From Candidatus Poribacteria bacterium (lineage in GTDB: Bacteria; Poribacteria; WGA-4E; WGA-3G), in contig OZ251518.1 of the NCBI GenBank assembly GCA_965242965.1, positions 4,416,001 to 4,480,000 of the forward strand: a DNA stretch of 64,000 nucleotides, written 5' to 3'. The first letter of the stretch is position 1. Every line of letters begins with the position of its first letter. The notes under the pieces were generated by a model. The model did no database searches and was not told the DNA's origin. It worked only from the letters and a program-made list of their open reading frames with translations. Of the stretch, positions 1-64,000 are shown one piece after another. Made by a program: the position numbers and the translations under genes.

Positions 1-2
1 GG

Positions 3-614
3 AAGGAAAATAAGTTTTACGAAATCCGTTACCCGCACAAGCGGTGCCGGAAATGCGGCTATTTGCTGAAGGACTACGGCGGAAAGAAAAAGATTTTGCA
101 CCCGTTCGGTCCGCTTGTTTCCGACACCTGGTCGGATATTCATCGCATCCGCCACAATAAGCATCGCGACGCACATCCGTGTCAACTTCCCATCCATCTC
201 TTGGAACGTCTCCTTTTGATGAGCACCGATGAGGGAGATGTAATCCTAGATCCGTTCATGGGCACTGGCACGACAGCAGTCGCAGCGGCGCGATTAGGCC
301 GCAACGTTATCGGTATTGATGTGGACAGTGACTATGTGAACATCACCCGTAGAAAGTTCGCGGAGGAATCGCCGCACCCGAAAATCGGCGATGTCTGGGT
401 AAGTTTCTATCGCGGTGAGATAGTCACCATTGCTAATAAAGACTGGGAACTGCTGAAACCGTATTTCATCATCCCGGCGGACGCGAAGCATATTGATTTT
501 GAAAAGATTCGAGGCGGCCGCACCGTAGCAACGCCGAAAAGGAAAACGTCGCAACTTCACTTGGAGATTCAGGAGGAGTCCTGCGAGTGCTATGAGGATA
601 CCGACGCGCCGTAA
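3..614 (+). CDS. DNA methyltransferase (N4-C/N6-A, beta-class layout), 5'-partial
   Basis: Frame open from the window edge; 'HPCQLP..LLERL' followed by SAM-binding motif I 'ILDPFMGTGTT'. Confidence 0.85.
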   Translation, partial: KENKFYEIRYPHKRCRKCGYLLKDYGGKKKILHPFGPLVSDTWSDIHRIRHNKHRDAHPCQLPIHLLERLLLMSTDEGDVILDPFMGTGTTAVAAARLGRNVIGIDVDSDYVNITRRKFAEESPHPKIGDVWVSFYRGEIVTIANKDWELLKPYFIIPADAKHIDFEKIRGGRTVATPKRKTSQLHLEIQEESCECYEDTDAP

Positions 615-798
615 GCGCGAACGGGAGCGAATAGGCCCCGTGCAAGACGCACAGGGTGAGAATCCTATCCAACAGATTAACCACATTCTATGATATTCCT
701 GTTTTTTTTTCAACTAAAAAGCATTTCTGCCTAAAGGCGGCCCAGGTCCTAAAGACTTGGGTTTTTCTACTTTTAAGGTAAGAACGACATTTCCCCCG

Positions 799-823
799 GT
801 AGGAGAGACCTCCCGGTCTCGAT
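799..823 (+). repeat. Isolated GTAG-tagged REP-like palindrome (family C)
   Basis: GTAGGAGAGACCTCCCGGTCTCGAT; the same unit recurs many times in the window. Confidence 0.85.
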
Positions 824-892
824 GCGATTTCCTCCCGCGTCTTGATGCAATTTCCTCCCGCTTCTCAATACAATCTTCTACAATACATTGAC

Positions 893-921
893 TTGACTTT
901 TCATCGGAAATCGTGTAAACT
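893..921 (+). promoter_or_regulatory. Putative sigma70-type promoter of the sulfatase gene
   Basis: TTGACT-17 bp-TAAACT, followed by a GGAGG RBS before ATG 963. Confidence 0.55.
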
Positions 922-962
922 AAATGACATGAATAGCAAAACACGAAGGGAGGCAAAACAGA

Positions 963-2408
963 ATGTCTCAAAAACCGAACATCCTCTTTTTAATGAGTGA
1001 CGAACACAGCCCACACGCCATCGGATGTGAAGGCAACGAGATCGTGCAAACGCCGAATCTGGACAGACTCGCTGAATCGGGCAGTTACTTTGAGAGCGCC
1101 TATTGCCAAGTGCCGCTCTGCACACCGTCACGGATGTGCATGTTGACAGGAAAGCACGCGCACCGATGCTCAGCGTGGAATAACGGTTCCATCCTCTTCC
1201 CCGAACATCTCACGATGCCGGCGCACTTCGCGCAGCACGGCTACAGCACCGCGCTCATCGGCAAGATGCACTTCGGCGGCAAGGAGCAACTCAACGGCTT
1301 TCAGGCGCGCCCATACGGCGATTTGCGGGGCTACGCCGGACACCAGACAGATCCGCTCATCACGCGCGGCAAACGCCAACGGACAAGACTCGCAGGTATC
1401 ACCGAAATCCCGGCGAGTCTGCTGCAAGAACGTGTCATCAATACCGAGACGGTGGAATACCTCCGGGCACACCCTCGCGAAAAACCGTGGTTCCTGCTCG
1501 CGAGTTATAGCCGCCCGCATTTCCCGCTCACGGTGCCGAAACGCCTCTTTGATAAATATTGGCCCGATAACGTCGATATGCCGCACATCCCCGATGGACA
1601 CTTGGAACAGACGCACCCGTTCGCGAAGGGGCTCCGGGAGAACTTCAGAACGATGGATATTCCGGCGGAAGAGGCGCGGAAGGCACGCGCCGCTTACTAC
1701 GCCTGCTGCGAATTCCTTGACGAATGCATCGGCGATCTCCTCGCACTTTTGGAACGTGATGGATTGTTAGAAAATACCATCATCGTCTATACCACCGACC
1801 ACGGTGAGATGGCGGGTGATCATGGACAATGGTGGAAATCGAGTTACTATGAAGCGGCGGCGCGCGTCCCACTCATCATTAAAAACGGCGAGCAATCCGG
1901 ACGCATCAACGCACCAGTCGAACTCAACGATCTGTTTCCGACGCTCTGTGCCAGCGCGGGCATTCCTATCCCCGATGACTTAGACGGTTCAGATCTGGCG
2001 AATCTCATGGCAGGCAACACCGACGGTTGGCGCAACACAGCCATTACCGAATACTGGGCGCATCAGACAACCGGTCCGATGCGCATGCTGCGCACCTCGC
2101 ACTATAAATACGTCGATTTTCCCGCGCATGAGCCTATCCTGTTCGATTTAGCCGCCGACCCGGGCGAATTTGAGAACCTCGCCGGCAAGGCGGCGTATCG
2201 GCAGGTGGAAGCAGAATTGCACGAAAAACTGATGGCAGGATTTCGTTGGGAGGATGTTGCACAGCAGCAAGCGGCAGATAAGCAGCGAAGCCGAGAGTTC
2301 GCTGAGCCGTGGGGACGCGGCACCCCGAATCAGTATACCTTACCCGACGGCCGCGTCGTGGATGCGGAGACTTGTCTTTATAGTCCATCGGTTAGGGAAG
2401 GTGCTTAA
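963..2408 (+). CDS. Sulfatase (formylglycine-dependent, choline-sulfatase-like)
   Basis: KPNILFLMSDEH, CTPSR (CxPxR) motif, GKMHF, YTTDHG. Confidence 0.92.
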   Translation: MSQKPNILFLMSDEHSPHAIGCEGNEIVQTPNLDRLAESGSYFESAYCQVPLCTPSRMCMLTGKHAHRCSAWNNGSILFPEHLTMPAHFAQHGYSTALIGKMHFGGKEQLNGFQARPYGDLRGYAGHQTDPLITRGKRQRTRLAGITEIPASLLQERVINTETVEYLRAHPREKPWFLLASYSRPHFPLTVPKRLFDKYWPDNVDMPHIPDGHLEQTHPFAKGLRENFRTMDIPAEEARKARAAYYACCEFLDECIGDLLALLERDGLLENTIIVYTTDHGEMAGDHGQWWKSSYYEAAARVPLIIKNGEQSGRINAPVELNDLFPTLCASAGIPIPDDLDGSDLANLMAGNTDGWRNTAITEYWAHQTTGPMRMLRTSHYKYVDFPAHEPILFDLAADPGEFENLAGKAAYRQVEAELHEKLMAGFRWEDVAQQQAADKQRSREFAEPWGRGTPNQYTLPDGRVVDAETCLYSPSVREGA

Positions 2409-2453
2409 TAAGCCAAGGTCTGTCCCGCGCCACACCGCGAACTATCAATTACC

Positions 2454-2719
2454 GAGGGTGTTTCATAACTCTGTTTTGATATTTATCCCGCATTGGAGGG
2501 CGCGCGAATACCGGCTGGCATTGGGCCCACCTCTGTAGTTCGGGAGCACCCGCTCCCGAACGGGTCAGGATCAGGCGATCCTGACCTACAGAGGTGAAGA
2601 GGTCTGCCAGCCAAACGCATGGCGAGGGACAGGCCCTCGCCCTACGTGAAAGGGAGGCGTTTTTTCACCGTAGCGAGGGGCCTGTCACCGCGACGTTGAG
2701 CAATTTATGAAACACCCTC
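2454..2719. mobile_element. MITE-like element (266 bp) with 15-bp TIRs, carrying REP palindromes
   Basis: GAGGGTGTTTCATAA at 2454 and its exact reverse complement TTATGAAACACCCTC ending at 2719. Flanks AATTACC / AATTCACC (imperfect duplication). Homologous to 54211-54982 in the opposite orientation. Confidence 0.75.
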
Positions 2720-2792
2720 AATTCACCGTAGCGCGAACTATCAATTTACCTTCACCGTAGGGCGCGGGCCTGTCCCGCGCCATGCCGCACAC

Positions 2793-4739
2793 ATGAAATC
2801 AAACAACACACCAAATACAAAAATCCGATTTCCTGCCATCATTGTAGGCCTGCTTTTAGTGGGTGCGATGTGCGCTATCACCCCCTATAACAACTATTTC
2901 CTACAAAATTCCAAGATTGCAGGCAACCATCTCCCTGTCGGTTCGATTTTCGGGATTCTCCTGCTAGTGTTCCTCGTCAATATCCCGTTGCGGAAGTTGA
3001 TGAAGCGCGGCCGCTTCGCCTTCTCCGCGCCAGAATTGACAGTCGTCTGGATGATGCTCATCGTTGCGGTGGGCATCCCGTCAATGGGGCTGTTGCAATT
3101 TCTGCTTCCCTCCCTTGTGGCACTGCGTTACTTCGCGACTACCGAGAACGATTGGGCGGAAACCCTCCATCCGCATGTCCCCGAGTGGATGATAGTGACA
3201 GATGCGCGCGCCGTAACCGACTTCTATGAAGGCATCTCACCGGGCGAAAGCGTGCCGTGGCTGTTGTGGATTAAGCCGCTGCTGATATGGGGGCTCTTCG
3301 TCTTCGTCTTCTATCTCACGACGCTCTGCCTCTCTACGATTCTGCGGAAGCAGTGGGTAGAGCGCGAACGGTTCTCGTTTCCCCTGATTCAGATTCCTAT
3401 CCAATTGGCGGCGGAACCGGCGCGCGGCACGCTGCTCAACGCCTTTTTCAAAAACAGACTGCTTTGGGCAGGGATGGTGCTGCCGGTAATTTTGCATCTC
3501 ATTAACGGGTTGCATGCGCACTTTCCGACGGTGCCAGAAATCCCGCTGATTTACAACATCCACCGTGCCTTTACCGAAAAGCCGTGGCATACCCTCGGCT
3601 GGTGGCCCGCGATGCGCCTCGTCATCTATTTTTCTGTTATCGGCATCGCCTCACTGCTGACACTTGAAGTGTCGTTCAGTCTCTGGTTTTTCTACCTCTT
3701 TTTCAAGCTCCAATACATTATCATGAATGCGAGCGGGTTGAGCATTAGCCCGTGGATTAGTTGCAGTCGTCAGGTGATGGGCGGCTATCTCGTCTTCGTG
3801 CCTGCCGTGTTTTGGATAGGGCGCGAACACATCGCCGATATTTTTCGGAAGACGTTCTCCCATTCCGCTGTCAACGATGCCAATGAACCGCTCCCGTATC
3901 GCACGGCACTGCTCGGTTTCCTGCTCGGATTCGCCATCCTCACCGTCTTTCTAGTCGTCGCAGGCATGACAACGTGGGTGGCGGTAGTGACGCTCCTCTC
4001 TATTTTTATCACCTCCATCGTCTTAACGTGGATGGTGGTGAACGGGGGGTTGTTGCTGGTGCAGGCACCTTTTTTTCCATCAGAATACATTGACATTACG
4101 CTCGGTTCTGGCGCGTTAGGACAGAAAAGCACCGCCATTCTCAGCTTCCAGCGCACCTTCCTGCGGGATTGGGGAGAATTCATGATGCCGAATTTCCTGC
4201 ACAGTTTCAAAGCCGCCGATGAAGTGCGGCTTGCGCGCAGAAAAGTGGTGCCGATAATGGGTATCGCCATCGCGGTCGCGGTGCTCGTTTCAGTTTACTT
4301 CTCGCTGACGCTTATCTACGACAAAGGCGCGCTGTTTCTGCAAAGTTGGAGTTTCGTCGTCGCGCCACGTAACTATTTCCAACGCATGAGCAGCCTCATC
4401 CAATTCCCCGTTGAGACGAAGTGGGACGAGATTTACAGCATGATTGCGGGTGCCGGTTTCACTGGCTTCATGCTCTGGATGCGCCAAAATTTTGTGTGGT
4501 GGTCCCTCCATCCTATCGGCTATTTGCTCGGTGCGACGTATCCGCCGTTCCATCTCTGGTCTTCGATTTTAATCGGGTGGTTCATTAAATACAGCGCGCT
4601 GAAGTTCGGTGGTGCTTCGACATATCGGAAGTTGCGTCCGGTAGCGTTCGGCTTAATCTTCGGTGAATACGTGATGGTTGGCGTGTGGATGATAGTGGGC
4701 TTTTTTACCGGGATAGGTTATTTTGCGCTGCCATCGTGA
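2793..4739 (+). CDS. Polytopic membrane protein, DUF6785/DUF6784-like (putative transporter)
   Basis: 648 aa with many TM segments; 'ILRKQWVERERFSFPL' and 'WWSLHPIGY' motifs. Confidence 0.7.
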   Translation: MKSNNTPNTKIRFPAIIVGLLLVGAMCAITPYNNYFLQNSKIAGNHLPVGSIFGILLLVFLVNIPLRKLMKRGRFAFSAPELTVVWMMLIVAVGIPSMGLLQFLLPSLVALRYFATTENDWAETLHPHVPEWMIVTDARAVTDFYEGISPGESVPWLLWIKPLLIWGLFVFVFYLTTLCLSTILRKQWVERERFSFPLIQIPIQLAAEPARGTLLNAFFKNRLLWAGMVLPVILHLINGLHAHFPTVPEIPLIYNIHRAFTEKPWHTLGWWPAMRLVIYFSVIGIASLLTLEVSFSLWFFYLFFKLQYIIMNASGLSISPWISCSRQVMGGYLVFVPAVFWIGREHIADIFRKTFSHSAVNDANEPLPYRTALLGFLLGFAILTVFLVVAGMTTWVAVVTLLSIFITSIVLTWMVVNGGLLLVQAPFFPSEYIDITLGSGALGQKSTAILSFQRTFLRDWGEFMMPNFLHSFKAADEVRLARRKVVPIMGIAIAVAVLVSVYFSLTLIYDKGALFLQSWSFVVAPRNYFQRMSSLIQFPVETKWDEIYSMIAGAGFTGFMLWMRQNFVWWSLHPIGYLLGATYPPFHLWSSILIGWFIKYSALKFGGASTYRKLRPVAFGLIFGEYVMVGVWMIVGFFTGIGYFALPS

Positions 4740-4760
4740 TGAGGAGAATTAGCAAGAAAT

Positions 4761-5354
4761 GAGCAGGATTTACACGATTGGAGCAGGATTATCACGATTA
4801 TCATGATTTACCAGGATTAGGCGCAGAAAACTGTAGTTCGGGCTCGCCTGATTCCGAACGGCGCATGGCGAGGAGAACCCCTTCCGGGCCCGTAGCGCGG
4901 GGGCCTGTCCCCCGTGATCGCTCGACCCGCGCGAAAAACGCACGCCAACCAACGCCGTTTCCCCGATCGAGGCATGGCGAGGGACAGGCCCTCGCCCTAC
5001 GGTGAAAGGCACCGTTCTTAGTCCCGTAGCGCGGGGGCCTGTCCCCCGCGATCGCACGACCCGCGCGAAAAACGAACGCAGACCAACGCCGTTTCCCCGA
5101 TCGAGGCATGGCGAGGGACAGGCCCTCGCCCTACGGTGAAAGGCACCGTTCTTAGGCCCGTAGCGCGGGGGCCCTCGCCTGCCATACGCGCAGGCGAGCG
5201 GGTTTCCCCCGCGATCGCACGACCCGCGCGAAAACCGCACGCCGGCCAAGGCCGCTTCCCGTTCCGATCGATGCATGGCGAGGGACAGGCCCTCTCCCTA
5301 CGGTAATCGGCACGTTTTTTTCACCGTAGCGCGGGGGCCTGTCCCCCGCGATCG
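4761..5354. repeat. Composite REP cluster (families A, B, D plus ~9-nt periodic GATT tract)
   Basis: Alternating GTAGCGCGGGGGCCTGTCCCCCGCG and GGCGAGGGACAGGCCCTCGCCCTAC units in larger repeated modules; spurious ORFs reading RGTGPRAT/VARGPVPR. Confidence 0.92.
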
Positions 5355-5362
5355 CTCGTGAA

Positions 5363-6178
5363 TCACGCATCATCTCCCGTTTCGTCCAACTGATGCACAA
5401 CGGCAAGCGGTGTCGCGGCGAGCAAACCCGCATCAATCGGAATCACAACCCCCGAAATCCATTTAGATTCATCGCTGGCGAGAAAAACCGTCGCCCATGC
5501 GACATCCCACGCTGTCCCCTCCGTGCCGAGCGGCCCGATGAGACGGCGACGTTCTCGTTCCGCTTCGCTTAGATACGGTGCCGGAAATGAGGCGTAGAGA
5601 TGCCCCGGCGCAATGCAATTAACGCGGATATTGTCCCTGCCGTGATGCACCGCCATCACCTTCGTCGTAGAAATCATGCCGCCCTTCGCCGCCGCGTAAG
5701 GCACGTTTCGGACAGACCCGGCACGCAACGCGTCAATTGAGGAAACGTTGATGATGGAGCCGCCGCCTGCCTCAGCCATCCGCGGCACGGCATGCTTGCA
5801 CGCCATAATCATGCTTTTCAGGTTCACATCCATGACGCGGTCCCACTTCGCTTCCTCCACCTGCGTCACCATGCCGGAACCGCCCAAACCGACGTTGTTA
5901 AACAAGACGTTCACTTTTCCAAACGTTGCGACAGCGGCATCCACCATCGCGGCGCAATCTGTTTCTTTGGACAAATCGCCGATGAACACCGATGCTTCAC
6001 CGTCTTCCGCCTCAATTGCCGCGAGGGTGGCATCGGCGTTTTCGGGAGAAATGTCCGCTAGTAGCACTTTCGCGCCTTCCCGCGCGAATAGCATGGATGT
6101 CGCGTAGCCGGTGCCGTCAACTTCTCCTTTCCGACCGGCACCCGTAACAATGGCAACTTTCCCGCTTAATCGATTCAT
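5363..6178 (-). CDS. Short-chain dehydrogenase/reductase (SDR)
   Basis: Start MNRLSGKVAIVTGAG after an AGGAG RBS; NNVG, YxxxK (YAAAK), IRVNCIAPG. Confidence 0.9.
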   Translation of the reverse strand: MNRLSGKVAIVTGAGRKGEVDGTGYATSMLFAREGAKVLLADISPENADATLAAIEAEDGEASVFIGDLSKETDCAAMVDAAVATFGKVNVLFNNVGLGGSGMVTQVEEAKWDRVMDVNLKSMIMACKHAVPRMAEAGGGSIINVSSIDALRAGSVRNVPYAAAKGGMISTTKVMAVHHGRDNIRVNCIAPGHLYASFPAPYLSEAERERRRLIGPLGTEGTAWDVAWATVFLASDESKWISGVVIPIDAGLLAATPLAVVHQLDETGDDA

Positions 6179-6262
6179 AGGTGACTCCTTTTGGCTTAGG
6201 TAAAGGCTATAGGCGGAAACCATAGAAATCCGTTCTGCAGGTATCGGGACAGGGAGAGGAGG

Positions 6263-6341
6263 CATCGAGACTGGGAGGGATGCATCGAGACCAGGAGGTC
6301 TCTCCTACCGGAACGCATCGAGACCAGGAGGTCTCTCCTAC
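6263..6341 (-). repeat. Tandem family C REP units
   Basis: CATCGAGACCAGGAGGTCTCTCCTAC twice plus one partial copy. Confidence 0.85.
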
Positions 6342-6358
6342 TGCCACTGGCAAATCGC

Positions 6359-7525
6359 CTAAATGCCGAGGTGTTCGTTAATCTCCTTTTGGTAGCCTTC
6401 CAATTCGCAGCTTTCGATTTCCGCGAGTGTCACCGGGCGGCCGAACCAGCCCGATTCATACACCGCCATGCAGATAGCCTGGGAACGCAAGCCTTCCAAC
6501 CCATCAACTTCCGGTTTACCGCCGTTCCGAATCGCATCGGCGAAGTATTTGAGTTCGATCGCCACTGTATCTTCAACGCCGCCGGGGAAGTAGTATTCCC
6601 GCTCATCGTTGGTGAGGCTGTCCATGAACTCCCGCTCCAGTTCGTTATTAGGGATAGGTTCGCCGCCGCGCGGTATCAACCCCTTCCTAAAATCAAGCGC
6701 GCCTTCACTGCCGTAAACGGTGTGTTGATTGAAATGGTGTCCGGGTGCGGAGCCAACCCAGGTCCACTGCGCCGTAACGCCTTGCTCAAACTTGATGGTG
6801 GCTATCATCGCATCCTCAACGTCAACGGCGTAGCCGCCCTCTCTTTCGGCGGGATTGTCATAGCGATAAGGTTCGTAAGCCTTGTTAATGGCGTAGACTT
6901 CCTCCGCTTCCATGCCGAGGATGAAGCGCATTAGATCCGTGAAATGCACGCCGCCGTCCAATGCCCAGCCGCCCCCTGCATCCATCTTGAAGTTGCGCCA
7001 GCCCCACTTCCCCAAGCCTTCGTTTACCTCAATCCAGAAGAACATGCGCGGTTCGCCAATGCGTCCCTCCGCGACTGCCCATCGGCGGGTGCGTTGGCTG
7101 CGTGCCAACCGATAGTTCTCGGCGACAGAGATGATTTTGTCATTCTTCTCCGCCGCTTCCATCATCAGTTTGCAGGCGCGCATCGTGATACCGAAAGGCT
7201 TCTCAATAATGACATGCTTCCCTGCATCCAATGCCGGCACGGCGAGGGTGTGGTGCGCGCTGTGCAACGCGCAGATGTCCACGCATGCCAACTCCGGATG
7301 TTTCGCCAGCATCTTATCAAGTTCGGTATACACCGCAGGTTTCGTGCCGCCTTGGAATTCGTGCGCTTGATTCGCGCGTTCCTCGGCGCGTTCCAGTTCG
7401 ATGTCGCACGCCGCGACGATGTCGTAATCGCGGATGCCTTTCTCCCACAAGTTGCGATAGCCGCCCATGTGCGCGCCGGACATTCCTCCGCAGCCGACTA
7501 ATCCCATTTTAATTCGTTCTGCCAT
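6359..7525 (-). CDS. Gfo/Idh/MocA family oxidoreductase
   Basis: GLVGCGG Rossmann start, GKHVIIEKP, GGWALDGGVHFTD. Confidence 0.9.
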   Translation of the reverse strand: MAERIKMGLVGCGGMSGAHMGGYRNLWEKGIRDYDIVAACDIELERAEERANQAHEFQGGTKPAVYTELDKMLAKHPELACVDICALHSAHHTLAVPALDAGKHVIIEKPFGITMRACKLMMEAAEKNDKIISVAENYRLARSQRTRRWAVAEGRIGEPRMFFWIEVNEGLGKWGWRNFKMDAGGGWALDGGVHFTDLMRFILGMEAEEVYAINKAYEPYRYDNPAEREGGYAVDVEDAMIATIKFEQGVTAQWTWVGSAPGHHFNQHTVYGSEGALDFRKGLIPRGGEPIPNNELEREFMDSLTNDEREYYFPGGVEDTVAIELKYFADAIRNGGKPEVDGLEGLRSQAICMAVYESGWFGRPVTLAEIESCELEGYQKEINEHLGI

Positions 7526-7560
7526 GTCAGTCTCCCTCGTTTGTGAAATGTATTTTGCGT

Positions 7561-7589
7561 ATTGTATGCGATTTGCGATGAGATGTCAA
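7561..7589 (-). promoter_or_regulatory. Putative sigma70-type promoter
   Basis: Minus strand TTGACA-17 bp-TACAAT upstream of 7525. Confidence 0.6.
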
Positions 7590-7650
7590 GTTTTTTCTGC
7601 GTTGCCGAGGGTGAATGTAGGGAGGGAAATAAGAATGGTACCGTGCCAAG

Positions 7651-8236
7651 CAGGAGCAGGATTTGCAAGATTATCACGATTAGCAAGAAAGGAGCAGAAG
7701 ACTATAGCTCGGGATCGCCTGATCCCGAACGTGGCATGGCGAGGCGAACCCCTTCCGGGCCCGTAGCGCGGGGGCCTGTCCCCCGCGATCGTTCGATCTG
7801 CGCGAAAAACGCACGCCGACCCAGGCCGTTTTCCCGACCGAGGCACGGCGAGGGACAGGCCCTCGCCCTACGGTAAACGGCACGCTTTTTTTTTACCGTA
7901 GCGCGGGGGCCCTCGCCTGCCACACGCGCAGGCGAGCGGGTTTCCCCCGCGATCACACCCGCGAAAAACATCTCTTCAGTCCTAAAGGACCTAGTGAGAG
8001 AACTGTAGGACAAGAGCACCTGCTCTGGATCCGTTCGGGAGCGGGCGCTCCCGAACTACAGATGTCGGCAGGTCGAGAGATCGCGGGGGACAGGCCCCCG
8101 CGCTACGGGACCACAAACGGTGCCTTTCACCGTAGGGCGGGGGCCTGTCCCTCGCCATGCAACGATCGCGGGGGACAGGCCCCCGCGCTACGGGACCAGG
8201 ACGAAAAAAACGCGGGGGACAAGCCCCCGCGTTACG
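7651..8236. repeat. Composite REP cluster
   Basis: Families A, B and D, a nested-hairpin variant and a periodic GATT tract. Confidence 0.92.
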
Positions 8237-8254
8237 AACGAATAACAGCACGAA

Positions 8255-11200
8255 TTACTCCCGCTGCTTGACTTCACCAAACGTTGTCAACGAACGATTC
8301 GCCGGCGAAACGGGACCCGGTAAGTAACGTGTCCGCAACGTCTCCGGCCGACCACCTAACGAAACCTCCTCGATCTGATAGTAATACTCAACCCCAGGCT
8401 TCGCAGACGTATCCGTAAACGTATACGTTTGACGCTCACCTGTCGTGCCGGCACCGGCGATGAGGACAGGATTCAAAAGCGTGAACCCACTCTCGCGTTT
8501 CAGACTCCGACGCAGATTAAATCCAGCGTTGTCGACTTCCGATTCGGTTGTCCATGTGACGACAACCGGACCGGCATCGGTACGCGTGAGGGTGAAACTT
8601 GACAATTCCACAGGCAAGGCACCACCTTGACGATACCCCGGCGTGCCGATGTCATCGGCATGGCCATAATGCAACGATTCAACTTTGAATTGGTTGAAAT
8701 GCGCCGCTAATGCCCAATTCGACTTCAGCATGCCATCGCGCGCCACCGCGCCTTTGTCATAACGACGGACGACCGAACTCCGCGCGCCATCCCTGCGATT
8801 CGTGGGCCACACCCACACCGGCGCGTCATCGGTGCGACGATTGTCATCGATGTTCCCGACCTCGTCTATCTTCGTGCCGTTTCTGTCAGACAATTTCAGA
8901 TAGAATCCCTCGCCACTCAAGAAGGTATCGCGCGCCGTTTTGATGCGCAGATTCTTCTCGTGCAGTTTCAGCAGGTTGTAAACCCGGTCTTCAGGGAAGA
9001 CATCTGCCGAGGAAGCGCGGGCATCTCCGGCCACTATCAAGAGGGTCTGATTCGGTTGAATCACCTTCTCTTCCAATGTCAACGTCACAATCGGTCTGCC
9101 AACCAGGTCGTGGGAATTCCGATTCTGAATCTCTAACTGCCAGCGATCCAGATTCAGTGCCTCGGTTTTCGACTTGTTATACAATTCTATCCATTGCGGC
9201 AATGTGCCGCCCTCGGAATCAAACATGATTTCGCTGATAGTCACTGCACCTTTCGGCGTAGATGCCTCCGTTTTGACAGCACCATTCGGATAGCCCGGTG
9301 TGCCAGCAGTGGCAGCCGACCGCGTCACTTTTCTATCATAGCCGATACCAGTAAACGCAGCTTCTGCCCAGGCATCTCGATGATACCCAATAATATCCGC
9401 TTTCGCGCGCTGCCAGACCTTGCCGGAACTTAGCGCGTCTTCGGTGGCATCACCAGGAGCCTCAAGCACCTGCAGGGGCCAGACATGCGTATCGTAATCG
9501 CCTGTCTCGTCACGGATGAACGCATCGGTATCACTGCCGCCGCCACCGGCGACATCGATGAATGCTTCATCCAAGCCGAGTTTCTTCGTTGCATTGCGGA
9601 GAATTAACAGGAATTTGCCATCATCTGGCAGTGAGAGGCCGTCATCCACTAAAGAGGCATGCGATAACCCCTTATTTTCTCCACCGGCGAGTGGTGTTTT
9701 GTCCGAAGGCATGTTGGTAATCAGCAACAAACTGTTTGCCGGCACACTCACATCGGAAAACCTAATGAGCAACGTATCCTCTTTTTTGCCATCGGCGACA
9801 ACGGAGAGCTCCCAGTCTTTGAGGGAGACATCCGAACCGGTGACATTGCGGAATTCTAGCCAGTCGTTTGTTGCATCACTGCCATTGCCGAGTTCGTTGA
9901 AGACGATGGGAGAACGCGGCACAGCCGATGCAACCGCCTTTGAGACAGTGTCATCCTGCGGGATGTAAACCACCGGGGTCACCGCCACGTCAAACGTTCT
10001 CGTCGGCTCAGTGGACGAATCCGGGACCGGCGCAGGCTGACCGGCAGCCATCGCCGGATCTGCCGTTCCAACACGCACAAGGCCTGATGCAGCCTTCAAC
10101 GTCGTCTCACGCGGAACAGCCAAACTGTTGATACTGTCAATCTCCACGCTAATCGATGCGGCAGGAGGATCGGTCGCTTGCAAGACATACACAAACGGCA
10201 CAATCGTCGAACCCGAACGCTCCTCGCCTTGCTGCCATGTGGCATGACGCGCATTGGCGGCCTCTCGCGCACCGAGGTAGATTGTCACATACGGCGGATT
10301 TTCGCCTTCATAAGTCAATCCATCCTGCGCAAACGGCACTTCAACGGTGATCTCGCTACCCGCAAGATACGCACCGCCTTCTGGCTCAACGACTTTAATC
10401 TCATCCGCATCTACCTGCACCGTGTCTACCGGCACCGTGACACTGTTCGATGCCAAATTGCCGATGTCAGTGTGGGCAAACACCGTATCTGCTGGCACTT
10501 GGAACGTCATCTCCCCTTTAAAGCCGAGCGCGGGCACCACCCTCACCTGATACCGCAACCACGCATCTGCCGCCTCGGGACGGCTGACTGTCACCGTGCC
10601 ACCCTCAACACCTGCCGACAGCGCAGTTTGCAACGTCGAGAGAAGCTCTTCGCTCGTCACATTATGATACGCAGCGGTTTTCCCGACTGCACCGTAGTCC
10701 TCCTGGAAGCGCAATGTCAACGTAAACGTCCCGGTTTGTGTCCCCGATGGCCCGTCTATCACTGTCATCGCGGCGACAGGGTCCTGCACTATCGTCGGAT
10801 AGTTGATAGCGCCCTTGGCGGTATCATACGTGGGCGGAAAGAGGTGAGGGAACTTCTTCGCCTCAACATCTTCCGCATAAAAACCAGGCGAGACAGTATA
10901 GTGCCGTATGCGACCATCTGAGACGATGTTATTGTACTGCAGATCGCGATCCTCCAACCCGTTATCAATTATTGGGAGGTAGTCAAGAAGACCGTCGTCG
11001 TTGCTGTCAAGGTCTGTCTTTTTGATGTAGTAAGGCTCATCAGCCTTATGGCCGCGATGGTATACGTTATATCGATCTTGAGGATTACCAGTATAAGCAG
11101 TATCAGGAGCCGTAGAAGTAAATTGCTTCCTGTGGTCACGATACTCCGTCCTCTTGGCGACATCCGTGCTCTCTGGGTAGGGGATGTAACCATTGTCTCC

Positions 11201-12939
11201 TGCCCCCTCTATAAACGCAGACGCGTCCATAAACTCTCCCCATCGCTTACCCGCTTTATGGGTCCTAGCATTAAATGGCACGACGATTCCAAACTCCTGC
11301 TGGTGATTGGCATCTGTCCGCTCGCGCAGGGTCTTGATCTCGGCGTATGTGCGAATAGCTTTGTGGTCCCTACCGGCATAGCGGCCGGCGGGCCTGCCAT
11401 TGAAATTAGCGTATTCGTAATTCAGACCGGTACTCGGCAAGTATGCGACATTGAACGGGGCCACGATAGTCCCATCCCCGGCCAACCACCCGGCTTTCTT
11501 CAGCCCATTCAAGGCATCGGCATGGGCCTTTGTCACCTTAAATTGGTAGACGATAGTATGGTAACCAGTCGCCTCGGGATGCCCCCACTCCTCAGCGGTA
11601 ACCGCATTGTCGATTTCTTGCCAGGCTACGCGGCCATCCTGTAGCATCCGTTCCAGTGGATAATTGGGATTCAGGATCCCGACATCCGGAATGCCCACGG
11701 CTGCAGTGATCGACCCGCCGGCGATGTCCAGATTGCCATTGCGCGCCCAGACAGTGTTTCGCGGGTGCAGCTTTTGATCGTGCTTGAACCATAAGGGCAA
11801 AAAATTCTCCTCCCAGTCGACCTCACGGGGCTCGCGACTGGGAGTGAATTTTTCGCGCCAGGGGGCATCAACGTGATCGGAGTCAGGCTCGAATACGGTG
11901 GTCCTAAAGAGTGGCGGATACAGTATAGGCTTCTGCCCAATCGGGGTAGGATCCCTTCTCTCACTCCTCAGATCAACGCCAGGCTTAGGATCTATGAATT
12001 CCTTTACCGCTTTATAGTTACGAAGTTTGACGTTGATGGCAATGGCGACGATATCCCCGGGGACTACCGTATTATTTTCCGTGGCGGTGACAAGCCCACT
12101 GTTGCCGGGTTTGTTCGGATCTACCAGCAGGCCGCCGCTCGTGGGATCGCTGGGACCCCCACCGGGATCGATATCAACCCAGAAGTAGGTATCCGGCCCG
12201 CTTGCCGGTTGCGCTGTGCCCTTCCAGAGCGGCTCATATTCCTTCCAGAAGGAGGGGAACAGCCGCGCGCGCCTGCTTTCAAAACCGGGCGGCGTAACAA
12301 CAGGATTCGTGTCAATGCCTTCCCTGTGATAGGTACCGACCTGCTGCAGCACTGGCCCTCCCGGCTTCGTGGGCTCTCCCGGCTTCGTGGTTTTCGGATT
12401 TTTATAGATGCGTATCCACTGAATATCAAAATGATCCGGCGCGATAGCTGTCAACCCGCCACCAAAGAAGGCATCAATACCCGTAGAATGCGAGTGGCCG
12501 TGTTTTGAATCGCTCGGCAGCGAAAGCGCTGTCCCATGCAAGGTATGGGCTTCCAAGGGCCGGTTCAGCCAATCATTATGCGGGACACCCTCGACGGTAT
12601 CATCTGCCTCATTATCGATATCGGCTTGCGTCCATTTGTCGTGGCTCTCTCCCGGCGGTGCAAGCACCGTCAGCAGCCCGAATGTGAGCAGCAGGCAGCC
12701 TATCAAAACGGAAGGAATGCGCGCGGCGGACCGCGGTTGTCCCCCGTCCTTCTGCGCCTTCCTGCGGAGAGCCGCAGGAGTTAACGCGCGTAGATGAGAG
12801 GGGGGGTCTTCAGGTTGGATGCGTCACCGGCGGGCGCAAGCGCGCGGAATCTTTGCAGCGGGTGCTGCAATAGCGCGGTGACGGTAGGTTTCAGGCGGGC
12901 GGCAATGCCCGCGAAAATTGAAAACAATAGGAATCTCAC
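8255..12939 (-). CDS. Large secreted lamin-tail-domain / Ig-like protein; probable true start GTG 12939, frameshifted at a C7 tract (12800-12806)
   Basis: Main frame 8255-12706 has a hydrophobic signal segment, two LTD-like modules (IVFNEL..NDWLEFRNV; TISEIM..QWIELYN) and an LPVELSSF..WTTESEVDNAGFN C-terminal domain. An RBS-led 52-codon leader ORF 12939-12781 joins it if one C is added. Confidence 0.75.
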
Positions 12940-12995
12940 TGTTTTTTCTCCTTTAAATTGGCGTAAAAATTGATTGAAAATTAAACACTGTCTTA

Positions 12996-13024
12996 ATTAT
13001 ACCATTTTTTTACGTTTTTGTCAA
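12996..13024 (-). promoter_or_regulatory. Consensus sigma70 promoter for the lamin-tail gene
   Basis: Minus strand TTGACA-17 bp-TATAAT with an extended -10 TG. Confidence 0.75.
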
Positions 13025-13036
13025 ATTAAAAATTAT

Positions 13037-13428
13037 GAGCAAGGAGCAGGATTTTCAAGATTGAGCAGGATTTACACGATTTTCACGATTAGGCAAGATT
13101 TTTTGGTTCTGATGCCTTGAATACCCCGTGGCCTGCCAAAACGATGCCGGTGCATCAGAGCCCTAATCCTGTGAAATCTTGTGAAATCTTGTAAATCCTG
13201 CTTCAGACGATTGGCATGGCGAGGGACAGGCCCTCGCCCTACGGGCCGCGACACGTTGTTTTCACCGTAGCGCGGGGGCCTGTCCCCCGCGATCGTTCAC
13301 GTGCCCCAGTGACTGTAGTTCGGGAGCGCCTGCTCCCGAACGGGTCAAGAGCAGGTGCTCTTGACCTACAGACGCGATGCGCGTTCGCGTACCCGATGGC
13401 ATGGCGAGGGACAGGCCCTCGCCCTACA
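13037..13428. repeat. Inverted pair of ~9-nt periodic tracts plus REP cluster
   Basis: GCAGGATT/CACGATT tract 13037-13100, complementary AATCTTG/AATCCTG tract 13163-13205, then REP families A, B and D. Confidence 0.85.
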
Positions 13429-13436
13429 GTGGCGTT

Positions 13437-14324
13437 CTATCGGCGAGACAAATACGCCGACAGCGCGTAATCAAACGGCGTTGACGTATCCATCTGCACA
13501 TAATCGATTTGGCTGCCGCCGCACCCGCGGCGATAACTCTGGATAAACGCGTTCAGTTTCTCAAGATACGCCGCCTTTAACGTATCCGCCTGCGTTGACA
13601 GCGTCTGTCCCGTCTCCATGTCCCGAAAAACGACAGAACCTTCATAAGGAAAAGTCAACTCCGCTGCATCTAGCAGATGGAAAACGATGACTTCGTGCTT
13701 CTGATGCCGCAGATGTTTCAACGCGGATATGACTTGAGTCGGCTCATCAAGCAGGTCGGAAATGACGATGACGAGCCCGCGCCGCACAATCCGCTTGGCT
13801 AGTTCATGGAAAAGACTGCTCAAGTTAGTCTCTTCGCCCGGTTGTGCATTTTCTAAAGCGGACATGATTGCCCGCAGATGCGTCGCCGCACCCCTCGGTG
13901 GGATATACTCGGCGATGTCCGTGTTGAAGAGTGCCAAGCCGACAGAATCCCGCTGCTTCAGCATGAGATACGTCAACGATGCAGCGAGATAACAGCCGTA
14001 TTCAAACTTGGAGAGCGTCTCGTCGCTGTGTTTGTATGCCATTGACGCGCTGGTGTCAAGCAGGAGATACGCGCGCAGGTTCGTCTCCTCTTCAAACTTT
14101 TTGATATAAAACCGGTCGGATTTTCCGTAGACTTTCCAGTCAATGTAGCGGATTTCGTCCCCCGGCATGTATTGGCGATGCTCGGCGAATTCGACGCTAA
14201 ACCCCTGATAGGGACTTTTGTGGAGCCCAGTGACGAACCCTTCTACGACGAGACGCGCGACAAGTTCCATTCCGCCGATGCGAGAAAGCGCGAACGGATC
14301 GAGGTATTTGTGTGATGTTTGCAT
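13437..14324 (-). CDS. DUF58 domain protein (vWA-like, usually MoxR-associated)
   Basis: GLHKSPYQGFSVEFAEHRQYMPGDEIRYIDWK; LLLDTSASM. Start at MQTSHK because the ORF-track extension is REP sequence. Confidence 0.9.
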   Translation of the reverse strand: MQTSHKYLDPFALSRIGGMELVARLVVEGFVTGLHKSPYQGFSVEFAEHRQYMPGDEIRYIDWKVYGKSDRFYIKKFEEETNLRAYLLLDTSASMAYKHSDETLSKFEYGCYLAASLTYLMLKQRDSVGLALFNTDIAEYIPPRGAATHLRAIMSALENAQPGEETNLSSLFHELAKRIVRRGLVIVISDLLDEPTQVISALKHLRHQKHEVIVFHLLDAAELTFPYEGSVVFRDMETGQTLSTQADTLKAAYLEKLNAFIQSYRRGCGGSQIDYVQMDTSTPFDYALSAYLSRR

Positions 14325-14334
14325 ATTTTTAACA

Positions 14335-14560
14335 TCGCGAGGGACAGGCCCTCGCGCTACGGTTGTCGAGAGCATTGCGAGGGACAGGCCCTCGCGCTAC
14401 GGTTGTCGAGAGCATCGCGAGGGACAGGCCCTCGCGCTACGGTTGTTGAGAGCAATCGCGAGGGACAGGCCCTCGCGCTACGGTGAGCGAGCGTTCGCGA
14501 GGGACAGGCCCTCGCGCTACGGTTGTCGAGAGCATTGCGAGGGACAGGCCCTCGCGCTAT
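14335..14560. repeat. Tandem array of six ~40-bp REP units
   Basis: GCGAGGGACAGGCCCTCGCGCTACGGTTGTCGAGAGCAT-like unit six times; the last unit overlaps the metH stop. Confidence 0.92.
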
Positions 14561-17500
14561 GGGCTCAGGAGTGGCTTAAGTCTGCGGCGCGCGGTGTCTA
14601 TATCAATGCCGCTGCGTTCAGCGTAATCTGCCACCTGGTCTTCCCCAATTCTGCCGATGCTGAAATACTTCGCCTCCGGATGCGAATAATACCAGCCACA
14701 GACGGATGCCGGCGGGTTCATCGCCAGATTCTCGGTTAATGTAATGCCGGTGTTTGCCTTAACCCCTAGGATATCAAACAACACCAACTTTGACGAATGA
14801 TCTGGACAGGCGGGATAGCCGGGCGCGGGCCGGATGCCTCTATATTTTTCGGCGATGAGCGCGTCCGCGTCCAGATTTTCATCTGTCGCGTATCCCCACA
14901 GTTTTAAGCGAATGCGTTCATGCATCCGTTCGGCGAACGCCTCGGCGAGCCTGTCCGCCAGTGCTTTCGCCATGATGCTGTTGTAGTCGTCGTGCTGGCT
15001 CTCAAATTCGGCGCAGAGTTCCGCTACGCCAATGCCGGTAGTCACGGCAAACGCGCCGATATAGTCGTCCACCCCGGTTTCTTTAGGTGCGATGAAATCG
15101 GCGAGACTCAGATTCGCTCTTCCGAAGGGTTGCTCTGTCTGTTGACGCAGGTGATGAAGCGTCACGGTTTTTTGTGGAACGAGCTGCATCGAGTATGAAG
15201 GTGCTGTCATTCTTCTATGGAACAGGCCGTAGTCAGGCACGAGGATTTCGGTATCTTCACCGACACTGTTCGCAAGGAAAATCCCGACAACGGCGTTCGC
15301 ACGGAACCGCTTTTCTTCAACGATGCGCGCCAGCAGTGCCTGCGCATCTTTAAAGAGTTTGTTCGCTTCCTCACCGATATCTGGATGCCGCAGCAGATTC
15401 GGGAATTTGCCGCGAAGTCCCCACGTCGTAAAAAACGGAGTCCAGTCAATATAGTCGACTAATTCCTCCAACGGATAATTATCGAAGACGCTAGTGTCCA
15501 TATTGAGATAGGGCTCAGGCGGTTGATAGTTTTCCCAATCGGGTGAGAATTTTCGTTGTTGCGCTACAGAAAACGGGAGGAGATTCGCTTGTTGTCGGTT
15601 TCTGGCGCGGCGTTCGCGAATCTTTTTATATTCGGCACGCGTCTCAGCAGTAAACTGCTCCTGTCTCTCACGATTCAGCAGCTGGCTCACGACACCCACA
15701 CTCCGCGAAGCATCCTTGACGTGAATCGTCGCGCCCTGATAGGCAGGTTCAATTTGGACAGCGGTATGCACCTTCGAGGTAGTCGCGCCGCCGATGAGAA
15801 GCGGGATACGAAACCCTTGTTGCTCCATTTCAGCGGCGACATGCACCATCTCGTCCAGTGACGGTGTGATTAAGCCGCTGAGTCCCACCATGTCGGCGTG
15901 CTCTTTCCGCGCCGTTTCCAGAATCTCCTCCGCCGGCACCATGACACCCAGGTCGATGACTTCGTAATTGTTGCATCCAAGCACCACGCCGACGATATTT
16001 TTGCCGATGTCATGCACGTCGCCTTTGACAGTCGCCATGACGATTTTCGCGCGTTTGGCATGCACACCATCGGCGGCGTTCTCAATGAACGGGATGAGTT
16101 GCGCGACAGACTTTTTCATCACCCGCGCGCTTTTGACGACTTGCGGCAGGAACATCTTGCCCGCGCCGAACAATTCACCTACCCGATTCATACCGTCCAT
16201 CAGCGGGCCCTCAATAACTTGAATGGGACGTTCGTATTTCAGCCGCGCCTCCTCTGTATCTGCCTCAATGAATTCCAAAATGCCCTCGACGAGCGCGTGC
16301 TGGAGTCTTTCTTCAACGGAGCGGTTTCGCCATTCCCGTTGTTGCGATGCACGGGTGGAAACTGCGCCGCTGGCGGCGAACGTCTCGGCGAGGGAGACAA
16401 GCCTGTCTGTTGCATCTGGACGGCGGTTGAGCAGCACATCTTCTACTGCTGTCAGCAGTTCTTTCGGCAGTTCATCGTAGACAGCGAGTTGCCCGGCGTT
16501 GACGATGCCCATGTCCATGCCGGCATTGATGGCGTGATAGAGAAACGCGGCGTGCATCGCCTCACGCACGGTGTCGTTGCCGCGGAAGGCGAAGGAGATG
16601 TTGCTCACGCCGCCGCTGACGAGCGCGTGCGGACAGGTGGCTTTTATCTCGCGGCACGCCTCAATAAACGCTTTCGCATAGTCGTTGTGTTCTTCAATCC
16701 CGGTGGCAACAGCGAAGATGTTCGCATCAAAGATGATGTCCTCCGGTGGAAACCCTACCTTTGATGTCAAAAGCCGATACGCCCTTTGGCATATCTCCAC
16801 TTTCCGTTCGTAGGTTTCCGCTTGTCCTTCTTCGTCAAATGCCATGACGATGACAGCGGCACCGTATCGGCGAATCTGGCGCGCCTTCTCCAAGAAATCC
16901 GCCTCGCCTTCTTTCAAACTGAGCGAGTTGACAACGCCTTTCCCTTGGACGCACGCGAGGCCTGCTTCGATTACCTCCCACCGGCTTGAATCAAGCATAA
17001 TAGGCACGCGGCTAATATCCGGCTCAGCGGCGATGAGGTTGAGGAACTTCACCATCGCTTCCTTCGCGTCTAACATGCCCGCGTCCATGTTAATGTCAAT
17101 GAGTTGCGCGCCGTTTTCCACCTGGTCCCGGGCTACTTCCAACGCCTTTTCGTAATTGCCTTTTTTGATGAGCGTCGCGAAGCGGCGCGAACCTGTCACG
17201 TTCGTTCGTTCGCCGACGTTCACAAAGAGAGAATCGGGGGTGATGTTAAACGCCTCTAAACCGCTCAGCCTGCATGCGCGCGGTTGTGATATTGGTTCGC
17301 GCGTTGGTTCGCCCAGGGCTTCGCACATTGGTTCGCGAGGCGCATACTCAGCAGCGACTTTAACGATAGTCGCGATATGTTCCGGCTGCGTCCCGCAACA
17401 GCCGCCGGCGATATTAAGGAAGCTGTTTTGCGCGAAATCACGAATCGCATCGCCCATTTCGGTAGGCGTTTGTGTATAGTGTCCGAGTTCGTTCGGCAAA

Positions 17501-18369
17501 CCCGCGTTCGGATAGCAGATGATAGGAACGTCTGCAAGCTTCGCCATTTCGGCGAGATAGGGCCGAATCTGCGCCGCACCGAACCCACAGTTTAACCCCA
17601 CCGCGATGAGATTCGCATGGCCGCCGGTAGGTATGTCCTTTCTGTCTCGGCGCGTATGCCGGATTGAATTCCAAAACGCTTCCACCGTTTGCCCGGACAG
17701 ATTTCGCCCACCGCCGCCGCTTCTATCCGAAGAGACGATGATAGGAATGTCCATCTCGCGTCTCTCGGCGAGCGTCTGAATGGCGAAGAGCGCGGCTTTA
17801 CAATTGAGCGTATCCATGACAGTCTCCACCAGCAGCAAATCCGCGCCGCCATCGATTAATCCTTCTGCTTGTGTCGTGTAGGCATCGACAAGTTGCTTGA
17901 ACGTAACGTTCCGATACCCCGGGTCGTTCACATTCGGCGAGATGCAGCAGCTGCGGTTGGTGGGCCCCATGCTCCCTGCGACGAAGCGCGGTTTTTCGGC
18001 TGATGTCCATTTATCGGCAACTTCACGCGCGATGCGCGCGGCAGCGTAATTTACTTGATAGGCGAACGCCTGCAGTTGGTAATCTGCCATAGAGACAGCG
18101 GTGCTAGTGAAGGTGTTCGTTGAGATGATGTCCGCGCCGGCTTGGCAGTAGCCGCTATGGATTTCGCGCACGACGTGCGGCTGCGTGAGAGAAAGTAGAT
18201 CATTGTAGCCTTTCAGTTCACTCGAATGGTTTGCAAACTGTTCCCCGCGAAAATCTTCTTCGGAGAGTTGATACGTCTGCAGCATCGAGCCCATCGCACC
18301 GTCAAGGACGAGGATGCGTTTCTTCAGTTGGTTTTTGATTGTTGTTATGCCTTGAGAAGGTATGTCCAT
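14557..18369 (-). CDS. metH: Cobalamin-dependent methionine synthase
   Basis: [26 protein letters not shown]12 motif [29 protein letters not shown]. Confidence 0.97.
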
Positions 18370-18455
18370 AATTCACCTATTTTTTCACAATTGTGGTTGT
18401 GTATATACTATACCACGCGCGCGACGGTTTTGTCCACAAAAATCACGTAGGAAAT

Positions 18456-18485
18456 TTGACATTCGTTCTGTTTTTGTGTTATACT
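18456..18485 (+). promoter_or_regulatory. Putative sigma70-type promoter
   Basis: TTGACA-18 bp-TATACT before GGAGG and ATG 18519. Confidence 0.55.
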
Positions 18486-18518
18486 ACTATCAAAGAGCAG
18501 AACCGGAGGAACAAAATC

Positions 18519-19286
18519 ATGATTTCTGCGCGAGAGATTCAAGCGACTTGTGATGACATCGTGCGCGCATTTTCACCGCTACGAGTTATCTTGTTCGGTT
18601 CGTATGCGTATGGCACGCCGACAGAAGACTCTGATGTAGACATGTTTGTCGTCATGGAGGCACAGCAACCAGCGTGGGAGATGCAAAAACGGATTCCGCG
18701 CCGTATCCCGTTAGATTTACACGTTCGGTGTCCGCAGGATATCGCGTATCGTGTGGCGCATAATGACTGGTTCCTGCGCGAGGTGTTCGAGAAAGGCGAC
18801 GTGCTTTACGATACGGCGGCGGCACTGCCGCCGGTAGCACTCGCCGAGGATGCCTTGGTGCCGATTTGGGAGGAGACAGGGGTTATCAATCCATTGACAC
18901 TTGAACGGGTGAGGAAAGCCGAATCCGATTATGGGATAATGAAGTTAGGATTTCAGGCATTAACACCCGATGTCTACGAGCCGATTTGCTTCCACGCGCA
19001 GCAGTGTATTGAAAAATACCTGAAAGCTTGGCTGCAGGAGGCAAATATCCGCCCCCCGCGCACACATGAGCTCAACGTATTATTGAATCTGATCGTGCCG
19101 ACGCATCCCGAGTGGCGCGCGTGGCAAACGGATTTTGCCGACTTTCAACCGCATGCCGTGGATGTCCGTTACGAAAAATACTTTGCCACGGCGGTGCAGG
19201 TTGAACACGCCGTGCGTGTTTGCACCGAAGTGCGCACCGCTATCCGTGCCGTGCTCCAACTCCCAAACGATGCACCGGAGGAATAA
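18519..19286 (+). CDS. Fused minimal nucleotidyltransferase (MNT)-HEPN protein
   Basis: LFGSYAYG..SDVD (MNT) followed by FHAQQCIEKYLKA..RTHEL..RY (HEPN). Confidence 0.8.
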   Translation: MISAREIQATCDDIVRAFSPLRVILFGSYAYGTPTEDSDVDMFVVMEAQQPAWEMQKRIPRRIPLDLHVRCPQDIAYRVAHNDWFLREVFEKGDVLYDTAAALPPVALAEDALVPIWEETGVINPLTLERVRKAESDYGIMKLGFQALTPDVYEPICFHAQQCIEKYLKAWLQEANIRPPRTHELNVLLNLIVPTHPEWRAWQTDFADFQPHAVDVRYEKYFATAVQVEHAVRVCTEVRTAIRAVLQLPNDAPEE

Positions 19287-22200
19287 TGCCAACACTCAAA
19301 CTCAAACCGAACCACAAAGCGATAACCGCTTACTACGCCGCTCTTGAGCGATATCGACAACACGGTGTCACTCACGAGACCGCGGTGCGCGCCGCCTTTC
19401 AAGCACTTTTGGAGGCATGCGCGCGACAACTGAATTGGACGATGATATGTGAATATACGCTCCGAATTCCGGAGGGTTCGCGGGGGACAGGCCCCCGCGC
19501 TACGGTGCATCAGAACTCGTGGGGGACAGGCCCCCGCGCTACGGTTACTCCCAGTAGGAGAGACCGCCCGGTCTCGATGGGTTCGCGGGGGACAGGCCCC
19601 CGCGCTACGGTTCATCAGGACATGCGGGGGACAGGCCCCCGCGCTACAGGCAGACGCAGCAACCTCATCCGTCCTGATGGCGCGTTGCTGGACGAACACA
19701 GCTTGCCGCGCGGCACGTGGGAGGCAAAAGGGGTAAAGGGGAATCTGCGCGCCGAAATCCAAACCAAGTTCGATGCGGGCTATCCACAGGACAACATCCT
19801 CTTTCAAACGCCGGAACGCGCCATTCTCTATCAAAACGGCCGCGAAGTGCTGGACGCGGACATCACCGAGCGCGAGACGCTCATCACCGTGCTGAAGACG
19901 TTCTTCGCTTACGAACGCGAAAACGCCGCCGAATGGCTCGCCGCTGTCGCCGAATTCAAAACCATCGTTCCCGAATTGAAGCAGAAAGCGACAGAACTCA
20001 TTCAGGAACAGCACCGCACCAACGCGCGCTTCCGCAACGCCTTCGCCGACTTCTACACCCTCTGCCAGAACGCGATTAACCCGAACCTCTCCGAAGCAAC
20101 GGTGGAGGAGATGCTCATCCAACATCTCTTGACAGAACGCACCTTCCGCACGGTGTTCGCCAATCCGGACTTCACGCGCCGGAATATCATCGCCCGCGAA
20201 ATTGAGAACGTCATTGACGCACTCACCTCCAAGGCGTTTAGCCGCGATGCCTTCCTCCAAAACTTGGACAGGTTTTACCGCGCCATTGAACGCGAGGCGG
20301 CGACACTCGTCGATTTCTCGCAGAAACAGCACTTCCTCAATACTGTCTACGAACAGTTTTTTCAGGGTGCGTCCGCCGAAGTCGCCGATACGCACGGCAT
20401 CGTTTATACGCCGCAGCCTATCGTCGATTTCATGGTGAAGAGCGTAGAACATCTGCTCCAAACCGAATTCGAGCGTTCGCTTTCCGATGAAGGGGTTCAC
20501 ATCATCGATGCGTTTGTCGGCACCGGTAACTTCATCGTGCGCCTAATGCGCGAGATACCACCGTTCCATCTGGAAGCAAAATATCGTTCCGAACTCTGGT
20601 GCAACGAGGTGTTGTTGCTACCCTATTATATCGCCAGCCTCAACATCGAACACGAATTTTACGAAGCCACCGGAGAATATCTCCCCTTTGAAGGCATCTC
20701 CCTCGTGGATACGTTCGATCTGGCGGAAGACCGGCAGTTGTCGCTCTTAACCGCTGAAAACACGGCGCGCGTGGAGAAACAGAAGGCTGCGCCGATGTTT
20801 GTCGTCATCGGCAATCCGCCCTATAATGTCGGACAGGTGAACGAGAACGATAACAACAAGAATCGGAACTATCCGACGCTGGAGGCGCGCGTGAGAGAAA
20901 CATACGCGAAAGACTCCACCGCCACGCTCAAAAATTCGCTCTACGACACCTATGTCAAGGCACTCCGTTGGGCTTCCGATAGAATCGGTGAACAGGGGAT
21001 TATCGCGCTCGTCACTAATAACAGTTTTCTTACCGGCACCTCGTTTGATGGCATGCGGAAACACCTCGCCGGAGACTTTGACGCGCTCTATCTCTGCGAT
21101 TTAGGGGGGAATGCCCGCGCCGACAAACTCGTCTCCGATGCAAGTGTGTTCGGCATCCAAGTCGGCGTGAGTATCAACTTCTTTGTCAAGCGCGCGGCGA
21201 AAGGGCCGTTTTCTACCGTAGCGCGGGGGCCTGTCCCCCGCGAGCGTGACGCAGAAGAGCCGTTTTCTACCGTAGCGCGGGGGCCTGTCCCCCGCGATCG
21301 TTCAATGGCGAGGAAAATTCCGCCCGCATCTTCTACTTCCGCACCGATGACGCGTGGAACAAAAACCAGAAATTCGACTTTCTCGCGCAAACCGAACACA
21401 TCGGCAATGTCCCATGGCAAATGCTCAAACCTGATACGCGGCACACGTGGCTCACCGAAGGATTTCACGCTGAGTTCAAGACGTTCATGCCTATCGGCAC
21501 GCAGGCGGTGAAGCGCGCAAAAGGCGAAGTCATTGGCGCGATGTTTCACAACTTCAGCAACGGCGTGAACACCGCTCGCGATGCATGGGCTTGCAACTTC
21601 AACCGAGACACCCTCGCCGAAAATATGCGGCGCATGAGCGATGTCTATAACGAGCATGTCATCAAGTGGCGCGCACTGGAAGACAAATCCAATGTCGATG
21701 TTGACGGGTTTGTCGATGGCGATGACAAAAAAATTAAGTGGAGTTCTACCCTCAAACAGCACCTTCAACGCGGGCGCACGGTAGAATTTGATGCCGCCAA
21801 ACGCCGGCGGTGTCTCTATCGTCCTTTCACTAAAACGTGGCTCTTTTTTGACAGGCTTCTTACCGACAGACCCGGGCAGTTCCCTGTTATTTTCCCTACC
21901 CCTGAAACCGAAAAAGAGAATCGGGTTATCTGCGTCCCTGGGGTTGGAGGACGCGCGCCTTTTTGGTGTTGTATGGGAAACGTTCTTCCGAACGGGGCGT
22001 TCATTACTCTTGATGCGAATCAAGGCTTCCCTTTCTACGTCTACGATGAAGATGGCTCAAACCGCCGAGAAAACATCACCGATTGGGCATTGCAAAACTT
22101 CCGCACGCATTACAGTGACGAACGCATCACGAAGTGGGACATGTTCCACTATACTTACGGGCTCTTGCATCATCCCGAGTATCGCGAACGTTACGCCGCC

Positions 22201-22653
22201 GATTTGAAGCGCGATCTGCCGCATATTCTCTACGCCGATGATTTCTGGGCATTCGCCGAGGCGGGTGCGAAACTTGCGGAACTGCACGTGAATTATGAGG
22301 CGCAACCGCAATATCCGCTCACGTTCATCACGAAACCCGATGCGCCGCTTGACTTGCGCGTGGAACGGATGCGGTTGTCGAAAGACAAAACGCAGCTGAA
22401 ATATAACGAGTATCTTACGCTGGCAGGTATTCCGGCAGAGACGTTTGCGTATCGGCTCGGCACTCGTTCGGCGTTGGAGTGGCTCGTTGATCAGTATCGC
22501 ATCAAACGAGATTCGCGGAGTCAACTTGTCAACGATGCGAACGATGAAGGAAACCCGCGGTATATCGTGGAATTGATTGGTTCGGTGATTACCGTCAGTT
22601 TGGAGACGGTGAAGATTATTGCGGGGTTGCCGGATACGTTGCGTGGAACGTAG
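19286..22653 (+). pseudogene. Single-chain restriction-modification enzyme (nuclease + N6-MTase + type ISP-like specificity domain) with two REP insertions, the second at a -1 frameshift
   Basis: RPDG..WEAK nuclease-like motif, VYTPQPIVDFMV, DAFVGTGNF, GNPPY. The C-terminal part (YRPF, DLPHI, SALEWLVDQY) lies in the -1 frame, which is open from 21250. Confidence 0.75.
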
Positions 22654-22666
22654 GTGTTGGAGGGAC

Positions 22667-22851
22667 CGCGGGGGACAGGCCCCCGCGCTACGGTATCCAA
22701 AACGGTCTCTCTTAACCGTAGGGCTTGGGCCCTCGGATGCCACACGCGCATCCGAGCGGGTTTCCCTCGCCATGCAACGATCGCGGGGGACAGGCCCCCG
22801 CGCTACGGTGAGTTCGGGATGTTCGCGGGGGACAGGCCCCCGCGCTACGGT
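22667..22851. repeat. REP cluster
   Basis: Three family B units and one nested-hairpin family A unit. Confidence 0.9.
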
Positions 22852-22884
22852 TCGTGATGCTCGCGGACGAATGGGGAAATTTTT

Positions 22885-23283
22885 ATGCTTCATGCGCACA
22901 AATACGCCGTGCATTTTGATATTCTCCCAGAGATTACCTATCTCAATGAGACGTTACCTGAATTAATAGCGGATTTGCTCCCGCTTTTCCGCGGTTTCCC
23001 TGAAGAGGTATGGATTTCGCAGCGGCGCGTTGACGAAGGACTCGATTTCTGCCGCGTCATTTTCTGGGCATTTTCCGAATCGCCGGAAGCGATTAAGACG
23101 TTTGGCATCTGGTTTCAGGCACTCTTCCGGGAGTCCCAAGTCTCGGAAACGCTGGAACGTCTCGTGACATGCGCTTTGGAGACAGCGGAGGAACTTGAGG
23201 TAGGACTTACCGATTGGACGCGGTTGCATGCGACAGAGGCGGAGATTGCCGAGGCGATTCGGGTTTTCAAGCGCGAAGTATAA
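22885..23283 (+). CDS. Hypothetical protein
   Basis: 132-aa ORF with plausible composition filling the gap; no motif recognised. Confidence 0.6.
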   Translation: MLHAHKYAVHFDILPEITYLNETLPELIADLLPLFRGFPEEVWISQRRVDEGLDFCRVIFWAFSESPEAIKTFGIWFQALFRESQVSETLERLVTCALETAEELEVGLTDWTRLHATEAEIAEAIRVFKREV

Positions 23284-23355
23284 GGCGAGATGTCTCTATC
23301 TGCCTGTCATTCGGCGTGGATAGACATCTGTAGAAAAGAAAAAACAGAAATTAGG

Positions 23356-23385
23356 TTGACATCACGAAATAAAATATGGTATACT
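23356..23385 (+). promoter_or_regulatory. Putative sigma70-type promoter of lolA-pgsA-thpR-recA
   Basis: TTGACA-18 bp-TATACT. Confidence 0.55.
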
Positions 23386-23441
23386 ATATAAACAGTGCAT
23401 AGAAAACGCATTCGGTGCGTAGATGAGGAGTTTTTGGAGTT

Positions 23442-24161
23442 ATGAGACACATTTATTGGTGCATCCTGCTGATGCTCCTTGCAGTCGGGAATGGAGTTGG
23501 CAACCCCGATGCATACACGGTAGACGAAATTTTTCATCACTTCAAAGTGGCTTACGATAAATCCGAGAATTTCAGTGCCAACTTTGAGGAGACGACGCTG
23601 TTCGCTGATAAGCGGAACGTCGCGCGCGGCAGGCTGGTATTCGGCAAACCGAATCTGTTCCGAAAGGAATATGTTGACAGGAAGGATGCCTCAAAGGTAG
23701 TCCAGTTGACTATCTTAGATGGGGAATACGGTTGGACTTACACGCCGCTCCTCAACCAAGTCAATAAGATGAAGTGGAACAGTGCAGACCGGCGTGAACT
23801 CGTGCCGGGCATTGGCGCGTCGCTTGAGGATGTCCCGAAAAACTATGAGATGGCACTCATCCCCGATGAAGCCGCGAATCCGAAGGGGGTTTACCAAATT
23901 CGGCTAACTCCCAAGCCGCACATGATGCGCGCTCGCACGGAGGCAGTCCGCGAGCAGATGAAAGAGACGATTGAAATCTGGGTAGAGGCTGACGAGTGGC
24001 TGCCGGTGCAATTTGGCTATATCACCGAACTCGCAAACGGCACCTCGCAGAGCATCATCGTGTCGCTTACGCAAATTGAACGCGACAAGCCGCTCACGCC
24101 AGACCTGTTCAAGTTTGTCGTGCCAAAAGATGCAGAGGTAATCGATCTCTCTGAAAACTAA
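23442..24161 (+). CDS. lolA: Outer-membrane lipoprotein carrier LolA family protein
   Basis: Signal peptide, FSANFEE, KPNLFR, DGEYGWTYTP, C-terminal FKFVVPKDAEVID. Confidence 0.75.
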   Translation: MRHIYWCILLMLLAVGNGVGNPDAYTVDEIFHHFKVAYDKSENFSANFEETTLFADKRNVARGRLVFGKPNLFRKEYVDRKDASKVVQLTILDGEYGWTYTPLLNQVNKMKWNSADRRELVPGIGASLEDVPKNYEMALIPDEAANPKGVYQIRLTPKPHMMRARTEAVREQMKETIEIWVEADEWLPVQFGYITELANGTSQSIIVSLTQIERDKPLTPDLFKFVVPKDAEVIDLSEN

Positions 24162-24253
24162 CGTTTTCCAGAGTGCCCACGATGTGCGCGCCTGGAACGC
24201 GCGCCTACCGGCGGGAACACCCGCTGCCGCTATCGGCGACAGCGCAAACGCTT

Positions 24254-24871
24254 ATGAATTTTCGCACCCTGTTACGGTTGGCAAATCTGCTGACGCTTTT
24301 ACGGCTGTTTCTGGTTCCGCCGTTAATGCTCTGTTTTCGGGCGGATCTGATGCTTCCTGCACTGCTCATCTTCGGGTTTGCTGCTGCGACAGACCATTTT
24401 GATGGCAAGATTGCCCGTCGGCAAGGTGTGACAGGGTTCGGGACATTCATGGATCCGCTCGCCGATAAACTGTTAGTGGCGGCGACATTAATCTGCCTAA
24501 CCCGTTTTGAAGGTGTCGAAGGCGGGATGATTCCTGCATGGATGGTTGTCACGATTATCGGCAGGGAATTCATCGTCACCGGGCTCCGCGTTGTCTTTGT
24601 GACGAGATACGGTGAGGTAGTCTCGGCGAATAGGTGGGGCAAATACAAGACGCTCTCGCAGCTCATCGTCATCTCGATTAGCCTCGCACTGCTGGCGTTC
24701 TGGGAAGACGGGCCGAGGATTGTTCACCCGCGGGGGCCCATATACTTTATGATGTATCTTCCGTTGGTGCTAACGGTGGTATCGGGACTGGAATTTTTGC
24801 TGCGGAACCGCAAGTTCCTCACAGATTTGATGCTGACTACCGATGGCGATGATGCAGGAGTTGACGAGTGA
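24254..24871 (+). CDS. pgsA: CDP-diacylglycerol--glycerol-3-phosphate 3-phosphatidyltransferase
   Basis: NLLTLLR, DHFDGKIARR..FGTFMDPLADK, REFIVTGLR, GKYKT. Confidence 0.88.
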   Translation: MNFRTLLRLANLLTLLRLFLVPPLMLCFRADLMLPALLIFGFAAATDHFDGKIARRQGVTGFGTFMDPLADKLLVAATLICLTRFEGVEGGMIPAWMVVTIIGREFIVTGLRVVFVTRYGEVVSANRWGKYKTLSQLIVISISLALLAFWEDGPRIVHPRGPIYFMMYLPLVLTVVSGLEFLLRNRKFLTDLMLTTDGDDAGVDE

Positions 24872-25449
24872 TGCAAACTATCCGCTGTTTTGTGGCAGTT
24901 GAGGTGCAGGACGAAGTGCAGGCGTTATTCTCCCCGGTGCAAGCGTTGCTCCGGTCGGCGGTGCAATCTGGAGGCGGACGCGCGTCGTGGACGCGGCGCG
25001 GCAATTTCCATCTCACGTTGAAGTTCCTCGGCGATGTCCGCGGTGACGCAATCGATGACATTGGCGCGGCACTTCAGGCAGTCACTGTGGCGCAACGTTC
25101 ATTTTCTATGGAGATTGGCGGTATCGGCGCGTTTCCTAATATGAACAGGCCGCGAGTCCTGTGGGTAGGGATAAAACAGGGCACGGAGGCTGTCACGCGG
25201 TTAGCGGAAGCAGTGAATCATCAATTGGCGGGCATCGGCTACCCGGCAGAAAGTCGGTTTCATCCGCATCTCACGCTGGCGCGGTTGCGAAATCGGGTAA
25301 ATCTGAAACCGCAGGTGCATCTTTTTACGAAATATGATATAATTAATGACGCTACCGTGAACGTGAATAAAATTGTCTTAATGCGGAGCCAACTGCATCC
25401 GAAGGGTGCTGTCTACACGCCGTTGAAAATGTGTCATTTTTCTCGCTAA
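24868..25449 (+). CDS. thpR: RNA 2',3'-cyclic phosphodiesterase (2H family)
   Basis: Two HxT motifs (HLTLKFLG, HLTLAR), FPN..PRVLW; located upstream of recA. Confidence 0.9.
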   Translation: MMQTIRCFVAVEVQDEVQALFSPVQALLRSAVQSGGGRASWTRRGNFHLTLKFLGDVRGDAIDDIGAALQAVTVAQRSFSMEIGGIGAFPNMNRPRVLWVGIKQGTEAVTRLAEAVNHQLAGIGYPAESRFHPHLTLARLRNRVNLKPQVHLFTKYDIINDATVNVNKIVLMRSQLHPKGAVYTPLKMCHFSR

Positions 25450-25561
25450 TTCGGTATCATTTTTTTAGCACGGGCGCGGCGTTCCGCGCGCGTGAATGCC
25501 CTTTATTAGGGCAAACGTGGATGTTACAATCCGCGGCAAACAGAGGAGAGGTTCGGATAAA

Positions 25562-26614
25562 ATGTTAGACCCAAAAAAACAAAAAGTCATCGATCAGGCG
25601 ATCTCGCAGATCGAACGTGAATTCGGCAAAGGCGCGATTATGCGCTTCACCGATGGCGAGGTAGTCCCTGTTGAATCCATCCCCACCGGCTCGCTCGCGT
25701 TGGACCTGGCACTCGGTGTCGGCGGTGTGCCGCGCGGCAGAATCGTCGAAATTTATGGACATGAAGGCACCGGAAAAACCACCTTGTGCCTCCACATCGT
25801 CGCCGAAGTCCAAAAATTGGGCGGCACCGCCGTGTTCGTTGATGTTGAACACGCGTTGGACACGACTTACGCACGCAACATCGGCGTGAACATGGAGAAC
25901 CTGCTCATCGCGCAGCCCGATGCCGGCGAACAGGCTCTGGAAATCGTCGAGACGCTCATCCGGAGTGGCGCGATTGATTTGGTGGTTATTGACTCTGTCG
26001 CGGCGTTGACACCGCAGGCAGAGATTGAAGGCGAAATGGGCGACGCGCACGTCGGATTGCTGCCGCGCTTGATGTCCAAGGCACTCCGAAAACTGTCGGG
26101 GGTTACCAATAAATCCCAAACCTGTGTTATCTTTACCAACCAGATTCGTCAAAAAATCGGGGTAATGTTCGGGAATCCGGATACGACACCCGGCGGCCTC
26201 GCGCTGAAGTTCCACGCCTCTGTCCGTTTGGAGCTGCGCCGCGGACAGCAGATCAAGGATGGAACAGATGTCCTTGGAACCGGTGTCCGCGTCAAGGTTG
26301 TGAAAAACAAAGTCGCGCCACCTTTCAAGGAAGTTGAATACGACGTAACCTTCGGCAAAGGCATTTCCAAAGCCGGCAACCTTTTGGATATCGCTGTCAA
26401 TCAGGAATTCATCCAGAAGAGCGGTTCCTGGTTCTCCTATAACGGGGAACGCATTGGCCAGGGCAGGAACAATGTCAAGCAATATCTGGAGGATAATCCG
26501 GAAGTTGCCGATAAAATCGAGGCGCAGATTCGAGAGGCACTTGCCCTCACGTCGCGTCCTGCAGCGGAGAACGCCGAGAACGACGAGAACGCCGAAGTTG
26601 AGGAAGTGGCGTAA
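25562..26614 (+). CDS. recA: Recombinase A
   Basis: [48 protein letters not shown]. Confidence 0.97.
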
Positions 26615-26629
26615 GCGGGGTGAACGGCA

Positions 26630-26667
26630 GTATGTGGGGGTGGATTTTCATATCCACCCCCACATAC
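26630..26667 (+). terminator. Strong hairpin after recA (terminator-like, no U-tract)
   Basis: Perfect 16-bp stem GTATGTGGGGGTGGAT / ATCCACCCCCACATAC with a 6-nt loop. Confidence 0.6.
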
Positions 26668-26718
26668 CGCGGCGACAGCATTCTCCCTCGCGTGCGTGAA
26701 AAATCGTCTCCATTTTTC

Positions 26719-26747
26719 TTGACATAATTTTTTCCGCGTGTTATATT
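26719..26747 (+). promoter_or_regulatory. Putative promoter of the Pup-proteasome operon
   Basis: TTGACA-17 bp-TATATT with an extended -10 TG. Confidence 0.6.
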
Positions 26748-26910
26748 TTAATGCAGGATGGCCGCCGCGACCGGTCCCAATTAGTTGGGGTGGATAGTTA
26801 ACCACATCTACCCTCACACATCGTGTTTGAGATGTTAACCTTGCAAGTGATACCAAATGCTTCTCTGTCGTTTTGGTATGAGTGGCTTGCAGTCAGGAGA
26901 ACTTCCCGTA

Positions 26911-28638
26911 ATGGCTAGAAAAAGAGGTAATCCCAAAGATTCCTTCCTAGATGAATTAGAATCCGATGAGGAGCAGCCGATATCCGAGGAGGTGTGGTAT
27001 CAACAGCAGATCCGGCACCTCCAGCAGCAAGTCGGGCACCTCAAGCAGGAGTTGATGCAGACGCATCGGCGCAACCGTCAGCTCACCAATGTTCTTCAAG
27101 AGGCGAAAGAGAAACTGGAAATCCTCAAGGAGAAGGTCGAGCAACTCAGCGCACCACCGAATAACTACGGGGTTTTCCTAGGGTTAAACGACGACGGCAC
27201 CGTGGATATTGATGTCAACGGTAGAAAGTGGCGCGTCAACCTGGACCCGAGCATCAAGCCGAAGGACCTCGAGGTAGGACAGCAGGTCATCGTCAATAGC
27301 GGTATGAACGTCATCGGTATCAAAGATGCAACGCAGCACGGCGATGTCGTCAAACTGAAGGAACGCCTGAGCGATGAGCGCGCCATCGTCAGTTTCCGAA
27401 CCGATGAAGAACGGCTCGTCAGACTCTCTGATTCACTCAGGGATGAGCCGCTGAAACTCGGCGATAACGTTCTCCTGGACCACGGTAGCGGGATGCTCAT
27501 CGAGAAACTGCCGAAACATGAGGTGGAGGACTTGCTCCTGGAAGAAGTGCCGGATATCGGCTATGGAGACATCGGCGGCTTGGATACGCAGATAGAAGCC
27601 ATCCGCGATGCCATCGAAATGCCTTATCTCTACCCGGCCGAGTATCAAGAGTTCGACCTCGCGCCCCCGAAGGGTGTGCTCCTCTACGGGCCGCCCGGCT
27701 GCGGGAAAACGTTAATCGCCCGCGCTGTCGCCAGCGGCATCGCCGCGCGCGTCCGAAAGCAAACCGGCAGGGACGATGTCCGCAGTTATTTCATTAACAT
27801 CAAGGGACCGGAGTTGCTGAACAAGTATGTCGGCGAGACTGAACGGAAGATCCGGGAGGTATTCCAAAAGGCGCGCGACAAATCGCGGGAAGGCTTTCCT
27901 GTCATCATCTTTTTTGACGAAATGGACTCGCTCTTCCGCTCCAGAGGCATGGGCATCTCATCGGATATGGAATCGACGCTGGTGCCGCAGTTCCTCTCCG
28001 AAATTGATGGCGTGGAAAACCTGCACGATGTCATCGTCATCGGCGCGAGCAACCGGCAAGACCTGCTGGATCCCGCCGTTTTACGTCCCGGCAGACTTGA
28101 TATTAAAATCAAGATCGACCGGCCCAACCTTGACGGTGCCAAGGATATCTTCGGGATATACCTCACCCCAGAGCTCCCCTTCGCCAAAGATGAATCCGAA
28201 CGTTTCAACGGTGATGCGCACGCGATTGCCAGCCACCTCATCGAGAAGGCCGTAGACGAAATGTACGCGACGAAGGATGAGAATCGGTTTATTGAGGTTA
28301 CCTATGCGCGCGGCGAGCGCGAAACCCTCTTTTTCAAGGACTTTGTCAGCGGTGCGATGATTAGGAACATCGTCTCGCGGGCTAAGAAAACGGCGATTAA
28401 GCGGCTCATCGCCTCCGAAGGCAAAGAAAAGGGGATTTGCCTCGCCGACATGCAGAGTGCCATCCGCGAGGAATACCACGAAAACGAAGATCTGCCGAAT
28501 ACGACTAACCCCGATGACTGGGCGAAAATTTCCGGGCGGAAGGGTGAAAAGATTGTCAACATCCGCGCCTTGATTAATGAGCCTGGTAACGACAGGAAAC
28601 AGGATGTGCGCGTCACCCGCGGTGGGACGTTCTTCTAA
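26911..28638 (+). CDS. arc: Proteasome-associated AAA ATPase ARC/Mpa
   Basis: N-terminal coiled coil, PP hinge, OB domains, GPPGCGKT, KGPELLNKYVGETER, FFDEMD, NEDLPNTTNPDDWAKISG. Confidence 0.95.
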   Translation: MARKRGNPKDSFLDELESDEEQPISEEVWYQQQIRHLQQQVGHLKQELMQTHRRNRQLTNVLQEAKEKLEILKEKVEQLSAPPNNYGVFLGLNDDGTVDIDVNGRKWRVNLDPSIKPKDLEVGQQVIVNSGMNVIGIKDATQHGDVVKLKERLSDERAIVSFRTDEERLVRLSDSLRDEPLKLGDNVLLDHGSGMLIEKLPKHEVEDLLLEEVPDIGYGDIGGLDTQIEAIRDAIEMPYLYPAEYQEFDLAPPKGVLLYGPPGCGKTLIARAVASGIAARVRKQTGRDDVRSYFINIKGPELLNKYVGETERKIREVFQKARDKSREGFPVIIFFDEMDSLFRSRGMGISSDMESTLVPQFLSEIDGVENLHDVIVIGASNRQDLLDPAVLRPGRLDIKIKIDRPNLDGAKDIFGIYLTPELPFAKDESERFNGDAHAIASHLIEKAVDEMYATKDENRFIEVTYARGERETLFFKDFVSGAMIRNIVSRAKKTAIKRLIASEGKEKGICLADMQSAIREEYHENEDLPNTTNPDDWAKISGRKGEKIVNIRALINEPGNDRKQDVRVTRGGTFF

Positions 28639-28688
28639 AAACGCTTCGGTGGACATCCGGAGAATTGGTAAACACTTTGGTAAGCACT

Positions 28689-30176
28689 ATGGAAGTCCCA
28701 ATAATCATGGGAACAGAAACCGAATACGGCATCTCAGTGAAAAACGCGCGAGAGCAAGATCCGGTTGCTGCGTCCACACTCGTTGTCAACGCGTATAAAA
28801 GCAGGAGTGCCCGCTCTGTCACGTGGGATTACGAACAGGAGAGCCCGTTGATGGACGCGCGCGGGTTTGTCGCCGATGGTGAACAGCCGGCTTTGGATTC
28901 CATTGAGAACAGCGTTGTCAACGACGTTTTGCTGAACGGGGGCCGTTACTACGTAGATCACGCGCATCCAGAGTATTGCACCCCGGAATGCACAAACGCC
29001 CGCGCACTGTTGCTCTATGAGAAGGCGGGCGAATTCATCTTGGAAGTCAGCAGATTGGCGGCGGAACGCCTCCTGCTGGACAATCAGGAAGTTATCATCT
29101 ATAAAAACAACACGGATTACAAAGGGCACAGTTACGGTTCGCACGAAAACTATCTCATGTCGCGCGATGTGCCGTTTGAAGCCATCGTTAACGGGCTGAC
29201 ACCCTTCCTTGTCACTCGGATTGTGATTACCGGCAGCGGCAAAGTCGGTGCCGAAAATGGCACAGAGGAGACAGGGTATCAGCTCTCACAGCGTGCAGAT
29301 TTTTTTCAGAAAGAGGTTGGACTCAGCACTATGGTAGACCGGCCCCTGATTAACACGCGCGATGAACCGCACGCAGATGAGAAACACTATCGCCGGCTGC
29401 ACGTCATCGTCGGCGATTCTAACATGTCCGAATTCAGCATCTATCTGAAGGTGGGCATTACGGCTATCGTGTTGCAACTGATAGAAAAAGGCGTTGTCGG
29501 CGAAAAATTCCGTTTGAAAGAGCCGGTCGCGGCGATAAAGAGCATCTCGCGGGATTTGTCGTGTCAGCATCGAATAGAGCTCGCTGATGGACGGATGTGG
29601 AGCCCGATAGAGGTGCAGCGCGCCTACTTGGAATTGGCGCAGCAACACCTCGCCGCCGATGCTTCACCTGTCATTGAAGACGTGCTTGAAAAATGGGACT
29701 ACGTGCTGACGGTTTTGGGCGAAGATCCGATGCTTCTGAGCCGTCATCTTGACTGGGTAATCAAGAAGAAATTAATGGATGCGTACCGCAAGCGGCACGG
29801 ATTCACATGGGACGATGCGCGTGTGCGGATGCTTGATTTGCAGTATCATGACATTCGTCCAGCGAAAGGACTTTACCTGCGGCTACTGAAAAATGGGCAT
29901 GTTGAACGGTTGCTTACGAACGAGGAGATCGTTCAGGCGATGAATTATCCGCCTGTGGATACGCGCGCCTATTTCCGCGGGACCTGCTTGCGAAAGTTTC
30001 CGAATCACATTCACAGTGCTAGTTGGAACTCTATGGTTTTTAAGGGCCCGAAAGGGTTCAACAAAATCATGATGGAGCGTCCCCATTTTGGCACACAACA
30101 GCTTGTCGGCGAGTTGCTAAACTCTTGCACGGCAGAAGAACTCGTTAAGGAAATTAAAGCGAACGCTTCCGAATGA
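28689..30176 (+). CDS. dop: Pup deamidase/depupylase Dop
   Basis: GTETEYG, YVDHAHPEY, SHENY, RDEPHAD, RRLHVIVGDSN; located upstream of pup. Confidence 0.92.
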   Translation: MEVPIIMGTETEYGISVKNAREQDPVAASTLVVNAYKSRSARSVTWDYEQESPLMDARGFVADGEQPALDSIENSVVNDVLLNGGRYYVDHAHPEYCTPECTNARALLLYEKAGEFILEVSRLAAERLLLDNQEVIIYKNNTDYKGHSYGSHENYLMSRDVPFEAIVNGLTPFLVTRIVITGSGKVGAENGTEETGYQLSQRADFFQKEVGLSTMVDRPLINTRDEPHADEKHYRRLHVIVGDSNMSEFSIYLKVGITAIVLQLIEKGVVGEKFRLKEPVAAIKSISRDLSCQHRIELADGRMWSPIEVQRAYLELAQQHLAADASPVIEDVLEKWDYVLTVLGEDPMLLSRHLDWVIKKKLMDAYRKRHGFTWDDARVRMLDLQYHDIRPAKGLYLRLLKNGHVERLLTNEEIVQAMNYPPVDTRAYFRGTCLRKFPNHIHSASWNSMVFKGPKGFNKIMMERPHFGTQQLVGELLNSCTAEELVKEIKANASE

Positions 30177-30218
30177 CGGTATACCGATAGGGATACCTGT
30201 TATTGCAGCGGCTAGGAA

Positions 30219-30303
30219 CATCGAGACCGGGAGGTCTCGCCTACCGAATCGAGACCGGGAGGTCTCGCCTACTGGTTCGTAGGGCGAGGGCCTGTCCCTC
30301 GCC
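30219..30303. repeat. REP cluster between dop and pup
   Basis: Two family C units and one family A unit. Confidence 0.88.
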
Positions 30304-30335
30304 ATGATAGGGATAACTGACAATTCAAGGAGAAA

Positions 30336-30536
30336 ATGATGAAAACCGAAAGACAGCAAGAACACCGCGAACACCGCGTGGATGAAACCGAAGATATCCA
30401 GCCTACCGATGTAGACGCTGGTATGGACGAGGAGTTCGCCGAAGATTTGGACGAACTGCTTGACGAGATCGACGAGATTTTGGAAGAGGATTCCGAGGAG
30501 TTCGTCGAGAACTACATCCAACGGGGAGGGCAGTAG
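30336..30536 (+). CDS. pup: Prokaryotic ubiquitin-like protein Pup
   Basis: 66 aa, acidic, DELLDEIDEILE..FVENYIQRGGQ. Confidence 0.95.
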   Translation: MMKTERQQEHREHRVDETEDIQPTDVDAGMDEEFAEDLDELLDEIDEILEEDSEEFVENYIQRGGQ

Positions 30537-30538
30537 GC

Positions 30539-31321
30539 TTGCTAGAGCTCGGCGATTACGGGACTTCCGATTTCTTTCAGATTCTGAAGCGGCGGCACCC
30601 TGAACTGCTTGCTTCGTTGGACGCGCCCGCGGCGCACCCGGCTGATATTCGGCCTTACGAAGGCACCACGGTCTTGGCAGTCGTTTACGGTGAGGGAATC
30701 GTCATTGCCGGTGACCGGCAGGCAACGGAAGGCTATCAGGTAGGCGAACGCCGCATCCAAAAAGTCTACCAGATCGACAAGCGTTCTGCGATAGCCATTG
30801 CCGGCGCGGCAGGTCCGTGCATCGAGATGGCGAAACTCTTCCGAGTGGAGGTAGAGTTTTATGAGAAGACAGAAGGCGTGAGTCTCAGTCTGGAGGGGCA
30901 GGCGAACTTCTTGGCGCACTTGGTGCGCGCTAATTTGGGGCTCGCCATGCAGGGGTTAATCGTTTTGCCGCTCTTCGCCGGCTACGATGCGCGGCGGCAG
31001 CGCGGCCGTATCTTCAAATACGATGCCATCGGTGGCCGCTATGAGGAAGACGACTATTACGCCATCGGTTCCGGCGGCAAGGATGCGCGTGCGACGTTGA
31101 AAAAGCGGTATCGTCCCGGGTTATCGCGGCAAGACGCGCTCGGCATCGTGGCGGAGGCACTCTGGGATGCCGCCGATGAGGATATCGCTACCGGCGGCCC
31201 AGATCTCATCAGGAAGATTTTCCCGACGATGAACCTGATTACCGAAGCCGGTGTCACCGAAATTCCTGATGCTACCGTGGAAGGCATTTATCGGGAACTC
31301 ATCTCACGCCTAGAGCAATAA
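30539..31321 (+). CDS. prcB: 20S proteasome beta subunit
   Basis: Propeptide then G/TT catalytic Thr, AGDRQAT, GSG, DAADED..TGG. Confidence 0.95.
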   Translation: MLELGDYGTSDFFQILKRRHPELLASLDAPAAHPADIRPYEGTTVLAVVYGEGIVIAGDRQATEGYQVGERRIQKVYQIDKRSAIAIAGAAGPCIEMAKLFRVEVEFYEKTEGVSLSLEGQANFLAHLVRANLGLAMQGLIVLPLFAGYDARRQRGRIFKYDAIGGRYEEDDYYAIGSGGKDARATLKKRYRPGLSRQDALGIVAEALWDAADEDIATGGPDLIRKIFPTMNLITEAGVTEIPDATVEGIYRELISRLEQ

Positions 31322-31334
31322 GGAGGGCGGCTGC

Positions 31335-32054
31335 GTGTCCACACCCTATTATGTCTCGTCGGAGCAGATTCGTCAGGATAAAGAGGATTTTGTCCGCCGA
31401 GGCATTCAGCAGGCAAAAGAGGTTATCGTTTTGGAATACCGAGACGGCCTCGTCATGGTGGCGGAGAACCCGCGCAAAACCACCTTTAAAATCTCCGAAA
31501 TTTACGATAGGATTGCGCTGGCATCAGCGGGACGTATCGCTGAATACGAGGCACTCCGCGTCGCCGGCATCCGTGAAGCTGAAATTAAGGGCTTCCGCTA
31601 CTACCGCGAGGATGTCACAGCGAAGTGGCTGACGAACCTCTATTCACAGCACATGGGCGCGGTCGCGCAGGCATGGGATGCGAAACCGCTAGAGATTGAG
31701 CTCCTCGTCTGTGAAGTAGGTAGCGACGAAAGCCGCCCCGGCAATCAGATTTACCACATCGCATTTGATGGCATCTATTGGGAAGAGGAAAAATATGCTG
31801 TCATCGGTGGGCGCGCGGCGGCAATCCGCGAGATGCTTGAGCAGGAATATGCCGATGAGTTAACGCTGATGGCGGCGGTGCAACTCGCAACGCGGTGCTT
31901 TCAGGCAGTTGAAGCCGATGCGGCAGAGACTTATGACATCACGCCGCAGACAATCGAGGTAGCGTGTCTGGAGCAAAGTGCAGAACGGCGCAAATTCCGG
32001 CGGCTCTCCCCGCAGGAGGTTGCCGAACGACTAAGGACAGACGATGCAACGTAG
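31335..32054 (+). CDS. prcA: 20S proteasome alpha subunit
   Basis: PYYVSSEQ..DK, AENP, KISEIYDRIA, C-terminal RRKFRRL. Confidence 0.93.
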   Translation: MSTPYYVSSEQIRQDKEDFVRRGIQQAKEVIVLEYRDGLVMVAENPRKTTFKISEIYDRIALASAGRIAEYEALRVAGIREAEIKGFRYYREDVTAKWLTNLYSQHMGAVAQAWDAKPLEIELLVCEVGSDESRPGNQIYHIAFDGIYWEEEKYAVIGGRAAAIREMLEQEYADELTLMAAVQLATRCFQAVEADAAETYDITPQTIEVACLEQSAERRKFRRLSPQEVAERLRTDDAT

Positions 32055-33438
32055 AATTTATGGGTTGGAGACAGAATTCGGCATTATATGGACACCGGAT
32101 GAAGGACGCGCCAAACGGCTCACCGTCCAAAATACCGTGATGTATCTCTTCCGCGAAATTGTCGCCGGGCGAAACTATCCTGATGTCTTTCTAGAAAATG
32201 GGGCGCGGTTTTACCAAGACATCGGATGCCATCCGGAATACGCGACACCGGAATGCGATGATGTCGCCGAACTCGTCGCACACGACAAAGCTGGCGAGCG
32301 CATCATCACGCGGCTCGCCAGCACCGCGGAACGGCGCATGCGGAACGATGGCTTCCGGGGGAAAATCTCCATTTTCAAAAACAATCTGGATACCTCCGGG
32401 AATACCTACGGATGCCACGAGAACTACTTGATGGAGCGGCACATTAACTTCCGGCAACTGGCGGCGCAGCTCATCCCCTTTTTTGTCACACGGCAAATTT
32501 TTGCAGGGGCAGGTAAAATCACGTTGAATCACCGCCAATTTACCGGAAAGTCGAGCGCGAAGGCCCTCTCGGAAATCTATGCTATCTCGCAGCGCGCCGA
32601 ACATATCCGCGAAGAGATTTCCATCGCTACGACGACAGCACGCGGTATCATCAACACGCGCGATGAACCGCACGCCAACCGGGAGAAATACCGCCGGTTA
32701 CACGTCATCGTTGGCGATTCCAACATGTCCGAATTTTCGACTTTCTTGAAAGTAGGCACGACGGGTATCGTCCTCCGCATGATAGAGGATAACTTCATTC
32801 GGAAGCCGTTCACACTCCGAAAACCGGTGGAGGCTATCCGGCAAATTTCCGACGACACCACCTGCACACGGCAGGTGGAAATGGAAAACGGGAAGTGCCT
32901 CTCTGCCGTTGAACTCCAGTGGGAGTATCTGGAGTGTGCGAAGCGTTACCTTGAACAAGCCGATTCCGATCCGACTACTGAACAGGTGATGGCGCGGTGG
33001 GAATACGTGCTTACCTGCCTTGAGAAGGATCCGATGCAGTTAGAACGCGAGGTTGACTGGGTGATAAAGTGGAAGTGGCTGCAAACTTACGCCGCGAAGC
33101 GTTCCTTGAAATGGAGTTCGCCGGAGATTCGGCTGCTGGATCTGAAGTATCACAACGTTCGTCCGGAGTCGAGTCTCTACTATACTCTTGAAGAACGGGA
33201 TGAACTTGAACGGATTGTTGACAATGAGCAGATTCGCCACGCGGAGCATTATCCGCCGAAAGGGACCCGGGCCAAATTCCGCGGCAAGTTTATCAAGAAA
33301 ATCAACGAAGGGAAGATGCTCGGCGGTGTCAATTGGAGTTACATCCATATTTATGAGCCGCACCAAATCCTCTATCTCTCCGAAGACCCGTTTAAACCCG
33401 AGTTTGATGAGGCGAGTCGGACAGTTTATTCCATTTAA
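32044..33438 (+). CDS. pafA: Pup--protein ligase PafA
   Basis: MQRRIYGLETEFG, NGARFY, HPEYATPEC, GCHENY, RDEPHA. Confidence 0.93.
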   Translation: MQRRIYGLETEFGIIWTPDEGRAKRLTVQNTVMYLFREIVAGRNYPDVFLENGARFYQDIGCHPEYATPECDDVAELVAHDKAGERIITRLASTAERRMRNDGFRGKISIFKNNLDTSGNTYGCHENYLMERHINFRQLAAQLIPFFVTRQIFAGAGKITLNHRQFTGKSSAKALSEIYAISQRAEHIREEISIATTTARGIINTRDEPHANREKYRRLHVIVGDSNMSEFSTFLKVGTTGIVLRMIEDNFIRKPFTLRKPVEAIRQISDDTTCTRQVEMENGKCLSAVELQWEYLECAKRYLEQADSDPTTEQVMARWEYVLTCLEKDPMQLEREVDWVIKWKWLQTYAAKRSLKWSSPEIRLLDLKYHNVRPESSLYYTLEERDELERIVDNEQIRHAEHYPPKGTRAKFRGKFIKKINEGKMLGGVNWSYIHIYEPHQILYLSEDPFKPEFDEASRTVYSI

Positions 33439-33504
33439 CCGCCGATACATTCATTTTGCGCGTTTCCAAGCGCGCACCTGTCTTACCACGAAGGAGGCTT
33501 TTTG

Positions 33505-36135
33505 ATGACACAACCGAAGTATGTTTACTTCTTTGGTGCCGGTGAAGGGGAGGGCGATGCAACGATGCGGCTCCACCTCGGCGGCAAAGGAGCGAACCTT
33601 GCAGAAATGACGAACCTCGGCGTTCCAGTGCCACCCGGCTTTACTATTGCGACTGAGGTTTGCAAACTATACTACGAAAACGAGAAGCAGTATCCAGCCG
33701 GATTGGATGCGCAGATTGACGAGAACCTGCAGAAAGTGGAAAACGCGATGAACGCCAAGTTCGGCGACGCGGAGAACCCGCTGCTCCTTTCTGTCCGTTC
33801 CGGTGCCGCTGTCTCAATGCCGGGGATGATGGATACTATCCTGAACCTCGGGCTGAACGATGACACGGTGAAGGGGCTCATCGCGCGTTCTGAGAACGAA
33901 CGCTTCGCTTACGATGCGTATCGCCGCTTCGTTCAGATGTTCGGCAATGTCGTGCTCCGGGTAGCGCACGACGAATTTGAGCATCTGCTTGAAGCGCGGA
34001 AGAAAGCGAAGGGTGTGACGTTGGATACGGAACTGGATGCCGCCGATTTGCTGGCTCTCGTTCACGAATTCAAACAGATTACTAAACGGAAGACCGGGGA
34101 CGATTTCCCGGATGAGCCGCGGCAGCAATTGGATATGGCACGTGACGCGGTGTTTGAGTCCTCAGGCAATCCGCGCGCTATCACGTATCGCCGCCTCAAC
34201 GACATTTCCGAGGAGCTCGGCCGCACCGCTGTCAATGTCCAAGCGATGGTATTCGGGAATATGGGCGGCAGTTCTGGCACAGGTGTCGCCTTCACGCGCA
34301 ACCCCTCTACCGGCGCGAACGTGTTTTACGGGGAATTTTTGATGAACGCGCAAGGCGAAGACGTTGTCGCCGGCATTCGCACCCCGCTCCCTATCGCTGA
34401 ATTGCAGAATCTCTCGCCGGCTGCTTATACGCAGTTAGTGGACATCGGCCAGCGGCTTGAGAAGCACTACCGCGATATGCAAGATGTTGAGTTCACGATT
34501 CAAGATGGACAGCTCTTCATGCTCCAGACGCGGAATGGGAAACGGACTGGGCAGGCCGCTGTCCGTATCGCCGTGGAGATGGTAGAGGAAGGCTTGATTG
34601 ACAAAAACACCGCGCTCACCCGAGTGCCGGCTGGAGACTTGGATCAGCTCCTGCATCCGCGCGTTAACCCGAATGCTACTGTTGAGGTTATCGCGCAGGG
34701 GTTACCTGCTTCGCCCGGTGCGGCTGTTGGCAAAGTCGTCTTCACGGCGACACGTGCGGAAGAGCGCGCCGCTGCCGGTGAAAAAGTGATTCTGGTGCGC
34801 GCTGAAACCTCGCCGGAGGATATCGGTGGGATGGATGCTGCGGAAGGTATCCTCACCGCCCGCGGGGGTATGACGAGCCACGCCGCTGTCGTCGCGCGTG
34901 GGATGGGGAAATGTTGTGTCGCTGGCTGCGGTTCCCTCTTCATCCACGAAGACGCGCGCGAGTTTTACGCCCAAGGGAAACGTTACGCCGAGGGCGATTA
35001 CATCACGTTGAACGGCTCCACAGGCGATGTACTGAGCGGCCAGGTAGCTCTTATTCAGCCTGAATTGAGTGGACAGTTCGGCACACTCATGGAATGGGCA
35101 GATGAGGTTCGCAAGTTGGATGTCCGCACGAACGCGGATACGCCGGAGGATGCAGAAAACGCTAGAGGATTTGGCGCGGAGGGTATTGGGCTCTGCCGCA
35201 CCGAGCACATGTTCTTCGGCACCGGCATTGACGCGGTGCGCGAGATGATCCTCGCTGACAGCACGGATGAGCGTGAACAAGCTCTTGCGAAGTTGCTACC
35301 GCACCAGAAGTCCGATTTTATCGGTATTTTTGAAGCAATGGCGGGTTATCCCGTGACTATCCGCACGCTGGATCCGCCGCTGCACGAATTCCTGCCGAAA
35401 ACGGAGACAGAAATCAATGAACTCGCGGAACGTCTCGGTGTCTCCGCGCAGAAACTGCGTGAGCGCGTTGAGGAGTTGCACGAATTTAACCCGATGCTGG
35501 GACATCGCGGTTGCAGGCTCGGCATTGTGTATCCGGAGATAACCGTGATGCAGGCGCGCGCCATCTTTGAAGCCGCGGTAGATGTCGCGCAACGCGGGAT
35601 TCAGGTATTGCCGGAGATTATGATTCCGCTCGTCGGGCATATCAACGAATTCTCCTTGCAGCGCAAGGTAGTCGTTGATACGGCGAAGACTGTCTTTGAA
35701 GAGGCGGGTATTCACATTGAATTTCTCGTCGGCACGATGATTGAGCTGCCGCGCGCCGCTATCACTGCAGACAAAATCGCCGGAGAGGCGGAGTTCTTCT
35801 CCTACGGCACGAATGATCTGACGCAGACGACGTTCGGGATGAGCCGCGATGACGCGGAGAAATTCCTCGGTGAGTATGTCGCAAACGGTGTGCTGGAGTA
35901 TGATCCGTTCCAAGTTCTAGACCAGGGTGGTGTCGGGGTTCTCCTGCAGATCGGGACTGAGAAGGGACGCGCAACGCGCCCCGAGCTCAAAGTCGGCATC
36001 TGTGGCGAACACGGCGGCGAACCGCACTCTGTGAAGTTCTGCCACGGGTTAGAGTTCAATTACGTATCCTGTTCGCCGTTCCGCGTGCCGATTGCACGTC
36101 TTGCGGCGGCGCAGGCGGTAATTGAAGAGGAATAG
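33505..36135 (+). CDS. ppdK: Pyruvate, phosphate dikinase
   Basis: GGKGANLAEM, SVRSGA, GGMTSHAAVVARG, GLCRTEHMF, GICGEHGG. Confidence 0.97.
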   Translation: MTQPKYVYFFGAGEGEGDATMRLHLGGKGANLAEMTNLGVPVPPGFTIATEVCKLYYENEKQYPAGLDAQIDENLQKVENAMNAKFGDAENPLLLSVRSGAAVSMPGMMDTILNLGLNDDTVKGLIARSENERFAYDAYRRFVQMFGNVVLRVAHDEFEHLLEARKKAKGVTLDTELDAADLLALVHEFKQITKRKTGDDFPDEPRQQLDMARDAVFESSGNPRAITYRRLNDISEELGRTAVNVQAMVFGNMGGSSGTGVAFTRNPSTGANVFYGEFLMNAQGEDVVAGIRTPLPIAELQNLSPAAYTQLVDIGQRLEKHYRDMQDVEFTIQDGQLFMLQTRNGKRTGQAAVRIAVEMVEEGLIDKNTALTRVPAGDLDQLLHPRVNPNATVEVIAQGLPASPGAAVGKVVFTATRAEERAAAGEKVILVRAETSPEDIGGMDAAEGILTARGGMTSHAAVVARGMGKCCVAGCGSLFIHEDAREFYAQGKRYAEGDYITLNGSTGDVLSGQVALIQPELSGQFGTLMEWADEVRKLDVRTNADTPEDAENARGFGAEGIGLCRTEHMFFGTGIDAVREMILADSTDEREQALAKLLPHQKSDFIGIFEAMAGYPVTIRTLDPPLHEFLPKTETEINELAERLGVSAQKLRERVEELHEFNPMLGHRGCRLGIVYPEITVMQARAIFEAAVDVAQRGIQVLPEIMIPLVGHINEFSLQRKVVVDTAKTVFEEAGIHIEFLVGTMIELPRAAITADKIAGEAEFFSYGTNDLTQTTFGMSRDDAEKFLGEYVANGVLEYDPFQVLDQGGVGVLLQIGTEKGRATRPELKVGICGEHGGEPHSVKFCHGLEFNYVSCSPFRVPIARLAAAQAVIEEE

Positions 36136-36146
36136 GTGATGCGTTC

Positions 36147-36177
36147 TGGTAGGCGCGCTTTGAAGGCGCGCCTACCG
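36147..36177 (+). terminator. Hairpin after ppdK (GTAG-tagged palindrome)
   Basis: GGTAGGCGCGC-TTTGAAG-GCGCGCCTACC. Confidence 0.5.
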
Positions 36178-36199
36178 AATATAATGGAGGGATGAGAAC

Positions 36200-36799
36200 A
36201 TGCATGCCCAAGAAATCAGCGCGCCGCTCGCCGGTGCCTATCCACCTCCACCGCTCGTGCCGAAGGGTGTACCGACGACACCTGTCACGATGACGTTGGA
36301 AGAATTCCTCGCCAGCGATTTGGAGGGATACGAATACATTGAAGGAGAATTAATACCGAGAATGCCTACCTCAATGAAACACGGCACGGTTAGCATCCAA
36401 CTCAGTTCGCGCTTATTTCAGCACGTTCATGAGAATCAGTTGGGGAATGTCTATCCGGCATCCACAGGGTTCCACGTCGGGGAACGGATGCTCATTCCGG
36501 ATATTGCGTTTCTGTCCAAGGCACGCATCCCCGATGACGCAAATAAGGCATCTCCAATTCCACCAGACCTCGCCGTGGAGGTAGTTTCTCCGACAGACAT
36601 GTTGGACCGGATTGTGTCAAAGGCGTTTGCGTATCTGGCAGCCGGCACACAGCTGGTATGGGTTATTGAACCGAAGTCAGAAACGGTGCTGGTGTATCGT
36701 TCGGAAACCGATATCAAGTTGCTGACGCGAAACGACACGCTCACCGGTGAAGATGTCGTGGAAGGGTTTTCTTGCCCCGTGGCAGAACTTTTTGCCTAG
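36200..36799 (+). CDS. Uma2 family endonuclease-like protein
   Basis: YEYIEGEL, PDIAF, PDLAVEVVSP, YLAAG..VWVIEP. Confidence 0.9.
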   Translation: MHAQEISAPLAGAYPPPPLVPKGVPTTPVTMTLEEFLASDLEGYEYIEGELIPRMPTSMKHGTVSIQLSSRLFQHVHENQLGNVYPASTGFHVGERMLIPDIAFLSKARIPDDANKASPIPPDLAVEVVSPTDMLDRIVSKAFAYLAAGTQLVWVIEPKSETVLVYRSETDIKLLTRNDTLTGEDVVEGFSCPVAELFA

Positions 36800-36833
36800 T
36801 TCCAAAATCAACGCATTACGGAGGGATAAGAAG

Positions 36834-37430
36834 ATGCATGCACAAGAAATCAGCGCGCCGCTTGCCGGTGCCTCTCCACCTCCACCGCTCGTGCCGAAGG
36901 GTGCACCAACGACACCTGTCGCGATGACGTTGGAAGAATTCCTCGAAAGCGATTTGGAGGGATACGAATACATTGAAGGAAAATTAATACCGAGAATGCC
37001 TACGTCAATGGAACACGGCACGATTAGCGTCGCCCTCATTTTGTCACTAGGTTCGCACGTTCGTGGCAATCAGTTGGGGGATGTTTATACTGCCGCGGGG
37101 TTCCACGTTGGGGAACGGATGCTCATTCCAGATATTGCGTTTCTGTCCAAAGATCGGATACCCGATGATACAGATAAGGCATCACCAATTCCACCAGACC
37201 TCGCCGTAGAGGTAGTTTCCCCGACAGACGCGTCGGCCCGGATTGAGGAAAAGGCGTTCGCCTACTTGGCAGCTGGCACGCAGCTGGTATGGGTGCTGCG
37301 GCCAAAATCGAAAACTATCCTGGTCTATCGCTCGGAAACCGATATCCAGCTGCTGACACAGAATGACATCCTCACCGGTGAAGATGTCGTGGAAGGGTTT
37401 TCTTGCCCCGTGGCGGCACTTTTTGCATAA
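36834..37430 (+). CDS. Uma2 family endonuclease-like protein (tandem paralogue)
   Basis: Near copy of 36200-36799 with the same RBS and MHAQEISAP start. Confidence 0.9.
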   Translation: MHAQEISAPLAGASPPPPLVPKGAPTTPVAMTLEEFLESDLEGYEYIEGKLIPRMPTSMEHGTISVALILSLGSHVRGNQLGDVYTAAGFHVGERMLIPDIAFLSKDRIPDDTDKASPIPPDLAVEVVSPTDASARIEEKAFAYLAAGTQLVWVLRPKSKTILVYRSETDIQLLTQNDILTGEDVVEGFSCPVAALFA

Positions 37431-37445
37431 CAAGGACACACTATC

Positions 37446-37886
37446 ATGCTTATCGCAGATGTAAACGCAATGGATGGGCGCACTTATCCCGCCCGCCGAA
37501 CAACCAAAAACCTCGTCGGCGGTGCCTCACCTATTCAGATAGACGAATTTTGTATGGGATTCGTCACGCTAGAACCGAACGGCGGACAAGTCCCGTGGCA
37601 CAACCACGAACAAGAGGAGATTTACTTCATCGTTGCAGGCGTAGGTGAAATGTGCCTCGGTGAGGAACGGCAGACGCTCACTGCCGGACAGACTGTCTTC
37701 ATTCCGTCGTGGGTTTTCCACCAGTTGACGAACACCGGTGATACACCGATGCAGATGATTTATTGCTACGGCCCAGCCGGTGATGTCGCGCACTGGAAGC
37801 AAGAGTTAGCTGGAACACTCCCGAAAGCGGGTGTGGACGCGCCGCCGCTCCCGGCAGGCTCGGCACCGCAATGCACGCACCGATAA
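37446..37886 (+). CDS. Cupin domain protein
   Basis: PWHNHEQEEIY..G; IPSWVFHQLTN. Confidence 0.88.
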   Translation: MLIADVNAMDGRTYPARRTTKNLVGGASPIQIDEFCMGFVTLEPNGGQVPWHNHEQEEIYFIVAGVGEMCLGEERQTLTAGQTVFIPSWVFHQLTNTGDTPMQMIYCYGPAGDVAHWKQELAGTLPKAGVDAPPLPAGSAPQCTHR

Positions 37887-37925
37887 ACGGAACACGCGCT
37901 GCGGCGTGGTATTTTCAAAATTTCC

Positions 37926-37954
37926 TTGACTCCATTTTTCTGTTTTTGTATAAT
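37926..37954 (+). promoter_or_regulatory. Putative sigma70-type promoter
   Basis: TTGACT-17 bp-TATAAT. Confidence 0.65.
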
Positions 37955-38032
37955 GCACATGTCTTTATCGAGAAAGCAGGAAAAGCCTATGCTTTAGGAA
38001 ATCTCGCGGACAACCTCAGCCGGACTATCAGC

Positions 38033-38908
38033 ATGCGATTTATATTCCGTTTTCTTCTGTTGTCTTTATGCTTCTCGGCAACGGAAACGTTTGCTGTTGA
38101 AATACCACCCTCGCCTGCAGGCGGTGGATGGTTCCAAATTTACGCCCCTGGTGACTTTGCTTTTGCCGCCGATCACCGCGACTTTGATATTAACCTGCAA
38201 AAAAATGGATTCACTATTGAAGCGTGGATTTATGTCACCCGGCCTATAAAACCCTTCGTCTGGGCAGAAAACCCGGAGGAACAAAAGTTACAAGACTTAT
38301 GGGTTGTTTTTGAGAAGGCTGGCAGTTATCGGTTGTTCATATTATCAAACCATCGGGCACGCTTTCTCCTATGGGGCCCGGGATTCACACATACCTTTAG
38401 TTTCCCGGGGCATCAGTTGCAAGTGAATCAATGGCACTACGTTGCTGTCATGTTCGCCGAAGACTATTATCAACTTGTTGTTGATAACAGACTTCGGGGT
38501 TCGCTCTATCTGAATGGAAAAGGCCTGCAGGACTTAAACAATACCGATGGCGTGTTCTCTATAGGCGGAGGAAAAGAGCCTCCTAACGGTAACATTGATA
38601 AGAGATGGCTCTGGAATCCCTTTCCTGCCGGGCTGATTGATGAAGTCCGCATTTCAAACATCATCCGTTATCCGAAAGATGAGATAAAAGCGAACGAATG
38701 GAATGATGTCATAGAAATCCCGAAAGTTCGCTATGAAAAAGACGAACACACTATTGCTCTCTGGCATTTTGATTTTGAAAAAATAGGGGATTCCAGATGG
38801 AGTGATGCTAGCGGAAATGGACATCACTTACGCTACAAAGGCGACTATTTGGGGGTTCAACCGCAAAATAAGTTAACGACAATGTGGGGCAAACTCAAAG
38901 GGCGATGA
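38033..38908 (+). CDS. Secreted LamG/concanavalin A-like jellyroll protein
   Basis: Signal peptide, FTIEAWI, WHYVAV, GLIDEVRIS, ALWHFD, DASGNGHH; C-terminus VQPQNKLTTMWGKLK. Confidence 0.8.
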   Translation: MRFIFRFLLLSLCFSATETFAVEIPPSPAGGGWFQIYAPGDFAFAADHRDFDINLQKNGFTIEAWIYVTRPIKPFVWAENPEEQKLQDLWVVFEKAGSYRLFILSNHRARFLLWGPGFTHTFSFPGHQLQVNQWHYVAVMFAEDYYQLVVDNRLRGSLYLNGKGLQDLNNTDGVFSIGGGKEPPNGNIDKRWLWNPFPAGLIDEVRISNIIRYPKDEIKANEWNDVIEIPKVRYEKDEHTIALWHFDFEKIGDSRWSDASGNGHHLRYKGDYLGVQPQNKLTTMWGKLKGR

Positions 38909-38928
38909 GCGCAGATAGCCTAACTGTC

Positions 38929-39082
38929 TTGTAAACCGTGGTCCCCCGCACCAACACGTAGCGCGGGGGCCTGTCCCCCGCGATGCATCGAGAACTTGTA
39001 AACCGTGGCCCCCGCATCAACACGTAGCGCGGGGGCCTGTCCCCCGCGATGCATCAAGCATTTGTAAACCGTGGCCCTCGCA
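38929..39082 (+). repeat. Tandem ~66-bp unit (about 2.4 copies) containing a family B REP
   Basis: TTGTAAACCGTGG...CAACACGTAGCGCGGGGGCCTGTCCCCCGCGATGCATC repeated. Confidence 0.85.
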
Positions 39083-39099
39083 CGCTTGTAAGGATAGAC

Positions 39100-40272
39100 A
39101 TGAAAAATCAGAATCAAAACGTCCACCGCGTCGGCATTATCATGAACGGTGTCACCGGCAGGATGGGCACGAACCAACACCTCCTCCGCTCCATTTTGGC
39201 GATTGTCGAGGAAGGCGGTATCCCACTCGGTAACGGCGAGGTGATTGTCCCAGAGCCAATTCTCGTCGGCAGGAATCCGGCGAAACTTGAAAAGTTATCG
39301 GAGCTCACCGGGGTCGAGAAGTGGAGCACCGATGTGGCCGCTGTCCTCGCCGATGACGCATATCCTGTCTATTTTGACGCGCAGGTTACGTCGCGTCGCG
39401 TGGATGCAGTGCGCACAGCGATTGCAGCGGGCAAGCATATCTATTGCGAAAAACCCACCGCCACGTCAACGGCGGATGCCTACGCGCTCTACGAAGAAGC
39501 AGTAAAGGCGGGAGTCAAAAACGGCGTTGTTCAAGACAAACTCTGGCTCCCCGGGCTCCGCAAACTGAAACGTCTCATTGATGCCGATTTTTTCGGGAAG
39601 ATTATCGCTGTCCGCGGCGAGTTCGGATACTGGGTCTTCCGAGGCGATGCTATTCCAACGCAGCGTCCCTCCTGGAACTACCGTGCAGAAGATGGCGGCG
39701 GCATTATCCTCGATATGTTCAGCCATTGGCGATACGTGCTTGACAACCTATTCGGCGCGGTGAAAAGTGTCTCCTGTTTCGCCGCCACGCATCTGGATAA
39801 GCGGTGGGACGAAGAAAATCAGCCTTACGCTTGCACAGCAGAGGATGCGGCGTATGCGACATTTGAATTGGAGGGCGGCATCGTCGCGCACTTTAATTCG
39901 TCGTGGGCAGTCCGAGTGAGACGCGATGATCTTTTGACAGTCCAAGTAGACGGCTTGAACGGCTCAGCTGTTGCTGGTTTGCGGGAGTGCTGGATTCAGC
40001 CGCTCTCTGCGACACCACGGCCTGTCTGGAATCCGGACATTGAACAGCCGATTCAGTTTTTTGACGGCTGGCTCAAGGTGCCGGAACAGGAAACAGCCGA
40101 TAACGCCTTCAAAGCGCAGTGGGAGTTATTCCTCAAGCATGTCGTAGCCGATGAACCGTTTCCGTGGACACTCCTCGCCGGTGCGAAAGGCGTGCAATTG
40201 GCGGAAAAAGGCATGGAATCGTGGAAAAATCGGCGATGGATGGATTTGCCGGTGTTGCCGCCACTTGATTGA
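39100..40272 (+). CDS. Gfo/Idh/MocA family oxidoreductase
   Basis: GIIMNGVTGRMG, GKHIYCEKP, GGIILDMFSHW. Confidence 0.9.
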   Translation: MKNQNQNVHRVGIIMNGVTGRMGTNQHLLRSILAIVEEGGIPLGNGEVIVPEPILVGRNPAKLEKLSELTGVEKWSTDVAAVLADDAYPVYFDAQVTSRRVDAVRTAIAAGKHIYCEKPTATSTADAYALYEEAVKAGVKNGVVQDKLWLPGLRKLKRLIDADFFGKIIAVRGEFGYWVFRGDAIPTQRPSWNYRAEDGGGIILDMFSHWRYVLDNLFGAVKSVSCFAATHLDKRWDEENQPYACTAEDAAYATFELEGGIVAHFNSSWAVRVRRDDLLTVQVDGLNGSAVAGLRECWIQPLSATPRPVWNPDIEQPIQFFDGWLKVPEQETADNAFKAQWELFLKHVVADEPFPWTLLAGAKGVQLAEKGMESWKNRRWMDLPVLPPLD

Positions 40273-40288
40273 AAAGGAGGCGATGATT

Positions 40289-41746
40289 ATGACAACCCCG
40301 AACGTAACTCTGGAAAAAATTGACGCATACCGCTGGCGCATTCCGAAAAGTCATCAGAAGGGGATGCGCGTTGACGGTATCGTCTATGCCAATGAAAAAC
40401 TGCTGGAACAAGCGAAGAGCGACGAAGCATTGCAGCAAGTCGCAAACGTCGCGCACTTGCCCGGGATTGTCAAGCATTCGCTTGCGATGCCTGATTTGCA
40501 CTGGGGTTACGGCTTCGTCATCGGCGGTGTCGCCGCCACAGACCCGAGTGCTGACGGCGTTGTCTCCCCCGGCGGCATCGGCTACGACATCAATTGCGGC
40601 GTGCGCCTCGTCAGGACAAACCTCAATGTGAAACAGTTAGAAGGCAAGACGAAAGCACTTGTCGGCAAACTGTTTGAAAATGTTCCCTGCGGTGTCGGTT
40701 CTAGCGGCAAAATCCAACTCACGGTGCAGGAAGAACGGCAGATGTTAGAAAAGGGCGCGCTTTGGGCAATTGAGCGCGACTATGGGCACCCGCAAGATTT
40801 ACATTTCACCGAAGCCTCTGGATTTCTCCAACACGCGAACGCCGATGCCGCCAGTCAGCGCGCCTTGGAGCGCGGGAAAAATCAACTCGGCACACTCGGT
40901 TCGGGGAACCACTTCTTAGAAGTCCAATTCGTCGATAGGATTTTCTACCGGGAGGCGGCCGAGGCGATGGGCCTGAGCGAAGGCAATGTCTGTGTCATGA
41001 TTCACACCGGTTCGCGCGGGTTCGGCTATCAGATTTGCGACGAACACGTCAAAAGCTGGGTGAAAGTTGCCGAACGATACGGAATTAACCTGCCAGACCG
41101 GCAGCTCGCCTCTGCGCCGATTAACTCAAAAGAGGGACAAGATTACATCACGGCGATGGCGTGCAGCGCGAACTACGCTTGGAACAATCGGCAGTGCATT
41201 ATGCACCTCGTCCGGCGGACGTTCATGCAGTTTTTGGAGACGACAGAGGATGAACTCGGCTTGGAGCTCGTCTACGATGTGGCGCATAACATCGGGAAGT
41301 TTGAGAAACACACGGTAGATGGCGAGGAACGCGAGTTGTTCGTCCATCGCAAAGGCGCAACGCGTGCCTTCCCCGCGGGACATCCGGAGATTCCGGAAAA
41401 ATATCAGAAAGTCGGACAACCTGTCCTAATTCCCGGCGATATGGGCACTGCGTCTTACGTGCTTGTCGGGAATCCGGGCGCAATGGCGGAGACCTGGGGC
41501 ACCACCTGCCACGGCGCGGGCAGAGTCCTCTCTCGCCGGAAGGCGATAGCGTTGACGAAGGGACGTTCGATTCGCGATGACTTGGAAGCACAAGGCATTT
41601 TCGTGCGCGCCGAAGGCAGACGCACCCTTCAGGAAGAAGTCCCCGAAGCATACAAGGATGTCGATGAAGTCGTCCGCGTCGTGGACGAAGCGGGACTCTC
41701 GCGTCGCGTCGCACGCCTCCGGCCGATTGGCGTTGTGAAGGGATAG
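40289..41746 (+). CDS. rtcB: RNA-splicing/repair ligase RtcB
   Basis: MPDLHWGYG, GYDINCG, GSGNHF, HTGSRG, HRKGATRA, CHGAGR; AAGGAGG RBS. Confidence 0.95.
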   Translation: MTTPNVTLEKIDAYRWRIPKSHQKGMRVDGIVYANEKLLEQAKSDEALQQVANVAHLPGIVKHSLAMPDLHWGYGFVIGGVAATDPSADGVVSPGGIGYDINCGVRLVRTNLNVKQLEGKTKALVGKLFENVPCGVGSSGKIQLTVQEERQMLEKGALWAIERDYGHPQDLHFTEASGFLQHANADAASQRALERGKNQLGTLGSGNHFLEVQFVDRIFYREAAEAMGLSEGNVCVMIHTGSRGFGYQICDEHVKSWVKVAERYGINLPDRQLASAPINSKEGQDYITAMACSANYAWNNRQCIMHLVRRTFMQFLETTEDELGLELVYDVAHNIGKFEKHTVDGEERELFVHRKGATRAFPAGHPEIPEKYQKVGQPVLIPGDMGTASYVLVGNPGAMAETWGTTCHGAGRVLSRRKAIALTKGRSIRDDLEAQGIFVRAEGRRTLQEEVPEAYKDVDEVVRVVDEAGLSRRVARLRPIGVVKG

Positions 41747-41780
41747 CGACTATTTCAGCAACGGCAGGGGAGAACGCAAA

Positions 41781-42896
41781 ATGAAATACGACATGCTGCT
41801 CAAAGGTGGCACCGTTATTGATGCCGCACAAGGTTTGAATGCGAAACTTGATGTCGCTATCGCCGATGGGACTATCGCCGCAATTGAAGCCGATATCCCG
41901 AAGGACACCGCTGCGCACACCGTTTCTGTGACAGATAAATATGTCACCCCCGGGCTCGTTGACATCCACACGCATGTCTATCACAGCGTGACGACGTGGG
42001 GGATTCGCGCCGATGCTGTCTGTCCAACCGCCGGCACGACTACGGTGGTAGATGCCGGCAGTCCGAGTTGGGTAACGTTTCCGGGGTTCAAGGAATTCAT
42101 CGCGAAGCCTTCGCAGACAGAGGTTCTCACCTACATCCATATTTCTGGCATCGGGCTTGTCTACGGGCCCGTGGGCGAAATGCACGACCTGGCTTATGCG
42201 AATCCGGGGCGCGTTGCGGAGACGTTACAAGAGCATCGCGATATTACCGTCGGGGTGAAGGTGCGGCAAGGCAAAATGCAAGTTGGAGATAACGGCGTAG
42301 AGCCGCTAAAACTCGCTATTCAGGCGGCGGAACAGGCGGGCACGCCTGTCATGTGCCACATCGGTGCTGGTGTGCCGCTTCCTGACGTTCTAGCATTGTT
42401 GCGCCCGGGCGATGTGCTGACGCACTGCTTCCAAGGCAATGGTGATAACATCGTTGATGAGAAAGGGCGCGTTATTCCTGAAGCCTGGAAGGCGCGTGAC
42501 GATGGCGTTATCTTTGATGTCGGACACGGCGGCGGGAGTTTCCGGTATGAAATCGCGCAACGCGCCATGGAGCAAGGCTTCATCTCCGATGTCATCAGCA
42601 CCGATCTCCACACCGGCAACATCAACGGTCCTGTCTACGATCTGCCGACGACGCTCTCGAAAATCATGCACCTCGGCTTGTCGCTTGCAGAGGTGATTGA
42701 GAAGGCTACCTTCAGTGCCGCCAAAGCCATCCGCCGTGAAGCGCAACTCGGCCACCTCAAAATCGGGACAGTCGCAGATGTCGCTGTCTTTGAGCTGCTT
42801 GACGGCGAATTTGCGTTTTTTGATTCACACGGGACGAAGTTTATCGGCGATAAAAAACTGAAATCTGTCTTAACTATCCGCGAGGGAAGACTTTAA
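41781..42896 (+). CDS. Amidohydrolase/deacetylase family metallohydrolase (dihydroorotase-like)
   Basis: PGLVDIHTH, GTTTVVDAGS, THC, DVGHG, ISTD. Confidence 0.85.
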   Translation: MKYDMLLKGGTVIDAAQGLNAKLDVAIADGTIAAIEADIPKDTAAHTVSVTDKYVTPGLVDIHTHVYHSVTTWGIRADAVCPTAGTTTVVDAGSPSWVTFPGFKEFIAKPSQTEVLTYIHISGIGLVYGPVGEMHDLAYANPGRVAETLQEHRDITVGVKVRQGKMQVGDNGVEPLKLAIQAAEQAGTPVMCHIGAGVPLPDVLALLRPGDVLTHCFQGNGDNIVDEKGRVIPEAWKARDDGVIFDVGHGGGSFRYEIAQRAMEQGFISDVISTDLHTGNINGPVYDLPTTLSKIMHLGLSLAEVIEKATFSAAKAIRREAQLGHLKIGTVADVAVFELLDGEFAFFDSHGTKFIGDKKLKSVLTIREGRL

Positions 42897-42898
42897 GC

Positions 42899-43315
42899 AT
42901 GGCGAGCATCACGACAAAATTAAGCGGCTGTTATCGCCGAGTCTTGATTTTTTTGCTGGCGATTGTCGCCGTGACTCTCATCGCTGGTGCTTTTGTTTAC
43001 ACTCGCGTCGGCGGGGTTGAAGGCTTGCGGCATTGGATGGCAGAACGCGCATTGAACGGTGTTGAAAAGCACGTGCTGACGAATCGTCCTGATGGGATTC
43101 CGCAAGAACGGATAGTCACACAATTTGCGAGTGTTCGCGAGGCGGTGCGCAATCGCCGGATCGATCTTGAGCAACTCTACGATGCGCTGAAATCTTACCA
43201 GACTGCGGTTGCCGATTTACAACGCACACCTGTCGGTACATCGACGAAACTTTCAACGCCAGAGGTGGAGCGATTTTTAGTTATTCTCGCGCAGGCAATT
43301 GTGCCGGAAGGCTGA
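42899..43315 (+). CDS. Hypothetical membrane-anchored protein
   Basis: Starts 2 nt after the previous stop; N-terminal TM helix. Confidence 0.65.
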   Translation: MASITTKLSGCYRRVLIFLLAIVAVTLIAGAFVYTRVGGVEGLRHWMAERALNGVEKHVLTNRPDGIPQERIVTQFASVREAVRNRRIDLEQLYDALKSYQTAVADLQRTPVGTSTKLSTPEVERFLVILAQAIVPEG

Positions 43316-43342
43316 ACAGAAGCAGGGTGCCTTCCGCTGGCA

Positions 43343-44271
43343 CCGTAGGGCGAGGGGCCTGTCCCTCGCCGTGCTATCGGGCACGCGAGCACTCATCCCT
43401 CTGTAGGGCAGGAGCCCCTGATCTTGCCCGTTCGGGATCAGGCGAGCCCGAACTACAGTCTCTTCAAGGTCCGTAGGACCTTAATGTCTATAGCACATGC
43501 AGTCCGCTAAGTCCTCAAGGTCCTTTAGGTCCTTAATGTTTTTCGGTTGCGTGTGCTGCAGATTAAGAACCTAAAGGACCTTAGTGTTTTTTTGGTCGGG
43601 GTTTCTATAGACATGCAGGACCTAAAGGACCTGAAGAGATGTTTTCACGGGTGTTATCGCGGGGGACAGGCCCCCGCACTACGGTTAAAAAAAGCGTGCC
43701 GTTTACCGTAGGGCGAGGGCCTGTCCCTCGCCGTGCCTCGGTCGGGGAAACGGCGTTGGTTGGCGTGCGTTTTTCGCGCGGGTCGGGCACTCGCGGGGGA
43801 CAGGCCCCCGCGCTACGGGCCCGGAAGGGGTTCGCCTCGCCATCGCGGGGAACAGGCACCCGCGCTACGGTGAAAAAACGTGCCGCTGACCGTAGGGCGA
43901 GGGCCTGTCCCTCGCCATGCCTCGGTCGGGAAGGAAACGGCTTTATCGGCGTGCGTTTTTCGCGCGGGTCGGACGATCGCGGGGGACAGGCCCCCGCGCT
44001 ACGGGCCCGGAAGGGTTCTCCTCGCCATGCGCCGTTCGGGAGCAGGCGCTCCCGAACTACAGTCTCCAACCCCTATAATCTTGCTAATCTTGGAAATCTT
44101 GGAAATCCTGCTCATCTCTGGAGCACGCGTGCGATCGCGGGGGACAGGCCCCCGCGCTACGGGCCCGGAAGGGTTCTCCTTGCCATGCGCCGTTCGGGAT
44201 CAGGCGAGCCCGAACTACAGTCTCCGGGTCCCCTAATCTTGATAATCGTGATAATCCTGGAAATCCTGCTC
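43343..44271. repeat. Large composite REP cluster
   Basis: Families A, B and D, the AGGTCC/GGACCT inverted element 43459-43639, and AATCTTG periodic tracts. Confidence 0.92.
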
Positions 44272-44319
44272 CAGACAGTTAGAAACGGACGGCTAGAGAC
44301 ATCCATGATAAATTGGCTA

Positions 44320-44925
44320 TTAACTCTGCTGCGTCACCATGCTAGCGAGGATGCCGAGGATTTTGTCACACTCGCGGATAGCATAATTCTGCCTATCAAT
44401 AGAGAACCGCTTGTCCGTGAGTTTCATGAATTTCCATGCGAGTCCGGTTGTGCTTACGCCGTAAACGGTGGGAATGTCATTCCCTTTTTTCGCATTAAAG
44501 CGTTGTGCGGCAAGCATTTCGGCGGCGCATTGCCCGATACCGAGCGTCATGTCATCCTTCTTCGCTTCCACCAGCGCGATAACAGGTGCCTGTAAAACAT
44601 GCTGCACAGGTGAAAGACTCACCAAGAAATCACAGACACCTACCAACCCATCATCGGCATTGATACTGAAATCAATCCCTGAAAAGACGCTGATGCGCCA
44701 GTCTAAATGCTCTTGCAGTTCAAACAGCATCCCGGCGACAATCAGTTCTGATTTCGCCTTTTCGGTGTTGATTGCCGCCGCCAACCACACTTTTCTCTCC
44801 AGGTCTGTGATAAAATGCGCCCGCGGGGCCACTGGTTCCACTGCAGCGAAGAGATCTTCGGAGTCAACGATATCTAATTCAAACGTCTCGACGACTTTGT
44901 CTAACGTGAAATTGCTATAAGCCAT
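44320..44925 (-). CDS. Conserved hypothetical protein, PD-(D/E)XK-like
   Basis: MAYSNFTL, NTEKAKSELIV, GVCDFL..VEAKK, GQCAAEMLAAQ, YGVSTTG..WKF. Confidence 0.75.
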   Translation of the reverse strand: MAYSNFTLDKVVETFELDIVDSEDLFAAVEPVAPRAHFITDLERKVWLAAAINTEKAKSELIVAGMLFELQEHLDWRISVFSGIDFSINADDGLVGVCDFLVSLSPVQHVLQAPVIALVEAKKDDMTLGIGQCAAEMLAAQRFNAKKGNDIPTVYGVSTTGLAWKFMKLTDKRFSIDRQNYAIRECDKILGILASMVTQQS

Positions 44926-44938
44926 CGAAAATTCCTCC

Positions 44939-45544
44939 TTACACTTTCTGCGTCACCATGCTAGCGAGGATGCCGAGGATTTTGTCACACTCGCGGATAG
45001 TGTAACTCGCCACATCTATGTAGAGGTGCCTCTCCATTAACTTCATGAATTTCCATGCGAGTCCGGTTGTGCTTACGCCGTAAACGGTGGGAATGTCATT
45101 GCCTTTTTTTGCATTGAAGCGTTGTGCGGCGAGCATTTCGGCGGTGCACTGCCCGATGCCCGAAAGAAAGTCATCCCGTTTTGCTTCAACGAGCGCGATG
45201 ATAGGTGCCTGTAACAGATACTGCACAGGCGATAGGCTTACCAGAAAATCGCAGACACCTATCAAGCCATCACCAGCATCAACGCTGAAGTCAATCCCAG
45301 AAAAGAGGCTGATACGCCGGTCGAACTGTTCACGGAGTTCCACCAGCACCTCGGCAACAATCAGTTCTGACCTTGCCTTTTCCGTGTTGATCGCTTCCGC
45401 TAACTGAACCTTTCGCTCCAACGCCGTGTTGAGATGGGGCCCCAGTGCCATCGGTTCTACTTCGGCGAAAAGATCTTCGGAGTCGACGATGTCTAATTCA
45501 AACGTCTCAATGACTTTGTCCAACGTGAAATTGCTGTAATCCAT
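44939..45544 (-). CDS. Conserved hypothetical protein, tandem paralogue of 44320-44925
   Basis: Same length (201 aa) and same motifs. Confidence 0.75.
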   Translation of the reverse strand: MDYSNFTLDKVIETFELDIVDSEDLFAEVEPMALGPHLNTALERKVQLAEAINTEKARSELIVAEVLVELREQFDRRISLFSGIDFSVDAGDGLIGVCDFLVSLSPVQYLLQAPIIALVEAKRDDFLSGIGQCTAEMLAAQRFNAKKGNDIPTVYGVSTTGLAWKFMKLMERHLYIDVASYTIRECDKILGILASMVTQKV

Positions 45545-45563
45545 GGGAAATTGCCTCTTTCTG

Positions 45564-46157
45564 TCAATAATTCCCCGGAAACATCAACCGTTCCACGTGT
45601 TCAATCAAGATGTGCAACACCTTAATATGAATTTCTTGAATCCGGTCTGCCGTGTCGCCAGGGGCGATGAGACAGATATCGCAGTGGTGCTTCAACACGC
45701 CGCCGTCTCTGCCGAGTAATCCAAATACCTGCATCTCACGCGATTTTGCCGCTTCCGCCGCACGGACGATGTTCGCAGAATTTCCACTGGTGGAAATCGC
45801 CACGAGCAAATCGCCGGGGTGCCCGAGGGCTTCTATCTGCCGCGCGAAAATCTCGTCAAACCCGAAGTCGTTCGCTGTGCAAGTGATATGTCCGGCATCG
45901 CTGAGCGCGATGGCCGGCAAAGGTTTCCGGTCTGCGCGGAATCTGCCGGTGCATTCTTCAGCGAAATGGATGGCATCGCATAAACTTCCGCCGTTTCCAC
46001 AGGTGAAAATCCTGCCGCGTCGTTCAAAAACGTCGCGCATCAGTTGCGCAGTCGCGGCGATGGTTGCGATGTTTTCAGGGTTTTGGATGAACCGGGTAAG
46101 CGCGTTTTGTGCTTCTAACAGCGCGCGCCGGATGCTATGTGAGATGTCCATGGGCAT
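45564..46157 (-). CDS. gmhA: Phosphoheptose isomerase
   Basis: CGNGGS..DAIHFAEE, NDFG, ISTSGNS, RIQEIH. Confidence 0.92.
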   Translation of the reverse strand: MPMDISHSIRRALLEAQNALTRFIQNPENIATIAATAQLMRDVFERRGRIFTCGNGGSLCDAIHFAEECTGRFRADRKPLPAIALSDAGHITCTANDFGFDEIFARQIEALGHPGDLLVAISTSGNSANIVRAAEAAKSREMQVFGLLGRDGGVLKHHCDICLIAPGDTADRIQEIHIKVLHILIEHVERLMFPGNY

Positions 46158-46168
46158 TCCTTATTAAA

Positions 46169-47917
46169 TCAAATCCGAAAAATCTCCCCCAACTTCCCAC
46201 CAAGCACCTTCCCAGCACCCAACAGACACGCAATCAGAATAAGCATCCCCACAACTCCCAGCGCGCTCGCGGTATACGCACCGTGGTCTGGCCGCTGCGA
46301 GAGGGACCAGATCGCTTTGGTAATCGGATAATGCTGGTCCCGCATGGCTAAGATGAGGCTGTCGCTCACCTCTAACATGGAGAATGAAAAAACTAAAATC
46401 GCACCGGCAAGGATATTGGCGATGACGAGCGGTAACGTGATTTTATATAACGTTCGCATCGGGGTCGCGCCCATGTTTTGTGATGCCTCTTCATAACTAA
46501 CGCTTGTCTGCTGGAGCCCGGCATAGATGGAACGGAGCATGTAGGGCAAACGCCGCACGGAATAACTGATAATCAGTAGGAACGTCGGGTTCTGCCTCGG
46601 GTCTAGCACGGAAACGATGCCATCGGGCAAATGACGCAGGAGAAGCGTCGTATCCGCGAAGCTGCCGAGGTAACCGAACGCAATCGCAACGCCGGGCAAT
46701 GCCAATGGCAACATCGCAACGGCATCCAGAAGGTTCTGGAACGGAATCCGTTTGCGTGTCAAAAGATATGAGACGACGATTCCCACCAGCATCGCAAGCA
46801 GTGTGCTGCAAATGCTATACTTCAGGCTGTTAAGGATGCTCGGCAGTGTATCGGAATGCGTGAACGTCTCAACGTAGTGCGCGAATGTCCACGATTGCGG
46901 CAGCACGCTCAACCGCCACTGACTTGAATCCGGCGTTAGCGACACTAAAATAACGCTGATGTGCGGCAGCAGTGCCATCAGCGTCAAGCCGCCGATGAAG
47001 AGGTAGATGATGGCGCGCATTCCCGCATTTGCATCGGTTTCACGCGAGGTGACATGCCCGCGCCCAAGCATCTCGTAGTGCTTACTGCCTGTCCAACGCT
47101 TGGAAACGTAAAAAGCGAATGCTGTTAGCACGATAATCAGCACGACGAGCGCGTATCCCATCGGATTAGCGTTTGCTTCGGTGACTTGGCGGAAAATGCG
47201 CACCGCGATAACTTCGTTATAGTCAAAGATGAGCGGTGTCCCGAGGTCAGTGAATGCCCAGATAAAAACGAGAATCGCGCCTGCGAAGTAGCCGGGCATC
47301 ATCAACGGCAAGGTTATCCGCCGAAAGACTTGGGCGCGCGATGCGCCCATATTCTCCGCCGCTTCCTCTAAACTCGGGTCTACGTTCGCAAGGGCAGCCA
47401 CGATGTTCAGATACATGATCGGATACAGGTGCAATGTGGATAATAACACAACTCCCCAAAACCCGCCGCCGAACCAGTCGATCGTCTCCGTAATGTCGAT
47501 CAGTTTCAGTTTGACGAGAAGCATGTTGACGCTGCCGAATCTACCGAAAAACTGTTGCATCCCGATTGCCCCAACAAACGGCGGCATAATCATCGGAATC
47601 AGAATGATGGAACGCAGCAGGTCGCGCCCCGGATACCGGTACCGCGTCAAAAAATAGGCGAGCGGCAGACTCACGATGCTCGTGACTAACGTTACCATCG
47701 CACCGATTTTAAAACTATTGACGACGAGCGTGCGGATACTCGGGTTTGTCACCATCAGTTTGAAATACGTCAGGTTGAAAGTATTCCCGATCCAGAACGC
47801 CTCCTTGAAAACGTAGAGGAGCGGGTAGATGAGGAACACCACAAAGAACAGCGTTGTCAGCGCGAGGATGAGGCTGATCGATGGCGTTAAGTCGTATCTT
47901 CTCCGAATTTTGTCCAT
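46169..47917 (-). CDS. ABC transporter permease, duplicated-domain Fe3+/thiamine type
   Basis: Two EAA motifs (EEAAENMGA; EEASQNMGA), many TM helices. Confidence 0.88.
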   Translation of the reverse strand: MDKIRRRYDLTPSISLILALTTLFFVVFLIYPLLYVFKEAFWIGNTFNLTYFKLMVTNPSIRTLVVNSFKIGAMVTLVTSIVSLPLAYFLTRYRYPGRDLLRSIILIPMIMPPFVGAIGMQQFFGRFGSVNMLLVKLKLIDITETIDWFGGGFWGVVLLSTLHLYPIMYLNIVAALANVDPSLEEAAENMGASRAQVFRRITLPLMMPGYFAGAILVFIWAFTDLGTPLIFDYNEVIAVRIFRQVTEANANPMGYALVVLIIVLTAFAFYVSKRWTGSKHYEMLGRGHVTSRETDANAGMRAIIYLFIGGLTLMALLPHISVILVSLTPDSSQWRLSVLPQSWTFAHYVETFTHSDTLPSILNSLKYSICSTLLAMLVGIVVSYLLTRKRIPFQNLLDAVAMLPLALPGVAIAFGYLGSFADTTLLLRHLPDGIVSVLDPRQNPTFLLIISYSVRRLPYMLRSIYAGLQQTSVSYEEASQNMGATPMRTLYKITLPLVIANILAGAILVFSFSMLEVSDSLILAMRDQHYPITKAIWSLSQRPDHGAYTASALGVVGMLILIACLLGAGKVLGGKLGEIFRI

Positions 47918-47962
47918 TCAGGCTAGACTTCCTTCTGTTTCTCAATTTATCGTTACCGGGCG

Positions 47963-48273
47963 GCATCGAGACTGGGCGGTTTCTCCTACCTCGCCGAACG
48001 ATCGCGGGGGACAGGCCCCCGCGCTACGGGGGAGAAAAGCCCTCCCTTCACCGTAGGGCGAGGGCCTGTCCCTCGCCGTGTTGTCGTAATCCGTTCATCG
48101 TTATCGGGCGGCATCGAGACCCGGAGAGTTCTCCTACCTCGCCGAACGATCGCGGGGGACAGGCCCCCGCGCTACGGTAAGGGGTAATGCCTCTTCAATC
48201 CGTAGGGCGAGGGCCTGTCCCTCGCCGTGCTATCGTAATCCGTTTACCGTAGGGCGAGGGCCTGTCCCTCGCC
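47963..48273. repeat. REP cluster with a duplicated ~150-bp module
   Basis: Family C-B-A module twice plus an extra family A unit. Confidence 0.9.
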
Positions 48274-48344
48274 GTGCCGCTGAATAAAAACGAACTTTTA
48301 TCCATTATACCTTATATTGCGCAGAATTGCACGTATTTTTTCTA

Positions 48345-48373
48345 TTGACAACTTATCGCAATTTTGCGATAAT
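48345..48373 (+). promoter_or_regulatory. Putative promoter overlapped by an operator-like palindrome
   Basis: TTGACA-17 bp-GATAAT; TTATCGCAA-TT-TTGCGATAA at 48353-48372. Confidence 0.6.
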
Positions 48374-48556
48374 AAAACTATATTTTACCCGGACGGTAGA
48401 AATACGGTATTGCATCAAGACCAGGAGGTCTCTCCTACGGGGGATGGCCGGCTACCGTAGCGCGAGGGCCTGTCCCTCGCGAATGCAGATATTGCATCGA
48501 TACTTGGCGGTCTCGCCTACATTTGTGTCTGTCCTATATCAAAACAGCATCACACT

Positions 48557-49678
48557 ATGGCAACAGTCAAACTAGAAAACGTCACAAAACGCTTCGGGGA
48601 CTTAGTCGCCCTAGACAATATCACCTTTGATGTCCAAGACAGGGAGTTCTTCGTCCTCCTCGGACAGACCGGGGCGGGGAAGACAACGACGCTCCGCTGC
48701 ATCGCCGGTCTGGATAAACCCGAAGAAGGCGAAATCTATCTCGACGATGTCACCGTCAACGATAAAACACCGGCGGCGCGCGATGTCGCCTTCGTTTTTC
48801 AATCGCACATTCTCTATCCGCACCTCACCGTTTACGATAACATGGCGTTTCCTTTGCATCCGCGGAAACTGCCTGCAGAGGAGATCGACCGGCGTGTCAA
48901 GGATATCGCGCAAATGTTACACATTGAGCATCTCCTCATGCGGATGCCGAGCCAATTGAGCGGCGGTGAAACGCAACGCGTCGGACTCGGTAGGGCAATG
49001 GTGCGAAGACCACGGGTATTCCTCATGGATGAACCTATCTCCAATCTGGATGCGAAACTCCGCACCGAAATGCGCGCCGAAATCCGATGGCGACAGCGGG
49101 AACTCGGAACGACAACCTTCTATGTTACGCATGACCAGGTTGAAGCGATGTCCATGGCAGACCGGATTGCAGTGCTGGAAGCAGGGAAAGTCCAGCAGTT
49201 GGGAACGCCTTCGGATATCTATAACCATCCGGCGAATCTGTTTGTCGCCGGTTTCATCGGCAGCCCAAGCATGAATTGCATCCCGTGTGAGCTCTCCCAC
49301 GCCAACGGCACGTTGCAGTTCACACTCGGCACGGGTGGAGGCACTCTCGCGATTCAGGATGCCGACATCGCCAAAAAGGTCAGCGAGACTGCGGAAAACC
49401 GCGACGTTATCTTCGGCGCGCACCCGGAAGATGTCCTCGTCAGTCATCAACCGATGCCGAACGCGTTTCAGGCAGAAGTTTACAGCGTTGAACCACTCGG
49501 AGCGGAGACAATCGTTGAATTGACGCTCGGCACGGATGCGGCTGGCGCGCATACGATTCTCAAATCCCGCGCCACGCCGACTTTTGACGCGCAAATCGGC
49601 GAGTTCCTCTACGTTACGTTCGGCGCAGAACGCATTCATTTTTTTGATAAAGCGACAGGGATGGCAATCGGGACATAA
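48557..49678 (+). CDS. Carbohydrate ABC transporter ATP-binding protein (MalK-like)
   Basis: GQTGAGKTT, LSGGE, MDEPISNLDAKLR, YVTHDQ, C-terminal TOBE region. Confidence 0.92.
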   Translation: MATVKLENVTKRFGDLVALDNITFDVQDREFFVLLGQTGAGKTTTLRCIAGLDKPEEGEIYLDDVTVNDKTPAARDVAFVFQSHILYPHLTVYDNMAFPLHPRKLPAEEIDRRVKDIAQMLHIEHLLMRMPSQLSGGETQRVGLGRAMVRRPRVFLMDEPISNLDAKLRTEMRAEIRWRQRELGTTTFYVTHDQVEAMSMADRIAVLEAGKVQQLGTPSDIYNHPANLFVAGFIGSPSMNCIPCELSHANGTLQFTLGTGGGTLAIQDADIAKKVSETAENRDVIFGAHPEDVLVSHQPMPNAFQAEVYSVEPLGAETIVELTLGTDAAGAHTILKSRATPTFDAQIGEFLYVTFGAERIHFFDKATGMAIGT

Positions 49679-49707
49679 CACCTACAAGCAAAGAAGCGAG
49701 GTAACTT

Positions 49708-49836
49708 ATGAATTGGCGAGTGAGACTTTTCAATGTCATGCCGAATTTCGTCAAGCGGATCGGCTGCGCGCTGCTCCGCAAACTCGGCTATGAACCCGAT
49801 GTCTGGCTAGAAAATTTCCTCAAAAAACACCGGTAG
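49708..49836 (+). CDS. Putative 42-aa small protein
   Basis: GAGGT RBS, ATG, MNWRVRLFNVMPNFVKRIGCALLRKLGYEPDVWLENFLKKHR; the stop is the TAG of a REP. Confidence 0.45.
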   Translation: MNWRVRLFNVMPNFVKRIGCALLRKLGYEPDVWLENFLKKHR

Positions 49837-49941
49837 GCGAAACCTCCCGGTCTCGACAGGTAGGAGAGACCTCCTGGTCTCGACAGGTAGGCGAAACCTC
49901 CTGGTCTCAAACCGGTAGGAGAGACCTCCTGGTCTCGATGC
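49831..49941 (+). repeat. Four tandem family C REP units
   Basis: GTAGG(C/A)GA(A/G)ACCTCC(C/T)GGTCTC four times. Confidence 0.9.
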
Positions 49942-49973
49942 ATTCCTCCCGGTCCCGAAAGGAGAAACAAAAC

Positions 49974-51599
49974 GTGAAAGGCGGAGATATTCTCATTGAA
50001 TGTTTGAAAGCGCAAGGTGTGACTGCCGTTTTTGGCATGCCCGGCACACAAAATATCCAGATTTACGATGCCTTGCTGCGACGCGGTGCCGACACGGTCG
50101 ATCACTATCTCGTCCGGCACGAATATGCGGCGACGCAAATGGCAGATGGCTTCGCGCGTTCCACCGGCGAAGTCGGGGTTGCGATTACCGTGCCAGGTCC
50201 CGGCGCAAGCAACGCTTCGACAGGGATTTTAGAGGCGTTCACGGATCGTTCCCCGGTCTTGCTCATCACCGGGCAAAGCCACACAGATCTCTACAGCAAA
50301 TCCCCAGACAAGATGTTTCACGGGTTGGATCAGATGCGGTTTTTCGAGTCATTCACAAAATACTGCGCGATTGCGCACACGGTTGCCGAAATTCCGCTCG
50401 TCGTTGAGAACGCCTTTAAGGCAATGCGCACGGGCCGCCCGGGTCCGACGGTGTTGGAATTCCCGATGGATGTCGTCATGGGTGAAGGCGATGTCCGCAT
50501 TCCATCGCGGCTTGAACGTCCAGTGGGACACTATCCGGACGATGCTTCGATGCGCGATGCCGTTGAGACTATCCGCAAGGCGAAGCGTCCACTGATTTTC
50601 GCAGGTTCCGCTGTCTTTCACGCAAATGCACGGAACGAGTTGCGCTTGCTCGCCGAGAAACTGAACGCGCCTGTCATTGTCACGCGCTGCGCAAAAGGCG
50701 TTTTACCGGAAGACCATCCGTTGGCGTTGCAAATCTGCTACGGCTATTTAGGGAAACAAGCGTTGCAACACACTGATTGCCTCATCGGCATCGGGCCGCG
50801 GTTTACGTCTATTGATACGCGGAGTTGGAGTATGCAACTGCCGCAGCCGTTTATCCAAATTGACGAGGATGCAAATGAAATCGGACGCGAATACCCGTGC
50901 GATATCGGTGTCGTCGGCGATTTGCGGCTCACGTTGCAGGCACTGATTGAAGATGTCGCCGCTGCTGAGGACAGTTGGAGTGCAGTGCTGTCTCCCCACC
51001 GCGCCGAATTCAACGCACAACCCTCTCTTCCTATTATCCATGAGTTACAGGATGTCCTCCCGCGCGATACCATCTATGCCGTTGATGTCCACGCGCTCGG
51101 CTACGCCTCCTTCGCCGAATTTCCCATCTATGACCCGAGGACGTTCCTCTATCCGAACATCGGCGTGGCATTAGGGCACGCCTTCCCGGCGGCACTCGGC
51201 GCGAAGATAGCACATCCAAACCGTCCCGTTATCTGCTTTAGCGGCGACGGCGGCTTCCTCATGGGCGCGGTTGAGATGGCAACGGCGATGAAATACGGCA
51301 TCAACGTCGTATCCATTGTGATTAACGACGGTGCCTTGTCCGCTATCAAAGGTTCGCAATTGAAAGGCTGCGAGGGACGCACGATTGATACCGACTTGCA
51401 AAATCCGGATTTCGTTCAGTTGGCGGCGGCTTTCGGCGCGTATGCGAGGAAGGTGGAAAACGTGTCAGACTTCAAGCCGACGTTACGCGACGCGCTCGCC
51501 GCTGAAAAACCGGCACTCATCGAGGTAATGATGCAGGATAAGCAGGCGGAGATTATCGGCTCGATCGGCTGGTTGCAAGGGGATGGACTTCGCAGGTAG
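49974..51599 (+). CDS. Thiamine-diphosphate-dependent enzyme (acetolactate synthase-like)
   Basis: GTG start after AAGGAG; VFGMPG, RHE, GPGASN, GDGGF..NDG. Confidence 0.9.
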   Translation: MKGGDILIECLKAQGVTAVFGMPGTQNIQIYDALLRRGADTVDHYLVRHEYAATQMADGFARSTGEVGVAITVPGPGASNASTGILEAFTDRSPVLLITGQSHTDLYSKSPDKMFHGLDQMRFFESFTKYCAIAHTVAEIPLVVENAFKAMRTGRPGPTVLEFPMDVVMGEGDVRIPSRLERPVGHYPDDASMRDAVETIRKAKRPLIFAGSAVFHANARNELRLLAEKLNAPVIVTRCAKGVLPEDHPLALQICYGYLGKQALQHTDCLIGIGPRFTSIDTRSWSMQLPQPFIQIDEDANEIGREYPCDIGVVGDLRLTLQALIEDVAAAEDSWSAVLSPHRAEFNAQPSLPIIHELQDVLPRDTIYAVDVHALGYASFAEFPIYDPRTFLYPNIGVALGHAFPAALGAKIAHPNRPVICFSGDGGFLMGAVEMATAMKYGINVVSIVINDGALSAIKGSQLKGCEGRTIDTDLQNPDFVQLAAAFGAYARKVENVSDFKPTLRDALAAEKPALIEVMMQDKQAEIIGSIGWLQGDGLRR

Positions 51600-51690
51600 G
51601 AGAGCCCTCCTGGTCTCGATTCTTCGGGTAGGAGAGGCCTCCTGGTCCGCTGCAAGTGATGTCCCCGTAGGCGAGACCTCCTGGTCTCGA
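51596..51690 (+). repeat. Family C REP units
   Basis: Three GTAGG..CCTCCTGGTC units; the first overlaps the upstream stop codon. Confidence 0.85.
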
Positions 51691-51806
51691 TTGCGCATAA
51701 AAAAAGCGCGGGTAGTGAACCGAAGTTCACCACCCTTACTCGTGTAGCGATGGCGAGGGATAGGCTCCGCCATCGCTGCTGTCATCCGGCCTGTAGGGTA
51801 TCGCGC

Positions 51807-54182
51807 CTACTTTGATTTCAACGCGCTCCAGCGCGTCGCCAGTTTACCGCGCGCGGCGACATGTCCTTTCAACCGTATCGTGCCTATTGCCTGACGCTCA
51901 CCACCCAACGAAACCTCCTCTAACCGGTAATAGTAGATGACGTTCGGCTTGGCAGAGGTGTCTGTCCACGTGTAGGTGTGCTTTTCACCTGACGTGCCAG
52001 TCCCGGGAATAAGCGCGGGAGTGACTCGGATAAACGCGCTGTCCCGCGCTGTGCTACGCAGGATATTGAATCCCGCGGTATCCACCTCTGATGCGGTGGC
52101 CCAGGTGAGCACCACCCCTGCATCGGTGCGCGCCGAACGGAAATGTGACAACACCACAGGCAATGGCCCACCTGTGCGATACCCGGGGGTGCCGATATCT
52201 GTCGACAGCCCATAATAAGTTCCAACCGCTAGCGAGACAGATGCCGCGCTCACCCAACTCTCGGCGGCGGTGCCAAGCAGCGGCGCGCCTGCTTGATACT
52301 GCCGCAGCATCGACGCACGCCGCCCATCAACTGTCTCATCAGATGGCACCTCCCACGCAGGCGTATCTTTTGTGCGACGCTCCCCATCTAAATTGCCCAC
52401 CTAGTCGATGAGCGTTCCCGCCGTATTATATAACTTCAGCGAGAACCCCGCCGCATTCAATACATCATTGCGACGCGCCCGCTGGTCGAAGGCATTTGGA
52501 TGCTCAAAGTAGAGGTTGTAGAGTTTTCCTTCTGGGAATTGCCCGGATGTCTCACCGCGCCAGGTGACGAACAGCACCGTCTGATTCGGCAACACCGTAA
52601 ACGGCTTCAGCGAGACAGTTTCGTGCCGATGCCGCCGCGCGTTTTCTACGTCCAGCGACTCCACCTCCAGATGCCAGCCTTCCAGATTCACTGCCGCTGT
52701 TCGAGAACTATTGTAGAGTTCTATCCACTGCGGCGCGGAGCGACGGCCCACCTTGTTAGGCAACATCAACTCACTGATGCTGAGCGTGCCAATGGGCACT
52801 TGTCGCGTGACAGCAGTGTTTGCATACCCGGGTGTGCCGAGGCTCGTGGCCGGGTTTGCATGCAGCCGGTACCCGAGGCCGCCCTGGTATCCAGCGGCTG
52901 TCCATGCAGAGGCGAGGTATCCACGGGTATCCTCGTCGGTGCGCTGCCAGACTTCGCCTACTGTGAAAGGTGGCGCATCGCTGGCAGACAGCGTGTCTTG
53001 AAGGGGCCACACCTGTGTGTCGTTATCAAAGTCCCAGGCGGTGCGGAAGTAATTGCCTGCGACATCTTCAAACGCGGCTGGCTGGCCATTTTTATCGGTA
53101 GCACTGCGCAGCAGCAACAGATAGCGCGTTGCAGGCAATCTCAATTGTTCCGCGACGAGATAGCGATGCTGTGCGCCTTTTTTCCCTGTGCCTGCCTCAA
53201 TGTTTATGCCACCCGCCAGGGCGGTCTGACTCGGTGCAGTGTTGACGATGAGAAGGACTTCTCCAGCCGGGAGGATGTATTCGGGAAAGGTGACGATATC
53301 GGCATCATGCGTGTCTGCGTCAACAATGCTCACTTCCCAGTTAGCGAGGGATAGAGCTGCATCGCTGATGTTTCGCACCTCCAGCCAGTCATCTCTGTCG
53401 TCTTGCGCATTGCAAATCTCGTTGAAAAGCAGCCGATTCATGGCAACAATAGATGGACGCGGCTCGCGGACGTAGAACAGGTACCGCTCTCCCGCGAGCG
53501 ATAGACTTTTCCCTTCGTCTCCATAAAGGAATCCCTGCCCTGTGTGAGGATTGCGTAGGATTCCATCGACAAGGCTCACTTCTGAGTCTTCCACCAGTTT
53601 TCCGTAGACAAACTCCCAGTGCGAGGACCCGTTGCCGATGTAGCGATTGGCGAATGCCCGTTTCGGAACCGGATCGTCGCCTGTCAAGATTTCAATGTAA
53701 GGTCTTTGTTCGGGGAGAGCAGTGGGGTCGGCGAGGCGCACGAAGTCTTCGCTAAAAGTTATCCGCAGTTGCACTGCTTCACCGGCAGCATACGTCGGTG
53801 TCGCCTCTGGTGGGACAACGCCGAACGCTTCTTGGACGACAGGTTCAGCAGCCTGTCCTTCTGGAACAACCGCACGTTCTTCTATAAAACGATCATCTGG
53901 GACAGTTCCTCCAGCTGCTGGGACTAGAGTGCCAAGAGGATCATCACGTTCCAGGATTCCATCTCGCAGTGTCCCTGTGGTAGTCGTGCCATCCGCGGGA
54001 TAATAGACGTGAATAGTCTGCTCTTCCTCTTCGTAGGGGTTCACGGGCTCATCTAAGTCAATACTATAGATGAATACCACCTGCGTGGCCTGAGCCGGGA
54101 AGATCGGTTGCATTAACACGACTCCTCCCGTGAGGAGCACCAGAACTAAACGGGTAAGCATTGAAAACGTATTTTTCAGCAT
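51807..54182 (-). pseudogene. Secreted lamin-tail-domain protein interrupted by an in-frame TAG (52401-52403)
   Basis: ORFs 52401-54182 and 51807-52400 are contiguous in frame. LID*VGNLDGERRTKD aligns with KIDEVGNIDDNRRTDD of the 8255-12939 paralogue. Confidence 0.8.
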
Positions 54183-54210
54183 GAGAGATATCTCCTTTCT
54201 GTAGTAAACT

Positions 54211-54982
54211 GAGGGTGTTTCATAAATCGCTCAACGTCGTGGGGAAACCCGCTCGGATGCGCGTGTGGCATCCGAGGGCCCCGCGCTACGATGAAAAAAT
54301 GGTTCTTGAGCTATCGCGGGGGACAGGCCCCCGCGCTACGATAAAAAAACGCCACCCCCGCACCGTAGGGCGAGGGCCTGTCCCTCGCCATCGTTCAATC
54401 TCCACGCTGATTCTGTAGTTCAGGATCGCCTGATCCTGAACTGTTTGCGATCAGGCGATCGCAAACTACAGAGGTGGGCCCGAGGCGCGCCCGGTAGGCG
54501 AGACCTCCTGGTCTCGATGCAATAGGGCGGCGCGCCGCCCGAGGCCGCGGCGGCAGAAAGCCTCTTCATCGTAGGGCGAGGGCCCTCGCAGGTTTCCCTC
54601 GTCATCGTTTTGCCGCCAAACCTCCTCACCTCTGTAGGTCAAGATCGCCTGATCTTGACCCGTTTGTGATCAGGCGATCACAAACTACAGAGGGGAAACA
54701 CATCGTGACGATAGAGATCGCGGGGGACAGGCCCCCGCGCTACGATGAAAAAAACGCTATCCCCTTATCGTAGGGCGAGGGCCTGTCCCTCGCCATGCCT
54801 AGGTCTACCGAACGATCGCGGGGGACAGGCCCCCGCGCTACGGTAAAAAAAACAGTTCTTGAGCCATCGCGGGGGAAACCCGCTCGGATGCGCGTCTGGC
54901 ATCCGAGGGCCCCCGCGCTACGGGAACATCGAGACCGGGAGGGCTCTCCTACCGGGAAGAAATCGACTTATGAAACACCCTC
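54211..54982. mobile_element. MITE-like element (772 bp) with 15-bp TIRs and 8-bp target duplication, filled with REP palindromes
   Basis: AGTAAACT-[GAGGGTGTTTCATAA ... TTATGAAACACCCTC]-AGTAAACT; no transposase ORF. Confidence 0.88.
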
Positions 54983-55185
54983 AGTAAACTTGCTTACAGT
55001 TCTTGTTAAGGGTTATTGTGTTCATTTCCGGATAGGTAGGAGAAACCTCCTGGTCTCGATGCCCTTTTGGTAGGCGCGCCCGCGGATTGAAACCCCTGCA
55101 CCATCGGACATGGATGGGCCGCCTACCGGAGAAAATGGCGTTCTCACCCAGCTCCCTAATAAGGCGAGCGGGTTCCGCTTGCACG

Positions 55186-56529
55186 CTAGGAGAGTTGCCC
55201 TAAACTCGCGGTGCTATCGCCTAATTGCGGTAAATGGACATCCATGCGATTGAGCAAGGATAGCCACAGATTGTTCAGCGGTGTCTCCTTTGGATACCGG
55301 ATATGTCGCCCACTTTTCAGGGTGTCGCAACCGTTACCTGCCAGCAAAATCGGCAAGTCGTGGTGACTGTGGCGATTGCCATCTGCGTTTCCACTGCCGT
55401 AGACAACCATGGAATGATCGAGCAGTGAACCTTCGCCTTCCGGGGTTGCGTCCATTTTTTCCAACAGGTATGCCAACTGCTGCGTATGGAATATGTTAAT
55501 CTGGCAGATTTTCGCCTTCTTCTCTTCATCGCCGCCGTGATGCGAAAGATCGTGGTGTCCCTCAGAGACGTTGATAAACGGATACGGCTTGTTACTCCCT
55601 TCATTTGCCAACACAAAAGTGACGATGCGCGTGACATCCGCCTGAAAAGCAAGGACAATTAGATCCATCATGAGTCGCAGATGCGCCTGATAATCCGCTG
55701 GGATTTCGGCAGGGACGGCGTAATCCGGCGTTTCTATCGGCGGAAACTTTTCAACGGCATCGATGCGGCGTTCAATGTCTCGAATCGCGGTGAAGTATTC
55801 GTCAAGTTTGCGGACATCGTTGCCGCTGACGTGGCGGAGCAAATCTTTTGAATCCTGTCTCACAAAATCAAGAATGCTTTTGCGTTCTCCATCGCGCTGT
55901 TGCCTTTGCGAATCTTGCATAGAGGTAAAGAGGCGTTCAAAGGCGAGTTTTGGATGCACCTCTTTCGGGAGCGGTTGCGTGGCGGAACGCCAAGAGAGCG
56001 TTGAGGAATAAACGCAGCTATACCCAGAATCGCAATTGCCTGCTTTTCTCCCCGGGTCGATGCCGAGTTCAAGCGAGGGGAGCCGTGTGCGATTGCCGAT
56101 ATGGGCAGCGGCGGCCTGATCGACCGAGGTACCAGCGTGGATGTCGGCACCGTCGGTTTTACGAGGTTGCGCGCCGGTAAGGAATGCCGCCATCGCTCGC
56201 GCGTGGTCTCCGCCGCCATCGCCGTTTGCGCGCGCCTTATCCGCTGTGAGCCCACTCAGCACCAGCGTTTTCTCTTTCACCTGTTCCAACGGTTGCAAGA
56301 TAGCGGTGAGTTCATAGTCGCTTCCCACCTGCGCCGGTGTCCAGTCAGCCATATTTTTCCCATTCGGCACGTAAAGGAACGCCATCCGATTGGGGGCTGT
56401 TTGCACGCTAGGTGCGGGCGCGTTCGCCCATGCCGTTATGGGCCCCATCGCTTCCAGCCACGGGACGGCAATGCTCACGCCGAGCCCGCGCAAAAAGGTT
56501 CTACGTGAAAGGTGTTTTGATGTGTTCAC
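55186..56529 (-). CDS. DUF1552 domain protein
   Basis: Tat-like SRRTFLRG, YVPNG, CDSGYSCVY, EGHHDLSHH, H.H.DLP. Confidence 0.88.
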   Translation of the reverse strand: MNTSKHLSRRTFLRGLGVSIAVPWLEAMGPITAWANAPAPSVQTAPNRMAFLYVPNGKNMADWTPAQVGSDYELTAILQPLEQVKEKTLVLSGLTADKARANGDGGGDHARAMAAFLTGAQPRKTDGADIHAGTSVDQAAAAHIGNRTRLPSLELGIDPGRKAGNCDSGYSCVYSSTLSWRSATQPLPKEVHPKLAFERLFTSMQDSQRQQRDGERKSILDFVRQDSKDLLRHVSGNDVRKLDEYFTAIRDIERRIDAVEKFPPIETPDYAVPAEIPADYQAHLRLMMDLIVLAFQADVTRIVTFVLANEGSNKPYPFINVSEGHHDLSHHGGDEEKKAKICQINIFHTQQLAYLLEKMDATPEGEGSLLDHSMVVYGSGNADGNRHSHHDLPILLAGNGCDTLKSGRHIRYPKETPLNNLWLSLLNRMDVHLPQLGDSTASLGQLS

Positions 56530-59018
56530 GGTCTCTCCTTCGTGCCGCGTCGTAACCGAAACGGCTCGCTTTTGACGATTTCTGTTATCAGCACAGAGCT
56601 GCGGTAATCCTGCGCTTCTAGCTGCGCGACAATCCTGTCAAGCGTCATCCGGTCGTAGTAGGCTAAGCCTCTGCCCAACGCATACGTCAACATTTTCTCT
56701 GCAAGACTGCGCACAAAACGTGCTTTCCTATTTTTGAGAATCTCCTTCAGGTCAGCGATGCCTTGGAACGATGTGCCATCTGGCAGTGTAGCGGTTGTAT
56801 CAATCTCAATGTCCCCGTCCTTCGTCCGGAACGCACCGATAGCATTGTAGTTTTCGAGTGCGAAGCCGAGTGCATCCATTTGTGCATGGCAGTTGGCGCA
56901 CCCCGGGTCTTTTCGGTGTTGCTCAAGCCGTTCTCGCAAAGTTGTCCCGCTCACCGTCTCATGCTCCTCGGCGAGTTCCGGAACATCCGGTGGAGGCGGC
57001 GGTGGCGGGGAACCGAGCACCTGTTCTAAAACCCAGCGGCCCCTTTTGACTGGGGAGGTGCGGGTAGGATTTGAGGTAACTGTCAGGACGCTTGCATGTG
57101 TCAAGATTCCGCCGCGCGAGCGACTTTGCAAGGCGACGCGCCGAAACGCATCTCCCCGAATTTTTTCACCGCCGGGACGGCTCACCGGGTGCCCCATCCA
57201 ATTCCCTTGTGTATCCACAATACCGTAATGGTTCGCTAACGGCTGATTGAGAAAGGTGTAGTCGGCATCCAGCAACTCCAAGAGACTTCTGTCCTCACGG
57301 AAAATGGAGTCTAGAAAGAATTCGGTCTCCTGCAACATCGCCTGCCGCAATTTGCGGGTAAACGTTGGAAAACGCGCCGGATCTGGTGCGACAGTGCCAA
57401 GCCGTTGGATTTGCAGCCATTGTGTCCCAAAGTTGCGTGCCAATTCCGATGCCCTCGGGTCTGCCAGCATCCGCTTAACTTGCGCATCAAGGTTGGCAGT
57501 CAGCTGCTCTTCCTCAGCGAGCGCGAGGAGTTCATCGTCTGGCATGCTACTCCATAAGAAGTAAGACAGCCGCGAGGCAAGCTGGAACTCGTCAATCGGA
57601 TAGGGGCCTGAGACAGTTTTCCCCAGTGCCTCTAACTCCCAGCGAAAGAGGAACTTCGGTGAACAGAGAACGACTTTAATCGCCGCTTGGATGCTTGCCT
57701 CCCACTTCTCTCCATCGGCTTGGATGGCTTCGGCAAACTGCACGAGGTTTTCGACTTCTTCCTGCGTCGGCACTCTGCGATACGCGCGGCGCAACAGACG
57801 GCCCAGCACTTCACGCGTCTGTGCGGCTTGCGGAAGGTTCGGCGTGCATGCCAAGATTTTGTGATGCGAGGCAGGCCGCGTATCAAGCGGCCCCTTTGAG
57901 CCGAGCCTATGAATTCGGAGTTTGGCTGTCGGTTCACCCGCGGCAGGTTTCACCATCGCAATGCCTGCCTTTTCGACATGTGCGATACGGCTCACAAGCG
58001 TTTCAATCGTCTGCGGCTGCTTCGGGTTGCGAGCGGTAATCTCAAAGGTTTCCAAAATTTTGATGCCGTTGTCCTTTGTCAAGTCAACGCCGACAAGTTG
58101 TCCCAGTTCCTCTACGGTAGAAACCTCCTCCAATGCCTCACCTTGAACAAACAGAGCAACCTTGACAGGGGTTTGCTCATCAGTTAGTGGAGTTTGCCTG
58201 AGCTCCTCTTCAACTGAAAGCACTGCGCGGTAGATGACTTCAGCATCGGCAACAAACTTGAGATACGCGCCGCCTGTGGTAAAAGGGCCCGTTTTCCATG
58301 CGACATCGGCAGTCGAATCCAGCAGACGGAAGCGGGTCTCGGGTATATCCTTGTGCCTCGGATCCAACCGCCGCACGTTTTGGTAGCGTGTTACAGGTGG
58401 CGGCGCATCTACCAAGATAACGCGCGATGCAATCATCTCTGCCGCTCTCAGGTAGGCTTCCATTAAGAGGGGAGAGAGACTCAATACGTCACCGATAGTG
58501 TCAAATCCGTATCCGATACCGTCGGCAGGGAAATTTTGCGTGGCATCGAAGTCAACACCGAGCAGGTCGCGGACAGTGTTTCTATATTCAACTTTATTGA
58601 GTCGGCGGACGGTAATTCGCCCCGGGTCTGGCGGCACCGCCTGCTCGGCACGTTCAAAAATCGCTTCAATATATTGAACAAACGACTCCACTTCTACTAT
58701 CGCCGGTTGCTCGCTATCATGGGGCGGCATTTGGCTGGTGGTTACCATGTCCAAGACAAGTTCCCAGACATCCCAATTCTCAATCAACGCGAGGTTATCC
58801 GAGTTCGGGTTTGCAAGTTGTTCAGAAAGTGAATCAAGCGGCAGATCAGCGGCAGGTTGCTCGCCGGCGTGGCAGGAGAGGCAGTATTGCTCCAAGAAGT
58901 AGGCATCCGCTTGTGCAAAGTCAGGTGCGGCATCGGCCCACAGGGTGGAGAGGGTTGGAACAAGTGCCACCATCCAGATGAAACAGAGGCTTGGTAAGGC
59001 ATAATGGCGTGGTGTCAT
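56526..59018 (-). CDS. DUF1592/DUF1588/DUF1585 planctomycete-type cytochrome c domain protein
   Basis: CLSCH and CANCH haem motifs, RRLNKVEY, SRLSYFLWSSMPD, RTSPVKRG, YALGR; GGAGG RBS. Confidence 0.88.
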   Translation of the reverse strand: MTPRHYALPSLCFIWMVALVPTLSTLWADAAPDFAQADAYFLEQYCLSCHAGEQPAADLPLDSLSEQLANPNSDNLALIENWDVWELVLDMVTTSQMPPHDSEQPAIVEVESFVQYIEAIFERAEQAVPPDPGRITVRRLNKVEYRNTVRDLLGVDFDATQNFPADGIGYGFDTIGDVLSLSPLLMEAYLRAAEMIASRVILVDAPPPVTRYQNVRRLDPRHKDIPETRFRLLDSTADVAWKTGPFTTGGAYLKFVADAEVIYRAVLSVEEELRQTPLTDEQTPVKVALFVQGEALEEVSTVEELGQLVGVDLTKDNGIKILETFEITARNPKQPQTIETLVSRIAHVEKAGIAMVKPAAGEPTAKLRIHRLGSKGPLDTRPASHHKILACTPNLPQAAQTREVLGRLLRRAYRRVPTQEEVENLVQFAEAIQADGEKWEASIQAAIKVVLCSPKFLFRWELEALGKTVSGPYPIDEFQLASRLSYFLWSSMPDDELLALAEEEQLTANLDAQVKRMLADPRASELARNFGTQWLQIQRLGTVAPDPARFPTFTRKLRQAMLQETEFFLDSIFREDRSLLELLDADYTFLNQPLANHYGIVDTQGNWMGHPVSRPGGEKIRGDAFRRVALQSRSRGGILTHASVLTVTSNPTRTSPVKRGRWVLEQVLGSPPPPPPPDVPELAEEHETVSGTTLRERLEQHRKDPGCANCHAQMDALGFALENYNAIGAFRTKDGDIEIDTTATLPDGTSFQGIADLKEILKNRKARFVRSLAEKMLTYALGRGLAYYDRMTLDRIVAQLEAQDYRSSVLITEIVKSEPFRLRRGTKERP

Positions 59019-59079
59019 GGATGTATTTCCTCCGCGAGATGAACTGCACGACAAGCCAAAAAGAAGTTTCACTGAAAAA

Positions 59080-59152
<73 letters not shown>

Positions 59153-59191
59153 TTATTGGAGATACACGAAAAGCGAAAACTTATAGAGAGA

Positions 59192-59263
59192 CTCCCCCAG
59201 ACGGACTCGAACCGCCGACACGGTGGTTAACAGCCACCTGCTCTACCACTGAGCTATGGGGGA
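59192..59263 (-). tRNA. tRNA-Asn (GTT), second copy
   Basis: Same sequence with a D-loop one nt shorter; CCA not encoded. Confidence 0.95.
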
Positions 59264-59335
59264 TTGTTAGTCTTAATTATACCCTATCTCGCACTGAAAT
59301 GCAAATAAATATGCGAGATAGGGAAAAAACGATTT

Positions 59336-59641
59336 TTAAGCGAGTCGCTTCCGCAGCAACCGCCGCAAGTCAAACCTGCCCTGAGAAACACCCCAGATGA
59401 TGCCGGCAATGAGGAATGCCCACGCACCACACCATTGAACATGACCGAGGATACTCCAAGTTGTTTCTGCGAGTTCCGTGTAACGTCCGTCCATGTGGCG
59501 CTCATGAAGCGCGCCCACAGTGTTGCGAGCAATAAAACTCACCCCCCGCATCCATAAGAAGCCCGCGACGACTCCCAAGAAAACTCTCAGCAACAGAATT
59601 CCAGCGAACCGAAGCGCGGCTTTGAAGTTCTGCATCAACAT
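59336..59641 (-). CDS. Hypothetical membrane protein
   Basis: GGAGGT RBS, two hydrophobic segments. Confidence 0.6.
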   Translation of the reverse strand: MLMQNFKAALRFAGILLLRVFLGVVAGFLWMRGVSFIARNTVGALHERHMDGRYTELAETTWSILGHVQWCGAWAFLIAGIIWGVSQGRFDLRRLLRKRLA

Positions 59642-59761
59642 GAGTTTTCACCTCCCGATTTTTCGTTAACGGTAATTCACGAGGCGTTCATTATTAATTA
59701 TACACGTTTTTGCACTGAAATGCAAATTAAAACGCGCTTTTTTTCAAAAAAACGGTATTTT

Positions 59762-62095
59762 TTAAGGTTTCGCCGAAAATATCTGAATTTTGTCACCCGA
59801 TTTTGCTACCACACTTCGCGCTGGGATGACGAAACCTTCATGCTCAAAAGCCGCCTCTCCGAAGTTCGCTAACAATTCAACGGCATTCCCAAACTCGGTG
59901 CGTTGGACAAATCTGTCGGGGCTCAGCCATTCAAAATCTGTCATCGCCTTTCCGCCGATTTTTCGGTGAAGCGGCGAGAAAAACGCGTAGTGTCTTTTGA
60001 TGCGCGCGGCCTGCTTTTCAAACGCCGCCAGATTCAGATGATACAACGGCGGCACGTTATAGAGCAATTCCAACAGAGTCAGGTTCTCCGCCGCCTCCCG
60101 AAACTTTAGACTGCTAGCGAGCCAATGATTCGTCGTTATCAGCGAATCATGAAACACCGTTTGATAGAGCGGCAACCGAAACCTCGGGTCAAAATAGAGA
60201 TGCAGATAGCGTTGTTTGAGAGGCACCTGCTTGACAAAAATTGCGGGTGCTTCAGGCGGCCAGTAGCCGCCGATGTAGTAGGGTGAATCTTTCGCCTTCA
60301 TGTCCGCATCACCCCATCCGATGACAGGTGTCATCATTCCGTGTGCGAAGTGGAGAGTCGCCGCGGCATAGGCGGCACCTCCTTCCGAACCGACTACCTT
60401 ATGATGCGTATCCCGAATCCACGCCATTCGCTTTAACCGTGCCTGCATGTCATCAAGTTGCGTCGCCGGATGTTCCGCCGAATAATCGTCAAAGAGTTCG
60501 CCGTATGCATCGCAATCGATGAACCACGAATTGAACGGCGTTGGCATTTGCGCGACGATGGCGTTCACCCGCTTTTCAACGAACGGTTGCGCCACCAAGG
60601 GGCTTAAATGATACCCTTTCTGCTGAAACCCTCTGTTTTTTGTGCCATCAGCGTTGACAATCGCGCCGCGTTCGTAAAGTGCCAAATCAAACTGCGCCGT
60701 TTCCCATGTCTCCGGCTCCTGTGGATGATGGATGCTGTGATAGGAATCGTAGGGGCCTATCAGATAGCCGAGCTCTTTTGCCTTTGCGACAGCGACAGGG
60801 TGGCGAAACCCTTCCTGCCACGAATCCACGCCGAGCCAGAGCCGGTCCAACCCATTTTCGGTGAATCTCTCCAAGAGTTTCAGGGAGAGTCCGCCTCCCC
60901 ATTCATCTGGATGCCGAAGTTCATCAGGAAATATCGCGTAGAAGAGAAGACTGTTGATACGGCAAACTTCCGTGAACGAAAGGGATGCAACGTCTTTCGC
61001 GAGTAATGTTTCCGCTTCCAGTGGAAGAGATGTCTCAGATTTTTGGACGCGCGCGGACAAACGCTGTGTTGTCTCGTGCGTCTCTAACAGTTCGCTCAAA
61101 GCACGACAGACAACCCGTTGCGCGTAGGGGTCCGGCAGTCCCTCCTTCACGGCTTGCTGCGCTTCCGGATTTAGTTGTTCCCAGAGCTCCTTCTCCACGT
61201 AGGAGAGACCTCCCGGTCTCGATGATGTTTCTCTATTTAGCTTTGCCGCGAATGCCTGTCTGTCGGTTATATCGTATCGGCTGAGGAGCGAACCGCCCCA
61301 CAGATAGATATGCGCCGCACCGAGCAGCTTCTCAGCCGCCGGTAGTTTCGCGACTTTTTCAGCAAAGGTGACGAATTCCGCATTTTGCATCAGCCAGCGT
61401 CGATAGTATTTCGCCGGTGCGACAGGCGATGCTTCGCCCAACGCAATCCGCACGCCGTAAACTTTCCGCTCCCAATTGGGCATAAACGCATGCGAGAGTT
61501 GCATACCCAAGCCAGATTCCATCGTTGCCCTGAAGGCCGCCCTGAAGGAAATTCGGTTATTGAACGGATTCGTCAAAATATAGGTAAGCGTCCATTCGCC
61601 GAAATCTACGCCCCAAAACGGCATTGCGAGTCCCGCTGTGGTATTTATCTGCCCTTGTTCGGACAAGAAGTCTTGCCACAATTTGTCATCTTTCGGGACA
61701 TAACTTCCCTCAAAAAACGGGAGCATGTAGCCGTGAAGTGCGGGCGTGTCCGGAATTATCGGCCACGTCAAATTCCCCGCTGTCGCCGAGACGAATTCAA
61801 CAGCGAGGGATGCGTCAATCAATTCAACGCTGACGGTGAGGGATGCTTCTGGCAGTTCCCAACTCGCCCGGTTTTCGTGTTGGACGAGTGCGGTTACGTT
61901 TCCGAGTCCGGTTTGTCCTTTTGAAATTGGCACCGTCGGTTTGCCTGTCGGGCGCGCGAGGACTTCAAGCGATTGCGGCGCGATTTCAACAGTCCATTTC
62001 TCATTGCTCAGCCGAACGATTTCGGGAGTAGCACTGAAACCGATTGCATGCATCAGAAACACCCCGATACACATCCCATATTTTGCGATGCGCAA
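59762..62095 (-). CDS. Putative secreted glycoside hydrolase (GH129-like)
   Basis: TTG start after GAGGT, signal peptide, GYLIGPYDSYH, NSWFIDCDAYGE, VGSEGG, RLPLYQTVFHDS. Family assignment is from remembered motifs only. Confidence 0.65.
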   Translation of the reverse strand: MRIAKYGMCIGVFLMHAIGFSATPEIVRLSNEKWTVEIAPQSLEVLARPTGKPTVPISKGQTGLGNVTALVQHENRASWELPEASLTVSVELIDASLAVEFVSATAGNLTWPIIPDTPALHGYMLPFFEGSYVPKDDKLWQDFLSEQGQINTTAGLAMPFWGVDFGEWTLTYILTNPFNNRISFRAAFRATMESGLGMQLSHAFMPNWERKVYGVRIALGEASPVAPAKYYRRWLMQNAEFVTFAEKVAKLPAAEKLLGAAHIYLWGGSLLSRYDITDRQAFAAKLNRETSSRPGGLSYVEKELWEQLNPEAQQAVKEGLPDPYAQRVVCRALSELLETHETTQRLSARVQKSETSLPLEAETLLAKDVASLSFTEVCRINSLLFYAIFPDELRHPDEWGGGLSLKLLERFTENGLDRLWLGVDSWQEGFRHPVAVAKAKELGYLIGPYDSYHSIHHPQEPETWETAQFDLALYERGAIVNADGTKNRGFQQKGYHLSPLVAQPFVEKRVNAIVAQMPTPFNSWFIDCDAYGELFDDYSAEHPATQLDDMQARLKRMAWIRDTHHKVVGSEGGAAYAAATLHFAHGMMTPVIGWGDADMKAKDSPYYIGGYWPPEAPAIFVKQVPLKQRYLHLYFDPRFRLPLYQTVFHDSLITTNHWLASSLKFREAAENLTLLELLYNVPPLYHLNLAAFEKQAARIKRHYAFFSPLHRKIGGKAMTDFEWLSPDRFVQRTEFGNAVELLANFGEAAFEHEGFVIPARSVVAKSGDKIQIFSAKP

Positions 62096-62100
62096 ATCGC

Positions 62101-62859
62101 TTACCTCGCTAATTCTTCCCACAAGGCGCGATAATAGTTCATCACGCGTACTGCATCGGAACTTCCCGCGATTTCTGCCAAGCAGTAGCCGGCATAGCCG
62201 GAATCTCTCAATGACGTGAACAGCTCCCGCCACGGATACTCGCGCCGATGCAACTCGGTGATATGCACCAAGCCGATTCTGCCTTTCACGAGGTTGAAAT
62301 TATGCTGAATCGTGCCGTTTTCCACCTCGCCGAAGTTAGAATTCCAGCAGACGTAAACGTTGCCGTGGTCTGCCACATCAAGGATAGTCCGAATGTGCGG
62401 CAATTCCGATGTGCCGCCGCCATGCACCTCAAGGCGAATCTGCACACCGAGGTTTGCTGCGAATTCGGCACACTCGCGCAGGGAAAGTCCGATTTGCTCC
62501 AGCGTCTTTTCTACCGGCACCTCTTTGGGGAGCCCGTTTGGACGAACCTTCACCCCGGGCGCGCCGACATCCGCTGCCAACTGCGAGTAAACCTTCGTCC
62601 CCTCTATATTCTGCCGCACCACCTCTGCATCGACGGCATGGTAGTCAAACGCTGAACCTAACCCCGCAATCTCAATGGGCGAATCGGCGAACTGTTGTTT
62701 CACGGCGGCGCGCTCGCTCGCCGAGAGTTCTACCTCAACGCCGTGCGCATGCGTCGTCCGCAATTCAACGCCCGCGAACCCCGTTTCCACGCACCGTTCG
62801 ATGATGGTAGGAATATCCCAATCTTTCGCCATGTTATAGGTAACCAAACCGAGTTTCAT
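62101..62859 (-). CDS. Sugar phosphate isomerase/epimerase (xylose isomerase-like TIM barrel)
   Basis: GFAGVELR, LEVHG, VHI, GY.G..LAE; AAGGAG RBS. Confidence 0.82.
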   Translation of the reverse strand: MKLGLVTYNMAKDWDIPTIIERCVETGFAGVELRTTHAHGVEVELSASERAAVKQQFADSPIEIAGLGSAFDYHAVDAEVVRQNIEGTKVYSQLAADVGAPGVKVRPNGLPKEVPVEKTLEQIGLSLRECAEFAANLGVQIRLEVHGGGTSELPHIRTILDVADHGNVYVCWNSNFGEVENGTIQHNFNLVKGRIGLVHITELHRREYPWRELFTSLRDSGYAGYCLAEIAGSSDAVRVMNYYRALWEELAR

Positions 62860-62978
62860 AAATGCTCCTTTTTTTCTATTAGGCTTCGCAAACGCGCTCA
62901 TTTTCCACCGGCAGGCGCGGGTTACAACCGCGCACGGACGAGATGGCGCGCTTTGCGAGTGCCTACAACGTGTCCTAT

Positions 62979-63560
62979 CTATTCAAAAAGTTCTGCCACT
63001 TGACAGGCGAACCCTTCCACGACATCCTCACCGGTGAGCGTATCCCCGGGTCGGAGCAGCGTCATATCTGTCTCCGAACGATACACCGTGACGGTTTTTG
63101 CGATGGGTTCGATCACCCAGACGAGGCGTGTTCCTGCGTTCAGATAGATAAATGCCTTTTCGATGACACTATACAACTTATCCGATGGGGAGACTACCTC
63201 CACGGCGAGGTCTGGTGGTACTGGGGATGCTTTTCTCAGATCAGCGGGTATCCCTGCCGCTGAGAGAAAAGCGACATCCGGCCTGAGCACACGCTCGCCT
63301 ACCCGAAACCCCGCCTCTGCGAGAACCTTCCCTCCCAATCGATTTTCGCGTACGTGCACGAGCAGAAAACTACTGATATTCACGCAGATTTCAGCGTGTT
63401 CCAAGGACGTAGCGGACATGGGAATGAGTTCTCCTTTGACGTATTCATAATCGTCTAAGTCGCTGTCCAAGAATTCCTCCAACGTCATTGTGGTGGGCAA
63501 TGGCGCGGGAATTTCTGGCGGCCATCCGTGCGCCTCTATTGGATTCACCATCACATGCAT
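62979..63560 (-). CDS. Uma2 family endonuclease-like protein
   Basis: YEYVKGEL, PDVAF, PDLAVEVVSP; paralogue of the 36200 and 36834 genes. Confidence 0.9.
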   Translation of the reverse strand: MHVMVNPIEAHGWPPEIPAPLPTTMTLEEFLDSDLDDYEYVKGELIPMSATSLEHAEICVNISSFLLVHVRENRLGGKVLAEAGFRVGERVLRPDVAFLSAAGIPADLRKASPVPPDLAVEVVSPSDKLYSVIEKAFIYLNAGTRLVWVIEPIAKTVTVYRSETDMTLLRPGDTLTGEDVVEGFACQVAELFE

Positions 63561-63639
63561 CCTCCGTTTGCGATATCAATTTTTCGGTGATTTATGTCCT
63601 ACAATTAATGATACCATGTCCGGCGCGTATTTGCAAGTC

Positions 63640-64000
63640 TTATCGGTAAAACGCGCGGTTCAGTTCCTTGTCCGCATCGCTGATGCCAAAATTCTCGTCC
63701 TCCATCTCCGAGAGGTTAACGTAGAGCTGATTCTTATCCAGCAGCTCCATCAACAGCGACTGCTGCTTTTTCACGTCGCCGATGGCGATGAAATCATCTA
63801 TCGCATCTTCAGGCACTTCGGGATTGATATACCAATTGAGGAATGACCCCCCCTTGCCATTTCGCGCCAGAGAACCACGAGTTCGTCGCTAGTGCGCGCC
63901 GCTTGGATGCGTTCCACGAAAGCGGCGTTATAGGGCATCAGTTCACAGAAAATGAAATCGCCACCATCCTGCCAATTGACAGATTGAGAAATGCCACCTT
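63640..64000 (-). pseudogene. 3' end of a type III-like (Mod) DNA methyltransferase, 5'-partial, frameshifted at a G7 tract
   Basis: GGISQSVNWQDGGDFIFCEL.. in one frame (stop at 63798) and SFLNWYIN..LLDKNQLYVNLSEMED..LNRAFYR in another. The switch is at C7 63847-63853 (plus strand). Confidence 0.7.

Follow-up and report, generated by a model that had tools for sequence, protein, structure and literature searches.

The 772-bp segment at positions 54211-54982 of the window, which is the whole analyzed stretch of 64,000 nucleotides, was confirmed to be a genuine MITE. It is one of about 300 paired copies in the genome and not a singular object. Very probably, it is a non-autonomous element that was inserted by the DDE transposase of a partner IS and whose body is a mosaic of GTAG REPs, partly inherited and partly turned over later. 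The ends, the target site duplication (TSD), the family, the partner IS, an empty site, the REPs of the master consensus and the differences between the copies were observed directly.

The initial annotation had described perfect 15-bp terminal inverted repeats (TIR) and a perfect 8-bp flanking repeat. Both could be read directly from the sequence, and a second element of the same family was identified in the window:

54203-54210, left TSD copy AGTAAACT; fits the target A-n-T-T-A-A-n-T and is the single copy kept in the empty-site contig
54211-54225, plus strand, left TIR GAGGGTGTTTCATAA; the 1107-bp IS of genome G022 has identical ends
54968-54982, minus strand, right TIR, exact reverse complement of GAGGGTGTTTCATAA; sequence read directly
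54983-54990, right TSD copy AGTAAACT; read directly and crossed by the empty-site comparison
2454-2719, second MITE of the same family in the canonical 266-bp form

The inverted repeat is readable for 3 further nucleotides into the TSD, since the target itself is palindromic. The 64-kb window was searched for the TIR with up to 3 mismatches, resulting in 6 matches compared to 1.11 expected, a number reached by none of 100 shuffles. Four of the matches are exact and pair up as 54211/54968 and 2454/2705, corresponding to the two MITEs.

Between the TIRs lies an interior of 742 bp, in agreement with the previously annotated REP-rich body of about 740 bp without a transposase. None of the 6 internal ORFs (42-92 aa) matched a Pfam family, and no transposase was found in the 772-bp element. 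The interior is built from 14 GTAG-headed REP units, namely 3 A2, 2 A2 with a nested C hairpin, 2 A1, 1 degenerate A1, 4 B halves (forming 2 doublets) and 2 D. The modules, including the subterminal arms, are located as follows:

54226-54237, plus strand, L-arm ATCGCTCAACGT, subterminal, the family's most frequent arm type; present next to the TIR in 106 of 989 ends
54238-54289, minus strand, A2-type GTAG REP with a C hairpin (54252-54276) nested in its loop
54313-54392, A-type doublet 1, REPIN-like: A2 (minus strand, 54315-54339), A/T-rich spacer, A1 (plus strand, 54365-54389)
54412-54474, B doublet 1, two inverted GTAGTT... REPs (plus strand, 54415-54440; minus strand, 54444-54469); this REP type also flanks the RAYT gene
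54494-54518, plus strand, D-type GTAG REP
54571-54603, plus strand, degenerate A1-like GTAG REP with a truncated loop insert, read from the sequence
54631-54693, B doublet 2 (plus strand, 54634-54659; minus strand, 54663-54688)
54716-54796, A-type doublet 2: A2 (minus strand, 54719-54743), spacer, A1 (plus strand, 54770-54794)
54817-54841, minus strand, single A2 REP that makes up a direct dimer together with the following unit, via the spacer ...GTTCTTGAGC...
54868-54921, minus strand, A2-type REP with a nested C hairpin (54883-54907)
54928-54952, minus strand, D-type REP adjoining the right end, the second arm type of the family

Strict module matches span 329 of the 742 bp, and every 20-bp bin of the 772-bp element recurs in the genome between 178 and 2675 times. 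B doublets 1 and 2 share 89% identity, and each has copies at other loci with 100% identity. The modules have identical or near-identical copies elsewhere (0-3 differences) and are less alike among themselves. Local tandem duplication was therefore rejected as the source of the internal repeats, and the interior did not grow by local duplication. The GCGATCGC motifs were also considered as the cyanobacterial HIP1 repeat. This assignment was rejected, as nearly all public loci of the partner IS are titled Poribacteria (76 of 78, see below) and the motif is part of the B-type REPs.

The whole genome (5.70 Mb, 2 contigs) was found to contain 989 TIR ends with up to 2 mismatches, 396 of them exact, compared to 4 for a reversed-pattern control, so that a chance origin of the ends is excluded. 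In 352 cases a plus-end is directly followed by a minus-end. These pairs have a median length of 427 bp and a modal class of 250-300 bp. The 291 pairs with a length of up to 1200 bp, which make up 2.07% of the genome, were used as the working set, and flank identity was scanned in the 304 pairs shorter than 3 kb. Identity peaked at 8 bp (63 exact and 36 with one mismatch) and at 9 bp (26 exact), with 0-8 pairs at lengths of 4 to 7 bp. In the working set, an exact 8-bp TSD was identified in 62 of 291 pairs, compared to 0.4 of 291 with shuffled partners. Exact TSDs are present in only about one third of the pairs (62 + 26 of 291). Ends of this type are thus paired and duplicated elsewhere in the genome, in line with the proposed transposon shell.

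The target consensus determined from the flanks is the palindromic A-n-T-T-A-A-n-T. Among the 62 exact 8-mers, 9 do not have the initial A and 13 do not have the final T. The duplication is therefore truly 8 bp in length, and not 6 bp beside a longer TIR.

The master consensus was derived from 85 pairs of 230-300 bp. It is 266 bp long and shows the order end, ATCGCTCAACGTC, A2 (minus strand), spacer, A1 (plus strand), linker, B doublet, right arm and end. This architecture is common to 57 copies and was also found in G001, a genome of the same genus. MITE lengths range from about 160 to 1100 bp, and 213 of the 291 elements, including the 772-bp element, have an architecture of their own. No second copy of the 772-bp architecture was found in the genome, the best other match being 385 bp at 81%. 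Its combination of an L-type left arm and a D-type right arm constitutes the largest arm class (111 of 291) and is not the canonical pairing.

Both canonical arms are present in 64 elements, of which 48 have a length of up to 305 bp and 16 a length of 306-1094 bp. The excess DNA in the 16 longer elements consists mostly of discrete REP modules at varied positions. The C hairpin of about 30 bp is inserted in the A2 loop of 4 canonical-arm copies and in the A1 loop of 2 copies; further additions in the longer copies are extra A doublets, B and D modules.

REPs are not confined to these elements, and their stems rank as the most abundant 14-mers genome-wide. When up to 3 mismatches were allowed, the following copy numbers were determined:

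A1, GTAG followed by the hairpin GGCGAGGG/CCCTCGCC, 2568 copies
A2, GTAG followed by the hairpin CGCGGGGG/CCCCCGCG, 2106 copies
D module, 1813 copies
C hairpin, 595 copies

Of the 595 C hairpins in the genome, 565 are nested in an A-type REP loop in a single orientation. The B module is a doublet of GTAGTT... REPs. The A doublets number about 395, with about 393 near-full-length copies of A-type doublet 1, and the B doublets 367-449. In total, 7082 REPs were counted in the genome, 1030 of them inside the 291 MITE pairs, so that about 85% are located outside. By a rough ORF-based estimate, MITEs contain 8.7 REPs per kb, compared to 6.1 per kb for the remaining non-coding DNA and 0.15 per kb for coding DNA. 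MITEs thus exceed other non-coding DNA in REP density by a factor of only about 1.4, and their REP-laden body in part resembles ordinary intergenic DNA of this genome.

The REPs do not depend on the MITE shell. REP-A1 (up to 2 mismatches) was found 2359 times in the own genome (G000), 698 times in G001 and 468 times in G002, and 0-2 times in each of the other 38 genomes. G002 has its 468 REP-A1 copies but one MITE end, and no REP-A1 was detected in the IS-bearing genomes G022 and G024. Doublets are more tied to the MITE than single REPs. Within 400 bp of a MITE end, 41-42% of the A doublets and 58% of the B doublets were found, compared to 28-39% of the single A1, A2 and D modules and 11.6% of the genome as a whole.

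A link between GTAG REPs and a RAYT enzyme had been drawn in the initial annotation, and it holds for one REP type. The genome encodes one RAYT gene, its sole match to NCBIfam REP_Tyr_transpos NF047646 (120.5 bits, cut-off 80), which is flanked on both sides by B-type REPs; no A or D modules were matched at this locus. Since only B-type REPs flank the gene, the link is presumed for the A and D types, and RAYT may also move the A, C and D modules. A second PF01797 match (L001) was rejected as a RAYT gene, as it represents a decayed IS200/IS605 tnpA-tnpB.

Two ways in which the REPs could have come into the shell had been proposed, dispersal by the shell and continued accretion. Both have support. 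Dispersal is supported by the master consensus, which carries an A doublet and a B doublet; it is a minor route for REPs, of which about 85% lie outside paired MITEs. Continued accretion is supported by the canonical-arm copies, which differ from each other by added REP modules. From this we infer that the REP differences between the copies arose after insertion. The 772-bp copy itself is compatible with arriving loaded or with growing in place, since there is no second copy of its architecture.

Alternatively, all of the REP cargo could already have been present in the transposing copy, with many differently loaded masters and no REP gain after insertion. Long loaded elements do behave as single insertion units, as exact 8-bp TSDs are present in every length class, including 9 of 31 elements of 600-800 bp, and small clusters of longer architectures exist (2 copies of 495-531 bp and 6 copies of 295-328 bp). 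However, the 213 unique architectures among 291 elements would require hundreds of masters, each of which transposed once. In addition, the canonical-arm elements depart from the consensus through separate insertions of REP size, which are located at various positions, and the REP modules of the 772-bp element have identical copies at unrelated loci. We therefore regard an origin of all cargo before transposition as unlikely, and a mixed origin of the REPs, by inheritance and later turnover, is preferred. Two orthologous loci of G000 and G001 were set aside as evidence for accretion. Their interiors differ, but both histories are ambiguous: the first may represent independent insertions in one hot spot, and the second has a 14-bp flank repeat.

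The initial annotation had interpreted TIR and TSD as the footprint of DDE transposition. This interpretation is supported by a partner IS with the same ends and a DDE transposase, by the TSDs of the family and by an empty-site allele. G022 contains 7 identical copies of a 1107-bp IS with exact 15-bp TIRs and one ORF of 353 aa, and duplications of 9 bp (AATTAAAGT) and 8 bp (AATTAATT) were identified. The 353-aa transposase matched the Pfam families DDE_Tnp_1_3 (39.1 bits, cut-off 27) and DDE_Tnp_1 (26.7 bits, cut-off 23). With its size of about 1.1 kb, one DDE transposase of about 350 aa (DDE_Tnp_1/DDE_Tnp_1_3), short TIRs and a duplication of fixed length, the element resembles IS982 and IS5-type DDE ISs. 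Its score against the NCBIfam IS982 equivalog was 54.9 bits and thus under the cut-off of 130, so that this likeness is not a family assignment. G024 has an element of 1108 bp, whose ends are exact and whose DDE transposase is split, and more distant versions with related ends and 8-bp duplications are present in G016, G032 and G023.

In the public collection, 213 relatives were found, among which 78 distinct partner-IS loci were examined. Nearly all of these are titled Poribacteria (76 of 78), and a TIR pair 1105-1324 bp apart is present in 68. The exact motif was found at both ends in 27 loci, an exact 8-bp duplication in 37 and an exact 9-bp duplication in 3. MITE and IS show no similarity to each other beyond the 15-17 bp of the ends. 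The number of TIR ends (up to 1 mismatch) in the own genome and 40 relatives was as follows:

G000 (own genome), 807
G001 (same genus), 8
G002 (same genus), 1
G022, 15
G019, 10
G006, 7
Other relatives, 0-5

An autonomous IS with the same ends, for which the initial annotation had suggested a search, therefore exists in intact form in other Poribacteria (G022 and the public loci), but only as decayed remnants in the own genome. There, a profile search for PF01609, PF12762 and PF13612 gave no matches. The TIR pairs of 900-6000 bp number 34, and no transposase was found in the 3 pairs with matching or near-matching flanks, which contain a 607-aa metalloprotease-like/ankyrin ORF, a 1405-aa LRR ORF and no ORF, respectively; in the other 31 pairs, the ORFs were listed by length alone. 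The identified IS wreckage comprises a 54-aa transposase fragment with a stop codon, located at an exact right TIR, and 6 remnants of an IS end of about 137 bp with 70-75% identity. Since the parent IS is decayed to fragments, the family is probably immobile in this genome now, a clear instance of MITEs persisting after the decay of their parent IS. The absence of an intact transposase is not easily reconciled with the perfect ends and with the polymorphism of the site between strains that are about 97% alike.

This polymorphism was identified in public sequencing runs. The fraction of sampled words of the stretch shared with a run was 0.70-0.82 in five runs and 0.40-0.49 in five more, 4 of the latter being sponge metagenomes. 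Contigs were compared for the region 53400-55800 in 4 of the 21 listed runs (X1, X3, X6 and X10); no RNA run is among the 21. In X10, positions 1802-2610 of record 9 (2693 nt, depth 101) cover 53400-54202, and the directly following positions 2611-2693 cover 54983-55061. Exactly 54203-54982 is missing, i.e., 780 bp consisting of the 772-bp element and one TSD copy. The 809 and 83 letters on the two sides have 19 and 9 differences from the window, respectively, and the record therefore derives from a related strain and not from the same DNA. The filled site was found in contigs of X1, X3 and X6, which come from the gene and enter the left TIR, reaching position 54233 with 0, 0 and 10 differences, respectively. 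The right junction is crossed by contigs of X1 and X6.

The empty site of the 772-bp element is represented by one assembled contig of one run. A second filled/empty locus was found between the genomes, where a 198-bp MITE in G001 corresponds to a single AGATAAGACT in G000. Empty-site alleles of the kind considered in the initial annotation thus exist at two loci. The empty allele could in principle have arisen by precise excision, although insertion is the simpler reading. The neighboring genes gave no further empty site. The upstream DUF1552 gene is kept in 27 of 40 relatives, and the lamin-tail gene was located downstream of it in none of the 19 relative loci fetched. For the lamin-tail gene, the best match in the relatives is 64% identical and comprises the C-terminal part only; together with the large paralogous family to which the gene belongs, this leaves no usable ortholog.

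The gene beside the insertion has the following properties:

52401-54182, minus strand, lamin-tail gene encoding a protein of 593 aa with a Lamin Tail Domain (PF00932, 67.5 bits); ATG at 54182, RBS AAGGAG at 54192-54197

The MITE starts 28 nt upstream of this ATG and 5 nt beyond the RBS. It had been placed between the RBS and any upstream promoter, which is correct for the RBS; a promoter could not be located. For sigma-70-like promoters in the region 54100-55300, 0 were found compared to 0.7 expected, with a consensus that may not apply to this phylum. On the sense strand of the lamin-tail gene, the REP spacers represent hairpins followed by T runs, with 2 overlapping terminator-like matches at 54377-54352. 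A read-through leader of 1003 nt was predicted to fold at -520 kcal/mol.

Judged from such sequence features, the lamin-tail gene might have recruited the insertion as its regulatory leader (promoter donor, terminator or insulator), the element then being kept for this function and not as passive selfish DNA. The position directly upstream of the RBS, the terminator-like sites and the strong predicted fold would fit this idea. It is nevertheless very improbable, because no sigma-70-like promoter was found, because the site is empty in a related strain and the element is hence dispensable, and because the gene belongs to an extensive set of paralogs (32 matches in the genome). Some effect of the MITE on the lamin-tail gene is conceivable.

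That the segment is not one transposon at all, and that two solo ends, or two MITEs minus their inner ends, bracket a pre-existing REP island, is hardly credible: unpaired ends are common (285 of 989), the arm combination is non-canonical and REP islands are present everywhere in the genome, but the perfect 8-bp duplication encloses the entire 772-bp unit, the related strain is without exactly the unit and one TSD copy with nothing left behind, and no internal TIR-like sequence was found in the element at up to 3 mismatches.

For the preferred reading, a DDE-inserted MITE with a REP mosaic as its body, the following mechanism is proposed. The DDE transposase of the 1.1-kb IS, which is widespread in Candidatus Poribacteria, would have recognized the 15-bp ends and inserted the 772-bp unit as a whole, acting in trans. 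An 8-bp staggered cut at the A-n-T-T-A-A-n-T target, here AGTAAACT, and its repair would have duplicated the 8 bp. Part of the REP content would stem from the master copies of the family, with which it was spread by DDE transposition. The REP differences from copy to copy are most readily accounted for by modules having later been gained, lost or exchanged inside resident MITEs.

A further and more tentative reading, which we consider possible, is that two non-autonomous parasites have been fused into a chimera served by two enzymes. In one genus of the Poribacteria, IS ends would have come to frame a REP cluster. The doublets would thereby have gained a DDE route, and RAYT-type REPs would still insert into the MITEs already present. 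The basis for this second route is that about 40-58% of the A and B doublets are located within 400 bp of a MITE end. The origin of such a chimera could be read from the distributions, since the REPs belong to one genus, the IS is common in REP-less Poribacteria and only this lineage combines both. In the combining lineage, the family underwent a burst to about 800 ends.

If this is true, the approximately 300 copies would be natural traps that record REP insertions and their site rules, since each copy descends from a known master. A candidate for such a rule would be the position of the C hairpin in the A-type REP loop in one orientation (565 of 595 copies). REP mobility, which to our knowledge has never been directly watched, could then be measured from genomes and sponge metagenomes.

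As a rule, MITEs and REPs are regarded as distinct classes of small bacterial repeats with unrelated mobilizing enzymes (DDE and HUH, respectively). In the genome analyzed here, they are physically nested on a large scale. Both components belong to textbook classes, and their combination is not a new kind of system. Nested small repeats are also known by report from Nostoc, where Elhai and colleagues are said to have described in 2008 very small palindromic repeats nested in each other and in larger repeats, reportedly without claiming a RAYT link. Phylum and repeat families differ from those found here.

Among the IS-derived MITEs of bacteria, Correia/NEMIS, RUP and Nezha are listed by Di Nocera et al. 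(2013; PMC3733652), and the R0/R2 repeats of Pseudomonas fluorescens SBW25, the ends of which match resident IS elements, are described by Silby et al. (2009; PMC2718517). The elements of this study are similar to IS-derived MITEs in being short and non-coding, in sharing their TIRs with an autonomous IS, in their TSD, in their hundreds of copies, in their location next to genes and in the existence of filled and empty sites. In contrast, their body is not a deleted IS but is built from the GTAG REP modules of another mobile system, and with lengths of about 160 to 1100 bp, most architectures are unique.

The REPs are in turn largely consistent with the REP/BIME/REPIN-RAYT systems (Nunvar et al. 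2010, PMC2817692; Bertels and Rainey 2011, PMC3116915; Di Nocera et al. 2013, PMC3733652). The GTAG head with an imperfect palindrome, the thousands of extragenic copies, the inverted doublets with fixed spacer and a single RAYT gene flanked by REPs, here of the B type, are common features. The system described here differs in that a DDE-type TIR/TSD shell encloses many of the REPs and doublets, which were copied with it, that A1 and A2 stem variants pair as doublets, and that the C hairpin is nested in REP loops.

A MITE with another class of repeats in its interior is on record in Porphyromonas gingivalis (PMC4596501). This element is reported to contain an internal minisatellite and to be of variable length, like the MITEs of this study. 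Its cargo is a tandem minisatellite, however, and not a dispersed repeat family that has a transposase of its own. In the openly available literature searched, including Di Nocera et al. (2013), Delihas (2011) and Silby et al. (2009), no DDE-type MITE with a body of RAYT-type REPs was found.

The MITE copies offer a means of dating and mapping the gain and loss of REPs. They add to the picture of repeat-rich intergenic DNA in uncultivated sponge symbionts, in which insertions directly before genes are polymorphic between co-existing strains. New in this analysis are the identification of the partner IS and of the empty site, the rule of an 8-bp target, and the finding that REPs and IS are separated phylogenetically.

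Beyond the window, a 2902-bp unit (G000:C1:54311-57212 in the source genome) has ends that match those of the MITE exactly and is bracketed by a perfect duplication of 8 bp, ATTTAAGT. A transposase is absent from this unit, which contains an ORF of 607 aa with a HELGH metalloprotease-like motif, ankyrin-like repeats and dockerin-like DVNGDG repeats. The unit looks like a passenger gene mobilised by ends of the MITE family. Inside some long members of the family a second repeat family was identified, consisting of palindromes that resemble AGGTCCTTTAGGTCCTTAAT and are unrelated to the GTAG REPs:

L055 327-1189 (same-genus genome G001), long member holding AGGTCCTTTAGGTCCTTAAT-like palindromes
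G000:C1:4195337-4196430, long member holding AGGTCCTTTAGGTCCTTAAT-like palindromes

A member of 198 bp (L056 309-506, contig C48 of G001) is missing the A doublet, and its junction lies within the REP stems. It is flanked by a 10-bp repeat (9/10 identical), and the matching locus in the source genome, G000:C1:~90820-90829, is an empty site for it. This member is either an ancestral form without REPs or the product of a hairpin deletion. The canonical 266-bp MITE at window position 2454-2719 (region 2350-2800) is without a clean 8-bp duplication; its flanks show a longer imperfect direct repeat, CGCGAACTATCAATT(T)ACC, the right copy of which is shifted by 12 nt.

The C hairpin (25 nt) was located within the loop of an A-type REP, in constant orientation, for 565 of the 595 copies genome-wide. 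Two readings fit this pattern: a very small insert specific to the loop, or a separate, extended REP subfamily. Further REPs lie immediately outside the 772-bp MITE, towards the DUF1552 gene. REPs were already present in this intergenic region before the MITE was inserted.

54252-54276, C hairpin
54883-54907, C hairpin
55036-55060, D-type REP outside the MITE
55036-55130, region of the D-type REP and related hairpins, between the MITE and the DUF1552 gene

The lamin-tail-domain protein (window 52401-54182) is one of a large family of paralogues. The source genome has 32 matches and same-genus genomes have 14-21, most of them within far longer frames of about 1100-2200 aa.

The 368-aa frame around the RAYT gene (L002 1417-2523, minus strand) was rejected as an artefact, its initial ~210 codons running through a B-type REP array. 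The true RAYT protein starts near MQRASNRIKNEH and comprises about 157 aa. Separate from RAYT, locus L001 (G000:C1:3123891-3127127) is a decayed IS200/IS605 element, in which a tnpA with two TGA stops is followed by a tnpB-like frame.
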